Assembly: GCF_006345805.1 (NCBI RefSeq)
Contig: NW_021836131.1
Span: 186,001-250,000, forward strand
Length of the DNA: 64,000 nucleotides
Source: Octopus sinensis
Taxonomy: Eukaryota
Direction: 5' to 3'
The translations under genes were made by a program, and so were the position numbers. Position 1 is the first letter of the stretch, and each line of letters opens with the position of its first letter. Shown in pieces: positions 1 through 64,000 of this stretch. The notes under the pieces were generated by a model. That model searched no databases. It was not told the origin of the DNA and worked only from the letters and a program-made list of their open reading frames with translations.

Positions 1-230
1 AGAGAGTGCCCGAGGGACAGAGTGAGGGGACATCCGAGGAAGTAGTAGTGCAACAATGTGAGGAGGGATTAGAACGAGTGCCTGAGGGTGTTCCCGAGGG
101 AGTGCTGGAGAGAGTGCCCGAGGGATAGAGTGAGGGGACATCCGAGGAAGTAGTAGTGCAACAATGTGAGGAGGGATTAGAACGAGTGCCTGAGGGTGTT
201 CCCGAGGGAGTGCTAAAGAAAGTGCCCGAA
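1..230 (+). repeat. 108-bp GC-rich tandem repeat (2 full copies plus partial), encoding an acidic 36-aa unit in frame 3
   Basis: Unit agagagtgcccgagggacagagtg... recurs at 1, 109 and 217. Frame 3 reads RVPEGQSEGTSEEVVVQQCEEGLERVPEGVPEGVLE; copy 2 has TAG where copy 1 has CAG. Confidence 0.9.
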
Positions 231-237
231 TGGAATA

Positions 238-612
238 GTGAAGGAGTGTGCACTGGAGAGTGAAGAAGTAATAGTGGAAGGAGCGTATTCAGCCCGAGAT
301 TGCGAAGTGAGGGCGAAGGAGGGTTGCACTTTCGGGTTCACATTGGTGATGAACGAGGACAAGCACCTCATCGCCAACGTCATTGCCAATTCTCCGGCGG
401 CTGACGCGGGTGTGCGGGAGGGGGACATTGTGGTGCAGGTGAACGACGTGAATGTGGAGAAGATGGAGCACGAGGAGGTGGTCGAGCTGATAAAAGAGAG
501 GGAAGGGAGTGTGAGTCTGCTGGTGGTGGACGAGTGTGCGTATCAGTACTTCTTTGACAGGAAATTGACTATTTCGAGTGAGTGCGTCAAACATGTCACC
601 AACTTTGGTTGA
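238..612 (+). CDS. NHERF/EBP50-like PDZ domain protein (partial; exon structure unresolved)
   Basis: FGFTL..., NSPAADAGVREGDIVVQVNDVNVEKMEHEEVVELIK and VSLLVVD..Y.YF match the NHERF/PDZK1-type PDZ consensus. A candidate 25-nt GT-AG intron lies at 608-632. Confidence 0.8.
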   Translation: MKECALESEEVIVEGAYSARDCEVRAKEGCTFGFTLVMNEDKHLIANVIANSPAADAGVREGDIVVQVNDVNVEKMEHEEVVELIKEREGSVSLLVVDECAYQYFFDRKLTISSECVKHVTNFG

Positions 613-848
613 TTAACTGACTCACTCTCGAGACACCCACTTCCCCCCTCACATCCCACGCCCTCACATCCCCTTCCTCCTCCACACCATTCCCGACGAC
701 ATCATCCGACTCAGGGACCAAATCGAGGCGAGACAGCGCAGTCGTGAGGCGGGTGGGGGGGAATATTAAAAGTCTAGTCAAGACTATATCTCGGATGTAG
801 TACTAACGCTAATATTTTCCTTCAATAGAAAATTTTTCAGCAAAAGAA

Positions 849-1070
849 ATGGGATTTGATGGAAACATGGCTTTTTTCACAGAACCCCCATATTATTTCA
901 ATATGAATTATAGTCAGGAAAACGATTTAATTCCGCCATCTTATGAATCTGAATTATCTTCGAAATCATTTTTTTCTTTAAAAAATCCCCCATTTTATGG
1001 ATTGGGAGAAAAGAAGACATATGATTCTAATATTGAAGAAATTGATTCTCTTCAAATGAACAACAACTAG
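849..1070 (+). CDS. Possible terminal exon with three PPxY motifs
   Basis: 73-codon ORF in AT-rich DNA preceded by ttttcag; contains PPYY, PPSY and PPFY. Not linked to upstream exons with certainty. Confidence 0.3.
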   Translation: MGFDGNMAFFTEPPYYFNMNYSQENDLIPPSYESELSSKSFFSLKNPPFYGLGEKKTYDSNIEEIDSLQMNNN

Positions 1071-1414
1071 TTTATTTGCTAATTTATGTAACTCGGTTTT
1101 AGATATACTCATTATTTATTAATTTTTTAGTTCTTTTAAAATTAGGCACCAATTATTTTCAAATAATTATTTTGTAAAACTTGATTTAGATACGATCCGG
1201 CTTAGAATTAAAAGATTAATGCTTATTTTTTATTTCTATAATCGTCAACTTAATTCTATTAAGATAAAAATTTTATTTATGACTAAAAATTTGCATCTAT
1301 GATTTGTGAATAAATTGTTTGTAAGAATTACATTTTATTGATTATAAAAAAGGAGAAAATAAAAAAGTCCTGGAAGAAGGACGAGCTCAATCTGCGAGCA
1401 TTGCCAGAGAACGG

Positions 1415-1790
1415 TTAGGTCCCGGCCAAACGGATAGCTTGCGCGTTCCCGCGCATGATTGTAACCGAGATCCTCTGTCTTAGCCAAGAGGATTCGCGTG
1501 CATCCATATCTCTCCGAGCAATAAGGAGGCTGACATTCTTCAAGAATTTGGATGTTTGCAGGCCGAAGGCTTCGGAGATCCCAAAATCGAAAGGGACAAA
1601 GGAATGTTGGGCGGCGAGTTGTCTGTACTTTTCGGTTTTGTGAGTTTCCGCCAAAGCCGTGGCCGATCTAGGAGAAGATGCTGATGAGAGTATCGCCAAT
1701 GGGTACCAAGAGCTTGCGGAGGAATTTTCCGTCTTTGGACCAAGAGCACCCGATGTCTCCACTGCTATCGGCATCACGAAAAACTCATTC
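1415..1790 (-). mobile_element. CRE-clade non-LTR retrotransposon 3' fragment (restriction-like endonuclease C-terminus)
   Basis: KTEKYRQL..HSFVPF..., RESSWLRQRISVTIMRGNA, plus an upstream PIAVETSGALG segment, in a GC-rich island. Confidence 0.8.
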
Positions 1791-1970
1791 GAAAGGGCAG
1801 ATTAATTGTTTGTGGACCAATGATTAATTAGTCATATTAGTATGACTCATAATAATTTTGATTATAAATTTTTAATCTGAAAGTACAAAAATTGATTATT
1901 TCAATAATTTGACACTTAAAATATTTTTATAAAAGTTTTTTATTTACATTTTCCCAACTAAAAATAGATA

Positions 1971-3457
1971 CAGGGTATTTCATTAATATATCCTCTAATT
2001 TCATAAATATATCCTCTGATTTCATAAATAAATCCTCTTATTCCATAAATATATCTCCTAATTCCATAAATATATCTTCTTATTCCATAAATATATCGTA
2101 TAATTTCATATAAATATCCTCTTATTTCATAAATATATCGTTTTATTGTGCACATAAAACTATCATGAATAGAAAATCTAGAATTTCAATGACACAAGAA
2201 AAATTTGAGACAATAAATAGATTTTATCTAGAGAAAACTACAAAAGAACTATCCAATATAACTTTACTACATGAATCCACAATAAATAAAACAATCAAAA
2301 AAATTCAAAATTGTCAAGACGAAGCTTCATATCTGGACGGACGCAAAAAGGCAAACAAATTAAGCTTGTTTTCTGAAATTCAGAATATTCTTGGAAATGA
2401 CAATTCTTTAACTCAAGTGGGGCTAAAGCAAAAACTTGCCAAAAATATTTCGTTGCCACAGTTATGTCGAGACGTTAAAGAAGCAGGACTGAAAAGAAAA
2501 AGACTTAAGAAAAAATCTAATATATTATTAACAGAAAGTAATATTGACAAAAGAATGACTTTCTCTTTAACGGTATCTGGATTTAAAACCAGAAACTTGT
2601 TATTTCTGGATGAATCCGGATTTAATTTGCATACCTCAACAAATTATGGATATGCAGAAGTAAATCCGACACTTCTCAACAGTCGAGCCATCTTTTCACG
2701 ATGTCCCGACCGTGACCCCACATACTTTCTGTATGTACGGTGAATGGTTTGTGGTCCATTTCCACGATCCCCCCCATTTGCCTCTACGAGAGACTCCAGT
2801 GTTCTATGGACAATTTCCCTATCGGTATGGTCCTTCAGTAGGTTGATAGATCTTTCTTGAATTTTTTCGATTTTCAGTAGGTTGATAGACCTTCAGTAGG
2901 TTGATAGATAATGTTAAATTTCATCATTCTTCAAATGTTGTTAATTTTTTCGAAACACATAGTGTTTAGTATTTGTTTTTACCTTCTTATTCACCTTGAC
3001 TTAAATTCTATCAAAAATGTATTTGGGACAATAAAGGCGAATCTGAATTCAATACGTCCAAGAGCTATGAATCAGAAGGCTTTAAAAGAAAACTTGAAAG
3101 ATGTTATACAATCGCTTTCTTCTAATTCAATGTTTACCGAGTACTACCGGTCATTTTGGAATAGAGTGAATGCGATTATTAACAGAATTAATTAACATTT
3201 GTTTTTTAAATTAAAAGTTGGTTTTTGTTAATGTAACTTGAAATATACGTATACGACATACGAACATTACTACAAGAATTACTACATTATATAATTATTT
3301 ATAATATACGATATATTTATGAAATAAGAGGATATATTGATGAAATTATACGATATATTTATGGAATAAGAAAATATATTTATGGAATAAGAGGATTTAT
3401 TTATGAAATTAGAGGATATATTTATGAAATTAGAGGATATATTAATGAAATACCCTG
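1971..3457 (+). mobile_element. Tc1/IS630-type DNA transposon, disrupted
   Basis: TA-CAGGGTATTTCATTAA ... TTAATGAAATACCCTG-TA ends; long TIRs built from ~21-bp tandem repeats; ORF from 2165 with LFLDESGFNLH (D1), later DNVKFHH (D2) and an LNSIKNVFG remnant. The core is replaced by a foreign insert. Confidence 0.9.
2665..2908 (-). mobile_element. Captured LINE fragment inside the Tc1 transposase
   Basis: 2665-2874 is the near-identical reverse complement of 32333-32542 (about 3 mismatches by eye), followed by re-copies of ttcagtaggttgataga. Confidence 0.9.
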
Positions 3458-3609
3458 TATATAGGCATATTTCAAAAATAATTTACGTTGAAAAATATAA
3501 GCCCTATTCGATTATAATAATTCGTAGCCCTAAAATGTGAATTAGATCTTGATGTTATCAATCATCATAGATTTTTAAAGTAAAGTCAAAAAATAATTTC
3601 ATAATAAAT

Positions 3610-5903
3610 TCAATTTGAATCACCAAAGTTTTGAATAATAAAAGAAGATAAAAATTCATAAAATTGTGTTGCAAACCCATATTTTGCAATCAAGCGTTCA
3701 AACGACATGGAAACAAGAGCGCTCGAAGTCAAAACAAAAACGCAAATTGATTCCAAAAAGCGCGGAGATGAAAAAGAAAGTCCAACTAATTCAACCAAAT
3801 TTTCGAGATCATTTTCAATATTTTCAAAAATAAATTGTCCCAATTGACTTACTATATCATTATTTAAGCAATATTTATCAGCAGCCACAAACACTTTGTA
3901 CAGTCTTAAGCGATCAATACTCTCCATTCCTCCCAAAAAACATTTAGACGATAAACATCCAGTTGAAATATGAGCCAAAGCCACAATCACTTGATACTCT
4001 TCTGCCAAATAGCACTTCCGAAATTGCATTTCTTGCATTCCAGAATTAAACAATTTTTGGAAAAATAAACTTATTTTGGATAAATCATTAAAAGAGCACG
4101 TTACAGTTCCATTCTCAGATTCTAATTCTATTGGATCATCCACGTGACAACTGTAGCGACAATTTCCAAACATAATATGACTTTTTTGAATTTGTAGACG
4201 ACTGGTAACAATATCTCCATAGATTAGTTTCATGTGAATAATTGGATTTTGAAATGCCAGAGTACTCTTTCTTGGTGAATAATGAAAATGTTCGATTCCA
4301 GAAACGTTAATTTCAAGAGATTTCATAACGTCCCGATAAATAATGCACAAATTAGTGAACTGGTAAAAATATTGGGCTGTAAAAATGTCAGAAAACTCCG
4401 AACGTTCGGCACAACAGAGAAAAAAATTTAGAAAAAACTTACAAAGTCCAAATGGAAGGCAAGGCGGATTAGAAATAACTACTTTCTTCAGTATATTGAG
4501 CACTCTGATAGCTATTGGAACTTTATCGTGATCATAACGAATAGCAAAACAACATAAACAGCCTTTGATTTTTTTCGGACAAACAAAAAGTGACGATTTT
4601 GGTTTATTAGAAGGATATATATAAGAAAATGAGCATTTCATATTATCGGGGAACTCAAAAAACTCGCTGAGAATTAAAATTAATTTATTTACAAATTCTT
4701 GAGTCAAAAAAACTTTAGAGTCAGGATTTTTATCATAAAATATCGAGAGTAATACAACAAAATGAAACTTTGGTAAAATTTTTCTATTGTGGGCCTCAAA
4801 AAGATAGACAAGAGCCGACCAACAACTACAAATACTCATAGAAGTGCCCCAATATATTTTTAAAATATAAGCAATCAATTGATCGTAAAAATTATAAGGA
4901 AAACTGACACAATTAATGGAAGGAACGTCATCCTTCTCATTAAAAAAACACAAATCAATAGTATTCAGTGATCTAAATAAATTACAACTATATTCTCCTT
5001 TAAATGCAAGTAAAAGAAAAAACATAAAACATATTCTAACTAAAAAAACATTTTCAGACTCTTGAAGGGCATTATAAATACTCCCAACGACCCCATCAGT
5101 CAGGAAATCTGTCCAACTTTGTGTCACTCCACGGCAATCAGAGCCATAATCATTATGTTCCCAATTTAAACCATAATATCTATATTTATCATTATTTTTA
5201 CTACCTTTTAATTAGTTCATTAATAATTTTGACCAATCTAATCTTAATTGAATCACTACGGACAAACAAAGGTGTTAAATCAGGACAAGTTTGTATAATA
5301 TGACAAGCAAGTTTTTTAAATTTAATTAATTTACTATTTGATGTTTATTTTAAAAATTTTACCTTAAGACTGATAGGGAGTGTCTGATTAAATTAGAGGA
5401 AGAATCAACTGAAATGCATAATTTGAGTATAAAATTAAAACAAAAAGTTATTTGGGTAAAAAATAAATTTATATTTTTTGTAGATTTTATAAAAACCGAT
5501 ATAAATTTTATCAACAAAATCAAGTTTTCCTCGCCATTCCATTCGGTTATAAATTGAGCTAAAAGTAATATTTATGTATATAAATTACCTATTTTTGAAA
5601 TTAACTGTACAAGAAAATTCTATAAAAATATTAATAAAAAAGTACATTTGGTAGGATTGGGAAAATATTTTGAATTGCTTTTAAAGTTCCAGAACGTAAA
5701 TGTTTTTGATCGTCTGACGAGTTGGAAAGGAATTGGAGAAATAAATCCGGACCTTGATTGATCAAGAAAGATTTTTTCAAGTTATAATCTCTGGAATATA
5801 GTTCAAGACGTTTTAAATAACAAAGCTTGATTTTTGAAGGAATTTTGGTGTTTTTTATGCATTTTAGGTACTTTTTGTATTTTTTATTCGAAAAAGTGTC
5901 CAT
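3610..5903 (-). CDS. Armadillo-like repeat plus C-terminal BTB/POZ protein (ARMC5-like)
   Basis: C-terminal LSKISLFFQKLFNSGMQE...VFVAADKYCL is a BTB signature. Upstream exons (MDTFSNKK at 5903; IIQTCPDL...ELIKR joined by a 25-nt intron to YYGLNW...VTQSWTD) are helical/ARM-like. Confidence 0.6.
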
Positions 5904-6995
5904 CAAATTAACAAACAACCCACAACAACAACTATATAGTCTCGTAATCAACAATATTTATTTTATATAGAATTCAATTTTAATTAAAAATAAAAATTAT
6001 CATAAATTAATTATTAAACAAGTTGGGACTGTTCGAAGGTAACTTAGTTGGACTGTCGATTCCAGCGTCGGAAGGTCAGGCCTGTTAAAAGATCTCCAAC
6101 ACCAAGGGAGATGTTGAGACAACTGAAAGCAGATATGTTATGACTGTAGATACTCGTTCTCAACATTACAAGAATCGGTTAATATTCGTCATAGACCTGT
6201 TTGATTACAAATAACTGTTGTCAAAAAAATAAAACATAAATATGCTTCTTTGAAGTTAAATATGACCTTTTAGATAGTTATTTTTCCAGGATAATATTTC
6301 AGTTTGCTTTATCAATAATCTTGCTTGTATGTACAATATAAGTAAAGACTTAGAATAAAGTTATATAAAGCCGAAAAATTTTATTTCCTAATTTACAACT
6401 TCTACGATTTTCCACACTGCTTTCTTACCGAAAAAATTGAAATTCTGTTTTAATTTTTTATAAACTTATTTTTCATTATTTCTACCAATCCGTTGAAAAC
6501 AAAAATTAATTAAAAAAGCATGATAAGATTACATTCACCCTTAAAACCCCCTTTTTTACCACGTTTTTTTGCCTCTATTTCGGTCGGTCCCGTTGGTAGC
6601 AATAAATTAAGGCTTGACTGTAACTCTTTTGGTGTGTAGTTTTATTTCAGTTGTAGACTATAAAAACAATAATAAACTTATATATTTGATAGGGAGGTGA
6701 CATTTTTACCATTTTGCAATTATCAGAACAAGTGTTCACGCACTTTTCAGCTCATCCTACAGACTAATATATTTCTTATTAAGATTTATAAATTTTTATT
6801 TATAGATAAATAAAGGATGTCACAGTCGGATAAATGGACACGCGAATAAATGGACACTTTCAAAATTTCATTTTTGAGCAATATTACCATACAAAGTACA
6901 TGTTAATTTTTTCCAAGTCTCACTTTAAACACATTTTTAATAATTTTGGTACCTGTTGAAAAAAGCAGGATCTCTAAAAAACCAATATCCCACTG

Positions 6996-7274
6996 ACATC
7001 AACAATTTTTATTGAGTATCGAGAACTCTATTTGATTTTTGGTTAACCATTAAAAAATAATGATTTAAAATTGTAAATAAATCGGTTAAAATTGAGATAA
7101 CAATTAAAATTTACATTAAAAAATAGAAAAAAATTCTAGATTCCATATAAAAGCTTCGTCTGCTTTTAACCCTAACTCAAATCTTAAACAACTAACCCTA
7201 ACCCTATGCGAGCTTCCAATTCTTAAAAAAATTAGATGAAAAATTTTAAACAAAATCGTTAGTCAATTTTTGTA
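6996..7274. repeat. Dispersed ~280-bp repeat with TAACCC units, copy 1
   Basis: High identity to 13067-13339; contains taaccctaactc...ctaaccctaacccta. Confidence 0.85.
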
Positions 7275-7299
7275 GAGTTCTTCGTTGCTCATCTTTTTC

Positions 7300-7700
7300 A
7301 GCCAGCGAATACCTAAGAATAGTATTAATTGTTTTCTATGGAAAGAATTGAGGTGTTCTGGTTCTTTGGCGGTTAGACCCTTGGTCCCCGCGTTGTAGAG
7401 CAGAATTGGCTCGACAAATGAGTTGTACAGTCGAATTCGAAGGCGCGTTCATATGCAAGTGTGGCTCATTCAATTTTTTTAAAAAAGACAACAGCACTTT
7501 CCTTTGAATAACCTCCTCCAAATCCCCAAGGATAGATCCAACTTTCTTGCATTTTTCTTAATTTCTCGTCGCGAGGCGAAATATGGTAGTTCTTTCCGTG
7601 TTGTCTGGGTTTACTTCCAGAGACCTGTACTTCAGCCAATGTGGGATTTGTTTTAATCAATTTTCCAGTGAGTTCCGATCTTGACAGACGAAATCAACCA
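7300..7700 (-). mobile_element. RTE-clade non-LTR fragment (post-RT region), frameshifted
   Basis: Homologous to 38672-39388 (KKVGSLLGD..., IRLYN.FVEPILLYNAGTWG). Confidence 0.8.
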
Positions 7701-7794
7701 TTACCGTCGCCATAAAAAAGGCCGACTGTTTCTAGAGTAGAAAGAAAACAAATCGACTCTAGAGCCCTCCTGAAAACGTCATTGAGTTGAGTAG

Positions 7795-7990
7795 CTACAC
7801 GACAAGGCGTACAAGCCAATCGAAGAAATTGTGAACCCGCACCGGGAGAGGTGGCGCCAGCAGATGTCCAAGCTCAAGCGTAAACAGATACCGATCCGTA
7901 AGGATTAATTGTCTAATAGTAATCCAGTGCTGGGGATAGGGAGTGCTTCGAGCCAGCCTCCGGTATGCGGGTGACAAGCGCAGTTTAGTG
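7795..7990 (-). mobile_element. CRE-clade fragment (pre-endonuclease cysteine-rich region)
   Basis: Alternative frame reads HTGGWLEALPIPSTGLLLDN*SLRIGICLRL..C.RH..RCG...GLYALSC, matching the CRE GAWL.A.P...GL.L...LRLG motif. Confidence 0.7.
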
Positions 7991-8059
7991 AAGCCAGCTC
8001 TAAATCACTCATCAAATAAATTGTTTATTGAATTATTTGTTAAATATTAATATTATTCT

Positions 8060-10466
8060 TTTATCTTTGTTATGTAGTAACATGCTAAGTCATATTCTCC
8101 CAAAACAGCAATAATTGGATTATAAAATTCAGGGCAATTTTGATGTATCAAATTGCATAATCTATGCCAGTGATTCTCAACCGTGGTGCATGTGCACCAT
8201 TTTTGGTACATGGAAAATACTCGAATGGTGCATGGAAAAAAAATTGGTACATGGTATTATTTTTTTTCTACAACTCTTCAAAAGTTAATCACTCATCATG
8301 ATCTTGCGCGAAAAAGCTTTTAAGCTATTTCATAGATGGGTTACTTGCATCCTACAAAATTGCCCATATTGTTGCTAAAAATAATGCTACCCATGTTTCG
8401 GGTGAATCGTTAATAATACCTTCTCTCGCAGTTGTTTTACAAGATATGTTGGGACATAATCCATCTGAAATTTTAAAAGTGCGACCATTTTGATGTGGTT
8501 AGAATTTACCTTTGAGTAATGATACGATTCGTCGCCGAATTGACGAAATAGCTGAAAGCGTCGAAGATTCCTTAAAAAATGTACTTAGAAAAACTGTTTT
8601 TTCGTTGCAGATTGACGAATGTCTGGTATGTGATTATAAATCTATATTAATGGCCTATGTTAGGTAGGTATTTTAAATAATATTTTGTTAAGATTTTTTA
8701 ACGAACACGTAGTTTTTTGTGAAGAGATTTTGTTTATCAGACCTTTGATAACAGAATCTACCGGAGAGTCAATCTTTAATGTATTGAAAACGTATTTTGA
8801 AGAAAAACAAATTCAATTTTCCAATTTAATTGCATGTGCTACGGACGGTGCAATGGCCATGGTTGGGAAGTACAAAGGATTTGCGTCTTTTTTGAAACAA
8901 AAATGTTCGAATTTAATTCATATTCATTGCGTATTACACCGGCATCATCTTGTTTCGAAAAAAATTTCCGCTTTTTTAAATCAAGTTCTGAATCTCGTCA
9001 TAAAAACGATCAATCGAATTAAAACAAGTCCAAAATCTGATATGATCTTTAGGAAATTTTGTATAGATAGGAATGAAGATTATTTAAGACTCTTGTATCA
9101 TACTGAAGTTTATTTTTGTTTTTTATCAAAGGCACTGCTTTACAAAGATTTGTAAACCTTTTACCATTTCTTGAACCGGAAAATGAAGATGAATTAGCAA
9201 GATCGATTTCCGAAAATGAAAAATATATCTATTCCTTGGCTATAGTACGTTTCCATTTACGAGGCCGGGAATTTAGTTAGTTAATAACTATTTGTCACTT
9301 ATTTCAGTTTAATACTATCTATTATTTAAATTGGATTTTTGCTAAATTGAATGAAATTTCCTTGAAAGACGTGATTAATATGGAAATACCAAAATGGATG
9401 ATAAATCCTTTTTTACTAGCACTGAAGAGGTGCAAATGGATTTGCAAGATGAATTTATTGGTATTTTTTATTATATTATTTTTTATAGAAATTAAATATA
9501 ATTATTCTTACAAGATTTTGTTTGAAAGCCAGGATTTGTCTACATTTTGGCGAAAAAAGGAATTTAAAGACAAATTTCCAAAGATTTGGGAACAAATAAT
9601 TAAAATTTTATTATGTTTTCCAACAACATATCTTGTGGAATCAGGATTCAGCGTAATAAACAGAATATTGAGCGATGAACGTAACAAGCTTGATATCTGC
9701 TCGAGAGATTATTTTTAACACGTTTGGACCCTGATATTCAGAAATTAATTAAAATGCATGAAAACTAAGGCTCTCATTAAATAGTTAGAAAAATATTTTA
9801 AGTCTCTAAATTTAATTAAAAGAAATAAATAAGTCTTTGTTTTTTGGTACACGAAATAACTTGGTTTGGTACATTGACTTTTCTTTTTTGGGACACCAAA
9901 AAAAAGGTTGAGAATCACTGCCTTAAATTAATTCCAAAAATTTTACCAGATTAGATTAAATTTATTTATATTTATTAGTTGACTTCTTATTATATCTGTG
10001 GCTACGGCTTTATATAGGTTAAATTTTTCATAAGATTGAGTTTTCACTTCAAAGACAATAATCACAAAATTTTCAACAATTAAGCCAAAAACTCTTCGAC
10101 TACCGGAATATAGCCATTCGATACGTTTTTGATATAGTTCTTGAATTTTTTTCAATTTATTAAATAAATATAACATTTTTTTGTTATCTCTTGTCCCGTT
10201 ATATGTTCTACCGTCGATTGAAGAAAAAACTTCTACAAACAAGTCTATATTGTATCGAGAACAGACTGGTTTTTTCAAAAAGTAAACATATTCCTCGCTT
10301 TTTTTGAATCCAATTTTTTAAGAATAAAGTCCCATGACAGCTTATTGGTGACTAACCCATATTTATGTATCCATTTATCTGCGCTTATTTGTTCCCGAGC
10401 TTCAGGTGGCACATTGTTACTCTTTTCTGAATTTAGCAAATTCTGGGTAATTTGTATCATGTTCAT
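8060..10466 (-). pseudogene. VWA3B: VWA3B-like gene, N-terminal part, frameshifted and interrupted by a hAT element
   Basis: ISADKWIHKYGLVTNKL, then (after a 1-nt frameshift in an A6 run near 10315) GFKKSEEYVYFLKKPVCSRY...DGRTYN...YQKRIEWLYSGSRRVFGLIVE...FNLI, colinear with the VWA3B N-terminus as I recall it. hAT lies at 8168-9920; a possible further exon at 8060-8160. Confidence 0.7.
8168..9920 (+). mobile_element. hAT (Buster/Charlie-type) transposon, degenerate, with intron-containing transposase
   Basis: TIRs CAGTGATTCTCAACC / GGTTGAGAATCACTG; LPLSNDTIRRRI, FSLQIDE, CATDGAMAMVG, IHIHCVLHRHHL, FPTTYLVESGFS; introns at 8479-8502, 8664-8692 and 9461-9488. Confidence 0.92.
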
Positions 10467-10672
10467 TTGATAGAATTCGTCAAATTCTAGTTATAATTAT
10501 TCCAATTATTATGATTTTTGTGTTTATTTAACTATTCTTACTTGATTTATCTGTTTGATTTGTTGTAATGTTTTTTCCATTCGAAAACTCTAACATTTGG
10601 GTTTCTATAGCACTATTTTTTAAGTAATAAGAATTGTATTAAAAAATGATCAGGAAAATTTTTTAACTAATA

Positions 10673-11720
10673 TTAAGGATGAATCCAACATTCTTTTGTA
10701 ATTATATTTGACGTGCAGTATTCATTGAAAAGTTCAGGAAGTATTTTACAGCAATTTGAAAGTGAAATAAACGTTGAATGTAATAATTTACATCTATTTT
10801 TTATCCGATTTGCAAAAACAATGATCATTTCCATTCTGTGATAATATTTATCTCCCCAATTTTTTTGGATAAATATCTTCATTGGATTCCACACCCTATG
10901 TGAAGCAATTGAAGCTTTCATTGAATTACAAATCCCCGATTCTGCTACTAAAAATACAATATACTTACGATTGATAACTAAGGTCAACAAATTTAGAAAA
11001 GAATATTCTTCAATCATTATTGGAGGAAAAGTAGAATACAATTCATTAAAGAAAGTAATTATTTGATTTATAAATCTCTCCATATTATCTAAAATTAGAT
11101 AAATTATTCTTATTAAAAAACAGTTATTTTTAAATTTTCCTATTCCAAGAATAAGATTATCAAACTGAATAATTTGAAGATGTGGATCAAAAGATTGATA
11201 CATATAGTAAAAAAACATTTCAAAATGTCCTTAAAAATAAAATAAATACAATCAACCATTTTGTAACAAAATTTTTTGATCACTTTGATAAAACTCAATG
11301 AATTCCGAAACTTGAAACAAATATAATAAAGCTTTTTGTAAAAAGATTTCATAAGCAAATATAAAATTGTCCAACAGATGATCAGGATTCTATTTAAAAA
11401 TATTTAATACGTATTTATAACTGGTTTAAATATTAAGTCATTCGCAGTTTTAAGTGCCAAAAAATTAACACATTCATCTTCATTTTTAGAAAATATATTG
11501 TAACAAGAGATTATCTTTATTATTAAATCGTCTAAAAATATATTATTCAAAGTCACCATTATTCAAATTAAAATATTCCTGGTTAAGAAAATATGAGTAG
11601 TCGCTTACTGATGAGATTGCGGGCATGTACACAGCACATTCCAAATTATTTAACCCCAATGGTTCAGAAAAAGAATCATTTTTATCATTATCACAATTTT
11701 GAGAATAATCTGTAAACTAT
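10673..11720 (-). CDS. Uncharacterised multi-exon helical protein
   Basis: Removing four ~25-31 nt GT-AG introns gives one open frame FTDYSQNC...LECAVYMPAISS|EYFNLNN|DDLIIKII...LIFKP|NPDHLLDN...QN|GHFEMFFYY...ECWIHP*. Start codon not resolved. Confidence 0.55.
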
Positions 11721-11879
11721 GCAATGCTAATTTACCATGCGACATAACAACAGAGAGAGTAAATTGAATGAAATTTTATATCGCGTAATTTATTTATTAT
11801 ATAAACTAATTAATTAACAAATATATATTATTGTAATTACGAAAAAAAAGAATTCGGTCAAGTGTTCGAAAGCTTCATG

Positions 11880-12000
11880 GACGGGAAGCCGACGCGATCG
11901 AGAAAGAATTAGAGCGTACTATCGCAAGGGATATCCGCTCGAAAAACCATCTTGATTCGCGGGCGTCGCCTGTGATAGCAGACATGCGGGACCCGATTAA
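11880..12000 (-). mobile_element. CRE-clade 3' end fragment
   Basis: AITGDARESRWFFERISLAIVRSNSFSI is the CRE endonuclease C-terminal motif. Confidence 0.7.
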
Positions 12001-12049
12001 TTACTTGACTAAATTGAAGCTTCATTACGGTTATGTGCTCAGTGTATAT

Positions 12050-12470
12050 CCATAAGGCTTTTGACCCCGTTTCCAGGAAAATATACCTTAGTGAAATTCA
12101 CTTAAAGTTGAAAAAGTCTAAACAACACGGAAATCCTCTTAAAAAAATCCCAGAAAATCCTCGGCGTGACTTACGATAGTCATATGTGTTTCTACCATCA
12201 AGTTGAATATGTTACAACTAGCTGCATGAAAAAACTGAACATCTTAAAAGTGTTCCTCCGAAAATGCAAACAATGAATCAGCTTCCCCACACGCCAATCA
12301 ATCTACCGGCAATACATCGAACCCTCCATTACTTATGCTTGTGGGGCGTGGAGTGGGTTTGTCAGTGAAACAAACCGTGAAAAATCAAAAAAACTCAAGA
12401 AAGATTTTGGAAAGCACTACAAGGACCAAATGAACATCTATCAATCGCCTTATTTAAATAAATCTTGAGA
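12050..12470 (+). mobile_element. Jockey/I-group non-LTR fragment (RT C-terminus), degenerate
   Basis: KILGVTYDSHM.FYHQVEYV...KKLNILK and IYRQYIEPSITYACGAW. Confidence 0.7.
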
Positions 12471-12492
12471 CAGAACCATGGGCCTACAGGCC

Positions 12493-13060
12493 CTAAAACT
12501 CCACCACCACGTCTTTTGCAGATTGTTCTATGACTTTATTCAGTAGTCTGATCCGATGCCGGTTATCTTTTGTAAGATGAGAGCGACCTTTCAATGAGTT
12601 CCGTTCCTCGATTAGAGGTAGAATCCCCGACGGAAATTTTCTTACTGGTTTTGGATAAATTTTCCTCATTCTTAAGAATGATTTTCTTCCAATCAAAATT
12701 GTTCGGTTGAAGTGCTTGAAGGCGTTGTCGACCGAGTCGAAATCATGTACATCAAAGTTAACCAGTGCTTTGTCAATGGATTTGGAAAAATTGACCCAAT
12801 CTGCGTGTTTGTAGTCGTATTTCAGGTTGCGGAACCCCTTTCTAATGGGCGATTTGACTTGGACTTTTATAATCAACGGATTGTGATCGCTCCGTAGATC
12901 GTAGGTAACGTTCTATTTGACCAGAGGTGCGAGGTTGGAAGAACAAAGGGTCAGATCGGGGGAGGTAGGCTTGTCCTTGGTGTTGTATGGAGTTCTTGTG
13001 TGCAGTGAAGGGTTGTTCAGGATTACAAGGTCGTCCAATTGCTCGAGAATAGACTTTCCT
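12493..13060 (-). mobile_element. Non-LTR APE endonuclease end and linker (Jockey/I group)
   Basis: PDLTLCSSNLA...DLRSDHNPL followed by LKYDYKHADWVNF. Confidence 0.75.
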
Positions 13061-13066
13061 CGGGAG

Positions 13067-13339
13067 ACATCAACAATTTTTATTGATTATCGAGAACTCT
13101 ATTTGATTTTTGGTTAACCATTAAAAAATAATGATTTAAAATTGTAAATGAATCGGTTAAAATTGAGATAATAATTAAAATTTACATTAGAAAATAGAAA
13201 AAAATTCTAGATTCCATATAAAAGCTTTGTCTGCTTCTAACCCTAACTCAAATCTTAAACAACTAACCCTAGCGGGCTTCCAATTCTTAAAAAAATTTAG
13301 ATGAAAAATTTTAAATAAAATCGTTAGTCAATTTTTGTA
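13067..13339. repeat. Dispersed ~280-bp repeat with TAACCC units, copy 2
   Basis: High identity to 6996-7274. Confidence 0.85.
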
Positions 13340-13344
13340 ATTCT

Positions 13345-13870
13345 TGATATATGTACGTTAGTTTTTTCACCATTCTCATCTTCGATCAAGCACATGTCAT
13401 TTTGTTGATCTACCACAACATATTTGTTGTTTGATAATCCATCGTATAATGGGAGCCTTCGAATATTGGCATCATTGTCTTGTCTTGGAAATTTATTAAA
13501 AAATCAATACCTTAGTAATACTGTAGCTCCGACTTTTATGGAATCTTCATCATATTTCCATCTTCTCCTGGCTTAGTTGTGGCTTAGTCGCCATTAATTT
13601 CTTAGCCTAACATTATAGAATTAATATTTACCTGGCAATGCATTTAAGCTTCAACTCAATGTCATCCTCTGCGAAAAATCGCAATTTGGTTGAATTCTTA
13701 ATCAAGAATACATTTCCATTTTCAAAGCATATGTTTTTCGCAAGCTGCTTTAGCCTAAATCGTTGTTTTCTGTTGGGACTGTCGTCTAATGTGTTTTCTT
13801 CTTGGTTTTCTCTGATTTTTTTGATTTTTTCAAGAATTTCTTTGCTGAGCTTCACAATACGCATAGTTCC
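13345..13870 (-). mobile_element. Internally deleted Ginger-like transposase remnant
   Basis: N-terminal piece ...LRFFAEDDIELKLKCI and C-terminal piece IKVGATVLLR|QDNDANIRRLPL...KYVVV resemble the C-terminus of the 14830 ORF ([24 protein letters not shown]); 27-nt intron at 13484-13510. Confidence 0.55.
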
Positions 13871-13992
13871 ACGCTTTTTTTATAAATTAAAAAGTAGAAT
13901 ATTTCTCTAAAATATTTAACTAATTGTTTTATATAAATTTAATATAAAAGATAAAAAGCTCATCTACTAATAAAATATTTTATTGTTTGTTG

Positions 13993-16900
13993 ATGTACAA
14001 TAAAGTCTGTCTTTATTAGTTTTGCTTTTTGTTATTAATCAAAATTATATCAAAACTAATAAAAAGAAATAAATTAAAAAGAATAGGTATTCCAAGACTG
14101 CATTTATGGACATATTGAGCTTTCCCCACTATGTGTAGCCATAATGGACACACCAGAGTTTCAAAGACTTCGCTGGCTTAAACAACTAGGTCCCAGCCAC
14201 TTGGTATTCCCCTCGGCCACCCACACTAGATTCGAGCACAGCATCGGGTTGGGATTGCCTATAATTTATGTCAAGAGTGTGCTATTTGGCAGGACAGTTC
14301 ATTCGACATCTCCGGGATGTACAACCTGAACTGAATATTACTCCCTCAGATGTCACCTGTATAGAGATTGCTGGGTTATGCCATGATTTGGGTTATTTTT
14401 ACTGGCTAATATAGGCCACGGACCCCACAGTCATTGCTTTGAACGTTTCATCACCTCAACAGGAAAAAAATTTAATGTATTTTTATAATTTAAAAATAAA
14501 TTATTTATTAATATATGTCGTAAGTTATAGCGTCCGGGCCAGTTCTAAGTGTCCGGAGTGATAAATCCGATTTATCACTCCAAATCATTATGATTTTGGG
14601 AATAAATTTTATTTGTGTCGCCTAACGTCCTATACGGGGATACGGATGAAATTATTGGTAAAATGTACCCGCATGTTTTTCTGGTAGGCAAAAAAATTGA
14701 AATTTTATTTTTATTGAATTAGATAGGAAATGGGTCGAATTGGGGATAAAATGTCTATATTTTTTTCCGGATTTTTATATTAAAAAGTTTAAATTTTTAT
14801 TTAACAGTTTCACGTTTTTTAAACTGTTCATGGTGCGCTCGATACACATCAATAGCAAAGGAGAATATGATTCTATTTTACTATATCTATTGTCTAAAAA
14901 ATATGAACCTGGAATGACAGAAACCAAAAAGCGAACAATTCGAAGAAAGTGTAAAACTCTTCATTTTGCAGACGATCAATTATTCTCTTATTCCAAATCA
15001 GGAACACATAAAATTGTTATATGTCCTTTTGAACATGAAAGGATTCAATCTATTCTTTGTGATGAACATAATGAAGGACATCCTGGGTTCAATAAAATGT
15101 GTTATCTAATTTCTCAAAAATATATTGGAATTAAACAATGTATAATTCGTGATTTTGTATCAAAATGCATACCGTGCCAATCATTTAACTCTTTAAGTAC
15201 TTGTGAAAATATCAGAATGATTTCTGTGGAAAAAAAATACGAAAGATTTATCGCCGACTGTATAGATCTAAGGCGGTATTCTGCAAATAATGACAATTTT
15301 AAATGGATACTTACTGTCATCGATGCATACACAAAGTTTGCATGGTCATTCGCGTTAGAGAATAAAACATCACAAAGCATCTATAATGCAATTGAGAGTT
15401 TATTCCAGACTGTCGGACCTCCAATTTATTTTCATTCGGACAATGGAAAGGAATTCCGCAACAAAGAAGTTTCAAAACTTCTTGATGATTGGAAAATAAC
15501 TCCGATATATGGAAGACCAAGGCACCCACAATCTCAAGGACAAATAGAAAGATATAACCAAACTCTCAAACGTTGGTTGGGGAAGACTTTGTTCGCAACA
15601 GAATCTATAAGGTGGAGAGAAATTCTACAGAAGGTGGTGTATAAATACAACATAACTTGTCATCGCGCAACTGGAAAGTCACCATTTTGGTTAGTCTCTT
15701 TTTATTTACCCAGTCTATTTTACGGAATAACGGGTTTTAATATTTTGCCATGTGGAGGCGCAGAAGAAGAGATTAATTCGGAATCGGAAGAAACGGAATT
15801 ATCTTTAGAAGTAAAAACTCATAATGTAAAGTATAAAAGAAAAGTTACAGAAGACGCAAATAAAAATTTTCGAAAAAAAGATATCACAATTGGAGATAAT
15901 GTTACAATTAAAATTGATTTCGATAAAAATATAAAAACAAGAAAATATCCACTCACTAGTTTTTTTAGCAAGGAACAATTTCTAGTAGTGGAAGAAGTTT
16001 CTCTGCATTCCGTTCTCGTTGAGAATTGCACATCTGGTGAAAGGAAGACAATTCCAAAGTCAATGATTAAAAAAATTAACTTTTAAAAAATTACATTTTC
16101 ATTTTATATTCAATCAATTTGTAATGTTTCTTTAAAAATTGTTTCATAATATAAGTGAACTTTTGCTTTGTTTTATTCGACATAGGAGACGTTGCTTCTA
16201 TACTGGAAGAAGGTCATCTCGTCTAAACCCTTTTCGTCACATAAATAAGGACCGGAAGAGTTTGCACAGAATCATATGTAGCGGTTGAATACAGACTCTG
16301 TTGAAAACTGAATTTATATTATACGAGACTGTTTGGGACAATGTTTGTAAATTTTATTATCTATTTTTATGTTTAGTTTCGGTTTTCGATTTAGTCAATA
16401 TCTATATTTTATAGTCTTTTTAGCAATCAACAAATAGTTATAAAACTAAAGGATTTGAATTGAATTAATTGAGGTTAATTGTGAGAAAAAATTCGCATGG
16501 AGTAACTTACATTTTATGTTCGTTACTATGACGCTCAATCACCTGATTGATGAAAATTTCTTTGTTTAATTTCCGCATTCTTGTTAACTGAGTTACTTTT
16601 TTCAAATTTTAATAATTTAAAAAATTATTGAATTAACAAAAGTAATCATTAAGAATTTCAGATCTTAAACAAAGAATTTACATGATTTGGAGTGATAAAT
16701 CCGATTTATCACTCCGGACACTTAGAACGGGCCTAGACATTATAACTTACGACAATATATATAATAAGAAAATAATCAAATTAGCATGAAAATAATTCTA
16801 TAAAAATGTTCGAATATTTAATCTCACAAAATAATCTTGGCCAAGCATTACTAACACATGGGCTGGACTCTGAGGACATTGAGTTCATAAAACTCCTAAT

Positions 16901-18092
16901 ATGCCCCTTCTCTTCCCAAAGTTTAAAAGTCAGAGCTAATAAGCAATTTCTCTACCAGGTAAATGCCATTGATTAATTAAGATTGTCGCTAACCAAAATA
17001 ACGGAATTGATGTTGATAAATTGGATTATTTGGCACGTGATACATTCCATCTTAATTTACCTTTCAATGTGAACCCACTTAGACTGATTATTACTGCACG
17101 TGTATTAACTGTTCCTGAGAAGAATATGATGATGATTTGTTTTAGGGATAAAGTGGGGTGTTTGAGATATTTTTAGTCACTTGTGGATATTGCTACTGTT
17201 TTTAATCACCGGATTTTGATGCATCGAGTTGTGTACCAACATCCTGCTGTTACAGCAATCAGTCAAATGTTTGACTATTTTTAATATTTAAAAAATATAT
17301 TTAGGAAATATTATTTAATTTAATAATATCAATTTTTTTAGGTTTTTTGATGTTTTTACTGAAATATGTCAAATTTACAAATTTCGTTGTTGCGATGGGT
17401 TCTTTTTAAACTAATATTTAAAGTTTATATCGACCAATATTGGAATGCTTTGGCGACATGGCCGCTCTATCAGCCATGACTGACGAAATATTCTCCCCAT
17501 ACTTTCTTCAATATGCCCAATCTTTATACTCAAATGAACAGTCAATCCAAGAACCAGGTCCTTACAAACGGGCACGTGCAATTCTGAGTAGATTACAGAA
17601 AAGAGAACTCTACAAAATTGTGGCGAGTGTAGAAATTTGCCGATCCTCGAAAGTAAATTTATTCTGCAATTATTTTCAGGTTGAATTTCGATCTAAATTT
17701 GCTGATTTTATTTCCAGGGATTTGTTTCATGACTTTGACCACGTGCGTGGGCTTTATCAATCAGACTTGTTGACTTTCCATGTTTCGATTGACTGCTTAG
17801 ATTAATTTAGATTTCTTCGTTTGGTTATGGAATTGAGAGGAATCCGTTTGATTGTGTGTTTTTGTTTCGGAAATGTGATTCTATGCCATTTAAAGCTTCG
17901 GCTGAAGTATTTTGTGATTTTTTATTTTAGATCAATAAAATGTTGCCGGATAGTTTAACTGAACGTCGGCTGTGTGTCATAACTAAAACATCCGATAAGA
18001 AGTCGATTTTGGCTGTAAAGGAAGCCTTTTCGTTGTTTATTGAGGAATATTTAATTGGACAATACATTCCAGGGACGCTTATTATTTATTAA
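13993..18092 (+). CDS. SAMHD1: SAMHD1-like dNTP triphosphohydrolase (HD domain, no SAM domain), about 11 exons
   Basis: MYNK|[12 protein letters not shown]...[16 protein letters not shown]...HTRFEHSIG|VCYLAG...GLCHDLG|HGPHSH...|HENNS...|[20 protein letters not shown]...HRVVYQH...NPFD...LPDSLTE; introns mostly 23-29 nt; stop TAA at 18090-18092. Confidence 0.93.
14516..16754 (+). mobile_element. Ginger-type (integrase-like DDE) DNA transposon, apparently complete, in a SAMHD1 intron
   Basis: TGTCGTAAGTTATA...TATAACTTACGACA ends, ~70-bp imperfect TIRs, ATATA duplicated at 14511-14515 and 16755-16759, internal integrase ORF. Confidence 0.9.
14830..16086 (+). CDS. Ginger-type transposase (H2C2 zinc finger + rve, D-D35-E), one 24-nt intron
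   Basis: HNEGH...[29 protein letters not shown], then 35 residues to QGQIE. Removing 15690-15713 restores GKSPFCLFYG. Confidence 0.9.
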   Translation: MVRSIHINSKGEYDSILLYLLSKKYEPGMTETKKRTIRRKCKTLHFADDQLFSYSKSGTHKIVICPFEHERIQSILCDEHNEGHPGFNKMCYLISQKYIGIKQCIIRDFVSKCIPCQSFNSLSTCENIRMISVEKKYERFIADCIDLRRYSANNDNFKWILTVIDAYTKFAWSFALENKTSQSIYNAIESLFQTVGPPIYFHSDNGKEFRNKEVSKLLDDWKITPIYGRPRHPQSQGQIERYNQTLKRWLGKTLFATESIRWREILQKVVYKYNITCHRATGKSPFWLVSFYLPSLFYGITGFNILPCGGAEEEINSESEETELSLEVKTHNVKYKRKVTEDANKNFRKKDITIGDNVTIKIDFDKNIKTRKYPLTSFFSKEQFLVVEEVSLHSVLVENCTSGERKTIPKSMIKKINF

Positions 18093-18839
18093 CTTATTTT
18101 CGGTTTTTTTGGTTAATAAATTAAAAATTTTTGTTTTAATCCTATTAAAAGAGCGCTTGGTCACATATATAGATTTATAGAAGGTCAGTTGATCAGTCCA
18201 AGCCTGCCAGAAATCAAAATTTTCAAGGATTTTGGTTTCCTGTAAAACTGAGAGTCGCAGTTCTCAACTGACAAAGTTCTCAGTTGAATGAATAGAGATA
18301 AGTCATTATTACTAGCAACATACGTTTGTGTAAATATCTCAAAATGAATAAATTACAAATTGATCAGAAATTTATTAAATTTTATTTTTGATACTCTCGT
18401 GATGAAAAACGCATGTTTAAAGGATATTTCCATTAAACTCAATTATCTAGATATCAAATCATAATTATAAACTGTGCAAATTTTTAATGGGAAATATTCT
18501 AAGATTATAAGTAGAACAGTATATCAGATAAATTAGGATGCCAGTCAACATAGATTATTTTAAAAAAATAGAGCGAGAATTTCATTAAATATAGTTTTTT
18601 TAATTAAATTTATGATTCTACAGTGGACGATTATTTCAGTGTAGGTTTTATAAAATTATTTTCGTTTAAAATTTAATTCCGGGATCAACATTTCTAAAGT
18701 TATTCTCAAAGGAAAATAATTATTTCATGCCAATCTATCAGCCACTTTTAGAATAATATACTCTTTTATATCAATTTTTAACTTTTTGCGTATTATTATA
18801 TAGTACTGTCGGAAAATCATAAATTTAATTAAGTTTTCC

Positions 18840-19420
18840 TTGTGCCACAGCCAGTATCCTCACACACATCCGTTTCCATGCCCCCTATTCTTTGCTATAG
18901 TCCGTAATGAAGTAAGATGGTCCCCACTTTTCAGTATTTTGTTTACTCCTGTCAAGTCTTCGTTTAACGCGGTAGGTAGAGTGACTCTAGGTCTTCCTTG
19001 GATTGGGCAAAATAGTTTTCCATGGCGATGTTCGGCGGAGCGAGGTTGTCCAGTCTCAGTGTGTGCACAAAAAGTCTCCATCTTGATTCCAGGATGTCCA
19101 TGAAGATCGGTCTCGAGTTAGATCTGTTGTATGAGGCCGAGTTAGATATTTTTCTTGCGAATGTATGTTCATAATTCTTCTCAGTTGATTTCGATGAAAT
19201 TGGTTCAAACTGTTCATATCAGCTTTGGTGATTCCCCATGTCGATCCGTTATACGTCAAGACAGGAACAATAAAAGTGTTATATATCTTTAGTTTTGTCT
19301 TTGTATTCAGTTTCCTTAACCTCCAAATGTTCAGAAATTTGTTATACGCAGCGATCGATAATATCTTTCTATGGGTGATATCTTCAGAGTCACCCAGGAG
19401 TGATCCGACTTTTGGAGATT
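18840..19420 (-). mobile_element. RTE-clade non-LTR 3' fragment
   Basis: KVGSLLGDSED, YNGSTWGITKADMNSLNQFHRNQLRRI, GRPRVTLPTALNEDL. Confidence 0.85.
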
Positions 19421-19930
19421 AAATAGTCGTATATAGGAGATTAAATAGTCGTGTTTCACTTAGACACGAATGCTTCTTCAATAATGATCTCAAAGTTAGC
19501 TATAAAATATAGAAAAATCAGATTTCTTGATATATTTTAATAAAATCGTCAGTACAACTGTAATTCACACTCTCTTGAAAAAAAATTCAAAATCAAAAAT
19601 ATTTTAAGAACTCTTGAATTTTATTAATAGAAATAATAACGGCATAACGGGAAACCGACCTTTTCTTTATATAGCCACTTTTTTGATAGAAATCTTATTA
19701 CAATAAAGTAAGACCTCTTAAAGTTCTCAGAAGATGCCTACAGTTTCTAGATTGAAGGTGAAGGCAATACTACTATAATTGGCAACAGAAAACAATTCAG
19801 GTTGTTATAATAAAAAGATCCATTTAATATTAAGATTAATAAAAATATTGAGTATTTAAAATTTCTAGACTCTGCAATCTTTTCCAGAAAATAGATTTTT
19901 GAGAAAGCTCTGGGCATTGAGCTAAAATCT

Positions 19931-20065
19931 CTTTACCAATGCTAAATTTATTTATTTATTAAAGACCAAACACGGGCAAAGCCAGTTAATTATAGTTATT
20001 CCCGTGATCGCCGATTCAAACGAGGGAGATCCTTCTGAAAGGTTCGATCCTTTACCAATGCTAAA
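19931..20065 (-). mobile_element. 103-bp retroposed 3' fragment with (TAAA)n tail and 16-bp TSD
   Basis: ctttaccaatgctaaa at 19931-19946 and 20050-20065 flanks an insert starting tttatttatttatt; internal cacggg...cccgtg stem. Confidence 0.8.
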
Positions 20066-20984
20066 AGAAAATTATGTATCAACAATAAAAATGTAGGATA
20101 TTCTCAAAAATATTTACTTTTGTTTTGGTATTGGGACGAAATTGTCAGGAAATTTTACAAACACTATCAAAATTTCCTTAATGTACGATCTAAACATATT
20201 CAAAGTACTGTCATAAAAAAGTATGCAAGTAAACTACAGAAACGGGTCAATTGACAAAAATGACCGTCAACAGATTGAGGTCAACGAACTGACGATCAGG
20301 TGGACGAGGCGTTAAAAGAGGAAATCCCAAGGATAATAATGTGAAATCAAGAAATGGGCAGAAGATTCTCAACTTGAGATTAAAGTTGAATCTAGATCTT
20401 GTGACGAGGAGGAGGTTGAACTGTAGCTTGAAAAAAGGCGTGTAAATCGAAAATTCTGTCAAATTCTTACGGATATATAAAAACTGACTTGGCTAATTAA
20501 TAATAAAGATTTTTGTAAATAAACAAATTTTTTTTTTAAAATTAATTTTTAAATAAAGGTTATTCACAAACTCAAAGAAAATAGAGATAACTATCTTAAA
20601 AATATTTTTATTGCAAAAATTTTTTAAATATGTGGATCTGATTCCTGCGGCAACAATATAGATTCATGAGAAGGTTTTCCAAAAGAGAAATACGATACTG
20701 TCATCGATATTGGAAATTTATAAAAGCGGAGAAAATGCATATTATATAATCTGTTGGTATCCGAATTTGAAATTATTTAAATTGGGAATTTTCGTAAAGA
20801 AATCTTTCTGTAATCTTTTTGTCTTTAATTTGACTATTATAACTGGGTTTCTGTTTGAAACAAAAAAGCTAACTTTATCTACAAAATAAACTTAATTTAA
20901 AGTTCAACTGAATTCATATATGTATCGGAACTGACCTATCTGCGTACGCAGTCTAGCAGACAGCGAGGTCATCTAATGAATTGT

Positions 20985-21859
20985 TTCTCAAGTTTTTTAA
21001 CGTCGAGCCAAATCGATAATTAACCATTCTCTTCGAGGCATCAAAATAAATTAATTGGAAACTTTCATTAATTTTTAACTAATTGTTAACTAATTTGTCT
21101 TTAATAAACTTCGGAGCGTTTTTCAAATTCAACAATAAAGTGACTGATAATGGTAGTATATTTTTCAAATGAACCGTTGGCTTTATTTTCGCTCAAAAAG
21201 TAAAATGAATCGTATGTTTGAACATTATTTGATCTCTCCAAAGTCTAAATTTTGATATAGAAGAAGCAATAGATCCATAGAGTTGATGCAAAATTCCTCT
21301 AATTCATATGACCATTTGTTCGGTATCAGAGACATCTTTACTTGTGTCGACAGCAAAAGAATAATATAAAAATTCTTTCAATGTTAAAAAAATTATTTTT
21401 AAAAGTAAATAACTTGATTAGCTGACGGGTAAGGACCTCAGAAATACATTCTATTCTTCTTGTAATAGTATTATTACTTAATGGTAATCTTTTTGCTATA
21501 TTTTGTATATTCAATAGACAAAATTCATCACAGAAAATAAAAATAGCAGTTTTAATAAATGCTCAATCAGAATAACGTTTCGTATTTACAACAAGAAGGT
21601 GACTAATTTTATAAAACGTTAATAACTGATGCTTATTTTCCACTGGTTAAAATATTGAGGACTAATTTTTAAATGATAAAATTAATTTTATATTCAAAAT
21701 TTATTTTAAAGTTTGGAAGTCGGGGCCGCAAAAAAGATTTTCGGAGCCGCACTTGAGAACCCCTGGTCTAAGCCATTAATAAAACAGACTTAACTTTAAT
21801 TGGAAAAGAAAACTTGCAGACATCGGACTCTGAAATGACATCGCACTTGAGAACCCCTG
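20985..21859 (-). mobile_element. SPIN/GTF2IRD2-type hAT remnant with two right ends
   Basis: KEFLYYSFAVDTSKDVSDTEQMVI matches 57023-57670; ttgagaacccctg ends at 21765 and again at 21859; gccaaatcgataattaa near 21000 matches 56135-56160. Confidence 0.7.
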
Positions 21860-21867
21860 ATCTAATG

Positions 21868-22728
21868 TGTCGCGACCCACGCTGGCGACCATCCCACGCT
21901 GGCGACCATCAGTTTGACAGGTTATGACCTTCAGTTTGACAGGTGATTTAAACCGGAAAAAATTCATTTTAAGAAATGGTTTAACGTCATTTTACAAAAA
22001 AAATTATGGTTCCTCTCAAAAGATGTTAGCATGAAAAAAGCGACTCAATTTATCATTATTAATGATCGGTATATTTGCGACTCCTAACTCATAGTCTTTA
22101 TCTAAAGGACGAGAATAACCAAAAACACAAATTGGTCATTTGTCTGGACAATGAAATCGAGATGAGGACACTAGCATTCGCCATTCACCAAGAAAAATTG
22201 GAAACAATACGGCGCACATATTACGAACAAATTTCGACCTCTCTAAAAATCAAATTATACAACATGCTACTGAAACCGGTCTTATTGATGACACACCACT
22301 CGGCGATCCCAGGTTATAATCTTATTTATAATTTAGATGAAAATAACGAGGCATCGTTTGTCGAAGATGAACTTAATGGTAAATTTACAAAGTATTTATT
22401 TTTAGAAACGAATAATAAAAGATTGTGGGACGAATCCGTCATTGAAGCTACACAGATTTGAATCCCCATATGAAGAAAAGGGAAAAGTAAAAAATATAAT
22501 GTCTAAATATAGATTAATGGTTAGTTGTCTTTCCTAACAAACATTTAGTTCGAATTACGAAATAGTTACTATGAATAGAGATAAAAAATGTTAAGTTTTT
22601 TGATTTTTTAGCAATTATCTTTAGTCAGTAATTAGTGTCAAACTATGTAGGTCGCCCTGTCAATCTTGTCAACAATGAAGGTCGCTCTGGTCGCCAGCGT
22701 GGGATGGTCGCCAGCGTGGGTCGCGACA
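21868..22728. mobile_element. Non-autonomous TGT..ACA (Ginger-like) TIR element with 5-bp TSD
   Basis: TGTCGCGACCCACGCTGGCGACCATCCCACGCTGGCGACCA / exact reverse complement at 22688-22728; TAATG duplicated at 21863-21867 and 22729-22733; internal RTE-like scrap (ISTSLKIKLYNMLLKPVLL). Confidence 0.88.
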
Positions 22729-23552
22729 TAATGTATTAAAATAGACTCAAGTTGACAGACTTTTGCCGATAAAGCATCTAAAAATTTATTAATATTGAAT
22801 TAAACTTGCTTTCGGAACGTTTTTTTCGAAATTATTTAAGTTTAAATGTAACTTCAGTAAAGTGTCCTAATGATTTTCAATCTTGATCATGTACAATAAG
22901 CTATTTTGATTTATTTCTTTTGCGCATTAGACTCATTGACATCCTGAAAATGTTTTTCTAGCATTTGATATCCTCCTATCTAATTGATTATCACTTTGAT
23001 TGGGTTTGATTCCTATTTTTCTGATAAATTTGATGCATAGTTATAATGATCTGCTTGTAGTTTCACTGATAAGTGTAGGTTTTCTGTCATTTACTTCTTT
23101 CCTGGTCTTGCGAATTGGCCACTTGATTGTGTTGATAAAAAGCATCTTCAAGAAGTTCAACGACCAATTTCAAAATAGATAATTGCGGTGACAATTCTAT
23201 AATTATTGCCAACATTTAGTCTTTTACAATCCATCGAATCATAGAAAATTCGTTTATCTTTTATTTTGCAAACAATACAATCGATCTAAAAATATATATT
23301 TTTCTACGGGTTCGAAAGTCTAAAACCTGTCATAGTTTTTATATAGCGATGTTAAAATTAATTGTTACACAGAAATGACCGAAGGCATCGGAGATATTGT
23401 GGCATAAAACGCTGGTGTTTTTATCAAATTTTGATTTTCAGGTTTGAAATGAATTTTTAGGCAATATACTTAAAAATTTAAATAATTTTAAAATAAGATA
23501 TAATTTTTTGAATTTTTTAATAATATTCTTGTGACGTTCTCAATGAGTCTTA

Positions 23553-26458
23553 ATGCAAAAAGTAAATCTTGTTATATATAAAAGTCTAGAAATTTTAAAT
23601 GACTTAACTGATGAAAAATTTAACAAAGATCAATTTATCGAAGAAGCAATAAAGTCGGGAAAAATTTCTATCTATTTGTCAGACCTGGCAAGCACAATAA
23701 ATATAATCGACAAGGAAATTCACAAAGAAGTAAATAATCCGTCATAAAATTAAAGATACAAAACAACGAATCAGAATTAATAGCACACGCACTAAAACTT
23801 GAAAACATTGAAGGTAATAAATATAAAAATATTTTTAGACGAGTTGATAACATTAAAAAATTGTTCCGAAACTTTAAAATCTTCATTTTTTCAGTTATTA
23901 TATTCTGACATTTTAGTTCTTACCAAAGAAGTAATGATCTATATGGACTTTTGAGCCATTCAAACCTCGTTCTTTCCCGAGCACATGTTGTACTATCTAA
24001 AAACATTTAGGAATATTGCTCTATCTTACGCAGAATTAATGCACTGGTTACAAATATTGTGATCATTGATGGGTTCATCGCACAATTTCGTTCAGGAGAT
24101 TCATCCTCTCTTTTATCCGCAGTTTCCGAATTGTCAAAAACAGGTTGTGTTTTTTTGATTGAAAAATGATTTAGATGTGCTTTTGAAGGATATAAAATTA
24201 GAGAATATATTACTAGTTTCTGAACTAAAACAACATTTATCTGATACCCGCGAGTTTATAATACAAAGTGCTCTTGATATCATTACAAATGGCGTTTTGA
24301 AAGAGGTTTGAATCAAGTTTCTATTAAAAAGGACCAATCTTTGGTTCTTTTCGGAATAAAAACACTGATGGTCAAACTGGGGCAGGTTTTGCCTTCTTTT
24401 ATACAAGAATTATTCACAAAGTTTTCAACTAATACAACATTTTTAGTTGAAAATCCAGAAAAAGGTTTTTAATTTGTTTTAATAGTAAAGTAAATCGGAA
24501 TAATTGTTTAATTGAATTTGAAAAAATATTCAAAGAAGCTTTGACTGTCTGGAAAATTGTTTTGTGTCAATAAAATATATTTTAGGCTGATTTACTTGAG
24601 AAATGCTTAATTTTATACCTTGAGAGCATTTCGGGTGATTCCTTGACATATTTTCAAGTTTCATGTTACGTAAAATATTTGTCAGGCTGTTGAGGTCCTG
24701 CAATCTTATGATCTGAGTCTCAAGTTTAAAGTTGTACAAAAACTGTGCGCAGATTTGTCCTTGATCTTAAAAAAGGCTTTTAAAGGTCGTTTTTTATTAA
24801 ATATTTTAAAAGATCCACTTTTAAAGGATTACATTGAGAAACAATATGCAATGATCCATAAATGCATATTTGAGTTTGTTGAAAAGACTTTGATTCATAT
24901 GAATTGTAATAATTTGGCAAAAATGAAATCGACAAAAGAAATTGGTTTTTCATTAGTTATTAAAGAAAATGAATTTAAAGAGTCGTTTTTATTATCGATG
25001 TATTTTCTGTATATTTAAAACATTATAGGTTGGAAGAACCGGTTTTTGGTGTTTTCAAATTAGTAGAGGGGTCATATTTATCAAGAAAATTTAAAAAATT
25101 GAATAATCTTATAAATACTACGTTTATTGACAAACGTTTTGGTTCATGTTATACTACTGATGATATCAACAGCATTTTTGGGGAATTAAAAAAGTAATTT
25201 TTAAAATAAATTAAATATAGACAAATAAGAGATTGCAAAAATGAGTATTTGGGGTCGACCAGGTTGTCTAAGCTCATTGCAGAAAACGTAATATCCAAAA
25301 ATATTAATTTCATTCGTACTAAAATGGATAAATATGTTTACATATTAATTTATTTTAAAGTGTATTGATATGATTGGTGATGTTTGTTCGCCTCGGTCCT
25401 CAAAATTACAGAATCTACATATAGCCACTCTAAACTTTGTTTATGATTTATACTGTCTTATAAATAAGGTCAGATTTTAATTCGGATTATTTTATCTTTA
25501 GACTATTGAAAGTTCTAAAGATGATATTTCGAGTGAGGTTATCTCGATTATACTAGCCGCTAATAAAGTATTATAATATTTATTATTTAGACACTGTATT
25601 TACACGTTGAAGAGGAGATAAGTATTTTAATGTCAATTTATGCCAGTAAAGTAAGAATTATATTTATGGGAATGAAATTGTCTAATTATTCGAGGTTTTT
25701 GACTTGTTCTGAACTATTTTTTAGTTTGAATGGAAAAATTGATCCCGTCGTTCAGAAATCAGGTTTTATAAATCAACTAGAGGACTATTTTGAAGAAACT
25801 ATTTCAGGAACACTTTCAATGTATAAATGTGGGCAAACTATAAGCAAACAGTATAAATTTTATTTTTTTATTTTAGACTTCAATTTTTTATTTCCTCCTT
25901 AGTAGACTTGTTTATTTGGAAAATAACCATGTGTTCTCGTCCTATCCAATCTTTCGGATTGCAAAAAATTCAAATAGATTTTTCTCGATTAGAATTGATC
26001 TTAAACTCACTCATTTTGAATTTCAGTATCAACACGTGTTCAAAAATGAAGGAATTCAATCTTTTTCGGTTTTATTTATATTTTTAGAGTTAAGTTTGAT
26101 TACAAATCAAATCGTCGAGGAAACAGTAATTAAAGTGGATTTTGATGGCATTGATGTTGAAAATGCCAAAATAATTTCTTATCTGATTACATTTGGTCCA
26201 GAAGAAATGAATACTCCCTATAAAGTAATAATTATATTTGTAAACAATAGATATCGATGATGAATGCTGAAGATTATTTAAATTTTGTGCAAATTAATTC
26301 GAATATGGAACATGTTCGTGGTTTGGTCAGGTTTTCGTGTCTATTTACGTTAAAGGATGTGCCTTGAAGATTATGTTCGCTACGTTCAGCAACAAAATCT
26401 CAAAGAATATCATTTTATCTATCCTTCAATTAATAATTTATTTCCTGAGTTTCTTTAA
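23553..26458 (+). CDS. COG5: Conserved oligomeric Golgi complex subunit 5, many tiny introns
   Basis: FNKDQF...LSDLASTINIIDKEIHKE|IQNNESELIAHALKLENIE..., ILRRINAL, LFIWKITMCSRPI..FGLQKIQIDFSRLELIL, YLITFGPEEMNTPY and C-terminal LVR|MCLEDYVRYVQQQNLKEYHFIYPSINNL follow COG5. Exact start uncertain. Confidence 0.85.
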
Positions 26459-27052
26459 AAATTATTTAATATTAAAATATTTTTTTTTCAATTTTATTTT
26501 TAATTTTACAAGGGTTTCGCTTGGAGCTCATAACGAATACACTTCACTCTTCAAAGAAAAACTTCTTTGAATGAGTTTTTTTCTTGTTTGCTTGTTCCCA
26601 AGGCCAATACTAAGGATAAGATACGTAATATTAATTGTCTGGGTTATTTAATTATTTTTAAAATTTTGAAATATTTCCATTCTATTCAATGTTTTTCTAC
26701 GTTTTTTAAAATATGAAATATAAAATTATGACTCTTCAACATATTTTTAAATTTATTATAGACCATGAGAAATATTTTTTGAATCTTAATTTTATCGTGA
26801 AACAAATTTCGAAATATTGTCATTCTATTCAATCTTTTTCTACGTTTTTTAATTATAACAATCAATTTACTTAAATCTTCTTGGGTTTATTTTTTTGATA
26901 AAAATGGTTAACAGCTATCAATGCATAGGAATATAATAAGTTAGTCTTGTATTTTATATAGACTACAAAATTTGAAAAATCAGATTTTTCAAATCTCATT
27001 TAAGAACAAAAGTAGATCAGTTTAAACATTTTATTTTGAAATTTCAAATTTT

Positions 27053-29327
27053 TCAGCGTATTTTTCTGGTTTAATAATTTTTATTTTACCATCGGGATCG
27101 ATTCTCTTCTATTTATTATTAATATTTAAAATAACTTACTTTTACATTATCACAGTTAATTTCAGTACGGCCGCTAGGAAAATGAACAATTCTTGTACCC
27201 CCAGAGAGATCCCGAATAAAAGTATCATCATTTTGTATCATTATCTGTTTTCTGTCTTTGTATATAAATTTCGAGCTTCTATCAGGAAATAATATGTCTG
27301 TTCCTCCATCTTTCCATCTCCGTTCTACCTGTCCACTTTGAACATATGTATAGCGAGGCATTACTTTGCAAATGAAGTTATCTCCACACCACTTGGCAAA
27401 GTAATTTGAATTGACCCTGTTTCCGAGTAATAATAAACCTTCAGAATAAGTATAAATTGTGATATTAACCACTTGTTTGTTTTTAAATTTATGCTTTTCA
27501 TCGCCATTAAAATAATGAATTGAATATGAGCTCCCATCGGCTTTGATAATTTTTTTAGTTCCGTTAGAAAAAGTGATGGCGTTAGATTTCGTTTGAAGCT
27601 GGTTGGAAGTGTGATCAATGGATTTATTTGCTTTATCACATAATTCAGTTTGTTTAATTATATTTTTTTCTTGTGTTAAATCTAAAAATAAAGTAAAAAA
27701 TTTACCTTTTTTATAGCGAAATCTTTCACAAATTTTTATTTCCTGTTTCAGTTCGTCATTTTGTTGCTCTAGAAAATCAATTCTGTCTTTTAGTCTTATC
27801 AAGCTAAAATTCCATCTTTTTTCTTTCGTTTTATAAATGTTTTGATTTTCTTCAATCTTTTAAATCTTAATTTAATTAAATACTTGGTGTTCAAGGTCTT
27901 CAATTTTTTGACGTTCTGATCTAATTGGGGTATCTCGCTGTGTTTTAATCCAAGAATCAAATTGTTTTCTTTCCTTTCTATTTGAGATAAAATGATTTTG
28001 TGATTACTTGATTTTATTCATTTCAGTTTCTTTGTAATTTTTTAATCGAAGCAACTCTGCGTCTCTCTCTTTTTCAAACATTGCGATTTCCCGTTTTAAA
28101 CGACTCAGCTCCTGTTAAATAAATAATTTGTTCCACAAACTTGCTGTTTACTTCTTTTAATTGATTGAAGTTCGTCATTTGTCTTATTTAGTTTTTGCTG
28201 CTCGGTTTCCAGCAGTTCGATTTTCTCGATTAATTTCGTATCGTTTGGAACTATTTTTTTTGATTCAGGCTTATCATGCCGATGTTTTATAGATTTTTCG
28301 TCGTCGTCAATTTGTGGAAAAAAACGTTTCACAATAGCGGAAGAAGATTTTAGCTTCTGAATTTTTCTCATATCAGTCAGCGTAGTATCCTGATCACTTT
28401 GACTTTCCAAACTGTTGCAATCGCTTGATAGCTCTTCGTTCTTTATTGAAACTGCCTTTTTGTGATCACTGTAGTTCGAACTATTGTAATTTTTGACTGA
28501 TATTTCTCTAGAAATCTAAAAAATCAAATTAGATACTAATAACTCTGTCTTGAGTCATTTTATGAATTTTTGAAGCTACGGAAGGAGTCAATGATACGAA
28601 TGATACACTATCCAATATATCTTCCATTGCTTCAAATTCTTTTAGATCCTTATATTAAAAATATAATATTTACTTTTTGTATTTCATCTTTATCAGTTTC
28701 TGAAAACAAATTTAGAAATTTATTATATCAACCGTTAATACTCGAGATTTCATTTTTGGATTCGGTAAAATTATTAGAAGAACATGTTGAGTAATCACTT
28801 TTAGACGAAGGTTTTTTAATTTTGATGGGAGAGCTCTTTTTTCCCTCAAATCGTTTGAGACCTTCGCCTTTTTTTAGAAATGGATATTTTTTGGTTTTCG
28901 GAAATTGTTCCTGTTTATTTTGTTCTTTCTTTATTATTTAAAATTTTAATAAATTACTTTAAGTTCTTGTTCAATCATCTCTTCGAATGTTTTTGACGAG
29001 CCTTAAGAATTGAATCATGTTAGTTTTTACCCACTGCAATGTCGTCTATTTTGTTTTCTACGTTAGAATTATCTGCAATAATTTCCGATTTTTTGACTCC
29101 AAACGAGTCATCACTATGGCTTAAATCTTCCTGGGTAATAATTTCTTAAATTTTCTAAATAAATATAAACCTTTAAAAAAGTATTTTTGTCGGACATTTT
29201 GTAAAATATTTAATTGGTTTTTTTGTTCTGAAATAAGATCTTGTTGTTCTACAATGTTGTCTTTTTCCATTTGTTTCATATGATTGAATAAATTTGATTT
29301 ATTCTCAGTTTCCATTCTACCATTCAT
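27053..29327 (-). CDS. CENPJ: Centriole protein SAS-4/CPAP (CENPJ)
   Basis: KYPFLKKGEGLKRF (PN2-3 motif, ~28850-28900), coiled coil, then TCP10/G-box ITFSNGTKK...YFNGDEK...|VYYYSE...FANGQVE...FPD...|KRIDPDGKIK; TGA at 27053-27055. Confidence 0.92.
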
Positions 29328-29539
29328 AAATAATTTTAATAAACAAGTTTTCAATTATAGATTTATTTACAATAGTTTTTTTATTATAATAATAAGTAAA
29401 CCAATCGCGATTTGTTTCCTTAGAAATTTCCAAAATTTAAATAAAAACTATTAATTTAAAATTAATTAAAAAAATATTAAAAATTTTTTGTAAAGGTAAG
29501 ATTAGACAAACAGTAAAAATATTCTCTTGCACAAATGTC

Positions 29540-30250
29540 TTTCTCATGCTTGGTATCCGGCAGCCCATTGGCACCCTAAACGTTAGAAGACTTAATCCAA
29601 TGTACAGAAAACTTAAACTCGTAAAAGATCTAGAAAAACAACAGGTGTTTATCTGTTGCTGGAAGAGACAAAAATAACGAAACACGGGTCTTGGAGACGA
29701 ATATTCCCGTTCTTGAACATAATTATTAGAATGCAAAAAAAGTACGTCCTATTTTTTAAACGATCTGGAGTTTTCGAAATTTAGATTTAGGTGGAATTAT
29801 TTTTATCAACCATTTAATGTCCATATATTATAAAATCTCGTCATCTCGTAAGTGAATTTCCATTCTTAGTAAATGCGTTTGTCGAGTGAGGTATATTTGA
29901 TAACCGTATTTGTATTCTACGATCAGACCCTATGTTCCAGTGTGTTTCTGGAGATTTTCCCATTCATTTTTAAATCCTTTTGATTAAGTTCCGCACATAA
30001 GTTCCCTGAATGCAAAACATTCCAAAGAGATAAATGTTTTGGTATCAAGAACATCAGTATACTTCTTGATTCTAATTTTTCCTACTTTTAAAAAGTTATG
30101 AGTTCAGAATAAAATGATTGCAGGTTTATGGTCAAATAAGTATTTGTGGACGTTGTGTCTAGATCTAATAGTTCCTCTTCTTTAATGCAAAACTAGTCAT
30201 CTTGTTAGGCCTCGTTTTGTGATTAGTGATGGGCTGTTTGAAGGAACCAG
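29540..30250 (+). mobile_element. RTE-like non-LTR APE endonuclease 5' fragment, degenerate
   Basis: IGTLNVRRLNPMYRKLKLVKDLE; homologous to 63880-64000. Confidence 0.65.
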
Positions 30251-30372
30251 CGAATTATCTCGTTAACAAATTATTTTCTGAACCATTTTTATTGAATTTA
30301 ATAATATTAAATTTTATTTAATTTGTTGAATTTAATTTTAAATGTGTTACTAGTCACTTTTAAAAAATAAAA

Positions 30373-31054
30373 ATGGACCATGTTAAACTGATAATAATTT
30401 TAAGTGGAAAAAGAAAATCTGGAAAGGACTACATTGCATCATTGCTAGAGCAAAGGTAAACAAAAATAAACTTAAAAATTAGATTTCCAACAAAAATTGC
30501 AATAATGAGATTATCTGGCCCATTAAAAAAAGAATATGCAAAAGTAAAAAACTTGTACCATTTTAAAATAGATTCACAATCTTAATTTTTCAGAATTATT
30601 GACTTGTTCGGAGTATAAAGAAAACTACAGAAAGGCCATGATCAGCTGGGGCGAAAATAAAAGAATGACTGACCCAGGATATTTTGCCCGACAATTATTT
30701 GACTGTTTAACTTAAAAAATCTCATTTCCATAGATCCACAATCTTGTTGTTTTGTTTGGGTTATTTGCGATTCGCGTAGGAAATCAGATATTGAGTTTTT
30801 TGATAAATATTTTGGAAAAATGAAAATTAAAAAAATCCGTATTGAAGCTTCTTTAATCACCCGTCGTCTTCGTGGATGGAATTTTGTCGCAGGTAAATTA
30901 ATAAAAAATATTTTTTGGTGTCGATGATTCAGAATCTGAGTGTGGATTGGACGGATGTATAGATTGGGACCTTGTGATTTCAAATGATACAGAAAGTCCT
31001 GACATTAATTCTTTAGTAAGATTAATACAATCTCACTTAATAATAAATGATTAA
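30373..31054 (+). CDS. PMVK: Phosphomevalonate kinase, animal type
   Basis: ILSGKRKSGKDYIA, RLSGPLKKEYA, YKENYRKAMISWGE.KR..DPGYF, WVICDSRRKSD, RGWNFVAGVDDSESECGLD; four introns, the last ending in TG. Confidence 0.95.
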
Positions 31055-31201
31055 TTTAAATTTAATTAATCATAATTTTATGATTATTTTAATGTCATTT
31101 CAATGGTTACCCTCCAACGGAATAGCGACTAATGAAATCCCCGTTATCTTAACAATAATAAAAACACAAAAAAAGAGTCAGAAAAATTAATTTAAGTAAA
31201 A

Positions 31202-31656
31202 TTAGTTTTTAGTTGAGCTAGTTGAATAATAATAACGGAGTCCACAATACCCACAAACACATTCCTTACCAGAATCCTTAAGTAGACATTATTTAAAAAT
31301 ATAAACAAGGTTAATGAAGATCCTCGGATGGCCTAAAGACCCACCGCCTCCATCACAGCTGACAACTCGACTCTGACAATAAATTGTAGGGACTTGTGAT
31401 ATCATTTCAGAGGCTGGATTTTTATTTACCTTGGCAATTATATTTAATAGTAATAAACTAATTTAGTTCTGTTTACAAATCTTGACATTCTGTAGTCTTT
31501 GGTTCCGTATTGCTGTAATAAAATATTCATTTATACTTGTCCGGTGTGTGTTATTACGTCAGGAGGGTAAACTTCTACACGACTAAGAGATTTTATTGGT
31601 TCTACCAATCCTAAATGGTATCGAATTAAGTCATAAATCCTTTTCTTTACATTCAT
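31202..31656 (-). CDS. NDUFS6: NADH dehydrogenase (ubiquinone) iron-sulfur protein 6
   Basis: ITHTGQ|QYGTKDYRMSRFVNRTKL|VNKNPASEMI...SCDGGGGSLGHPRIFINL|DSGKECVCGYCGLRY; three introns of ~24-30 nt. Confidence 0.96.
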
Positions 31657-32235
31657 GATGTCAACAACAAAGAACGATTATGATAATTTAAATAAATTAA
31701 TATTTTTGAATAAATAAATTAATTTTATTTATATTCAACTGAAGAGAATTTTTTAACTATGAATCGCTCAGCTTTGCAACCTGCTTTTGGTGGTTCTTGA
31801 TATGTAAATATTGTGTTTGATGTGAGTATTTTATGCTTATAAAAGTCACTAATATCTAAACATTTTAGTTTTCAAAACATCTTTATTAAACTTATTCATT
31901 ACTGTTATTGCAATAATTTTCCTACGACATCCATTTAGATATGGAAATGCTAAATATATGATGTGAACAGCTACTTTCCCAATTAATAGTATATTTTATT
32001 ATAAGCTTGAAAACTCGTAACATAAAATCTCTGCTTTATATACTTGGCAAGCAACGTCAAGAAGAAGACTTTATTTAAAAATATTTTTAATAGTTTTGAC
32101 TTATTTTTTAAAAATTGAATTGTTTTTATTGTTAAGAAAAACCAAAAATTTAACAAAGAAGAATCATTTTCCTCTGTTTTTCAAAGAAGATCAATTTTGT
32201 AAAAGCCTTCCTTTGGAACTGTGGGAGAACTTATC

Positions 32236-32550
32236 CGCCAGGGGTAGAGACCCTTTACAAGCAGTATATCGAGCCAACAATAGGCTATGCATGTGCTGCT
32301 TGGGGCTGTAACCTGGCGGCAACGAATCGGCTAAAAATCGAAAAAATTCAAGAAAGATCTATCAACCTACTGAAGGACCATACCGATAGGGAAATTGTCC
32401 ATAGAACACTGGAGTCTCTCGTAGAGGCAAATGGGGGGATCGTGGAAATGGACCACAAACCATTCACCGTACATACAGAAAGTGTGTGGGGTCACGGTCG
32501 GAACATCGTAAAAAGATGGCTCGACTGTTGAGAAGTGTCGGAATCACCTG
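32236..32550 (+). mobile_element. Jockey/I-group non-LTR fragment (post-RT)
   Basis: YKQYIEPTIGYACAAWGCNLAATNRLKIEKIQ. Confidence 0.75.
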
Positions 32551-33059
32551 AACGTGATAGTTAATGGTTAAGACGGTGATTTTGTTTGGTTTAAATAATA
32601 ATAATTAACGAGGAGATAAAAACAAGACATCGTAGACATCCATGTTAACCCAAATTATAATTGCCCAATACAACTTTTCTCCAGGACCATCTGGATGTTG
32701 TTGGGCACAGATGATTCTTGTGAGCCTTCTAGCCTTCCGTCAAGTTGTATTTCATATTAAAATAATCGGCGTGATATCCAAGTCTTATTGCAACAAATCT
32801 TTAACGGAATTATAATGTACATATTCCTAAAAATATGCCTTTTAATTTCAAAAAAAGCTAGAAATATTTGTGAAAAATATCCCAAAGAATTTTTAATTAC
32901 ATCGAATGGTATGCGTTTTTTAATTATGTAAGTTGCCCGTAAGTTGCAAAAACAATTTTTTGTGAGACAGGGAAACAAAGAAGCACTTTTCACAAAAAAT
33001 ATATATCCACAAATTCAAAACAATGAATATTGTTCATCCAATTTATTGTTTCAAAAATT

Positions 33060-33180
33060 TTGTCACGTGTCAAAAATTCAATCCACACATGTCACGTCCC
33101 AAACAAGAGACCTACCTTCCCTGAATGAGAATGTAATCATCTCGTCGGACGTACATTCTTTCCTTATTGAAAGCCGAATT
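33060..33180 (-). mobile_element. CRE endonuclease scrap
   Basis: DEMITFSFREGRSLVWDVTCVD matches [22 protein letters not shown] at ~61250-61320. Confidence 0.7.
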
Positions 33181-33789
33181 TGTTAATTGTTTAGTTGGAA
33201 CGTAGGAAAATCCGCAAAAATTTTACCTAATAAATTGTAGAAACGAAATCTTTTATCATGAGTTAAATTATTGATGACACTATTCGGAAAATTAATGTTA
33301 AAAGAAACAATTTTTCTCTCCTTATTACCGATACTGCTCCATATATTATTTCTGCTGGAAGTACTCTCAAATTATTATATTCTAATCTATACCATATCAC
33401 ATGTTTTGCTCATTTAGTGCATTGTGCACTTAAAAAAACGTACATTATTTAGAAGTCAATAAATCGATTGCTTATGTCAAAGCATTTGATTTAAATAACA
33501 ATTTTCATAGATAATTGTCTAAAGAAATTTGATACCTGCCCGAACCAATAGTTACGAGATTGGGGAGCTGGCTTAAAGCTGTTTCTTACTATTCTACAAA
33601 CCTGTGAAATTTTATTCAAGTATACATTTCCTTAGAAGGACATTCTTTGCTTATTAAAAGAGCGAAAGAATGTTTATCTAATGAATAATTTCTCAATGAT
33701 CTATCGGCGATAATAGCACAATATTCACCTTTTTATTACAGTTGCTTGATGATTAGAATCCAACAATTTTACTATAAATTTGAAAAAAT

Positions 33790-34130
33790 TTGAAAAATTG
33801 ATTACTAATCACTCTCATCCGTGCTGAACCAGCCCTTGTAGCATATGTGAGAACTGGCTGTAGACACGTTCTGTATACGTAGATGTACGTTTCCGGATAC
33901 AGATGGAACCTGATTAAGCTTTTAAGAATCCTCACACTTCTCTTCCTCTGATTTGCTACGTGGTCGAAATACTCCCAAGTAGTTGACAATTATTCCCAAG
34001 TAGTGTAAATTCAAGCTGTTGGAGAGATCCATAGCATAACCACTCATTTCATAAGCGTACGACGCCACACAACGACTCTTTCTCTGCATCCATGAAATGG
34101 TGCTTTTCTCAGATGCTAGGGTCAAGCCCT
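33790..34130 (-). mobile_element. Non-LTR post-RT fragment
   Basis: VRILKSL...YIYVYRTCLQPVLTYA. Confidence 0.55.
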
Positions 34131-34850
34131 TGTATTTTTTAAAGTTTAGAACCTAAATGATAAGATCAAAAATCGTTATATTCCTAATTTATTATATCAT
34201 CCCCCTAGCCTAGCGACTAGCATGGTTCCCTGGTGACCTACACACTCGACAGAGTTACCTTCTGTCTTGACATTTAATTACAAACGTAAATAATTCATTA
34301 TAAGGAAGGGCTCAACGTTATGCTAATTAAAAATGGTTTCTCCCAAAAGATGTTATTTTAGTTTCAATCCTTAGGTTACATAAAAATTATACTAAATAAC
34401 AAAATATTTTAAATGTAATACTTAAAAAACTAACAACTAAATCTAAAAATACAAACTTATGAAAAAAGATAAATTTATAATAATTGATGATCGGTATATT
34501 TACCATTTCTAACTCGCAGTCTTCATCTAAAGAACAAGAATAACCAAAAACACAAATTGGTTATCTTCTTCCACAGAGATAAAGACTTGGTATTTGATAT
34601 TCACCAAAAATACCACTAAGAATAAAAAAGCTTTATAATAAGAAGAGTGAATTCCATTTTATTTTGAACCGCCCAATTATTGAACAGATTATAAGACTGC
34701 AAAATTTGTAAAGTTGCCAGAGCATTTAAAGTATTTTATAATAAATATTCTTAAGGATCCGATTTTAATTATTATATAACTGCAAAAATTCCAATAAAAG
34801 ATTTCAGGGGGATCTTATTGATGTTAACAAATAGATATGATTGGATATTG

Positions 34851-35070
34851 TGTCGCGAGCCGAGCGAGCGACCGAGCGCAGCGAGCGACCACTCAATTTC
34901 TAGATGCGATCAATCAAACAATTTATAAATTGACAAATACCCATGGAAGGAAGGAAGGAAGTTTTATTGGAAACAGAGAAGGGTTAAAGGTTAGGGGGGA
35001 GTTTGTATAATGAAACAATAGGACTACCCTATCGACTTCTTCCCAGAAAAAAAAAGAGACCCCCTCAAGT

Positions 35071-35112
<42 letters not shown>

Positions 35113-36852
35113 CTTTTCTACCTCTGCAGGTACGTCCCAGTGACAATTGAGTTGGATTTATAACCACTTATAGCTTTTTCGACAGTTTCACCGACCATGG
35201 AGGATTTACTTTCAAGCCACAGGGGGATTGGATCTTCAACTTTTTGGTGGTAAGCAAGCTTCAAAGCGAGCCTGCGAGACTTTTCAAATTTAGTTAAGAT
35301 GGTGTCCTTCTTTTTAGAGAAGTACCATCCCTCTTTTCCGTATAGTAGTCCCGGTAGGATCACCGTATTGAAAACGTAGAGGAAAGTATCAGGCTCCAAA
35401 TTTAACTTCCTCAGGCAGAACAGAGCATTAGTTGCTTTCCTTTTACTTAATTTTGCGTTTTCGAGATAGTTTCCCTTTCATCGATGAACAAGCCAAGATA
35501 TTTAATTGAGTTTTGTCGAGGTATGTTCTTGATCAGGCACGGTAAATTTATTAAATTTCTGCTTTCTGTGATTCTCAGTAATGCGGACTTCTCACGCGCA
35601 ATAATGAACATATTTTCATCGCACCATTGCTCCACTGTATTCATATATGATATAATCCTTTGTTCGGATAAGGCAGGTTTCGATGAAATGTCAAGGATTA
35701 CAACATCATCGGCGTATATCAAAATTTCCGTCCGTGTGTTGACAGGAGACGGCAGATTGCTCATCACAATGTTGAATAATAGAGGACTGAGGACTGATCC
35801 TTGAGGGACGCCTCTTTTAAGTTTCAGTTCATCCGAGTCATAGTTCAGAAAGCTTATCACAGAGCGCCTGTCGCGGAGGAAGTCTTTTAGCCATAGGAAT
35901 AGTCCTTTGTCTATGTGACACTTCGCCAGATGTCTAAGGAGACCGAGGTGCCAAACCATATCAAAGGCTTTTGAGATGTCTAGAGACACAATTGTCAGAC
36001 ACTCTTTGAAATCCAGAGCCTTTACAATCGACGAATTGAGTGTATAAAGACAGTCAGCACAGGAACGACCCCTCCGAAAGCCCCACTGCACGTCTTTGAG
36101 ATAACCATTTCTCTCGACGTGTTCAGAGAGTCGTTCAAACATTACCCTTTCCATTATTCGACTGATGGTAGGAATTAGGCTTATAGGCCTATAACTTGTC
36201 GCCAAGTAACCAGGTTTTCCAGGCTTCCGTATCATCCTTACCTCCGTCAGTTTCCATGAAGAAGGGACGTATCCCAAGCTCACACTGCGGGAGAAGAGAC
36301 ATCCCAAATATTCGTAAAGTTGCTTGGGAGCTTCTTTGAACATGCGCATGGTTATCTTGTCCTTTCCCGGAGCGTTATTTTTGGAGTATCTAACTGCATT
36401 TTCCACGTCTTTGCACGTTATAGATTCCGAGCACATTGGTAATGAGCTAAGATTGTCTTCCAACTCTTTTTCCATATCAAACAAAGCTGAATCAGATAGA
36501 TTTGTATCCGGATTGACTTCTTGTATTCTTTTGAGACTATCAGCAAATATGTTCGGGATTTCTTCATGAGATGCAGGGGATCCATCTTGTTTTAGCAGTT
36601 TAGGTATAGTTTTCTCAGACCCCTCTCACAACCTAAACCAAATTAGCGTTCAGTATTCATTGATTTTACTTTTTCTATTAAGATCTACTTATAAATTATT
36701 TTATGGGATTCAATTGAAAACTTAAGTTATTTCAATTTTAATTTTAAATCATGTTAAAATTTTAAATAATTTAATAAATATATTTGTTGATGACAGGCTT
36801 GTTAGGTGTCAAAGTCGCGTCTAGCGCTCGGTCGCGCGCTCGGCTCGCGACA
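34851..36852. mobile_element. Non-autonomous TGT..ACA (Ginger-like) TIR element carrying a LINE
   Basis: TGTCGCGAGCCGAGCG... / ...CGCTCGGCTCGCGACA; TATTG duplicated at 34846-34850 and 36853-36857. Confidence 0.85.
34945..36620 (-). mobile_element. 5'-truncated Jockey/I-group LINE (RT domains), one frameshift region
   Basis: APGKDKI, YRPISLIPTISR, QWGFRRGRSC, SLDISKAFDMVWH, GVPQGSVLSPLLFN, YADD, IKYLG; 39-nt T run at 35074-35112; (GGAA)n tail near 34945-34960. Confidence 0.92.
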
Positions 36853-37350
36853 TATTGATAGACATAATTTGATATTGAGATTTTAACGATGAATATAATT
36901 AGATATTGACGATTATTAATATATACAGAAAAATTTTTAATTTGCAATTTGTAATACTTAAAAAAACGAACTACCTGTAAGACATGGGTACCTAAATGCC
37001 TAATTTTTCCTTGTGCCAGCAAAATAATTTTTAAGATCAAAAGGGAACAAGAAAGTTAATTATCTTGAAAGTAACAAAACTCTTCCATTATCAAGGAAAG
37101 TTAATTATTTTTTAATTAATTTGAGGTAAAAAGTCCTTTAGTTACTCCTGTCATATAGTTTCTTTTTATTGTAGTTTAGTCGAATAAACGCTAGGAAGGT
37201 TGACCTCCAATTTGGAGAATCCATGCGATAAGATCTCCATAACGGCATTGCTCCTCAAACCCGAGACCCTCTTCGAAAAGTCTAGACGTATTTGTAGAAT
37301 TAACAGCGATTCATGAAATGCTAGGTTTTTATCTCATTTATAGTTTAGAT

Positions 37351-38280
37351 CAGTGTTTCCTAACCTGGGTTCGGCGAAGTTCAAAATATTGTGAATTTAT
37401 TTCTTTTTTTCAATTAACTCGTGAATTTTAATTTGTGCGTGTCTAAATGGAGTCTTGTGACAAAGCATATCTTAAAGTTAGATCGTATTGAGATAGTTAT
37501 ATTGCCTTTAGTTTCACATGGACTGGAGAGTTGGATTGCCTATACCACTTTGTGTTGTTGCGGTGAAAAACTAGTTCCAATAAAACTTAAACGTCATCTT
37601 TCCATCAAGCATCCTGAACTTTCTATGAAAAAAAGAATATTTTATAAGGAAATTAGACCAGAATAAATTTCAAGCATCTAATTTTTCCAAAAGATTCAAA
37701 ATAACCGAAAAAGTACAGCATCATAGCTATGCTGTGGTGAGATTGGTGGCAAAAATATTAAATCACACACTTTTTGGAAACTTTTTTTCCTACATGCAAA
37801 GAAGTACTGAAAATAATGCTTTGAGAAATTGCTGCCGCTGAGCTCGATTTAATTCTTATTTCAAATACTTCTGTGAGCATAAGGATCAAGGGTATATCTG
37901 ATGACATCGAAACCAGTTTGTTTTTGCTAATAAAAAAATCTTAATTGTTTGCTTCTTAAGTACATGAAAGCTCAGATATTACAGGAAGAATGGAACCTCT
38001 TGTTTTCGTTTTGTATATAAGACAAGTTGGATAACTTTATTGAATTCCTTAATGATGAATGTTGGTGTTGCAAGATTGCCGATATTTTTAATGAACTCAA
38101 TGTTCTCAATAGCAGAATCAATAGAAGAAACGAAAATTTGTTGGGTTGTACGGACAGCATAGCCGTTTTTATTTAACAAATTAAAATATGGAAAAAAGAT
38201 ATCACGAATGGAAACATGGAAATGTTTCCTCGTGTACAAGTAAGGAATTGTAAAGAAATTATTCCACTAATTATTGATTA
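37351..38280 (+). mobile_element. hAT (Buster/ZBED-type) remnant, one end
   Basis: CAGTGTTTCCTAACCT end with nnnTAnnn flank; CGEKLVPIKLKRHLSIKHPEL (BED finger); IADIFNELNVLN. Confidence 0.65.
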
Positions 38281-38284
38281 TTTG

Positions 38285-38480
38285 AGTCATTAAACCGACA
38301 ATTGGTTACGGATTTACAGTATGGGGAAGCAATCTAGCATATACAAATGTCAAAAAAATCGACAATATTCAAAATGGAGATTGTAAACCTCCTAGCGAAT
38401 GTCATGGGAAAAAATTCAACCAAAGGGACTAGAAGAAATCGTGAAAAAGTCCATGTTCTGGATCCCCGACCTCTTAGACA
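38285..38480 (+). mobile_element. Jockey/I-group post-RT scrap
   Basis: VIKPTIGYGFTVWGSNLAYTNVKKIDNIQ. Confidence 0.6.
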
Positions 38481-38659
38481 ATACGCTATTATTATTATTA
38501 AAGCAATCTCGCGGAATCAAAAAGTTAATTAAGATTGCACTTTTGCCATCCGACTCAGGATACGCTCTGTTAGTCGTATCCACGCTCCCCTGTTACGTGC
38601 GAGGTATCTCAGTTCGTCCAGATCATCGGCCGATTTCAGTTTCCTTCCAATCAACGTGA

Positions 38660-39390
38660 TGCTTTACCAACGTGATGGAAGTAATTTACGCCGACGATAT
38701 TGATTTCGTCTCCCGAGATCAGGACTCACTGGAAAACTTATTAAAAGTGATCCCTCATTCGTTGAAGGACTGGTCCCTTGTAATAAACCCGGACAAAACG
38801 GAAAGAACTACCATATCCCGCCTGGGAACGAGAAACGAGGAGAAGTGGAGAACATGCAAGAAAGTTGGATCTCTCCTTGGGGACTCGGAGGACGTTATTC
38901 GAAGAAAAGTGCTGGCTGTTGCAGCCTTCAAAAAAATGTGGACGATCTGGATGAGGCGCAAGTACATAGGAACCCGCCTTCGAATTCGGCTGTACAACTC
39001 CTTTGTCGAACCAATCTTGCTTTACAACGCGGGGACCTGGGGCCTAACCGCTAAAGAACTGGAGCAGCTCAACTCTTTCCACAGAAAACAACTACGACTA
39101 CTCCTGGGAATTCACTGGCCAAAAAAGATGACCAATAATGAACTCTACAGAATCACCCATACATCCGAGATTGCAAAGAAAGTGACGTCCACGAAGTGGA
39201 TGCTCTTTGGACATGTCCTAAGAGCCTCGGAAATGACGCCGGCCAATCAGAACATGGAATCCTACTTCTGCTCATTAAATAAAACGGCATATAGGGGCCG
39301 ACAAAGAACAACATTACCGACAATACGCTATAGAACACAGAGAAAAGATGCAAAGGTTTCTAAAAGAGACTGGGATCACCTGAAATAGTT
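38660..39390 (+). mobile_element. RTE-clade RT C-terminal fragment
   Basis: IYADDIDF, LVINPDKTE, KKVGSLLGD, RIRLYNSFVEPILLYNAGTWG, KWMLFGHVLR, GRQRTTLP. Confidence 0.9.
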
Positions 39391-39639
39391 AATTATGGTT
39401 ATGACAGTGTTTTTGGTCCTGACAGTGTTTTTGTTCCTAATAAATAAATAAAATAAATCAATCAAAATTACAAAAACTTTGCTATTAAGAGTAACAATTT
39501 TCTTTAATTTGAGATTTGGGAATTTTTTTTGCTTAAAATTTTTAATTCTAATTTTGTTTTTCAATATTATTTCTTCAACTGTAAAGAGTCCTATTGTAAC
39601 TAAATTTGAAAAAGTTATAAAATAAATTCAATTTTATTT

Positions 39640-40290
39640 TTGATATATTTTACATGTTTATTAAAGTCTTTCGCTACCAACGGCAACATCTGAATATCAA
39701 GATCAAAATTTTGGTAAAAAGTGTAATAAAAAAGAATGTCTAACGCAGATGCTCGCCATGTTAAGTTTTTTTTGTAAGTAGCTTTATCATTAAGGTATAC
39801 GTGTGAACATTCGTGGCATTTATAAGTTTAAATTTGATTAAAATTAAATTTACCGTAAAATAAATTAAAATTACATGGTTTCAATTTTTTTAAATCTTTA
39901 ATGTTTCTCCGGAATTCACAAGAAATTCTTTATTTTTGCCTCCAATGGTGACAGAATTAAATTTAGTATCGAGGCATTTAATTCCACAAATTCCTAATTG
40001 ATAAATAGATCTTATCAACTTGATCCATAATTTGTCGAATTTTTAACATCGATAGACGTTTGTTCTTCTCCATGTAGGAGGTTTTTCACTTACATAAATT
40101 TAGTGCATCTGCGCATGAAGTATTGATATAATAGTTCACCTAAAAATTTACAAAAATAATGGCGAGCAAGACAATATTTGTCCTAGAACAGAATGTCCTT
40201 AAAAATTGATTGTTGACCAAAAGTGTAGCGAGCACCAGAAGTTTTACAAAGTTCTAATTTTTATTTTTGCTACTTAAACACTTTCAGATA
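39640..40290 (-). CDS. Possible uncharacterised multi-exon gene with CxxC motifs
   Basis: Coding-like blocks LLHGEEQTSIDVKNSTNYGS|RICGIKCLDTKF and KCHECSHVYLNDKATYKKNLTWRASALDILFYYTFYQNF separated by short GT-AG segments. Full model not resolved. Confidence 0.3.
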
Positions 40291-40341
40291 ATTTTTGAAC
40301 GAATATGAAAAAATAAAAATATTAAAACAAAATCAATAGCG

Positions 40342-41207
40342 TTATTTGGTAACTGCATTTAATATATAAAAGAATACCCCATAAATGCTTAGTTTCATTT
40401 ATGATTGAATCAATGAATATTTCATTATCAAGTCTTGATTTTTGAGTAAGCATATTTTCAGAAGAGTAGGAGTTTATAGCAGCTTTAATTCCAATATTTT
40501 TTCTGTGATCAAGCGACTGGTATCCTATTGAAGGTAATGCGGGCATAGCTTGTATTTATTATAGATATATAATACATTTATTAATTAGAAAATCACTTGG
40601 ATGGGATGATAATGTATTATCAAATCCAATGGACGGAGAGGATGGGCTAATTTATTATGGTTTCAAATTATACTTTTCAAATGATTGTTTTCCTTGAATA
40701 CAAATAATTTCAAAATTAATTTTTATTAAACAATTTGAAATGGATTCTTTTTGAGAGTAGGGCTGTAGTAGAATTTTTTTCGCAAAGCTTCCCATACTTG
40801 CATATTTAGCCAAATTTAAGTCAATGTATCCAAGACGTAAGCATTTTTTCCCACCTTTTAATTCCTTAGAGGTCACATATGTTTGTAATCAATATTGTAC
40901 GCACTTTAAGCAAGTGTAAACCTTTCGAACAGAAATACGTAAGAATGTATCCTTGAGGACAAATGTTTTATTGTGAAATTTGATATGTACTTCAAAAGAA
41001 AAGTTTTCATCAAAATCGACTGTGTTGCAACTAACTCCGTTTCTAATCTATAATTAGTTTGATTACTTATCACCTTTTTGAAAACCATAATGCTTTTTTA
41101 CTGCTTAGCATACGAACTTTGCAGAAAATATTTCCACTAATAAATGGTACATTTGTCAAATTAATAATAGAAATCTGAACCAAAAATTGAGATTTATTCT
41201 TGGTCAT
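40342..41207 (-). CDS. FAM102/EEIG1 family NT-C2 domain protein
   Basis: LTNVPFISGNIFCKVRML...|NGVSCNTVDFDENFSF...LRISVRK|ELKGGKKCLRLGYIDLNLAKYA...LLQPY, and C-terminal SRLDNEIFIDSII. Confidence 0.88.
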
Positions 41208-41499
41208 TTTGTACGAGTATTCTTTAGCTAGAGACAAGTTAGTTTATCAAAATTCACAAAACACTATGGTAATTAAATTATAAATATTTTATTCGCTTAG
41301 ATAATTTTATATTAAAAAATGTGTTTTGAATAGCAATTATTTATATTCAAAATGTTTAATATTAAAAAATTAATTATTTTAAGACGTATGTTTAAAATTA
41401 AATTAGTTATTTAACAAATAAAAAATAATTTTTTATCGCCAATTATCTTTTTATTCTCAAACATATTTTTCTGCCTGAATCTTTTTTTTGTTTCGTTAC

Positions 41500-42110
41500 C
41501 CCTGAGAACATGTCCAAAATCGATTTCCAAATTTCCCTAGGGCCCAGCTCTGTCTCTAGCATTCAATTCTACTCCGATGGCCGGTTACGGGCTAAACTAC
41601 CTTGCTGGTTCTGAGAATTGGGATCCGGTTTTGTAAAACCTTAATTCTCTCGTCTTTCCTTGCCTCTTCCTCTAGTCCCACGATCTTATCAATCCTGTTC
41701 TTTTCCTTTTTCTCGAAGTTTTGAGTTCTCAGATTCCGAGGCCGCTCTTGGGATCCGGTCAGATTAAACTTGAAAATTCAAAAGAAATAATATTTCCAAA
41801 AGGAATAGGATACAATTTACTGTAAATATGTCCGAAAGATGTTCATTTTCGTTCTACCAACAAGATCGGATTGTTTAACTCTACCTCCTTCCACGGGTTT
41901 GCATCCTAAAGCTCTAAAACTAAATATCACTCGGTCATTAGCAAAAACTTCTTTTCGACTTTCCTCGCTGTTGAGACTAGCGACATTCGATTGAAGTCTC
42001 GCGTTCTCTCATCTCCAAAAGAATTTGTTACCCCAGAGAGAGTAACTGGCTGTCCCAACGAGTCTCCTTATTTATTATTTGCGAAAATTTCTTGACAATT
42101 CGATCTGCGT
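41500..42110 (-). mobile_element. Unclassified degenerate retroelement-like island
   Basis: GC-enriched relative to flanks with broken coding-like frames; no diagnostic motif securely recognised. Confidence 0.25.
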
Positions 42111-42340
42111 AAAAATACTCTTCTCTCTTGGTTTACTTTAAACTAATAAAAAACGTTTTCTTTAAAAATTAACTTATATTTCAATAAGCCAAATATTCCA
42201 TTTAATTTGTATTTTATAATTATATGGATCTGGCCTTATAGAATTAGTATTTGTCGAAAATGATCTTTTGTCCCTTTTAATCAGACAAGTTTGATAGTCA
42301 AAAATGGCTTAAGGATAATTAGAAATAACGGCATATTTTA

Positions 42341-42785
42341 TTAAAGAAACTTCTTTGATAACATATTATCAGGCTGATGGCGTGGGTTCGTTTGCCGATC
42401 GGAGCAAAAATAATCTCGCTTGCTAAGATCAGTACTGTTACTCATGTTCAAATTTGTTTCATCTTTATGTCTCAGAACCAACTCATTTCCAAACAGTTTT
42501 GTCCCATATAACGTGTTAATTGCATAGTCAACTGATTCTTCGTGTTCAAATAAAATAAAACAAAAGTCGCGTTTCCCTCCAAATTTATTGTTTGGAAATA
42601 CAACGGTCTCAACTGGTCCTACCTATCATTAAATTTTTTCCAATGTATTCAAAAATAATTATTTAAAAAATTATTAACCAACTTACTTGTAAAAAAAGTT
42701 CATGCAATAATTTTTCCGTTACGTCACTAGAGAGATTTCCACAATACAGCGTACGATTAAAATTGCTATATTCAATAAGACGCAT
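42341..42785 (-). CDS. RBM7: RNA-binding protein RBM7/RBM11-like (single RRM)
   Basis: NRTLYCGNLSSDVTEKLLHELFLQ|VGPVETV.FP...KRDFCFILFEHEESVDYAINTLYGTKLFG. Confidence 0.85.
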
Positions 42786-42993
42786 CACAAAACCAATGAA
42801 TAAATAAATTATTAAATATTTTGTTTATATGAAATTTTTTATATTTTTTATTTTCAATATTCATAAATTACATTATAAAGTGAAATGTTGTTTTTATATA
42901 AATCTGGATATTGAACTCAAAGAATCTAAACCATGTAAACTGCAAAATGTTGACGCACAAAGATGCTGTTATTCATTCATAATTTATAGTATA

Positions 42994-43992
42994 CAGTGAA
43001 CCCTTGCAAATTGGCAATTTGTGCTACATACAAATTTTATGGCCAATTTGAAAAAATCAATACTTAGAAAAATAAAATAAACAGTTTAAATTTTATTAAA
43101 AAATTCAATCCCTAATTCCTTTTTATTTGCTCTTTTTAATTTTGCTTTGTAATTTCTTATTCCAGTAATGAGCGAAACATAATTCTCATTTTCTGCATTA
43201 CAGTAAAGTTCCCTTTCTATTTCAGTTAATCTTCTTGCAATATCTTTTCTATCGAGTGGATCAGGCTTATAGGATTTGGGAATTTCTTTGAATTCTTCAC
43301 GAAAGGAATTAATGTCAACTTCTCCATCAGTTCGCACCTCTCCATGTAATTTTAGCATTCTAAAAACGTGTCTCTTTTTGAATTTTGCCAAAAATCCATT
43401 AAAATTTTTAAAGTTACTAAGTTGTAACTCTTCGGCAAAATACGCAGCCTTAAACGATATTAAGGAATCATTCAAAAAACCACCTAGAAATTAGTTTTCA
43501 ATTATTACCTTTAGATTCTATTGTATCCATCCATTCGATCAATTTTTTTTCAAGCGTAAGAAATTTTGGTTTGTGAACAGCTTTAAACGAATTTTGATAA
43601 ATTTTCTAATCCAGGAAAATAGAATTTTTATTAAGCAGTAGATTATTGATGGTCTTTCTCGAGATCGTCTTGCGGAATAAATGTGAGAATGTGTCAGCCA
43701 TAAGCTGAAACGAAACACTGTCATTTTCTTCCTTATAGTTTATAATTTGTGTTTTTTCAAGAAAAGTGAACCGAATATAACGTCGAGGAGAAATTTTATA
43801 AGACATATGATTAAAAAATAATTTATTTTCTGTTTTTTTTCTAAATAAAAAAAATTAATTCAAAAATTGTGGCCAATTTGAGAATTTGCCAATTTACTAA
43901 GAAAATTAATTTTTTTCTTGGTAAATTGTGAAAAAATGACCAATTCAAAAATTGGCTAATTTGCGAGGTCGCCAATTTGCGAGGGTTCACTG
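42994..43992 (-). mobile_element. pogo/Tigger element, internally deleted
   Basis: TA-CAGTGAACCCTTGCAAATTGGC / GCCAATTTGCGAGGGTTCACTG-TA; CENP-B-type HTH pieces (FTFLEKTQII; EWMDTIESK|GGFLNDSLI...NGFLAKFKKRH...LHGE); 25-nt intron at 43484-43508. Confidence 0.9.
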
Positions 43993-44509
43993 TATTTTAA
44001 AACTTCTAGGTCCTAGAAGTAAATAATGAAAAATTTTGTCAAGAAAAATATCCTAGTATAGAGAAAAAGTGATATTTATTTCATTCATTGATTCAATGAC
44101 GTAAACCTAGATATACACTTGTAGTTTTTCAATCCAACAACACTGTGCAAGAACTGAAAGCGTATATGAAAATCTGCAGTGCTAATAAGTCCAATCACGA
44201 AAGAACTGTGTGCTACCAAAATAAATCCTCTCGAAGTAGGATTGCATATAACAGTAAATTAATGAGTAAATTTTTATAACATTGTGCCGTAATTTAATAA
44301 TAGTTAAGTTTTAGAGTGGAAAAAATCAAAAAGAAAATAACGTTAAGTTAGTAAAGGAAAATTATAACACGTAGATAATAGTTATATGTAAAATCGAATA
44401 CTAAATTTATAATATTAGTATTAATACTTTTCCATTTTGTTTGACATTACGAGGAAATAATTTTTAATTCTTACAATAAGAATAATACAGATGAAAATGA
44501 TTGTAGCCA

Positions 44510-47500
44510 AAAATATTAAAACATATAGATTAGTTGTAGTTGTGCTCTTAGTGGTGGGGAACAAATTATTAAAACATATAAATCACTTGTAGTTGAGCTC
44601 TTAGTCGTGGGGACTAAAATATTAAAACATATAAATCACTTGTACTTGTGCTCTTAGTCGTGGGGACTAAAATATTAAAACATATAAATCACTTGTACTT
44701 GTGCTCTTAGTCGTGGGAACTAAAATATTAAAACATATAAATCACTTGTAGTTGAGCTCTTAGTCGTGGGGACTAAAATATTAAAACATATAAATCACTT
44801 GTACTTGTGCTCTTAGTCGTGGGGACTAAAATATTAAAACATATAAATCACTTGTAGTTGAGCTCTTAGTCGTGGGGACTAAAATATTAAAACATATAAA
44901 TCACTTGTAGTTGAGCTCTTAGTCGTGGGGACTAAAATATTAAAACATATAAATCACTTGTACTTGTGCTCTTAGTCGTGGGGACTAAAATATTAAAACA
45001 TATAAATCACTTGTACTTGTGCTCTTAGTCGTGGGAACTAAAATATTAAAACATATAAATCACTTGTACTTGTGCTCTTAGTCGTGGGACTAAAATATTA
45101 AAACATATAAATCACTTGTAGTTGAGTTCTTAGTCGTGGGGACTAAAATATTAAAACATATAAATCACTTGTAGTTGAGCTCTTAGTCGTGGGGACTAAA
45201 ATATTAAAACATATAAATCACTTGTACTTGTGCTCTTAGTCGTGGAACTAAAATATTAAAACATATAAATCACTTGTACAAGTGCTCTTAGTCGTGGGAA
45301 CTAAAATATTAAAACATATAAATCACTTGTAGTTGAGCTCTTAGTCGTGGGGACTAAAATATTAAAACATATAAATCACTTGTAGTTGAGCTCTTAGTCG
45401 TGGGGACTAAAATATTAAAACATATAAATCACTTGTACTTGTGCTCTTAGTCGTGGGGACTAAAATATTAAAACATATAAATCACTTGTACTTGTGCTCT
45501 TAGTCGTGGGAACTAAAATATTAAAACATATAAATCACTTGTACTTGTGCTCTTAGTCGTGGGAACTAAAATATTAAAACATATAAATCATTTGTAGTTG
45601 AGTTCTTAGTCGTGGGAACTAAAATATTAAAACATATAAATCACTTGTAGTTGAGCTCTTAGTCGTGGGGACTAAAATATTAAAACATATAAATCACTTG
45701 TACTTGTGCTCTTAGTCGTGGGAACTAAAATATTAAAACATATAAATCACTTGTACTTGTGCTCTTAGTCGTGGGAACTAAAATATTAAAACATATAAAT
45801 CACTTGTAGTTGAGTTCTTAGTCGTGGGGACTAAAATATTAAAACATATAAATCACTTGTAGTTGAGCTCTTAGTCGTGGGGACTAAAATATTAAAACAT
45901 ATAAATCACTTGTACTTGTGCTCTTAGTCGTGGGAACTAAAATATTAAAACATATAAATCACTTGTACTTGTGCTCTTAGTCGTGGGAACTAAAATATTA
46001 AAACATATAAATCACTTGTAGTTGAGTTCTTAGTCGTGGGGACTAAAATATTAAAACATATAAATCACTTGTAGTTGAGCTCTTAGTCGTGGGGACTAAA
46101 ATATTAAAACATATAAATCACTTGTACTTGTGCTCTTAGTCGTGGGAACTAAAATATTAAAACATATAAATCACTTGTAGTTGAGCTCTTAGTCGTGGGG
46201 ACTAAAATATTAAAACATATAAATCACTTGTAGTTGAGCTCTTAGTCGTGGGGACTAAAATATTAAAACATATAAATCACTTGTACTTGTGCTCTTAGTC
46301 GTGGGGACTAAAATATTAAAACATATAAATCACTAGTAGTTGAGCTTTTAGTCGTGGGGACTAAAATATTAAAACATATAAATCACTTGTAGTTGAGCTC
46401 TTAGTCGTGGGGACTAAAATATTAAAACATATAAATCACTTGTAGTTGAGTTCTTAGTCGTGGGGACTAAAATATTAAAACATATAAATCACTTGTACTT
46501 GTGCTCTTAGTCGTGGGAACTAAAATATTAAAACATATAAATCACTTGTACTTGTGCTCTTAGTCGTGGGAACTAAAATATTAAAACATATAAATCACTT
46601 GTACTTGTGCTCTTAGTCGTGGGAACTAAAATATTAAAACATATAAATCACTTGTACTTGTGATCTTAGTCGTGGGAACTAAAATATTAAAACATATAAA
46701 TCACTTGTACTTGTGCTCTTAGTCGTGGGAACTAAAATATTAAAACATATAAATCACTTGTACTTGTGATCTTAGTCGTGGGAACTAAAATATTAAAACA
46801 TATAAATCACTTGTACTTGTGCTCTTAGTCGTGGGAACTAAAATATTAAAACATATAAATCACTTGTAGTTGAGTTCTTAGTCGTAAGGACTAAAATATT
46901 AAAACATATAAATCACTTGTACTTGTGCTCTTAGTCGTGGGAACTAAAATATTAAAACATATAAATCACTTGTACTTGTGCTCTTAGTCGTGGGAACTAA
47001 AATATTAAAACATATAAATCACTTGTACTTGTGCTCTTAGTCGTGGGAACTAAAATATTAAAACATATAAATCACTTGTAGTTGAGTTCTTAGTCGTGGG
47101 GACTAAAATATTAAAACATATAAATCACTTGTAGTTGAGCTCTTAGTCGTGGGGACTAAAATATTAAAACATATAAATCACTTGTAGTTGAGCTCTTAGT
47201 CGTGGGGACTAAAATATTAAAACATATAAATCACTTGTAGTTGAGCTCTTAGTCGTGGGGACTAAAATATTAAAACATATAAATCACTTGTACTTGTGCT
47301 CTTAGTCGTGGGAACTAAAATATTAAAACATATAAATCACTTGTAGTTGAGTTCTTAGTCGTAGGGACTAAAATATTAAAACATATAAATCACTTGTACT
47401 TGTGCTCTTAGTCGTGGGAACTAAAATATTAAAACATATAAATCACTTGTACCTGTGTTCTTAGTCGTGGGAACTAAAATATTAAAACATATAAATCACT

Positions 47501-47793
47501 TGTAGTTGAGTTCTTAGTCGTGGGGACTAAAATATTAAAACATATAAATCACTTGTAGTTGAGCTCTTAGTCGTGGGGACTAAAATATTAAAACATATAA
47601 ATCACTTGTACTTGTGCTCTTAGTCGTGGGAACTAAAATATTAAAACATATAAATCACTTGTAGTTGAGCTCTTAGTCGTGGGGACTAAAATATTAAAAC
47701 ATATAAATCACTTGTAGTTGAGCTCTTAGTCGTGGGGACTAAAATATTAAAACATATAAATCACTAGTAGTTGAGCTTTTAGTCGTGGGGACT
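44510..47793. repeat. 53-bp satellite array, about 62 units, two main monomer types
   Basis: Consensus aaaatattaaaacatataaatcacttgta(g/c)ttg(a/t)gctcttagtcgtggg(g/a)act; period 53 (e.g. tcact at 44583 and 44636). Confidence 0.98.
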
Positions 47794-48230
47794 AGACTGT
47801 TGCTCGCTAGACTGTTGGGAGCGTATTTGGGTAGTTCCCCTGGGACTCCATCATATCCTGCAGCTCTTTTATTGTTCATACGGTGAAATGCTTCCAGGAC
47901 CTCCGAGGGTGTTATTTCATTCAATAAGCCTCGCGGATGACCAATGAATGTGGGTGTATAAGTGTCATCTGTTTGGAGTTGTCTCTTGAAGTGGTCGGCG
48001 ATTCGTGATACTTTATCTTCATCGTCCAATATCATGTGTTCTGATTCATCCCATATCGATATTTTGGTATTTCGTGAGCCTCGATTAAGTAATCGGATGG
48101 CCATGAATATCTGGTTTCCAGGTGAGAGTCTTTCAATTTCAGTAACTTTATCGTCTAAGTATTTCATCTATAGTAGGCGTCCCCTGTCTCTAATTTCATG
48201 AAGGAGCCTGTTCAGTTTATTCTTTAGTTT
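47794..48230 (-). mobile_element. RTE-clade linker fragment abutting the satellite
   Basis: NEITPSEVLEAFHRMNNKRAAGYDGVPGELPKYAP is the RTE pre-RT motif. Confidence 0.75.
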
Positions 48231-48605
48231 TTTTTGGTTTCCATACCACAGTTTTCGATTCTCAGGCGGATGTCTCTTTTGTTTCTGACATCTCTCTCAG
48301 TTTTGAGTCATGGTATATGTAATTGTTTGAGCGGTTACTCCTGTATCCGACAGTATCCTCCGCGGTGGAGACAATATCATTTTTGTCATCGCAGAAGTTA
48401 CCGATCACTTGACGCAAAAAATCGACTTTTTCTCAAGTGTGAAAAATAGCTCCCAAGATTCCCATAAATGGGGGGTCTGGCGATCAAAGGGGTATCTGCC
48501 ACAGTAATGATTGATCTAGATTCAAGAAGAAAAAAATGGTTTTGTGATTCAAAAAAATATCAAAGACTTAGCGAAGTTAGAATAGCTTAATTAAAATTTA
48601 ATTCA

Positions 48606-51600
48606 ATAAATTTTATTTATTTAACCCCATTCTCCCCCTAAATTGGGAAGGATTGCGGGACGAAGAAAACCAACAGACTTTTTAGAGTTACACCATAAGT
48701 CAAGGATAGAATCAATCTTGTATGATTTTTTTAAGGCGGCAAGGTTTTTACATTTCAGAAAAAGGTGACTTACTGTGTGTCGTCCGTCAAGCCAGATTGG
48801 ACAACTCAGATCGACATTTTTGTCGAGTTTGTTTTGATAGTCGAGTAGTGAATGATGTTGCTCACAGTTCATTCTGATCTTTAAGGCTGAGATCCTTTTC
48901 AGCTGTATTTATTTTTGGAGGTTGGTTGTTGAGGATATTGTTTACAGTGAAGTGTGTTTAGGCAGGGCTTCGTTAATAGTTCTTTTATGTTCGATGGTTT
49001 TTTGTTAGTGAATAAGTTTAGAATTTTATAGTAGTGAAGTCCTGGCGTGTTTTTGATGTTCCTTTCAGGATTTTTATTGTCGTGAGATTGCGACTTGGAT
49101 GATTTTTGAGCATACTTGGTCAGGCAAAAATTGGGTTCCATGAATGTCAAATTGGTCTGCAAGTTTGATAGTGTTTGTCTCCTAATGCATATGTCGGCCG
49201 GAATAGACTTTATACAACTCGTACTAATTCTATGTGCTTGGTTTTGGATTGATTGTAATTTCTGAAGGAATGTTTTTGACGACAGGGGCCCCCATGATGG
49301 ACTTGCATAGTTCAATGTTGGAAAAATATATTGTTTGTATATAAATGTTGGACATTCTTTGTTTTGTTCAATGTCGGTTCCTGTGAGTGAACAAAGAGCA
49401 TTCATTGTACATTTGCATTTATAAGTCAGTTTTCAATGTGCTGGCAAAATGATAGGGAGGTATCATAGGTTATCTCGAGTATTTTGAGTTTTTGATGTGA
49501 AGGATTTGATTTTGTTGGTTGTGATTGTCGGAATGAAATTGTGTTCTTCTGTATTACTTGTTAGAAAGTAGCTGATGATTTAGTTAGTGATAGAGATAGC
49601 CCGTTTAGAGTAATCTAGTTATACAGATATTAATGAATGGTTGAACTTGGTTACATGCCGCCATTGGATCTGTGTTCGATGATGTGATAGTAATATCATC
49701 TGCGTTTAAGAACAGAGATACATTTTCTGGTGGTGTAGGAATGTCACTTAGGTAAGTGTTGAAAAGTGTGGGAAATGGGACAGATGACTGGGAGGATACA
49801 AGTACAGTAAAGTTTCTCGAATCCGCCAATTTCGGGGATCGGCAAAATCTGGCGGATTCGAGAATTTGGCGGATTCGAGAGACTTATCGATTTTTTAATC
49901 CATTAATAATTTAAATTATTAAGCCAAAATAATTAATTAAAAACAAAAAAATCAGTAAGTTTCGACTTGTTTCTTCGTAGAGTTTGGATCATTGAAGATC
50001 CAATGTTTTCAATATACTCAAGATTTTCTATATTAAAGAATTCTTCTTGATTATAGAACTCTTTTAATTTGTTTAAAGCGATAAAAGCCTCGTTAATGGT
50101 AACAACTTTCTGACTTTGTTCACACGGTTCTTCGCTAATTTCTTGTTCTATTTTTTCTGAATTATTTAATTCAAGTTCTTCACTTTCATTATATTCAATC
50201 TCAATATAAAGACTTTCTTCTAACGGATCAATAATATCCATTTTTTCCAGAATATTATCATAATTTTCAATTAAGGGATTTTCATAATTAATATTTTCAT
50301 TGTTTTGAGTCCATTTTGCATGAATGAAACAATTTAAAATTAAGGAACTTTCTATTTTGTTCCAAGCATAATATGTAAATAATATTGAATCTTTTATGCT
50401 TAGTTGTTTGTGTGCAACATAGGGGTTTGTCCCAGCTTCAATTTTTTGAATTATATTAGAAAATTTTAGAGAGTTGAATTTACATTTATACGATTTAATT
50501 ATGCCCTGATCCATGGGCTGTAAAAAAGATGTTGTATTAGGTGGTAGAAATAACATCTCAATTTGTTTTAATTCAATCAATACCTAATGTAAATTTCATG
50601 AAATTCACCTTATGTGCAGGAGATTGATCTACAACAAGCAAAATTTTTCTATCTTGTTTTCGCAATTCCATTTCCCATTTTAATAGAAATTGATTAAAAA
50701 TTCTGCTATCCATCCATGCTCTCTTTGAATTTGAATATATAACATATTTTTTGATATCGAAATTCTTGAAACATCTTGGATTTTTAAACAACCCAATTAG
50801 TAAGGGTGTTCGCTTATCTGTACCGTCAACATTTGTACATAACATAACAGAAACTCTGTCTTTCAGGACTTTATAGCCAGATTTAATGGTTTTACAAACA
50901 CTCTTAGACGGTATCATTTTGTAAAATAAGCCAGTTTCATCGGCATTATAAACATTTTGAGCTCCGTAAAGACTGATTTTATTTTTGATTAATTCAATGA
51001 AATCTGATACTAATTAGGGTCAAAATTTGGAGTTGCAGATTCTCCATGCATATTACGTAATTTCAAACCATTCCTTTTTTTAAATTTAACTAACCACCCT
51101 TTGCTTCCTTTGAATTCAGTAATCCCGAGATTCAATGCAAAGGCTTTTGCTTTCTCAGTAATAATCCTATCATTTAAAATGGCTCCTTTAAGATCCATTG
51201 AATTGACCCAAGCAATAGTATTATCATCGATTTCAGCAAGCTTTAAATATTGTTTGCGGGAAATGTCAGATCTTAGGTTATGAAACATAATGTTAGATTC
51301 TCTTTTACTTTTCAGATCATCAATAGATCGGCGAGAAACAGGCAAGTTGTATTTTTTTGAAAAAATCTCAGAAATTTTTAGTGAAGATAATTCATTATTT
51401 GTTTGAATAAACTTCAAAATCTCAATTTTTTGATTGTTTTTTAGTCTTGTACAGTTACGTTTCATTAATACAACAACAAAGACAGATGTAACGTGTTAAT
51501 AAATTGATTATATATCAGTAAATTTAATTAAAAAAATTATTTAAAATTAAAACACATGGCGGATTCATTATAAAAAATATGGCGGATTCGAGAATTTGGC

Positions 51601-51960
51601 GGATTCGAGAATTTTTTCTAGGAAAAATGGCGGATAAGAGAATTTATTAATTATAATTGGCGGATTCGAGGGTATGGCGGATTCGAGAGTCGGCGGATTC
51701 GAGAGACTTTACTGTATTTGAGAGTTTTTTATTTAGTTGGATATAACCTTGTCTCCCACTGAGGTAGTTGGATAACCATCGTTTTGAGTTATTACCAATG
51801 TTAAATGTCTGTAGCTATGTTGCGCTTTGCTGATTTGAAGTTGATGAGATATTCTGTTTAGAATTAGAAGTTCCATTATTTTTGAAGTGGTGCATAGAAG
51901 TGTAATTGGTCTGTACGATGATAAGTCGAGGCTGGTTTATTTGGTTTTAATTTCGTGATT
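48606..51960 (-). mobile_element. Jockey/I-group LINE 3' half, degenerate, split by a pogo insertion
   Basis: RWLSNYLSGRQGYI (~51740-51780) then PTLFNTYLSDIPTPP...NADDITI (49605-49800), YKQYIFPTLNYASPSW, C-terminal CP...HTVSHLFLKC, (TAAA)n tail near 48606-48620. Confidence 0.85.
49805..51714 (-). mobile_element. pogo/Tigger element, near full length (one frameshift, one intron)
   Basis: TA-CAGTAAAGTTTCTCGAATCCGCC / GGCGGATTCGAGAGACTTTACTG-TA; HTH, GSKGWLVKFKKR, YNADETGLFY, VVDQSPAHK|VLIEL...LPPNTTSFLQPMDQGII; intron at 50584-50608; frameshift near 51012. Confidence 0.93.
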
Positions 51961-51974
51961 TATGCAACAGGCTC

Positions 51975-52345
51975 GAAGAATTGGAAACCCTAATTTTCCG
52001 CATTTCCAAACTTGAATCCCATTTGTGCCTTTTCTTGCTCAAGAACTATCTCTTTATTCCGAAGCTAACTTATCTCATGCGCTCATTGCCCTGCTTTCTC
52101 GAACAAAATTACATATCTCGTCTCGACAACATGGTCTCCAAAGCTCTTGAGCTACTTGTAAATACTAAATTCAAACCTTCAGACATGCGACGGGTTAATC
52201 TACCTATTCGTTACGGGGGCATCGGCATTCGTTCTTGGGGTGATTTATCCCTCCCATGTTACCTTTCCCCGTTGTCTGCTTCCGCTAGTTTCGTCGACTG
52301 TGTTCTCTTCCCCTTCTCTGAACAGCTCGAGTTGTTGGAATGCAC
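51975..52345 (+). mobile_element. CRE-clade post-RT fragment
   Basis: LFLLKN...PKLTYLMRSLP...VNLPIRYGGIGIRS...CYLS. Confidence 0.75.
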
Positions 52346-53219
52346 GGTTAATTAGTAATTAGTTTTTTTTTATTAATTAACTGTTAATTAGTTTCTTTTT
52401 ATTAATAAAGGACTCAGTTTAAATTAATAAATTACTATTGTTTTTTTCTAAAAACTGGATATCTAAATGGTTCATTATTGTCATTGTAAGGAGATTTTAT
52501 TGCTTTAAAATCTGAGTCCAAAAATATTTGAATTTTCCACAGTATAGTTTTCTAAAATATATAAAGCTTTCATAATATCACAACTTTTATTACTACTCTT
52601 GGAGTTACACCAAAGATATCTAAACATGCATTTATAACATTATTTTTCTATAAATTAATTTTATTAATGTAATAGATACCATGGAAAAGTCCAAATCGCT
52701 AGGTTTAATGTTTGCTTTAGACAAAAACCTGAAGTATTGAATAAACAAATGCAACTTTTCAGGATCAAACTTTTCTCGTAATTCTAAACATTTTTCAAAA
52801 TATTTTTTTTCATTTTCAAATTTTCCTCCATTTGATATCCATGTTGCTTCCCTGAATTCTAACAAAAATTTTATTACATTGATGTTTTTTGATTATTTTG
52901 TGGATTGAATGTCCAATATTTATATAGTTCGCTTTCAATTGACTAGAATGAAGTAATTTAATAAAACTTTCAGTTCCGTTATATCGAATTCTCGTTTATT
53001 TGTTTCATTTTTTTCATCAAAAATAACTAATCCAAAAATTCTCCATCCAGAGAAACTATCTTTTTCAAATTTATAATTCAGTTCATTAGTATTGAGCTAT
53101 ATTAAATAATTTTATTTTTTACTTCAATTTCGGCTGGAGGCCAAATAAACTCAAAAATATAGTCAGGCACGATATAATTTTTTAGCATTCGATCATCATC
53201 AAAACTAGTTGGATGACTT

Positions 53220-55752
53220 AAACAATATATTTTTGATATTACTAAAATTTAAAATTGTCTAGTTCTATGTCTTCTGGTTCTGAACTGCATTCGAATTGAT
53301 CTGCTTGATATTCTTCAGTTTCTTCCGATAAATGCGTTTCTTCCACATCAGAAGAAATTTTTGTCGCTTGAAAAGTAATTTAATTTTTTAAACATTGAAT
53401 TGACTGCTGATTAGCCCCACAAGCAAAATCTTCATCTCTGATATACTATGAATAAAAATATGTAAACTTGTCAATATCAAATAATGTTTCCATAATTTTA
53501 TATTCCGGTATATTATCGGTGAAAATTTTGTTGGCATGGTTAAGAAGAATATAAATTACTTTTATTGAGGTGTTATCGAGAATATTTGCCATATTTTGAT
53601 TATTTATATTTGTAGCAAATATAAGCGCCAGATTAGCTAAAGTCATTTTGTTGCTTTCAGATACAGCGGCAACTCTAAAAAAACTAAAAAATTTGATGAA
53701 CTACTTTGTTAAAAAAAGGCAAAGAAATTGAAGGTTTTTTCTATAAACAGATGAAATAGATTTTATGACTCCTTTTATTTTTTCCAAATCATTTTCATTT
53801 TTTGAAGTAGAAACTAATATTTCAAATTAGTTTTTTAGTAATTTTTCATAATGCATTAAAAAATCCTTAACCTATGCTTTCTAATTTTTTTAGATATTCA
53901 GATGGTAGTAATGGGCTGGACAAATTACGTAAATATTCCTTAAAAACATCACAGTAGTCCATTATGTCACAGTTGGAATAATAATAACCTTTAAAATGCG
54001 AAAAAATTTAAAACCTGATTCAAAAAGATTTTTTAGTTTTTTGATATTTATAGCATTTCCCGCAAGACGAAAAACTCCTTCAGTCGAAATGTTTAAAGAA
54101 GTAATTTTTTCAACACAGAAAACGAGAATAGGTGAAATCTCAAATCCAGACATCTAGTTTTATATTATACGTTTATCACCCGACAGTGCTCTTCGATAGA
54201 TCCACCGAATATTTTACAATTTTCTCCCCATTTTCCGATTGAAAAAAGCTTCTCTTCATACTTAATTAAACCTGTTCTAATTAAAAATAATTTCTTGTCA
54301 TCAAATACCCAATAATAAAATTATTTGAGATTTTTGCATTTGATTCAATAACAATTCCAGAAAAAAAATTTGTTGAGATCTTTGCTTCTTGCAATCTGGC
54401 TAATGCCATTATCCTTTCCTCGAAATTCTAAATTAAATATCTAAAACCAATCTACATTGAAAATTGGAACCAAAAGAGGTTTTAACTGTTTCCAAGGTGT
54501 TCCTTCTTTATATCCATTAAAAAGTACTTCTTCAACTGTTTTTTTGAGAGTAGACACCGACGATAACTAAATATATACTCTATGATGTTACTTTATATAG
54601 TTGTTGCTCATAAATTGAAATCTTTTCCTTATTTTTAATTAAAACTTCGGGAAATTTTGCAAGATATTCAATTTCTGATTCGGAAATTACATTAGACTAA
54701 AATGTTTTAATTCATAAAAAATGCACTTTCCGATAAAAATATTTACAAAATCGCTTTTTTGAACAACTTTCGAAAAAAGATTTTATATTTTCTTTGTAAA
54801 ATTCCTCGTCTTCAACAACATTAAAGACACCCGTGATTGAGGTTAGTAGAAGTGAATATGAAGGAATTTTACTTGAGCTAAGATCAACAACTTCTTTTAG
54901 ATTCTCAAAAAAAGTGTCAAACAAGATTTGAAATCCAGCATCACTCATCTATTATGTTAATAAAAATGTAGACAAATATGATTTCTTCAAATAAAGCGTT
55001 TATAAAAAATTCTAATCCCTGGTTGATTTTGGCAGTTTCTTGCATGAGCAATGCAAAATTGTAATGCTTCTCTGTGATACTTCATTGAAGACTCCATTTT
55101 CTAATAAAGCATTAAAAGCCCAAAATACCGATTTTACATTTTTTTTATCCATTTTTTTAATTAACTCGTCATCTTTTTTAACTGATTTGTTAAAAGCAGT
55201 CATATAAGTTGATAGTAACTTTAAATGGTTAAAATAATATTTTACTTTGGAATGCTGATCATTAAGCTTGTTAATATATATTTGATATTTATTCAAAATT
55301 GCGGAACACTGAATAATTATGCATAATTATACCGAAACTACAAGGAAGTCACATAAATTTGGAAAAATATCACTAATTAAGGGCAGTCCACATAGAGTAT
55401 AATTCGAAAATGGACGAATGTATGCTGCCTGGCTATCCCCAAATGCTATCAAAGAGCAATTAAGGCCTGAAAGTTCAACAGATCGAATAATTCTATTATA
55501 GTTATAAATTAAATAATTATACTTTGTTTTCTCGCTATAAATACGAGATATTTTTTCCAACGAATTGGTATAATCACGACTTGCCTGGCCACATTTTTGT
55601 AAAATTTCGCACCATTCAGTAAAAAGTAATTTGTACTCTCCATTTCTTGCAGTGATAATTTCTTTAGCCTTATCAATTAAATTCTGGATAGCTGAAAAAT
55701 AAATCCTTGAACTTGTACATTTTAAAGGAATTATATAACTATGGGTTTCCAT
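53220..55752 (-). CDS. F-BAR-like plus RhoGAP protein (srGAP/ARHGAP4-like); 3' end unresolved
   Basis: KIFGGSIEEHCR|MSGFEISPILVFCVEKI...TEGVFRLAG (arginine finger), MTLANLALIFATN; N-terminal helical region ...CGQASRDYTNSLEKIS. May continue to ~52600. Confidence 0.75.
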
Positions 55753-56115
55753 TATTTTGAGTTAAAAATTAATTGAAGAATAATTCAGAGTTATAATTAC
55801 AATATTGTAATATTAAATTTATTAAAATGAAATTTTACTGAATTAAATAAATTAAATAAAAAACAAGATTTTTTATTTATTAACAAAATGATGGCAACTA
55901 TGAAGATTTTTCGAAAATGCAAACAATGGATCAGTTAGTAATATTAATTCATTTAATGAAATTCAATCAAATCTAATTTTGACTTCAAATCTCTTCAAAA
56001 TTTTTTAAATGCTTTCGAAATTCTTTGAATGCCTTTCAAAAATCTTTTATTTCAAGCCAATCTTTAAATTACATTTTAATGGGTTTGCAACCTACTCGAC
56101 TACCGCAGTCTAGAG

Positions 56116-57789
56116 CAGGGGTTCTCAACCTTTTTAGCTCATGGGCCAAATCGATAATTAAGAATATCTTTGGGGGCCGCACAAAAAATATTTTATGTTA
56201 TTAATGAAAAGAAGGCTTTATTAAGTAATAAAAATCAATGCGAGACTTGATTCTGTTTGGCGTCTATTATTTTGTCGAAACAGGGAGTAAAAGTAGAACA
56301 CGATGTGCGTAAAGTAGGTGTCCATCAGTCAATCGATTTCGATACTTTGTTTTTATTTGCGTAAGTTTGCTGGAAAGAGCTTCACATGTATACGTTGATC
56401 CGAAGACTGATGCATTTTTTTGAGCATTATCGACCAAGTTCGGATATTTCCACTGTGGAATTCGACCCCAAAAATCCAATAGTTCACTTGACTTAAATAG
56501 CGCGGTAAGTTGTAAATCTGCCTGCATTTCAATTAGTTCCAGTTGATATATGTATGGAGCGGTTGCAGCATCTGTTTCCATAGGTGACGAAAATATTTTC
56601 ATAATAGGTAGAGCTTCTTTAAAATCATTAAAACGTGTTTCGAATTCATCGATTAAGTCACTAATAACGCAGATATATTTTTCATAGGATCCATCTTCCC
56701 TGTGATTTGAAAGTATTGGGAAATGAATGGTAACTCTACTTTCAATTTGTATATTCCAAAGTTGTAGTTTTTCGATAAATGCAGAAACCACTCCGTACAA
56801 TTCATGACATAGTTTGCCCTTACCCTGCAGAGAAGTATTCAAAATTGAAAGGTGCGTAGAAATATCTACCATAAATGCTAAATCTGCAATCCACTCCTTA
56901 TCAGTAAGCTGAGGATAAAATATCTTATTGGCAATAAAATGCATAATCTCCGGGAGAAGGTCATAAAATCTAAATGCGATTTAGTTTAAATTTATATAAC
57001 CTTTTTAGACATGCTGCCCGACTCAACCATCGTACAGTTGTATGCATAAGCAAATCTCCATACTCGGAATAAACACGGCCATTTGTTCTGTATCACTGAT
57101 ATCTTTAGTGATGTCAAGAGCAATAGAATAGTGTACGAAAAACTTGGATTCAGTGAGTAGCTGGTAATGAAGATCGTCAGATATGCTCTCAATTCTCCGA
57201 GAAACTGTATCATTGCTAAGCTGTAAGTTTCGACCAATTTTTTTAATTTCTGAAGAGCAACATTCTTCTGTAAATATATGAATAGCTTGCTTAATGAATT
57301 CTCCATCTGAATATGGCTTCATATTTTTTGCAAGTAGATTACTTATTTTGTATGAAGCTAATGTTACGGATCTTGATAAGTGGGGCTGTTTTAACAAATT
57401 CGTTTGTAGTTTGCGATTTGATTTCAGAGATTGAAATTTTATTTTTCTTGATTCACCTTGAAGTGAATCATATTCAGAAGAATGTTTCGAATAATGCCTC
57501 TCGACATTATATGTCTTAAGACATCGTATTACAGAATGACAAATTAGGCAATGTACGTTACCATTTTCTTCAAAATCGAAAAATTTTTCTTCCCATTCGG
57601 GGTTAAATGCACGATTTTCATGAATAATTTTTCTACTTCGTTTAACACGTTTATCAGACATCACAAACAATATTATTTAAACATTAATGTACAAAATATT
57701 TAATATAAAAACAAAAAATATTTAATATATTTTTATAATTTTAATCGGGCCGCACCAAAATTGTGGCGTGCCGCGGTTGAGAACCGCTG
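56116..57789 (-). mobile_element. SPIN/GTF2IRD2-type hAT, internally deleted
   Basis: CAGGGGTTCTCAACC / GGTTGAGAACCGCTG; ENRAFNPEWEEKFF...CLIC, LSNDTVSRR, YSIALD, then VRWLSRAACLKR|FYDLL via 31-nt intron 56970-57000, FGSTYTCE. Confidence 0.92.
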
Positions 57790-57959
57790 CTTTAGACATT
57801 CGAACAAAGTAGAGTGCAAAGGCTTCTTTTCGATTTTTTTCATAGATATTCACGTTGAAGTTTCACCAGGTCCTATATTTTCAGTTCATTCACATTTTCA
57901 TTGTATTTTCGAAACAAGAATTCTGCGATAGTGGCCATATGCGTTTTCTTTGAATTGAT

Positions 57960-59420
57960 GACCCGCAGAATTCCTGCTCTTCATAGGCAGTAGTTTGCCT
58001 TATGTTTCAAATCAGCATAAATTGAAGAAGCATTCTCTCCGACTTATTACTAACTGACTCCAGGCCTCTCCCAAATTTCTTTCTTGAAAGATAAAGTCTT
58101 TTTTTGTTTGCTGGTTTCAAGTGGATATGATTGTCCATAACAATTCGACGAATATTTTTATCGATTTGCTTGAACTCTCCGGGCTCAATATCAATCAATC
58201 CAATATAATAGTTGAATAAATTGAATTTTTTTTATAAAAACGGAAAAGCCGAAAAGAGAGAGAAATTTATTGAGACAACGTATGCCTCTTCTCCGTTGTT
58301 TCCCTCTTTTTTTTAATTCGAGATTCGAGAGGAAAAGGCTCTCTTAAGAACACTTCTAACTGTTTTCGTCGCGTCTTCCATCTCTTGAGGGAGGGTTGGT
58401 CCAGCTGGAGTCCATTTGCCAATTTGATGGCATATCGTCTCGTCTTTTCGATCTTAGAGATAATGCCATCCCTCTCAGCAATAAAGTACCATCCCTCGAA
58501 CCCGTAGGTAAGTAATGGTTCGACGCACGTTTTATAAACATGTAAAAACCTTTCCGGACAAAGGTGGAAGTGAATTATGCTCTTGAGAATTTGAGCGCAT
58601 TTTCTTCTCCTCGAGTCGATGTATCTGAAGTAAGAACCTTTGGTTAGTTATAGAGCGAGAGTGCGTGTTCGTTTATACCCTTGAACAAGTTTACAGAATT
58701 TAATTCAGTTTGGGTCAGGTTTTTAATCCTCTTCGATGTTTCTTCATAGATTTTCTCCATAACTTTAGAACGTTGCTATTTTTATCTTCAAGAACCCTAA
58801 GATGTCGGAATCCTTCGAGCCCATCGAGTAAGCAAGCTTTCATAGACAAAGAAATGATATTCGTCGCAGATTTTTCAACATTTCTTTCCAATCCAAGTAG
58901 GTCGAAAAACAATTCAACTTCTACCATCATTTCCATTACGTCATTGTGACGTAAAAATAGTTATATATCGTCCATAAAAAGAAGGTGGTTAGTAGCATAT
59001 GCGGGTTCCCCCCTTCCTGAGTTTCCCATCATTACTTTCGGGAATTTTCCGTTGAGCATTCGGCTTAGAGGGTCCATCAACAGCACAAAGATCAGAGGTG
59101 AGAGATAATCTCCTTGCAGTATACCTCTATTGATTTTAACTTCTCCCAGTGATCTGTTTTTAAATTTATACTGATTTTCCATTTGGTGGTGAGTTTCTTA
59201 ATAAACATTATCATTCAACATGGGAGGCCAGAGTCTGGATTAAGAATTCGTGGTCGACTGAGTCAAATGCTTTCCTCACATCAATCCACATACAAGATAG
59301 CTTATTCTCATTTTTTGGTTGATACATTGATTTACAATTGCCGGAATACAGCGTCTGTATCCTTGACAGGTTCCTCTGATGTCTCGTGGTGGCTCTCCAA
59401 AACAATAAAAACACTAAAAC
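57960..59420 (-). mobile_element. R4/NeSL-type non-LTR RT fragment, degenerate
   Basis: WIDVRKAFDSVDH, INRGILQGDYLSPLIFVL, NHLLFMDDI, RLYLSRKKFGRGL. Confidence 0.85.
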
Positions 59421-60934
59421 TGTTTGGTAAACAAACAGATTAAAAAATTTTCTAAACTTTCCTGTAAAAAATTTTGGTTGGATCTTGGAAAACTATTTGA
59501 AAGAAAGTTCTTTCAACTGAGCATGAGGTCGGCTGAAATTCAAAAAATGAAGAAAAAGGGTTACACAGCTCCAACCGATCGAATCTCTTGGTTTTTCTCT
59601 CACATGAACGCCATTGAGAGACGTTCAAACATGGGATTTTAGGGGGGGTCTCGAGGGGATTTTTCGTTGACAAAGAAATCCGTCTGAAAAAAGGAAGAGT
59701 AGATGTTCCAAAATTCTGTAAGTTTCCAAGATCATTGACTGGACGATAAAGTCTGCTGAATTTTCGGTGTTTAGTTAGCTTGGATTCTACGTATGTTCTT
59801 GGTGATGGCCTCAAATTTGAGGCTAAATAAACGAGATTAGACTGCGAGAAAATGTCGTTACATGCACAGTTCCAAATAGACATTTACCCTTCAGTAAAAG
59901 GAAGAACGTAACTTTATCTGGGCGTTTTCAATCCTCAAGGAAATCCTAGGGGCTTCAGTTGAGTGAACAGGCATTAAGCGAAGTCCTAGATTGTGACTGG
60001 CCAGCACTCCTTAAACAAGAAATTGGTTCTGGTTTAGAGAAATTCTAGAGATCCGTAGGGGACTTACACAAAATGTTATCCTAGTGCTTCTAAGAAGAAA
60101 TAAAACCCAGAACCTCGTGTGATCTCTCTTGCCAAATGTTATTTTGGTTATGTTCTAATATCATTTTTAAAGCCGTTTAATTATGATTTTTTGATAAATT
60201 TATAAATTCGAACGATTCTAAACAATCATCCTTTTCAAATGTGAAGCGCGTACTTTTGAATTTTGTAACAATATCTGCAATCGCGACATTATTCGAAAAT
60301 CTGAAATATTTCAATAGCTTTGGATAAGATCTTATAGACCAGAGGTCGATAAAGGCTAACTCATTAGCTTTTGGTGGCTCTTTAAATTTCAAGTAGGTTC
60401 TTTCAATAAAAATTAAACCAAAATTAATAATACGCGATATTTTTAATTGAAATGAAGGATATTTTTTTGTATTCACATCTAACTTGGAAAAATTACAAAA
60501 ATGACTTATTTGCTAAGAAAATTTAAATCAAAATAAGAAATCAAATTTAGAAAGCCATTTTAACATAAAGCACGAAAATATTGAAGATATCCAATAAGTG
60601 ACTCACGAAAGAAAGCTATAAAAAAACTTGTCAAAAATATTTAGTTTAAGAATTAATTTTTTAAATATTGGCAACACAAAAAAGAATCCTCTTCCGGATT
60701 CTTTTGATGAATTAAAAAAATTGCATATAGAATTATGACAATGTTTGGGTTTACTATAGGTGTAAACAAAGTTTTTCGCATATAAATCAAATCAAAATTA
60801 AGAAACAAAATTGCAAACCTGAACCTAGAATCAAACCACAAATTAGAATTGACTATACCATTTTTTTTTGATTCATCAATTTATTTTTAGAAACAGAGAA
60901 TAGGATATTCACGGATTAATAAAGAGCCTGGAGG

Positions 60935-61450
60935 TCAGCTCAAAGTCGCCGCACTGCGTATCGAGTGGCAGTTTCCGCGGAGCACCGCGACCGAGATTCG
61001 CTGGAAGAGCCAGCTCGTCTCCCTCCGGTCGTTGGTCTTCCTGGCAATTCTCCTGGCAATGTCGGCAAGAAGGCGAGTCGCAGACCTGCCGACGATTCCA
61101 GATGTTTCGAAGGCGAGGGGGACAAACTCGTAAGAGTCCGAAATATTTCCATACTTCGACCTCTTAGCCTCCTCAGCCTGAGCACTGGCAGAACCCGGGT
61201 TAGTGATGGACTTGAGTAGCACAGTCGCGGAGAAAGAGTCAACACAAGTTGCATCCCAAATCAGGGACTTGCCTTCCCTGAAAGGGAAGGTAGTCATCCC
61301 GTCAGGACGCTTTCCATCACTCCGACAGAGACCGACTGGCTCTAGAGTGGAGGGGAAACCTGCCGACTCTAGAGCCCTTTTCACGACGTCATTGAGGTGA
61401 GTGTGGCGAGGAATTCTGCCAGCACTCTTCTTGCACGAGAGGGGGTGCAA
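60935..61450 (-). mobile_element. CRE-clade 3' end: zinc-knuckle end plus restriction-like endonuclease
   Basis: HPLSCKKSAGRIPRHTHLND...LEPVGL.RSDGKRPDG...WDATCVD...AEEAKRSKY...FVPLAFETSG...LFQRISVAVLRGN. Confidence 0.92.
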
Positions 61451-61960
61451 ATCGATCCAAATTAAAGTTCTTTCAGCAGACCTTGCTTTAAACAAGCAAT
61501 CCAAATAATATATTCTTTTTTCTTTATTTTCAGGTGAATTTACATTTGCAACTATTGGTCGACAGGTTTTGAGAGAAATTAATTCCCCATCAAGCCAATT
61601 TTTTACTGTTGTAACCGACACAGACATTGAATAATTATTTCGTATTTTCTCCGCACATTCTTTCAAAGTGATCTGAGGATCAGCTTCAATCCAACTGATT
61701 AATTTATTTATATTTATTTGATTTTTTTGAATGTCTTTCTTTGTCTTTATTTTCAATCTAATGATAAGCTGTTCTCAAATTTGCTCCAAGAGAGGAGCAT
61801 AGAGACTGTCAATCGCCAAAATTTTCATATGCTTCAATTATTTCAGATGACATTAACAAATTGATTTTTTCAGATGACATTTGAAGTTTGTTATTGACAA
61901 GTTGAATTATGCAGATGACATTTGAAGTTTGTTATTGACAAATTGACTTGAAAATGGTAT
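61451..61960 (-). mobile_element. Tc1/IS630-type transposase N-terminal remnant with subterminal repeats
   Basis: WIEADPQITLKECAEKI...VSVTTVKNWL...NSPENKEKR...LIWID; cagatgacatttgaagtttgttattgacaa repeated at ~61872-61940. Confidence 0.75.
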
Positions 61961-62079
61961 AGTAACGACCTTATTGAACTTTTGATTTTATTAAGTTAGA
62001 TTAATAAAATTCAGTATATTCGAACATTGACACCAATTTGGTTTTCTGAATTAGAAATATTAAAGACAGTCCTAAACGC

Positions 62080-62310
62080 GAATTTGGCGCAGGCGACCAT
62101 TAAATCGCTGTCGAAACTGCCCCAAACCATTACTTTTCCACCACCGAATTTTACAGTTGGGATAATATTGCATTTTTTGTATGCAGAATCATTTTCTCTA
62201 TACGCTCTTTGATGCTTATTGGTATTAAAAATATCAAAAGAGCATTCATCAGTAAAAATTACCGACTTCCATGTCTCGCCGGAAATGCTAAAAATGATTT
62301 TAAATATCAA
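62080..62310 (-). mobile_element. Tc1 transposase DDE fragment
   Basis: WKSVIFTDECSF...PTVKFGGGKVMVWGSF. Confidence 0.85.
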
Positions 62311-62669
62311 AAAATACTATTGTGAATATAATGGGAAGTTTCCTTTTATAGTTAAAAGAGATTTTATCGCCTCCCAATGGAAGATATTACTATTTTCACG
62401 TCACAATGACACAATTCTCCAAGACATAACGACATGAGTTGAAAGTTTTAAAAATAGGAATGTGTTTTGCAATGACTTCTTTCGCTTTAAAATTGCTGAT
62501 TCGTTTGTCTAAAAATAAAATCGCATCTATACATATTGTTAAGTTAAAATTGAAAACTGTTAATAGGAAGAAAAAGGGGAATTATTTTAATCCAATTCAA
62601 AATATATTACAAAATAAAAATGAATTTAATCATTTTAAATATGCTGAAAAATAACAAAATGCACATGAT

Positions 62670-63350
62670 ACCTGAACACTCTTGCACTTGGAATAGACTC
62701 ACGATTTACTGAATCGAATGCCTTTTTAACATCAATCCATGCCGAGTAGAGATTGTTCTGATACTCCTTATTGAACATTAATAAATAAGGGCTTGTTCTT
62801 TTGCACCCTGGCATCCCTTTCCTGTTCCCAGCTGGTTATCGGGAAGTAGACCAAATGAATCCACAAAGTCCAATAGTTTGGTTGACGCATTTAGTTACTA
62901 TCTTATGAAGATTAGCCACGCACGTGATTGACCGAAGATCGTTCAAGGTTTCGCAAACGTCTTTTTTGAGATCAAATATGTGATTCAAGTATAAAACCAT
63001 TTCCGGGAATGTAACCTCCTCGGACTATTCTGCCAATCTCCTTGCATAGGGGGCCATGCAGCGAATCCATTTTTTTAATAAAACAGTTGTAGACACCATC
63101 GCAGCAACTTGCCTTCCAGTCAGGGCCCCACTTGATGATGTTCAGTCAAACTCTTCACTAAATTCGGGCGTCGGAGTCTCACAATCGTCCATCGAGTAGA
63201 GAATTTCCGACTTTTCCACTCCAAACATTTCTCAATGCATTCGCAGTCATTAAAGTTCAATTTAACAACACAATTTTCACATAGATTCCTATAGAACCTT
63301 CAGCGGTTTAGCTCAAATCATTTGCTGTACTTTCGGAACTCACTCCTCCT
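62670..63350 (-). mobile_element. R4/NeSL-type non-LTR RT fragment
   Basis: Reverse frames give WKA..CDGVYNCFIKK, RSITCVANLHKIVTK, NQLGTGKGCQGAKEQAL, WIDVKKAFDSVN. Confidence 0.8.
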
Positions 63351-63879
63351 TTTGTGAACAGATATTTGTTTCATTTTAAGCCGTATTAAATATTCAATTA
63401 ATGCTTATTTACAGTAGGTTTTCACTATTTCTATCTCACTATTTCTGATGGTCCATTAAAGTTTTAGTTTTTTTCTCCGTAGCTTTAGCCCAGTTAGAAT
63501 TAGTCCTCTTTTTATACGCTAAGTATTGAAATGCTTGCTATTAGTACTGATCCATAGTGATAGTGTTCAAATGATATTTGACACAAGTCACGTTAGACAA
63601 ATAAAAATTGTCATTGTTATATTTAATTACAAACAGAATTTGATGTTAATTTAATCAAACAAATTTTACTATTGAAAAAAGTATATAATTAAAAAAAACA
63701 TTTATTTTAATAATAAAAAATGTTTTAATTGAAACAAAAAGTATAAAACTGTATCTACACTGGTATAATTTATTGGCTGGAATTTTAATAATTGATTTTT
63801 AAAATAAATTTTATTATAGTTGTTAGTAATAATGATCTGTAATATTTTCTTTTTAATCTATATTTGGTGACGTGCCTCT

Positions 63880-64000
63880 ATTGCACCAATGTCTTTCTCA
63901 CACTTGATATCTGCTGGCCCGTTCTCAATTGGCACTCTAAACGTTAGAGGACTCAATCCCATGTATAAACAACTTCAACTCACAAGAGATTTGGAACAAC
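63880..64000 (+). mobile_element. Start of an RTE-like ORF (APE), runs off the window
   Basis: IGTLNVRGLNPMYKQLQLTRDLEQ; homologous to 29540-29640. Confidence 0.7.

Follow-up and report, generated by a model that had tools for sequence, protein, structure and literature searches.

A Ginger-type transposon in a SAMHD1 intron of a probable dicyemid, with inverted repeats that are predicted to pair and may keep the intron spliceable

A 2,239-bp transposon of the Ginger type lies within intron 4 of a SAMHD1-like gene, and we slightly favor the reading that the filled intron is still spliced, with predicted pairing of the element's inverted repeats leaving ~69 nt of intron outside the duplex. The 64-nt intron of an intact SAMHD1 gene, probably in a dicyemid, has received an element of a mobile family; about the identity and mobility of this element we are close to certain.

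The host gene occupies 13993..18245 (+ strand) of the window, by which we mean the whole 64-kb stretch of DNA analyzed. Its 13-exon model encodes 496 aa with no stop, so the exons on either side of the insertion are open, as the initial annotation held. Exons 1 to 7 lie at 13993-14004, 14087-14247, 14276-14391, 14415-14476, 16785-16958, 16982-17152, and 17177-17268, and exons 8 to 13 at 17342-17398, 17424-17652, 17680-17781, 17811-17906, 17931-18076, and 18173-18245 (all on the + strand); the 12 introns measure, in order, 82, 28, 23, 2308, 23, 24, 73, 25, 27, 29, 24, and 96 nt. The 3′ exons were positioned by hand so that the frame stays open, and the last intron (18077-18172, 96 nt), a probable GC-AG intron, is the least certain part of the model. 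The protein aligns with a fish HD-domain protein (P0014) at 37% identity over 460 columns (E 1e-75), an alignment that spans the intron 4 junction, and its first coding piece matches HD-domain proteins at 60 to 76%; exons 5 to 7 are covered by RNA-like contigs from public sequencing runs. The model contains no SAM domain, and the protein collections searched held no SAMHD1 protein from a parasite. Retained throughout are the HD-domain motifs RFEHS, CHDLGH, HxxH..., HE, DVDKxDY..RD, and YQH, whose metal-binding and catalytic roles we assume from human SAMHD1, and by these motifs the gene appears to be an intact SAMHD1-like dNTPase. Since such motifs sit on both sides of intron 4, an active enzyme requires that this intron be spliced; the first residue 3′ of it is the histidine of HENNS, presumably the equivalent of human SAMHD1 H233.

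Intron 4 (14477..16784, + strand, GT...AG) is 2,308 nt long when filled. Removing the element (14516-16754, with TGTCG...CGACA ends) and one of the two flanking ATATA copies (14511..14515 and 16755..16759) leaves exactly 64 nt, the size that had been estimated approximately in the initial annotation. The terminal inverted repeats, at 14516..14588 (+ strand, starting TGTCG) and 16682..16754 (- strand, ending CGACA), are 73 nt each and 92% complementary. When duplication lengths of 2 to 9 were tried, only 3 and 5 gave matches, so we take the target-site duplication to be 5 bp; a 4-bp duplication is ruled out by the lack of a match at that length. The empty site contains ATATAT. After removal of a 53-bp satellite (44348-47700, more than 60 copies of the unit at ~95% identity), five TG...CA pairs with perfect 14-nt inverted ends occur in the window, three of which have a 5-bp duplication. 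In a chance control of 20 shuffles of this sequence, one such pair arose in 4 of the 20 shuffles and a 5-bp duplication in none, and the repeats and ATATA duplication that had been proposed stand on firm ground. Each inverted repeat also contains a 27-nt palindrome with a 12-bp stem (14555-14581 and 16689-16715; z ~-3.7 versus shuffles), possibly a binding site for the transposase.

The transposase open reading frame (ORF) (14830..16086) lies on the + strand, in the same orientation as SAMHD1, which agrees with the earlier description. That description also gave an uninterrupted integrase of 410 aa: the domains are present as claimed, but the frame encodes 418 aa unspliced and reaches 410 aa only after removal of a 24-nt intron (15690..15713, + strand, GT-AG, in-frame and stop-free). 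The protein comprises an N-terminal extension with a YPYY-like pattern, a zinc finger (H80-H84-C113-C116), a catalytic triad (D143, D204, and E240, with D35E spacing), and a C-terminal beta domain bearing the clade motif DFDxN; it has Pfam matches to rve and Integrase_H2C2 and aligns from start to end with stand-alone homologues. Foamy-virus and Ty3 integrases are the closest matches to its predicted structure (mean pLDDT 90.4). The eight residues encoded by the 24-nt insert are absent from all 57 aligned homologues (near-full-length proteins hand-picked from the protein search matches) and form the sole low-confidence segment of the predicted structure; both observations argue that the insert is a real intron. 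The proposal that the element carries a sense gene with its own intron and polyadenylation site is upheld for the intron but not for the site: the lone AATAAA or ATTAAA hexamer near the end of the ORF, a candidate at most (ATTAAA, 16066..16071, + strand), overlaps that end and lies within coding sequence, with another in the native intron.

By its ends and target, the element appears to be Ginger2/Tdd-like, with a YPYY-like N terminus that departs from the published description of that group and with named relatives that are microsporidian. In the accessible text of the description of Ginger elements (PMC2836005), Ginger2/Tdd (TDD-4, TDD-5, and Ginger2-1_NV) shares with our element TGTNR termini with inverted repeats, an AT-rich target, an H2C2 plus DDE core, and the absence of GPY/F. 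Inverted repeats of 45 to 297 bp, sizes of 2 to 7 kb, and the existence of non-autonomous derivatives are further points of likeness, and the group is recognized there by a 4- or 5-bp AT-rich duplication with an RTATAY preference. The 5-bp duplication is that of TDD-4/5, whereas animal Ginger2 families have 4-bp duplications (PMC2836005). Two features set the element's clade apart, as far as this text describes Ginger2: a Y/F-P-F-Y/F-like N-terminal extension, where Ginger2 is described without YPYY, and the C-terminal DFDxN, which is missing from the description of Ginger2/Tdd (PMC2836005). Our comparison of the YPYY-like pattern is with the published wording for YPYY, which the clade's pattern fits. 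Among the 57 homologues, the spaced positions before the zinc finger are Y/F in 44, P in 38, and Y/F in 38, and the window's copy is degenerate.

Other placements were considered and set aside. Ginger1 as described in the same source resembles the element in its TGTNR termini, in an intron-bearing transposase gene, and in an extension N-terminal to the zinc finger, but the CCGG/CCGT 4-bp target, the GPY/F module, and the OTU or Ulp1 domain of Ginger1 (PMC2836005) are all absent, and we reject membership. A Gypsy long terminal repeat (LTR) retrotransposon is rejected on the lack of a long direct repeat, the single ORF in the element, and the position of its protein apart from polyproteins in a tree. 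IS3EU/GingerRoot, IS481EU, and Polinton elements, according to the parts of the two sources available, lack an HHCC finger and make 6-bp (or 4-, 15-, or 25-bp) duplications, with IS3EU/GingerRoot ends mostly TA (PMC10045372, PMC6839031); these groups are ruled out by the element's HHCC finger, 5-bp duplication, and TG ends.

A library-wide search returned 118 proteins at E <1e-30, the best at 43% identity, and no near-identical protein (none closer than 51%) was present in the collections searched. The organism is known for 4 of 30 proteins looked up by name, namely one stand-alone microsporidian protein and three long animal polyproteins; a separate protein search yielded a second microsporidian relative. 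The stand-alone integrases of Enteropsectra breve (KAI5152326.1, P0129) and Cucumispora dikerogammari (P0007) have the same 400- to 480-aa architecture and motifs as the transposase, as do the metagenome proteins P0001 to P0004 and P0123 to P0125, but their identity to it is only 28 to 47%, in a comparison that covers the proteins. At such distances, the microsporidian relatives do not amount to a demonstration of transfer. The accessible text of one survey mentions Ginger in microsporidia solely as a domain-based call (PMC5751038). A quick tree of 72 rows (the best 50 short matches, P0008, 20 long matches, and the window protein, with 37 further short matches omitted) places the window protein among stand-alone proteins of 350 to 600 aa, and a branch with 99% SH-aLRT support separates 18 of the 20 long polyproteins; containing no labeled Ginger1 or Ginger2 sequence, this tree separates the clade from LTR polyproteins only. 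Motif content follows the same split: GPY/GPF occurs in 0 of 88 stand-alone matches (and not in the window protein) versus 11 of 20 long polyproteins, and DFDxN in 33 of 88 versus 0 of 20. Scans for related loci recovered 94, but with DFDxN in just 1 of the best 45 they did not sample the clade and are uninformative about its ends. The nearest atlas clusters to the transposase are integrases without names, at 0.92 to 0.95. The open literature (that is, without Repbase and subscription journals) contained no report of Ginger elements in dicyemids or octopus.

The window probably derives from a dicyemid, a tiny parasite of octopuses, as judged from the 23- to 29-nt introns that make up 8 of 12 in SAMHD1, from animal-type genes (PDZ, CPAP, NT-C2, and RhoGAP) in the window, and from the published distribution of intron sizes: in the text available to us, introns this short among animals are limited to dicyemids and myxobolids (PMC13644364). 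With intron 4 taken at its empty size, the other 4 of the 12 SAMHD1 introns measure 64 to 96 nt, which weakens the initial picture of a spliceosome tuned to ~25 nt as the basis of a natural test. The novelty of such a test is likewise reduced, since kilobase introns are already annotated in Dicyema japonicum and Henneguya salminicola (PMC13644364). In D. japonicum, the median is 24 nt, the mean 39 nt (SD 94.5), the 90th percentile 32 nt, and the longest intron 2,855 nt (PMC13644364, supplement S14); in H. salminicola, annotated with long-read cDNA, the median is 27 nt, the 90th percentile 978 nt, and the longest 16,378 nt; and in T. kitauei, the longest is 11,464 nt (PMC13644364). SAMHD1 intron 4 resembles these kilobase introns among medians of 22 to 27 nt, which the accessible text of that survey does not tie to transposons ("transpos" has 0 matches in its supplement) and whose mechanism it leaves open (PMC13644364). 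With kilobase introns on record for tiny-intron animals, we regard the case as mostly ordinary, yet because the D. japonicum maximum rests on gene prediction, verifying an intron of this length in a dicyemid would retain some value. A transposon within an intron is also to be expected, given that the D. japonicum genome is ~49% repeats (PMC6736024) and that the window is full of LINE, hAT, and pogo/Tc1 remains.

Eleven public runs were listed, and contigs of four (X1 to X4) were compared with 16632-17268, which covers the element's right end and exons 5 to 7. None of the 11 is on record as holding RNA; we term X2 and X4 RNA-like because the repeat depth in them is low and an exon-exon junction is present. 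X11, a run of 2,574 million letters from the sample that also gave X1, contains next to no window words and X5 to X10 small shares of them, and these runs stand outside the evidence. In X1 and X3, both DNA-sized, the inverted repeat runs into five sets of non-SAMHD1, mostly AT-rich flanks (two places on three contigs in X1 and three places on five contigs in X3). The summed depth of the repeat in these runs is 10^3 to 10^4, and a 49-nt X1 contig identical to the right repeat has a depth of 1,605; run depth is no copy number, and we use the flanks as qualitative evidence. In most X1 repeat contigs, the first base inside the repeat is not that of the element (depth 3,361), whereas the contig with the element's own inner left end has a depth of 4.4; this ratio offers a hint, and only that, of a large non-autonomous family served by few autonomous copies like the one in SAMHD1.

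Because the repeat occurs with other flanks in two DNA-sized runs, we regard the family as mobile rather than domesticated. The window does hold one copy of the element in its 64 kb, on a long branch with its nearest homologue at 47% identity, as a fixed, domesticated single copy might; but both ends and the duplication are intact, and the other insertion flanks in X1 and X3 largely refute this explanation, which we consider barely credible. The initial annotation had named domestication as the outcome that would count against mobility, and its suggestion of a potentially active element gains from these flanks and from the full catalytic protein of a copy that is intact and seems young; the insertion may be polymorphic. 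A further alternative, very improbable in our estimation, is that the family is common to the octopus host through recent host-parasite transfer and that the high repeat depth in DNA-sized runs comes from host DNA. It would account for the repeat depths of X1 and X3 (2.2 to 2.7 Gb of contigs under two species labels), where no cover of SAMHD1 exons accompanies them, and for an X3 sequence, at a depth of 233, that nearly matches the inner left end of the element. Yet gaps and depths of this sort prove nothing; parasite DNA at low coverage would also assemble as repeats only, and we do not use the absent exon cover as evidence; moreover, the 24-nt transposase intron is a parasite-type feature, and no protein closer than the 51% noted above came to light.

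In both X2 and X4, the loose 5′ letters of the contig that starts at 16785 are those of the end of exon 4, which gives the exact exon 4-exon 5 junction; donor 14477 and acceptor 16784 are used in related individuals. The two runs differ from the window by 2 to 3% (in X4, 12 differing letters in 463 aligned bases). They also contain the element's left end plus 92 to 107 inner bases at a depth of ~5, and neither has a contig linking the repeat to SAMHD1 intron sequence. With this divergence and no repeat-intron contig, the spliced junction may stem from an empty allele. Even short introns are partly retained in these RNA-like contigs, including part of intron 5 and, in the main contig, all of intron 6, so SAMHD1 splicing may be inefficient in general. 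Intron 6 (17153-17176, 24 nt) ends in an in-frame stop, and its retention in the main contig of both runs possibly reflects inefficient or regulated splicing.

For the filled intron, the difficulty lies in its decoys. The left repeat contains the five AGs nearest the SAMHD1 donor (14524, 14530, 14542, 14549, and 14558, or 48, 54, 66, 73, and 82 nt from it), all followed by stops within 0 to 5 codons; the AAG acceptor at 48 nt and the TAG acceptor at 54 nt, for example, meet a stop after 1 and 5 codons, respectively. Beyond the left repeat, the next AG is 211 nt from the donor. The right repeat contains the GT nearest the SAMHD1 acceptor (16692). Separately, an AAG acceptor at 14787, 311 nt from the donor, is in frame with the transposase, and splicing to it would fuse SAMHD1(1-117) to the transposase. 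In the minimum-energy equilibrium fold of 14447-16814, the two repeats form a duplex of -113 kcal/mol that engages 68 of the 73 bases of the left one. Its stem contains the GT at 16692 and each of the five AGs that lie up to 82 nt from the donor, and 39 plus 30 nt (69 nt) remain outside the duplex. The 73-bp duplex would thus bury the decoy acceptors and nearest decoy donor, loop out 2.1 kb, and restore a size of intron already spliced in SAMHD1 (73, 82, and 96 nt), and the insertion is probably tolerated, since pairing between its ends is predicted to shrink the intron to ~70 bases. The fold is no evidence of selection, as any element with inverted repeats folds alike. With the pairing distance capped at 300 nt, the fold loses ~100 kcal/mol and the AG at 14524 is no longer paired, and because the right repeat is transcribed 2.1 kb after the left, a decoy could be used early. 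For Tc1 and HSMAR2, experiments show that inverted repeats pair in animal pre-mRNA (PMC12779559). There, as in our model, the processing of a transcript depends on base pairing between the inverted repeats of a DNA transposon within the pre-mRNA; SOS splicing, by contrast, excises exonic elements without the spliceosome, and, in the portion of that work available, intronic Tc1 in C. elegans is not removed by it, whereas the duplex proposed here would merely shorten an intron for the spliceosome (PMC12779559). The open literature (without subscription journals) contained no report of repeat pairing that shortens introns in tiny-intron animals.

Taking these points together, we lean toward the view that the filled allele yields useful amounts of full SAMHD1 mRNA, though it would be spliced less efficiently than the empty allele, as competition from the transposase transcription unit, through premature 3′ end formation, is predicted. 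That the duplex is needed for this mRNA, not merely present, we put forward tentatively. Some of the same spliced outcome belongs to another explanation, possible rather than probable, in which the filled intron undergoes ordinary long-intron (exon-definition) splicing and the duplex has no role. The kilobase introns of H. salminicola, T. kitauei, and D. japonicum speak for it, and myxobolids splice many long introns without special features having been found in the accessible survey text, so that a duplex may be unnecessary (PMC13644364); on the other hand, long introns occur much less often in the dicyemid than they do in myxobolids, the exons flanking intron 4 are 62 and 174 nt with weak splice sites, and the intron contains 109 AGs as potential decoys where dicyemid acceptors are described as little more than AG (PMC13644364). 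The filled allele might instead be a recent, polymorphic near-null, a prospect that we take seriously but doubt: donor 14477 would join an AG of the left repeat, or the transcript would end at the transposase polyadenylation site, this copy would yield no full-length SAMHD1, and the mRNA in public runs would come from empty alleles. Consistent with this, the five decoy AGs lie within the intron sizes used by SAMHD1 and lead to stops, the element is on the same strand with nine A(A/T)TAAA hexamers across intron 4, introns in D. japonicum are mostly within the 90th percentile of 32 nt, and X2 and X4 hold no evidence of a filled allele. Set against it, the SAMHD1 exons lack stops and frameshifts and keep their catalytic motifs, although a young null would look alike, and among the contigs listed none shows an acceptor supplied by the repeat, in a comparison that covered 16632-17268, the element's right end and exons 5 to 7. 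Were the filled allele a rare null, the locus would be an ordinary insertion polymorphism.

A locus with a 64-nt empty state, a 2,308-nt filled state, a catalytic residue just downstream, and a sharp structural prediction makes a usable test case for splicing, albeit in animals that are hard to work with. The intact 410-aa integrase-type transposase is also a candidate for showing Ginger excision, whose mechanism Bao et al. 2010 called unknown in the text available (PMC2836005). By analogy with retroviral-type integrase chemistry, the transposase would bind the TGTCG ends, excise the element, and insert it into AT-rich DNA at cuts staggered by 5 bp. SAMHD1 restricts retroelements through dNTP depletion, which acts on reverse transcription, a step that cut-and-paste elements do not use. 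For this reason, and because the AT-rich target resembles those of two other TGTCG elements in the window, the bearing on retroelement restriction raised by the initial annotation looks incidental, and we reject a causal tie between the insertion and that role as unsupported.

Head-to-head with SAMHD1, with start codons ~130 nt apart, lies a possible 149-aa spliced gene (13864-13324, - strand) with GT-AG introns of 64 nt (13631-13568) and 27 nt (13510-13484). It consists of two parts typical of the transposase's clade, the N-terminal extension and the C-terminal domain, and lacks the zinc finger and DDE core, the missing core mapping to its first intron; its profile score is 39.9 bits versus a maximum of 7.9 in 498 scored of 500 shuffles. 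The gene model is post hoc, as the first acceptor was chosen to keep the frame. The inverted-end search of the window found no inverted repeats flanking it, and an atlas search with its ORF gave nothing usable. Candidate explanations are a domesticated repressor or an old remnant. An ambitious synthesis would make the SAMHD1 element part of an undescribed third Ginger lineage (YPYY-like, DFDxN, and 5-bp AT-rich duplications) common to microsporidia and the dicyemid, the repeats an RNA clamp that hides kilobase insertions from a spliceosome working by intron definition, transposons with paired ends the chief origin of the long introns that dicyemids tolerate, and the core-less 149-aa neighbor a domesticated repressor of the family; we consider this combination unlikely.

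The window contains further elements with similar ends. A second TGTCG...CGACA element (21868-22728) is 861 bp long, with 41-bp perfect inverted repeats and a 5-bp TAATG duplication; it has weak profile matches to both ends of the transposase (E ~0.04 to 0.05) and seems to be a non-autonomous derivative of another family, with a related, end-less remnant at 34257-34730. A third TGTCG element (34851-36852) has a 5-bp TATTG duplication and a nested 5′-truncated LINE with a reverse transcriptase ORF at 35450-36625 (- strand) and a 39-nt T run at 35074-35112. Other remains of DNA transposons with inverted ends, including Tc1/IS630-like, two pogo-like, and hAT-like ones, lie at 1965-3463, 42997-43989, 49806-51619, 8171-9917, and 56270-57676. 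Outside the window, an element of 1.95 kb lies in a contig of a viral collection (L081:39-1989); its TG...CA inverted ends are 36 bp long, its duplication is ATAT (4 bp), and it contains an integrase frame of 445 aa.
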